DNA of 14,170 bases from Fidelibacterota bacterium (GTDB lineage: Bacteria > Fidelibacterota > Marinisomatia > Marinisomatales > JABMOV01). Position 1 is the stretch's first letter. Each line of letters opens with the position of its first letter. Location of the stretch: contig JBHHUC010000059.1 of NCBI GenBank assembly GCA_046861395.1, positions 1-14,170 on the forward strand, given 5' to 3'. The position numbers and the translations under genes are program-made. Positions 1 to 14,170 of this stretch are shown here, piece after piece. The notes beneath the pieces are model-generated. The model saw only the letters and a program-made list of their open reading frames with translations, made no database searches and had not been told where the DNA came from.

Positions 1-22
1 TGCGATAATCCATACTAGACGA

Positions 23-355
23 TCAGTCCCATTCAAATCCCACCACCTTTCCGTTTTCGGGGTTCATTTCCACCGAATTATAATCCTGAATTTCCGGAAC
101 ATAGTAATAATAGATTTTCACACTTCCATCCTCATCCACCCAGACTGAATCCGGGGAGCCCAGCGTTACAATGACTTCCAGGTCCGTGGGACTTTCCTTC
201 AGAAACAGGTAAACGTCATAGGAATTCATGAGTCCCTGAGTATAGGGGGCAGGGAGCCGGTTTTCGGTAGCCGGGATCGGTAAAAGGGGCCGGGGTGCCG
301 GAGGCGCTGAGCAGGTCCAGAGAAAAAGAACCAGCAGGATAGTCTTTTTTGGCAT
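23..355 (-). CDS. Small putative lipoprotein (110 aa), possibly SmpA/OmlA(BamE)-like fold
   Basis: N-terminus MPKK, hydrophobic stretch and lipobox-like LWT-C15, then a Pro-rich linker. The C-terminal half has a 'V..LGSPDSV....YYYY' pattern reminiscent of SmpA/OmlA-type domains. The fold call is inference. Confidence 0.65.
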   Translation of the reverse strand: MPKKTILLVLFLWTCSAPPAPRPLLPIPATENRLPAPYTQGLMNSYDVYLFLKESPTDLEVIVTLGSPDSVWVDEDGSVKIYYYYVPEIQDYNSVEMNPENGKVVGFEWD

Positions 356-491
356 GGATGAAAATAACGCCGTGATCTCTTTTTTGAAAATGGGTTTCTC
401 AACCCCTCATCTTCCTGGCCGGAACGGGTATCTTTCTCTTTTTTCCCAACGATGAATTGGCGTAACTTGGTTTTTTGCATGGAGTACGATC

Positions 492-1304
492 TTGAGTGAA
501 CCCTTAAAACAAAAAGAATTTTTTCTGAATCAGGAATTCCTGACAGACCCCGAAGCCCGCTCACTGCGAATCCTGTCCGAATATATCGGACCTCGTCTGC
601 GATTCCAGGAAAACCAGATCGCGGATACCATCGTATTCTTCGGGTCGGCCCGCATTCCTACACCCGACCAGGCCCGAGCAGACCTGGAAGCGGCAGCGGA
701 GGACATTCCGGTTGCGGAAAAACGTAAACTGGAACAGAATCTGGCCAACAGTGTGTATAATGAAAAATGTCGGAAACTAGCATATAAACTGACCCACTGG
801 AGTAAAAACCTGAAAAACAGTGATCACCGGTATATTATTACATCGGGAGGTGGTCCCGGCATCATGCGGGCGGCAAATAAAGGCGCCAGTGAAGCCAAGG
901 GGCTGTCCATCGGATTGAACATTACTCTGCCCTTCGAACAGTCCAGTAATCCCTACATCACGACCGACCTGGACATTCAGTTTCATTATTTTTTCATGCG
1001 GAAATTCTGGATGGCCTACCTGGCAAAAGCCCTGGTGGCCTTTCCCGGCGGATTTGGCACCCTGGATGAATTGATGGAAATTCTGACTCTGATACAGACC
1101 AGGAAAATTTCCAAAAAAATTCCCATCGTCCTGTTCGGGAAAACATTCTGGAAAAAAGTGATTAATTGGAATTATCTGGTTGAAATCGGCACCATCAACG
1201 AGGAAGACCTGGATCTATTCACCATTACCGATTCGGTCGATACGGCATTTCGGTTCATTACCAAATCCATTTCCAAAAGCGATTTTAAGGGACCGAATTT
1301 TTAG
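492..1304 (+). CDS. LOG-family (TIGR00730 Rossmann-fold) nucleotide phosphoribohydrolase, often annotated as lysine decarboxylase family
   Basis: Motifs FFGSAR, GGGPGIM, GLNITLPFEQ, YFFMRK and the LOG signature PGGFGTLDE (PGGxGTxxE). TTG start with GGAG at 481-484. Confidence 0.92.
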   Translation: MSEPLKQKEFFLNQEFLTDPEARSLRILSEYIGPRLRFQENQIADTIVFFGSARIPTPDQARADLEAAAEDIPVAEKRKLEQNLANSVYNEKCRKLAYKLTHWSKNLKNSDHRYIITSGGGPGIMRAANKGASEAKGLSIGLNITLPFEQSSNPYITTDLDIQFHYFFMRKFWMAYLAKALVAFPGGFGTLDELMEILTLIQTRKISKKIPIVLFGKTFWKKVINWNYLVEIGTINEEDLDLFTITDSVDTAFRFITKSISKSDFKGPNF

Positions 1305-1311
1305 AGGTATC

Positions 1312-4300
1312 ATGAAACAACTGTCATTTAGTATTATTCTGCTTTCCTTTTTAACAGCCCAGATCGGTCCCCCGGCGGCCCTCCAATCCGTCACACCCCG
1401 GGTCTTTGCCCTGACTAATGGAATTTTCCATGTGGAACCGGGCCGGAAAATCGATGAAGGTGTCATCCTGCTCCGGGACGGCTTTATTGAAGCGGTGGGT
1501 CCGCGTGTCGATATTCCGGCCGATGCCACCGTGATTGATTTGAAGGGAGGGCATGTTTATGCCGGATTCATTGACGGCTGGTATGAAGTAAAGACGGATG
1601 ACATTGCCCGGACCGCCCAATCGCACTGGATTGATCTGGTTCATCCGGAATGGGTGAGTGCCGATCTTTTCCAACCGGAGAAGAAGGAATTGGAGGCCCT
1701 GCGTTCCATGGGATTCACGACCGTACTGACCGTGCCGGATAAGGGCATTTTCCGGGGCCGGGCTTCATTGATGAGCCTCAGCGATACCCATCCCGCTCTG
1801 GACCCGAATGTGGCTCAGGTCATGGACTTCCAAACCCGCGGCTGGGATGCCAAAGATTATCCCGGTGCCCTGCTGGGTACCATTGCCGTCATGCGACAAA
1901 CCTTTTACGATGCCGATTGGTATGACAAAGCCCAAGCGGTGTATCATAAATATCCGGAGCAAAATGAACCGGTTCCGGTCAATAATGCCCTGGCGGCTGT
2001 GGGAAAGGATAAATCCCTGGCCCGACCCTTTTATTTCCGTACCACATCGGAAATTGCGGCGCTGCGCGCAATTCACCTGTCCCGTGAATTCAACCTGGAC
2101 CTTTGGCTCCTGGGCAGTGGCTTTGAATATCAACGATTGAAGGAAATTACCCAGGTCAACCCCTTTATTGTGATACCCCTGAATTTTCCCGGAAAGCCGG
2201 ATGTGGCCGATCCTTACCGGGCGTTGCAATATCAGACCGACCAACTCCTGCATTGGGATTTGGCACCGGATAATCCGGCCCGGTTGACCGAACGGGGAAT
2301 TCCCCTTGGTCTGACAACCTACGGCTTGAAGGATAAAAAACAATTTCGTAAAAATATCGCGCTGGCAACCCAACGGGGCTGGACGGAAAAATCCGCCCTG
2401 GCCGCTCTCACCACCCAACCGGCCCAGGCCATGGGAAAGAAAGAAATTCTGGGAAAAATTGCCAAGGGTTATCAGGCGAATCTGGTTGTTGTGGACGGAA
2501 ATTATTTTACCGCCGATGCGCCGGTCCGGGCAGTCTGGATTGCCGGCGTGGAATACCCCATTGAACCGGAACCGGACAGGCCGGCCTCGGGTAGCTGGGA
2601 ATTTCATCTCTTCGATCAAACGGCTACACTGACCATAGGCGGTAAATTCCCCAAATTGACATTCACATTCACCTATGATTCGACGGATATCAAGGCCCAC
2701 AATCTGGCCGTCAGCGGCCGCCGTATTTCCTGGACCATCGAAGCGGAAGAATATGGATTTCATGGAGTGACCCAATTCGTGGGACATTTCACACCCCATT
2801 CTCTGACCGGAACAGCTTATTATTCCGATGGCGATGAATTGCCGTTTACGGCTCAATGGCAGTCCAAAACAAAAAACACACAGGATAAGGAGCCACGGGT
2901 TACGCCCAGCGATCTGACCATTACCTATCCCCTGGGTGCTTTCGGATTACCTCAGCCCCCGGACCAGCCCCACGCCATATTAATCAATGATGCAACCCTG
3001 TGGACCTGCAGTGATCAGGGAATTCTCAAGGACTGGGATATGTTGATCCAGGATGGTGTTATTACACGCATTGCCCCTGATATCAGAATTCCCCGGGGTA
3101 GTGCCTTGGTCATCGACGGTCGGGAAAAGCATATTACACCGGGACTCATAGATGCTCACAGTCATACGGCTTCCGCTTCCATCAATGAAGGGACCCAGTC
3201 CGTGACCGCCGAAGTCCGCATCCAGGATGTATTGAATCCCGATGATATCAGCCTTTACCGGCAGCTGGCCGGTGGTTTGACCATTCTCAATTCCCTGCAT
3301 GGATCCGCTAACGTCATCGGAGGACAAAATGCCGTGCTCAAACTTCGCTGGGGTGCTACTGCAGAGGGCCTGATCTATGAAAAAGCGCCACCCGGTATCA
3401 AGTTTGCCCTGGGTGAAAATGTCAAACAATCCAACTGGGGCGATGATTTCAGGACCCGTTATCCTCAAACCCGAATGGGCGTGGAACAGGTGCTGCGGGA
3501 TGCCTTCACCCGGGCCCTGAATTATGAAAAGAACTGGCGAGCCTATCGAAAAAGCACCAAACTCCAAAAGACAAAGGTTCCTCCCCGCCGTGACCTAGAG
3601 CTGGACGCTCTGGTTGAAGTCTTACACGATAAGCGATTGGTTCATTGTCATTCCTACCGCCAGGATGAAATTTTGATGTTGACCCGAGTCGCAGAGGATT
3701 TCGGTTTTACAATCGATATTTTTCAACATGTTCTGGAAGGTTATAAAGTTGCCGATCGCATGGCCGCTCATGGTGCCGGTGGTTCTACTTTTACAGACTG
3801 GTGGGCTTATAAGTTTGAAGTGTATGATGCCATTCCCTATAACGGAAAATTAATGCAGGATGCCGGGGTTGTGGTTTCCTTTAACAGTGATTCCAATGAA
3901 TTGGCCCGAAGGTTGAATCTGGAAGCGGCCAAAGGGGTTAAATACAGCGGTATGACAGAAGAAGAAGCCTTGAAAACCGTCACCCTCAATCCGGCGATTC
4001 AACTGGGCATTGATGAATATGTCGGTTCCCTGGAAGTAGGGAAAGATGCCGATTTCGTCGTGTGGAGCGGACATCCTCTCTCCACCCGCACAGTCTGTGA
4101 AGAAACATGGATCGACGGCCAACAATATTTCTCCCGGAAAAAGAATGAAGAATTGCTGGCCCGGGACACCGACCTCCGTCGTCGTCTGATCCAAAAAATA
4201 TTGCATACGGAAGATGACGATAACCCGGCCATGGAACCTGCTCCAGTCAATCCGGAGGATGACCATTCCTGTCTGGGCCATGACCGGATCACCTGGGAAG

Positions 4301-4314
4301 GAGCCGGACAATGA
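1312..4314 (+). CDS. Probably secreted tandem-domain amidohydrolase-superfamily protein (~1000 aa)
   Basis: Start re-assigned to ATG 1312 (GAGGT at 1304-1308; signal-peptide-like MKQLSFSIILLSFLTAQ). The C-terminal domain has PGLIDAHSH, IKFALGENVK, HCHSYR, FQHVLEG, FNSDS and GSLEVGKDADFVVW. The N-terminal domain has the same scaffold but a degenerate metal motif (AGFIDGW). Confidence 0.9.
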   Translation: MKQLSFSIILLSFLTAQIGPPAALQSVTPRVFALTNGIFHVEPGRKIDEGVILLRDGFIEAVGPRVDIPADATVIDLKGGHVYAGFIDGWYEVKTDDIARTAQSHWIDLVHPEWVSADLFQPEKKELEALRSMGFTTVLTVPDKGIFRGRASLMSLSDTHPALDPNVAQVMDFQTRGWDAKDYPGALLGTIAVMRQTFYDADWYDKAQAVYHKYPEQNEPVPVNNALAAVGKDKSLARPFYFRTTSEIAALRAIHLSREFNLDLWLLGSGFEYQRLKEITQVNPFIVIPLNFPGKPDVADPYRALQYQTDQLLHWDLAPDNPARLTERGIPLGLTTYGLKDKKQFRKNIALATQRGWTEKSALAALTTQPAQAMGKKEILGKIAKGYQANLVVVDGNYFTADAPVRAVWIAGVEYPIEPEPDRPASGSWEFHLFDQTATLTIGGKFPKLTFTFTYDSTDIKAHNLAVSGRRISWTIEAEEYGFHGVTQFVGHFTPHSLTGTAYYSDGDELPFTAQWQSKTKNTQDKEPRVTPSDLTITYPLGAFGLPQPPDQPHAILINDATLWTCSDQGILKDWDMLIQDGVITRIAPDIRIPRGSALVIDGREKHITPGLIDAHSHTASASINEGTQSVTAEVRIQDVLNPDDISLYRQLAGGLTILNSLHGSANVIGGQNAVLKLRWGATAEGLIYEKAPPGIKFALGENVKQSNWGDDFRTRYPQTRMGVEQVLRDAFTRALNYEKNWRAYRKSTKLQKTKVPPRRDLELDALVEVLHDKRLVHCHSYRQDEILMLTRVAEDFGFTIDIFQHVLEGYKVADRMAAHGAGGSTFTDWWAYKFEVYDAIPYNGKLMQDAGVVVSFNSDSNELARRLNLEAAKGVKYSGMTEEEALKTVTLNPAIQLGIDEYVGSLEVGKDADFVVWSGHPLSTRTVCEETWIDGQQYFSRKKNEELLARDTDLRRRLIQKILHTEDDDNPAMEPAPVNPEDDHSCLGHDRITWEGAGQ

Positions 4315-5630
4315 AACGAATACTCTTTTTGCTCTTCTCGCTCCTGATTGCTTCCGATCAAATACCCGCTCCCAGACAGGATCATCCCATCCTGATCCAG
4401 GGCGGAACCATACATACCGTCAGTGGAAGAAACCTGCCGCAAACGGATATTCTGTTTGAAAATGGCATCATCACCCGGATTGAAAAGCATATTCAACCGG
4501 AACCGGACATGGCAGTCATCGATGCCACGGACCGTCATATCTATCCCGGTTTGATTGCCAGTGTTTCAACCATGGGACTGGTGGAAGTCGGAGCCGTCCG
4601 GGCCACCGCGGATTATAATGAAGTCGGTTCCGTTACACCGGAAGTCCGGGCAAATGTGAGTTATAATCCCGATTCTGAAATCATTCCCGTTACCCGATCC
4701 AACGGTGTCCTGTTTGCCAATGTCATGCCCAAAGGTGGTCGGATTCCGGGACAGTCTTCCCTCATGATGCTGGATGGCTGGACTTGGGAAGAGGCTACCT
4801 TTAACCATCCCACTGCTCTGCATATTGTGTGGCCCGGAATGTGGCTGAATCTCAACCCGAATGCCAAGAAATCCGTTCCGGAGCAGGAAAAGGCGATCCG
4901 GGAAGCCTTAACAGAACTGGACCGGTTATTTGATAAGGTCATTCAATATAAGAAAATACAGGATCATCCGCCCCGGGCCCGAAACGTAAACTGGCAACAG
5001 GATATTCGCCTGGAAACCATGATTCCCTATGTCCTGGGGGAAAAAAGAATTTTCATCCATGCCAATGATTTGCGCCAGATTGAATCTGCCGTAAACTGGG
5101 CCCTGAAACGCAACATCGACATTGCCATCGTCGGTGGTGCTGATGCCTGGCGCGTGGCTGATCTGTTGAAACAACACCAGATACCGGTGATTATCGAAGG
5201 TATTTTACGTGTTCCTTACCGCCGTTTTGAAGATTATGATGCCGCCTATGCCTTGCCGCGGAAATTATTTGAGAAAGGAGTGCCGTATTGTATATCCACA
5301 GCCGGAAATCCCTTCCAGGCGCCACATGGTCGTGATTTACCCAATCATGCCGCCATGGCAGCCGCCTTCGGCCTGCCGCCGCAGGAAGCCCTCCGGGCCA
5401 TTACCCTGTATCCGGCCCGCATTCTGGGAGTAGCCGACCGCATCGGATCACTGGAAGTGGGAAAGGAAGCGTCTCTATTCATCGCCACCGGGGATATCCT
5501 GGAGATCACCACCACGGTCGAACAGGATTTCATCCAGGGACGAAAAATTGATATGAATGATAAACACAAAATGCTGTATCGGAAATATCAGGAAAAATAT
5601 AAACAATTAGGAATTTTAGGGGATAATTGA
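4311..5630 (+). CDS. Probably secreted amidohydrolase-superfamily protein lacking the HxH metal motif
   Basis: Signal-peptide-like N-terminus; IQGGTIHTV, IDATDRHIYPGLI, ALRAITLYPARILG, GSLEVGKEASL. ATGA overlap with the upstream gene. Confidence 0.88.
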   Translation: MKRILFLLFSLLIASDQIPAPRQDHPILIQGGTIHTVSGRNLPQTDILFENGIITRIEKHIQPEPDMAVIDATDRHIYPGLIASVSTMGLVEVGAVRATADYNEVGSVTPEVRANVSYNPDSEIIPVTRSNGVLFANVMPKGGRIPGQSSLMMLDGWTWEEATFNHPTALHIVWPGMWLNLNPNAKKSVPEQEKAIREALTELDRLFDKVIQYKKIQDHPPRARNVNWQQDIRLETMIPYVLGEKRIFIHANDLRQIESAVNWALKRNIDIAIVGGADAWRVADLLKQHQIPVIIEGILRVPYRRFEDYDAAYALPRKLFEKGVPYCISTAGNPFQAPHGRDLPNHAAMAAAFGLPPQEALRAITLYPARILGVADRIGSLEVGKEASLFIATGDILEITTTVEQDFIQGRKIDMNDKHKMLYRKYQEKYKQLGILGDN

Positions 5631-6433
5631 TGGAGTTTAATGCGATCGTTAGTCAACGAATTGAGGTTTCACCCGATTTGATCATTCTACGGATTGTCCC
5701 GGACAATTGGGAATTACCGGACTTTTATGCCGGACAATTTGCCGTGTTGGGATTGCCTGAATCAGCCCGACGGACGGCCTTTGCCGACCGGGAACCGGAT
5801 ACGGACTCTGCCAAACCCATAAAAAGGGCATATTCCATTGCCTCCTCTTCGCGCAATAAGGAATATATCGAATTTTACATTACCCTGGTTCGGTCCGGCA
5901 AACTGACACCGCGTCTGTTTGCGCTCAAACCGGGCGACAAAATATTTCTGGGAAAAAAGTTCACCGGGATGTTTACCATGGACATGCTCACCGGAGAACC
6001 AAATATTTTACTTATCGGCACCGGAACAGGTCTCGCGCCTTATATGAGCATGCTGCGCACCCATCTGGTGTGTGGCGGTCCCCGACGGTTTGGCATTCTC
6101 CACGGCGCCCGGCACTCCTGGGACCTAGGATACCGATCGGAACTTATTACACTGAAACACATGTGTACCAATGTGACCTATTTACCGGTGATCAGCCGGC
6201 CCAAGGAGGAAGTAACACCCTGGGGCGGTATGGTTGGTTATGTTCAGGATGCCTGGGAATCCCGAGATCTAAGGGAATCCTGGGGTGGTGAACCATCACC
6301 TACCGATACCCACGTTTTTCTCTGTGGCGGACCGGCCATGGTGGACGATATGTGTTCCCGCCTGGAAGTAGCCGGATTTACTGAGCATACCAAGAAAAAT
6401 CCCGGTAACATTCACGTGGAACGGTACTGGTAA
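5630..6433 (+). CDS. fpr: Bacterial-type ferredoxin/flavodoxin-NADP+ reductase
   Basis: FAD motif RAYSIAS, GKLTPRL, NAD(P) motif GTGTGLAPYMSM, FLCGGPAMV, and C-terminal HVERYW similar to the E. coli Fpr EHYW end. TGATG overlap with the upstream stop; AGGGGA RBS at 5618-5623 (TTG 5627 is an alternative start). Confidence 0.88.
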   Translation: MEFNAIVSQRIEVSPDLIILRIVPDNWELPDFYAGQFAVLGLPESARRTAFADREPDTDSAKPIKRAYSIASSSRNKEYIEFYITLVRSGKLTPRLFALKPGDKIFLGKKFTGMFTMDMLTGEPNILLIGTGTGLAPYMSMLRTHLVCGGPRRFGILHGARHSWDLGYRSELITLKHMCTNVTYLPVISRPKEEVTPWGGMVGYVQDAWESRDLRESWGGEPSPTDTHVFLCGGPAMVDDMCSRLEVAGFTEHTKKNPGNIHVERYW

Positions 6434-6435
6434 GC

Positions 6436-6996
6436 ATGGCCTGGATCCGAACGACTGAAGGCCAGGAATCGGATCGTTACCTGTCTCGTTTAATTGCCCG
6501 CCATGCCGATCGGGAAACTGGTCGATTGGATCATATTCTGGCCATTCATGGTCAGGACCCGCCCACGATGGAGGATCATCTTCGTTTATATAAACGACTC
6601 ATGTATGGCGAATCGGAATTGACACGGACCCAGCGGGAAATGATTGCAGTGGCCGTTTCGGTGGAAAATCGTTGCCATTACTGAATAACACATCACGGAG
6701 AGGCTCTCCGCAGAACCAAAATGTCTGACGATATGATCTCTTCACTGCTCCGGGGACAAACACCAGCCAAATTGGGAAGGCCCGACAAGAACATTCTCAG
6801 ATACGCCCGCAAACTCACTGCCCAACCCTGGACCGTCACCGAAGAAGATGTCCAGGAACTACGTGCATCCGGATTTTCCGACAAAGCCATTCTGCAGATC
6901 AATCTGGTCGTTGATTATTTTAATTTTGTCAACCGGTTGGCCAGCGGGCTAGGCGTGGAACTGGAGCCTTATTGGTCCGGGAAAGAGAAGCAATAA
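6436..6996 (+). CDS. AhpD/CMD-like peroxidase-related protein, probable selenoprotein (CxxU; Sec codon TGA at 6682-6684), 186 aa
   Basis: ORFs 6436-6684 and 6721-6996 share a frame with no other stop between them. Read-through gives LTRTQREMIAVAVSVENRCHY-U-ITHHGEALR...LRYARKLT..P..VTEEDVQELRASGFSD...YFNFVNRLASGLG. This matches the 'REMIAVxVS..NxCxYC..xHG..LR ... FN..NR' pattern of peroxidase-related AhpD-core proteins. A SECIS-like hairpin lies downstream of the TGA. Confidence 0.88.
6696..6710 (+). promoter_or_regulatory. Putative bacterial SECIS element (upper stem-loop)
   Basis: CGGAGA-GGC-TCTCCG: perfect 6-bp stem with a G-starting apical loop, separated from the in-frame TGA by 11 nt (ATAACACATCA). 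Confidence 0.72.
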
Positions 6997-7572
6997 ATGG
7001 AGCCGAAACGCTGTCCCTGGCCCGGATCTGATCCTGCCATGGTGGCCTACCATGATAAGGAATGGGGAACACCATGTCATGACGATCGGTTATGGTTCGA
7101 ATTTATTACTCTGGATGCTTTCCAGGCCGGACTCAGTTGGCAAATTGTTCTTAACAAACGGGAAGGTTTTCGCAAAGCTTTTGACGATTTCCAACCGGAA
7201 ATAATTGTAAACTATTCGGCTGCCAGACAGGAAGGGTTGCGCCGGAATCCCGAAATTATCCGGAACCGCCTTAAAATCGCTGCAACGGTTTCCAACGCCG
7301 AAGCTTTTCTTAGGGTAAAGGAGGAATTCGGTTCTTTCGACTCTTACATCTGGCAGTTTACCGCTGGCAAGCCGATACAAAATACCTGGAAATCCCAGGA
7401 TGAGGTCCCCGCCTCTACCCCGCTCAGTGATCGAATCAGTCAGGATTTGAAAAAGCAGGGATTCAAATTTGTTGGCACAACCATTGTCTATGCCTTTTTA
7501 CAGGGTGCTGGGATTGTTAATGATCACCTTGTGACCTGTTTCCGATATAAGGAATTGTGCGAAAAAATTTAG
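6997..7572 (+). CDS. tag: DNA-3-methyladenine glycosylase I
   Basis: RCPW, YHDKEWG, FQAGLSW, IIRNRLKI, GFKFVG, GIVNDHLVTCF, with the Cys/His/His/Cys zinc ligands present. Starts immediately after the upstream TAA. Confidence 0.96.
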   Translation: MEPKRCPWPGSDPAMVAYHDKEWGTPCHDDRLWFEFITLDAFQAGLSWQIVLNKREGFRKAFDDFQPEIIVNYSAARQEGLRRNPEIIRNRLKIAATVSNAEAFLRVKEEFGSFDSYIWQFTAGKPIQNTWKSQDEVPASTPLSDRISQDLKKQGFKFVGTTIVYAFLQGAGIVNDHLVTCFRYKELCEKI

Positions 7573-8339
7573 TGGTAATATTCGTGCCTTAATTTTTCCC
7601 GTAACCCAAGTGTCAAAAGACCGGGACCGGGCAGGGAAAAATCATCAATCCGGGTCACGGGGACAATACCAAGCGTACTGCTGGTGATAAACACTTCCTC
7701 CTTCCGCTTCAGTTCACTGACATTAATCGAAGCATAACGTACGGGGGCCGAACTCAGATCGATTACCAGTTGGCGTGTTATCCCCGGTAATACCTCTGCT
7801 TCCCGGGTAAACAATTCCTTCCCATCCACCCAGAATATATTGGATCGCGATCCTTCAAACACCTCACCTTCCGGACCCACTATCAAGGCTTCAAAATAGC
7901 CCGCGTTCCGTGCATCACGATAACTCAAAAAACATTCCAGATAGGATAAGGATTTCACTTCCGGTAACGGGCGTTTCTGTATGACGGTCTTCATCGCCAC
8001 GCCCTGGTATATTTCCGATGCAATTCGAATCGGTTCCGAAAGTAAAGCCACACCTTCCGGTACAACGATAATCTTAATCCGGCGTAAGGAACCATTGCCC
8101 CGCTGAGCGATTCGATCGATCATGGAACGTATTTCCAATAGTGTAAAAGGTGAATTCAGGCCGATGGCCTCCAGGGAAGATGTCAGTCGCCTGACATGTT
8201 CATCCGGTAAAATCACCGACCCGTCCGCGTTTTGGCGCAACGTTTCAAACGCACCGAAACCATATTGCACCGCCGGTGACAGAAGAGGAATCTGAGCCTC
8301 ATCCTTTTCCACCCAGTCATTATTCCACAATATTATCAT
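7569..8339 (-). CDS. pabC: Class IV PLP enzyme, likely 4-amino-4-deoxychorismate lyase
   Basis: YGFGAFETLR, VKSLSY (PLP Lys), EGSRSNIFWV, LPGITR, EEVFITSS. The PabC function is inferred from position directly after pabB (ATGA overlap). Confidence 0.78.
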   Translation of the reverse strand: MIILWNNDWVEKDEAQIPLLSPAVQYGFGAFETLRQNADGSVILPDEHVRRLTSSLEAIGLNSPFTLLEIRSMIDRIAQRGNGSLRRIKIIVVPEGVALLSEPIRIASEIYQGVAMKTVIQKRPLPEVKSLSYLECFLSYRDARNAGYFEALIVGPEGEVFEGSRSNIFWVDGKELFTREAEVLPGITRQLVIDLSSAPVRYASINVSELKRKEEVFITSSTLGIVPVTRIDDFSLPGPGLLTLGLREKLRHEYYH

Positions 8340-9445
8340 GGTAGAATTTCTCCCAGAGAACGTGCTTTTGCCAGCGTTTCGTCGTATTCAGACGCGGGAT
8401 CAGAATCAATGGTAATTCCCCCGCCAACGCCCAGGAACAGGGATTGGTTATTCCGGAGGATTGTACGAATTGCGATGGACCAGTCACTGTCACCGTTGGG
8501 ATACTGTAACCCGATGGTTCCAGTATAAATTCCCCGGGAATAATGTTCCAAATCTCCGATGAATTCTACTGCTCTTTTTTTTGGACAACCGCTGATGGAT
8601 CCGCCGGGCATACAGGACAGGACAGCCGAAATCGGTGCTAAGTCATCCAAGACACCGATAATGGCCGTATAGGTATGCCACAATTTTTCAAGTTTCATGA
8701 TAGCCCGGTGGGCCTGAATCCTGACAGAACCCGGTTTACAGATCCGACCGAGATCATTGCGTAAAAGATCGGTGATCATATCCAGCTCCGCGGCTTCCTT
8801 GGCACTATTGATCAAGCGAACTTTTTCGGCCCTATCCTCTGATTTTCCGTCCCTGGGAATGGTTCCTTTGATGGGCTCCGTCGTTATACGCCGGCCTCTG
8901 AAGCGCAGAAAAAGTTCCGGGGAAAAGCTCAATACGGAATAGTCGGTGGAGCGAATATATACTGCAAAACGGACGGCATTATGTTTCAACCGGTCCCGGT
9001 ACAGGATGTATTCCTTCCCTTCCCATTCGGCCTGTAAAAAATGGGTGAAGTTCACCTGATAGAATTCACCATCCCGGATATGATCCTGTATCTGCCGGAC
9101 GGACCGTAAATACTCCTCCCGGGATATGAGCGGACGAAAAACCGGCCGGACAAAATCAAATTCATTGTTGTCCCATTGATTCGGTTTGCTCTCGGAGGTA
9201 TAGGCGGCAAACAGGACCTGAGGCATCGGTACCAGTTCTGATTGCTGACCGTACAGTCCTAATTTGGTCCGTCCATAGTCATAGCTTATGAAACCGGCAA
9301 TGTACCGGCCACGATGCATTTGAAAAAAGTCTTCAATCTCGGCGGCTGTTGTATCCATATTGCCGGTAAGCACGTCAACCGGATGGCGCAGCACACATTC
9401 CTTCCACCCCTGGCGGGAAGAGCTGTTAAAGTGAAATTCGATCAT
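8336..9445 (-). CDS. pabB: Aminodeoxychorismate synthase component I (compact, 369 aa)
   Basis: GFISYDYG, YQVNFT, SPELFL, PIKGT at 8861-8875 (Lys nucleophile typical of ADC synthase, versus PIAGT in TrpE), MITDLLRNDLGR, PGGSISGCPK, RGIYTGTIG, IAIRT, GVGGGITIDS. Confidence 0.88.
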   Translation of the reverse strand: MIEFHFNSSSRQGWKECVLRHPVDVLTGNMDTTAAEIEDFFQMHRGRYIAGFISYDYGRTKLGLYGQQSELVPMPQVLFAAYTSESKPNQWDNNEFDFVRPVFRPLISREEYLRSVRQIQDHIRDGEFYQVNFTHFLQAEWEGKEYILYRDRLKHNAVRFAVYIRSTDYSVLSFSPELFLRFRGRRITTEPIKGTIPRDGKSEDRAEKVRLINSAKEAAELDMITDLLRNDLGRICKPGSVRIQAHRAIMKLEKLWHTYTAIIGVLDDLAPISAVLSCMPGGSISGCPKKRAVEFIGDLEHYSRGIYTGTIGLQYPNGDSDWSIAIRTILRNNQSLFLGVGGGITIDSDPASEYDETLAKARSLGEILP

Positions 9446-10004
9446 ATTCGAGTTGAAGAAAATTCAATACTATTTTTTCCCCTTCCGGCATAAGGAAAGA
9501 TTCGGGGTGGAACTGCAACCCAATGGTAGGATGGGATCGATGCCTGATTGCCATGATATCCCCGGCCCGGTCCCAGGCCGTAAGAATAAATTCCGACGGC
9601 ACCGATGCTATGACCAGGCTGTGATAGCGGGTCGCAGCAACCGGGTTTGGTATGTCACGAAATAATCCCGTTTCATCATGCCACAGGGTGGCGGTTTTTC
9701 CGTGTAGCATCCGCGCTGCCCGTTTCATTCCGCTCCCAAAGGCCAATCCAATGCATTGATGGCCCAAGCAGATTCCCAGAATGGGAATAGTTCCTGAAAA
9801 TGTTTGTACCGCCGCAACGGATACGCTGGCCGGATCCGGACGCCCCGGGCCCGGAGAAAGAATAATCTTATCCGGCTTTAAACGGGAAATGTCATCAATA
9901 CTGATCCGATCATATTGAACGACAGAATGGGCCAATCCCTGCGCAGCAATTATCTGAACCAGGTTGTAAGTAAAGGAGTCATAGTGATCAATGATTAAAA
10001 CCAT
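9426..10004 (-). CDS. pabA: Class I glutamine amidotransferase, ADC/anthranilate synthase component II
   Basis: IDHYDSFTYNL, LSPGPGRP, GICLGHQ (catalytic Cys), RYHSL, QFHPES (His-Glu). Overlaps pabB by 20 nt. Confidence 0.92.
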   Translation of the reverse strand: MVLIIDHYDSFTYNLVQIIAAQGLAHSVVQYDRISIDDISRLKPDKIILSPGPGRPDPASVSVAAVQTFSGTIPILGICLGHQCIGLAFGSGMKRAARMLHGKTATLWHDETGLFRDIPNPVAATRYHSLVIASVPSEFILTAWDRAGDIMAIRHRSHPTIGLQFHPESFLMPEGEKIVLNFLQLEYDRISL

Positions 10005-10022
10005 TCTTTAGCCCAAGGGAAA

Positions 10023-10712
10023 TTACAACCGGATACCAAGGATGGAACGAAACATGAATTCCGGTTGGTCCGTTGCAGTACTAAGGATTATCAGGGACCC
10101 CACGGCAATATAGCGTTTTTCATTTCCATGAGATATGACCGGCCCGATATAATGCCCCGCTTCGCTTCCCTTTATTTCCAGACCCAATTTCACTAATTCC
10201 GAAATTTCATAGGTCAAACCGGCTGTGTAGAAGGCCTCCGTTTCCCGGGACGGCAGACTCCATTCCAAACCGGGATTCACGGCCCAGATGATGTTATGCC
10301 AGGTCCGTGATAAAACAAATTTTCCTTCCACGGTTTGATTGACAAAGGAAGGGGTAGCCTGGTACTCCAGATACAAAAGGGGATCAGCCCCCAATACGCT
10401 ACCTCGGGACAGGCGGTAACGGAAGCGGACTTTGAATTTATCATATGCCAGAGCAGCATTTTTTATTTGTGAAAATTGCTGATAGATGCCCACATCAAAG
10501 GTACGTGTCATCCCGATTTCCAGTTCCATATTGTGAATGACGATATAATCCCTGTCAAAATGATTTTTATCTCTATAAACGGTAGTAAAATAATGTTCAA
10601 ATTCCGCATCGCCAGGGGCCATTGTCATTGCTTCATAGGTCCATACAAAACTGCGGTTATCGGACCACAGAACCGAAAATGATAAAAGAATAAGCGTTAT
10701 TGTTGTACGCAT
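10023..10712 (-). CDS. Exported hypothetical protein, probable outer-membrane beta-barrel
   Basis: Signal-peptide-like N-terminus; many alternating polar/hydrophobic strands (MELEIGMT, KVRFRYRL, PLLYLEYQ, YTAGLTYEI, KLGLEIKG, FRSILGIRL at the C-terminus). AAGGA RBS at 10721-10725 on the minus strand. Confidence 0.72.
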   Translation of the reverse strand: MRTTITLILLSFSVLWSDNRSFVWTYEAMTMAPGDAEFEHYFTTVYRDKNHFDRDYIVIHNMELEIGMTRTFDVGIYQQFSQIKNAALAYDKFKVRFRYRLSRGSVLGADPLLYLEYQATPSFVNQTVEGKFVLSRTWHNIIWAVNPGLEWSLPSRETEAFYTAGLTYEISELVKLGLEIKGSEAGHYIGPVISHGNEKRYIAVGSLIILSTATDQPEFMFRSILGIRL

Positions 10713-10724
10713 TGTCAGTTTCCT

Positions 10725-10753
10725 TTTTTATTGAGATTTGATCTCAATAAAAA
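10725..10753. promoter_or_regulatory. Perfect 13-3-13 palindrome, candidate Fur-family operator
   Basis: TTTTTATTGAGAT-TTG-ATCTCAATAAAAA directly upstream of the RBS of 10023-10712. The core TTGAGA-N5-TCTCAA resembles Fur-type boxes. No U-tract follows the stem on either strand. Confidence 0.65.
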
Positions 10754-10789
10754 TAAGAATATTTCAATCCGGACTCAATATTTCATATT

Positions 10790-11797
10790 TTAAAAGTGGC
10801 TGAGATAATCGATGAGGGGATATATGTCCAGCAGCTTGGAATAGGGAATGCCAGATTGCCAGACACCGCAAAGGCGAGCCACCAATACCAAGACGATAAA
10901 TCCTGCACCAATCCACCAGGCCATACGCTTTTGCGTCCAGTAATTCTCCTTCACCCCAAGCGTATCCAATTTCACCGACTGGTTCACCGGACAGATGGCG
11001 ACACAATTCATGCAGGCAGTACATTCAGCCGAACGAATTTCCTCCTTCTTATCCACCGGCAGGTAGGCCGGACAAACCTGGGCACATAACCCGCAATCAG
11101 TACAGGTTTCGGTATTTCGGGTAATAGAAGTGGGGCTGAAAAAGCTGAATAGACCAACAAAGGCACCATAGGGACAAAGATAGCGGCACCAGAAATTCCG
11201 GACAAGAAGGGAAGCAGCGGTCAGAATAAGTAGAACCAATCCTGTCAAAGCTGTCATCCGGGTAAAAAAGTGAAGCATTTTATGATCTGCGATAATCCAG
11301 TATCGGGTCTGAATGAACCCTTTCATACTGGGAACATCCATGGTTAATACGGCATAGACGAAAAAGAACATTAATAAATATTTAATCCCCCGTAAAGGTA
11401 TGTCCAGCCACTTGGGTAACTGATAATTCCGCCACATCATTTTTTGTCCCAGCCGCCACAGCCATTCCGACAATGTTCCGAGGGGACAAAACCAGCCGCA
11501 AAAGGCTTTTCGCATAAGCCATGATACAAGTATGGCAAAGGCTAAGATTATAACACCGGCGGGATGGACACGATCAAAGATACCGGTGGTAATGAACAAT
11601 TTCAGCGAAATCAATGACCCGATGGGCAGAAAGCCCTCGACACCCGGAGGACGGCTGATTATTTCTTCCTTCCCTTGGGCTAATTGTTGATCAAACAGAA
11701 TGAACTGAATACCGATCGCCACTGTGAGGATAAATATTGCCAGCTGAAACCAGTTGCGAAGAGACCAGGGATAGTGTCGTGACTTGTAACGTATCAT
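10790..11797 (-). CDS. yccM: YccM-like membrane 4Fe-4S binding electron-transport protein
   Basis: RPPGVEGFLPI, FCGWFCPLG, LDIPLRGIKY, WCRYLCPYG, two CxxCxxCxxxCP motifs (CTDCGLCAQVCP, CTACMNCVAICP) and several TM helices. ATG 11797 is preferred over 11878, but the start is uncertain. Confidence 0.85.
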   Translation of the reverse strand: MIRYKSRHYPWSLRNWFQLAIFILTVAIGIQFILFDQQLAQGKEEIISRPPGVEGFLPIGSLISLKLFITTGIFDRVHPAGVIILAFAILVSWLMRKAFCGWFCPLGTLSEWLWRLGQKMMWRNYQLPKWLDIPLRGIKYLLMFFFVYAVLTMDVPSMKGFIQTRYWIIADHKMLHFFTRMTALTGLVLLILTAASLLVRNFWCRYLCPYGAFVGLFSFFSPTSITRNTETCTDCGLCAQVCPAYLPVDKKEEIRSAECTACMNCVAICPVNQSVKLDTLGVKENYWTQKRMAWWIGAGFIVLVLVARLCGVWQSGIPYSKLLDIYPLIDYLSHF

Positions 11798-11926
11798 TTC
11801 CGCATCGTTCGTCGTGAATCGGAGTTCAAAGTTACAATTGGAGTAAACAGCAGTTAAATAGAATTGGAACCTTTTCATGTTCTAATTACAACAATATAAT
11901 CTTAATCATTCCTCTGCCACGAATGA

Positions 11927-11955
11927 TTGCATTTTCCATTCAATTGTAGTAAAAT
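11927..11955 (+). promoter_or_regulatory. Putative sigma70-type promoter for the tetR/acyl-CoA dehydrogenase operon
   Basis: TTGCAT (11927-11932), 17-nt spacer, TAAAAT (11950-11955). Confidence 0.6.
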
Positions 11956-11979
11956 AAACCGACCAGTCGGTCTATTTTA
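11950..11979. promoter_or_regulatory. Candidate TetR operator palindrome
   Basis: TAAAATAAACCGAC-CA-GTCGGTCTATTTTA: 14-bp arms with one mismatch, covering the -10 box and predicted start site and ending at the tetR ATG. Confidence 0.78.
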
Positions 11980-12590
11980 TGAATATCTTAAAACAAGATC
12001 AGCGTAAAGAGCAAATTCTGGAGGCGGCGTTGAAGGTCATTGTACGCAAAGGTTACGATGCGAGCCGCATGGATGATATTGTGATGGAATCGGGATTAAG
12101 CAAGGGTGCCATCTATTGGTACTATAAATCCAAAAAAGAAATCTACCTGTCCCTGGTGAACCATTGGGTTCTACACTACAGCGCCACCTTGAATCATATT
12201 GTGGAAAAGACCATTCCCGCTTCAGAACAATTGAATTCGCTCTTCCAATATTTTATCCAGCAATATGAATCCCGACCCGAAGTCTTTAATGCTCTGCTGG
12301 AGTTCTGGGCCCTGAGTAGTCGCGATCAGGATTTCCAACAGAAAGTCCAGGTTGTCTATTCCGAATTCCTAGCCCTTATCGAAACCATGATTCACCATGG
12401 AATTGAATCCGGCGAATTTGACCTGGAAGATGAACAAACAGCTGCTCTGTCAATCCTGATCAACATCGAAGGAATTATCTGGTTTACCATTTTCCGTCTG
12501 AATGGCGTTCAAGCCCGCCAGTACCTGGAAACCGTTTTCCGCTTCATCATAGCGGGATTAACATCAAAGTCTGAGGATAACCATGCCTAA
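11979..12590 (+). CDS. TetR/AcrR family transcriptional regulator
   Basis: N-terminal HTH ILEAALKVIVRKGYDASRMDDIVMESGLSKGAIYWYYKSKKEI; 203 aa. Confidence 0.95.
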   Translation: MNILKQDQRKEQILEAALKVIVRKGYDASRMDDIVMESGLSKGAIYWYYKSKKEIYLSLVNHWVLHYSATLNHIVEKTIPASEQLNSLFQYFIQQYESRPEVFNALLEFWALSSRDQDFQQKVQVVYSEFLALIETMIHHGIESGEFDLEDEQTAALSILINIEGIIWFTIFRLNGVQARQYLETVFRFIIAGLTSKSEDNHA

Positions 12591-14170
12591 AACTATTCCC
12601 AATACCGGAGGTAAATTTCTCATTGAACCTTTCGGCCACAGTCCTGCCTTCTGTCGCGAAAAATTCACAGAAGACCATCGTGATATAGAAGCAATGATCC
12701 TGGAATTTGCTCAGGATCGCATCGGAGGCCACAAAGATGATATTGAAAAATTTGATAAGAAATTAAGCCTCAACCTGCTCAAGGAAATGGGTGAGCTGGG
12801 TTTGCTGGGCGTGGACGTTCCTGAGGAATACGGTGGCCTGGAACTGGATAAAATTACGACCGCCATCGTGGCCGAATCCATGTCGGCCGGTATGAGTGCG
12901 TCCTTTACCACCACGTATTCGGTTCAGACCGGGATCGGCAGCCTGCCCATTGTCTGGTTCGGTACACCGGAACAGAAGGCAAAATATCTGCCCAAGCTGG
13001 TCACGGCCGAATGGGTCGGAGCCTACGGCTTGACGGAACCCACCTCCGGTTCGGATGCCCTGAGTGCCAAAACAACGGCCCGTCTTTCGGAAGATGGTCA
13101 ATATTACATAATCAACGGTCAGAAACAATTTATCACCAACGGTTCCTGGGCCGATGTTTATATCATTTTTGCTCAGGTGGACGGATCGAAATTCAGTGCT
13201 TTCATCGTGGAACGGGACACACCGGGATTTGAAGTCGGTCCGGAAGAAAAAAAGATGGGCATGAAAGGATCGTCCACCACGTCCCTCATGTTTACGGACA
13301 TGAAGGTGCCCGTAGAGAATCTCCTGTATGAAGTAGGCAAGGGAGCGGCCATCGCCTTCAATGCCTTGAATCTGGGTCGCTTCAAATTGGCTGCGTCCGA
13401 TTTGGGGGGCGCCAAGATTGTCATTCGGGAAGCCATTCAATACGCCAAGACACGGCGGCAATTCGGGCAACCTATCTCACATTTTGATGTCATCCGGGGA
13501 AAGGTCGCTGATATGGTCATCCGCACTTTTGCCGCTGACAGCATGATTTATCGAACCATCGGTTTAATCCAAGACCAGATAAACGAACTGGATGCTTCGT
13601 CTCCGGATTATTACCTGGAAATGGGTAAAGCCATGGAAAATTTTTCTATTGAAGCTTCCATGGCAAAAGTGTATGGCAGCGAAACCCTTTCCCTGTGTGC
13701 CGATAACGGCATCCAGATTCTTGGCGGATACGGTTTCATCGAGGAATATCCCATGGCCCGGATTTACCGCGACAACCGCATTGATCGTATCTGGGAAGGG
13801 ACCAATGAAATCAACCGGCAAATCATTGCCGGACACATGCTGAAAAAAGCACTCACGGAGGAATTACCAATCCGGGAGGCTATCCGTGACATTGAGAATT
13901 TCATGGACCGGGATGATAAACCCCTGGAATCCATTCCCGGTTTGGCGGCAGAAGTAACTGCACTGGAAACCAGTAAACGGCTGACGCTCTATCTTTTCCA
14001 TGAAGCGCTCTGCCAGTTTGGACAGGATTTGCGTCATGAACAGCAATTAACCGAAATCCTGGCCAACATGTTCACCGAAATTTATACCATGGAAAGTGTT
14101 CTGTCCCGCGTCACGTACATGATGACATCTTCACTGGCCGACAAAACGGTGGAAGCCATTGCCCGGGTAC
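12583..14170 (+). CDS. Acyl-CoA dehydrogenase, long form resembling Bacillus FadE; 3' end beyond the window
   Basis: Translated by hand from ATG 12583 (GAGGA at 12573-12577): MPKTIPNTGGKFLIE...VPEEYGGL...QKAKYLPKL...AYGLTEPTSGSDA...NGQKQFITNG...KMGMKGSST...RRQFGQPI...IQILGGYGFIEEYPMARIYRDNRIDRIWEGTNEINR. The frame is open to the window end. Confidence 0.95.
   Translation, partial: MPKTIPNTGGKFLIEPFGHSPAFCREKFTEDHRDIEAMILEFAQDRIGGHKDDIEKFDKKLSLNLLKEMGELGLLGVDVPEEYGGLELDKITTAIVAESMSAGMSASFTTTYSVQTGIGSLPIVWFGTPEQKAKYLPKLVTAEWVGAYGLTEPTSGSDALSAKTTARLSEDGQYYIINGQKQFITNGSWADVYIIFAQVDGSKFSAFIVERDTPGFEVGPEEKKMGMKGSSTTSLMFTDMKVPVENLLYEVGKGAAIAFNALNLGRFKLAASDLGGAKIVIREAIQYAKTRRQFGQPISHFDVIRGKVADMVIRTFAADSMIYRTIGLIQDQINELDASSPDYYLEMGKAMENFSIEASMAKVYGSETLSLCADNGIQILGGYGFIEEYPMARIYRDNRIDRIWEGTNEINRQIIAGHMLKKALTEELPIREAIRDIENFMDRDDKPLESIPGLAAEVTALETSKRLTLYLFHEALCQFGQDLRHEQQLTEILANMFTEIYTMESVLSRVTYMMTSSLADKTVEAIARV

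Follow-up and report, generated by a model that had tools for sequence, protein, structure and literature searches.

An AhpD-like gene with an in-frame TGA in a Fidelibacterota genome: a well-supported member of a predicted selenoprotein family

Background

AhpD-like selenoproteins carrying a CxxU motif have been predicted from environmental sequence data, as an earlier note on the DNA studied here had claimed. The family was first reported in 2005 with 27 Sargasso sequences (PMC1088965), and 'AhpD-like 1' (COG2128), with 299 sequences in 37 GOS samples, was the fourth most common selenoprotein family there (PMC2398784). In Table 1 of PMC13188914 the row 'AhpD-like protein, TIGR01926, CxxU' stands under 'Predicted with high confidence', and BSepDB has a page for the family (PMC13326102). 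CxxU within an AhpD core also occurs in NF041238 (CFYUT), NF053654 (YciW-related), CMD-like PF02627 and NF041047. Our literature search, conducted mostly outside subscription journals and in main texts, returned no biochemical study of the Sec form.

The fold, CxYC motif and Glu/His relay of the protein described below are also those of the PDB entries 6K40 (D. radiodurans, presumably DR_1765), 3C1L (Mlr4105), 2PFX, 2OYO and 2PRR. Relay residues have been described for PA0269 (E36/C48/Y50/C51/H55) and for M. tuberculosis AhpD (E118/C130/H132/C133/H137) (PMC3141380, PMC6300522).

Here we describe a gene of this kind in a window of 14,170 nucleotides (the whole stretch of DNA that was analysed) from a 94% complete Fidelibacterota genome (G000). 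Records with this stretch are labelled hydrothermal vent metagenome and stem from one sample; no RNA record is among them. The locus shares its HMM family, the CxxU motif, the single Sec, a downstream bSECIS and the marine setting with the known AhpD-like CxxU selenoproteins; there is no difference in kind, and the organism alone appears to be new. Judged from its sequence, the gene appears to be a real and well-supported member, with a compact SECIS, of this known predicted family. For annotation it matters that standard callers split or mistranslate the gene and that its nearest matches in the protein database have W in place of Sec. The gene is a clean addition to a selenoprotein family that is abundant in marine settings and still predicted-only in a May 2026 review, and it is also a reasonable candidate for a first biochemical test; this would reveal the attacking position of the CxxC in TIGR01926 proteins.

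Gene structure

The gene lies on the forward strand at 6436..6996. Its frame runs from ATG 6436 to TAA 6994-6996 with one internal TGA at 6682-6684 (forward strand), and yields 186 aa when this codon is read as U. In the AhpD CxxC the TGA takes the place of the second Cys (C80-H-Y-U83), with U83 lying within NRCHY-U-ITHHGEALR, and both motif alignment and conservation mark it as a selenocysteine codon. The ORF finder reported two ORFs, 6436-6684 (82 aa) and 6721-6996 (91 aa). Much of this had been put forward in the earlier note: the placement of the TGA at the second motif Cys agrees with the sequence and with the pairing of Cys and TGA among relatives, and the frame open to TAA 6994-6996 is confirmed by translation. 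Its statement that ATG 6721 has no well-spaced SD also holds, as the single GGAG upstream ends 20 nt before this codon and, read from the sequence, lies within the hairpin stem described below.

Profile HMMs, a structure model and Foldseek identify the product as an AhpD-like or peroxidase-related protein (TIGR01926, PF02627). With U read as C, the full read-through protein scores 123.6 bits against TIGR01926, above the curated cut-off of 81.8, and it also passes TIGR00778, PF02627 and PF04636 (sestrin; above the gathering score). The two halves taken separately reach 39.1 bits (model positions 23-81) and 63.8 bits (84-175), both below the cut-off. They are contiguous parts of a single TIGR01926 model, and homology thus extends to both sides of the TGA. 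Membership of NF041238 (48.2 bits against a cut-off of 175) and of NF053654 (21.2 bits against 310) was rejected, and a profile search of the protein with NF041047 gave no match.

We conclude that the mid-gene 'stop' almost certainly codes for selenocysteine and that the gene gives one whole enzyme. On the sequence evidence, decoding of UGA 6682 as Sec via SelB and a SECIS element is very probable.

SECIS element

A candidate bacterial SECIS hairpin lies on the forward strand at 6696..6710, 17 nt past the TGA, with a 6-bp stem (6696-6701/6705-6710), a GGC loop (6702-6704) and a folding energy of -7.8 kcal/mol; it is absent from the earlier note. Published bSECIS criteria comprise a loop of 3-9 nt with G within its initial two positions, a stem of 4-16 bp, a spacing of 16-37 nt and an MFE of at most -7.5 (PMC13188914). 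The hairpin falls within all four, its energy only just. Its stability is not unusual when compared to shuffles (z-scores 0.26, -0.62, 0.53, -1.47 and 1.42), and 7% of synonymous recodings fold equally well.

Comparison among loci is more informative at the level of codons. With 16 of the 17 TGA loci from the order compared, 81% of stem cells are paired, against 37-62% in slid controls, and two-sided covariation in TGA loci is no better than in shuffles (84/500 and 73/500). Among the distinct TGA loci in the matches listed, Gly+5 is encoded by GGR in 87 of 93 (background 0.37), Leu+8 by CTY in 89 of 91 (0.39) and Gly/Ala+7 by NNT in 74 of 93 (0.19), and each of these biases is what pairing of the stem requires. 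The comparison thus points to strong constraint on the synonymous positions of the hairpin across the 93 TGA loci, which are mutually related and were chosen with a pattern that overlaps the stem in part. A search of 401 genomes for a matched Cys-form control of this codon bias yielded none (0/401); Cys homologues on plasmids were left out of the comparison, and the protein collection holds many Cys forms with HHGEAL. The mean folding energy past the codon is -6.7 in the 17 TGA loci versus -2.6 in nine Cys loci. One metagenome locus (L047) has a TGC (Cys) form that retains the full hairpin, and may reflect a recent switch from Sec to Cys that left a relic SECIS behind.

Protein fold and predicted function

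The structure model, made with C at position 83, is all-helical with a pLDDT of 91.6. Foldseek returned TM scores of 0.82-0.89 to 3C1L, 2PFX, 6K40, 2OYO and 2PRR, the top match being 6K40 (0.89), and the sequence matches agree. In the aligned entries 3C1L, 2PFX and 6K40 (23-31% identity) the second motif position is Cys, whereas it is Sec here. The codons of the putative proton-relay helix-turn-helix (E68, C80, Y82, U83 and H87) lie on the forward strand at 6637..6696. By sequence spacing these five residues stand at a constant offset to the five relay positions of both PA0269 and M. tuberculosis AhpD, even though PA0269 matches the protein only weakly (E 5e-05). Across 120 aligned sequences E68, Y82 and H86 are invariant and C80, C83 and H87 are conserved in at least 90%. 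The sequence has no signal peptide. The N-terminal domain of Sestrin2 and Bmp8 share the fold (TM 0.71-0.77); Sestrin2 keeps the first Cys alone, whereas the gene here has both C80 and U83.

Taken together, this suggests that the protein is likely a selenol/thiol oxidoreductase of the cytoplasm that acts on peroxides or on oxidised thiols. The reading that we favour, and hold to be likely, is that of one gene encoding one 186-aa selenoprotein whose redox role depends on cycling via a C80-U83 selenenylsulfide. Here we infer Sec incorporation, the attacking residue, the substrate and the electron donor: SelB with Sec-tRNA(Sec) would bind the mRNA hairpin at 6696-6710, UGA 6682 would then be decoded as Sec83, and translation would go on to TAA 6994. 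An E68-(water)-H87 relay together with the C80-x-x-U83 pair would support cycling between selenol/thiol and selenenylsulfide. Sec83 would most likely be the centre that attacks hydroperoxides or oxidised protein thiols, with Cys80 resolving the Sec83 intermediate, and regeneration could come from a cellular reductant, namely thioredoxin/TrxR, lipoamide/Lpd or, in the family of G000 and G003, the adjacent Fpr. Both TrxR and Lpd are present in the genome.

The proposed attack by Sec83 draws on two pieces of background: as a general rule Sec occupies the nucleophilic position, and Cys133 of M. tuberculosis AhpD is the residue activated by His137. In Sestrin2, however, the first Cys alone is kept and is catalytic (PMC4674687), which leaves Sec83 as a likely nucleophile but not a certain one. 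For Cys-containing relatives, H2O2 reduction by PA0269 is described as weak and the substrates of the family as not known (PMC3141380), and a D. radiodurans AhpD-like mutant is, as related second-hand in PMC8945050, sensitive to H2O2, with both Cys needed.

It is possible, if somewhat doubtful, that the same selenoprotein mainly serves as an AhpD-type adaptor, re-reducing a peroxiredoxin with electrons from lipoamide/Lpd and not being itself a peroxidase. The M. tuberculosis chain NADH-Lpd-DlaT-AhpD-AhpC would be the model for this (PMC12028322), and the genome does hold Lpd-family matches (three of four above cut-off), a peroxiredoxin on contig C128 (136 bits, below the 272 bits required for AhpC) and, on C106, a putatively Sec-containing BCP-like protein. 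Nonetheless, no AhpC above the cut-off is found in the 94% complete genome or adjacent to the AhpD-like gene, and the window holds no peroxiredoxin neighbour. Visual inspection of the commonest neighbour clusters likewise showed no peroxiredoxin; a few Trx/Prx-fold ORFs are found close to 5 and 2 of the 93 loci. Moreover, the TIGR01926 topology is unlike that of M. tuberculosis AhpD, which has its motif C-terminally and serves AhpC, a partner usually encoded next to it.

A non-peroxide substrate of the selenoprotein, for example a halogenated compound (as in Bmp8-like debromination) or another electrophile, possibly with electrons fed by Fpr, is improbable. It would fit the match to the fold of what we take, from the PDB title, to be the debrominase Bmp8 (TM 0.76-0.77, 20% identity), presumably an enzyme of different chemistry, as well as the weak peroxidase activity and open substrate range noted above for PA0269 and its family, and the tight coupling of fpr in G000 and G003. 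The CxxC peroxidase-related structures are closer, however (TM 0.82-0.89, about 28-30% identity), and linkage to fpr is confined to 2 of 27 motif loci, with no case among the 120 metagenome loci listed, about half of which reach 600 nt past the gene. In its most specific form, a dedicated NADPH-Fpr-to-selenol relay in the G000/G003 lineage, with the translationally coupled upstream reductase and acting on a halogenated or otherwise electrophilic non-peroxide substrate, this would be a long shot; if true, it would give a widespread selenoprotein family its first defined pathway.

Genomic context

Directly upstream, on the forward strand at 5627..6433, lies a gene resembling ferredoxin/flavodoxin-NADP reductase (fpr; best profile NF008178, under cut-off), which stops 2 nt before the AhpD-like start, and its product is a possible electron donor. 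A gene for 3-methyladenine DNA glycosylase (Tag) follows at 6997..7572 on the same strand, with its ATG directly after the read-through TAA, and is probably in the same operon. Neither Fpr nor Tag is retained as a conserved partner: both are adjacent in G000 and G003 only, and tblastn gave no match in the 120 metagenome loci listed. Two tandem amidohydrolase-family genes with overlapping stop and start occupy 1312-5630 and are probably the first genes of an operon that continues through fpr and the AhpD-like gene to tag. Elsewhere in the window, a 229-aa ORF on the minus strand (10023-10712) has a signal-peptide-like start and no Pfam match, and looks like an outer-membrane protein.

Selenocysteine machinery

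The favoured selenoprotein reading implies Sec machinery elsewhere in the genome, and selA, selB, selC and selD are indeed all present, as had been expected in the earlier note. In profile searches selA is found on C75 (525.7 bits, above cut-off) and is directly followed by the N-terminal half of selB, which is also above cut-off and is cut short where the contig ends; C58 opens with a C-terminal part of selB, so that this gene is broken into two pieces at contig ends. The selD gene scores above cut-off and carries an in-frame TGA of its own. A tRNA-Sec (UCA) on C78 is detected by ARAGORN and by Rfam RF01852 (67.5 bits versus 47).

Inspection by eye of two lists, with 1434 and 334 in-frame TGAs, yielded at least seven further Sec candidates: four thioredoxin-fold UxxC proteins, a SelW-like protein, a BCP-like peroxiredoxin and SelD. 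Their sites are on C1 (7800-10400; L037), C65 (L039), C8 (L038), C76 (L040), C106 (L041) and C70 (L004). All seven of these hand-picked candidates have a G-loop hairpin 16-21 nt past the TGA, and four share the 17-nt spacing and 3-nt loop. A T9SS type A sorting domain is present in three of the four thioredoxin-fold candidates, which in this resemble secreted selenoproteins, and one of the four partially matches the model of an Omp28-related selenoprotein.

Systems with a Cys-charged UCA tRNA exist, and the same SECIS/SelB recoding could in principle insert Cys. As C is found in 108 of the best 120 protein homologues, Cys would be tolerated at position 83. Such a reading is very improbable here, given that the sole UCA tRNA is a full-length match to the Rfam tRNA-Sec and that selA and selD are intact.

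Conservation of the TGA codon

A survey of 61 genomes of the same order gave a match in 23, with 28 loci (L034, a duplicate protein, was omitted from the counts). The motif could be located in 25 loci and has TGA at the second Cys in 17 and TGC/TGT in 8; the remaining three are two views of a frameshifted TGA copy in G005 and one weak match. The 17 TGA loci span 13 genomes and 5 families, G000 included. When G005 is added, selA is found in 13 of the 14 TGA-bearing genomes and selB in the other (G056). Since selA is present in 54 of the 61 relatives, including 7 of the 8 Cys-form genomes, this co-occurrence has no discriminating power. Five members of family f13 (genomes of about 1 Mb) were searched and showed no selA above cut-off and at most a weak match to the AhpD-like gene. 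Three related loci were found in named genomes.

In metagenomes, a scan for CHY-TGN-xx-HHGE[G/A], with the codon left open, gave at least 120 loci, all homologous by blastp, and the matches listed comprise 118 with TGA, 2 with TGC and none with TGG; because TGA forms had served to design the pattern, the ratio of 118:2 is valid for that subgroup only. In the protein collection, the best 120 matches have C at this position in 108 cases, W in 6 and R in 1 (P0008), with 5 unparsed. W is found in P0002-P0005, P0074 and P0107, which include the four best matches. Judged from the protein records, these W residues probably reflect TGA codons wrongly translated with code 4, as none of the 120 DNA matches listed has TGG. 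A quick tree, drawn without the partial L023, joins TGA and W forms in one group together with six Cys rows (support 92, not starred); a single origin is therefore not demonstrated by this tree.

Four genomes (G011, G012, G025 and G037) each have two Sec-form paralogues, one of HHGEG type and one of SHGDD/HVED type. Cys forms within the order have HSEP-like residues at this place, a pattern that agrees with an influence of the SECIS on the protein sequence. Loci L023 (G045) and L029 (G025), from different families, encode the same protein over their shared part and have a near-identical downstream gene, pointing to either bin contamination or recent transfer.

These data also bear on a pseudogene, an assembly error or two half-proteins made separately. 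ATG 6721 could start a 91-aa product, and the G005 copy is frameshifted just past its TGA. Nonetheless, such readings are hardly credible and are largely refuted by conservation. The earlier note had named a TGA unique to this strain as pointing to a pseudogene; the identical codon occurs in 13 genomes and in 118 of the 120 metagenome matches listed. Differences between G000 and G003 are mostly at third positions on both sides (39/80 upstream and 58/116 downstream of the TGA), and splitting the protein would lose the second redox residue and H87. In public reads, a contig from run X1 that covers 5600-6811 spans the site with the same TGA and no listed internal difference; the run may be the source sample and hence not independent. 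Runs X2-X4 gave no contig matching the stretch. As for the frameshifted TGA copy itself (G005:C20; L027, L033), its shift lies a few codons past the TGA, and it is either a decaying gene or an assembly error.

Use of TGA as a stop codon

Site-specific recoding presupposes that TGA is a normal stop elsewhere, as the earlier note had argued from stops in the window at 23-25 (minus strand), 4312-4314 and 5628-5630, all of which we verified as TGA. In the genome, TGA terminates 415 of the 1063 ORFs of at least 300 aa, a mechanical set with spurious ORFs included, and the median read-through is 14 codons. A single tRNA-Trp was found, with anticodon CCA, and a profile search for prfB returned fragments, all below cut-off, where C57 and C113 end. 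In several relatives TGA is found at the motif and again at the terminal stop. A code 4 organism, in which TGA is unused as a stop, was accordingly rejected for a genome and window whose genes end in TGA. Reading the TGA as Trp would agree with the W in 6 of the best 120 database homologues, the four best among them, but given these stops and the lack of TGG among the 120 DNA matches listed its probability is negligible. A second TGA in the G037 match was considered as a second Sec and turned out to be the terminal stop.
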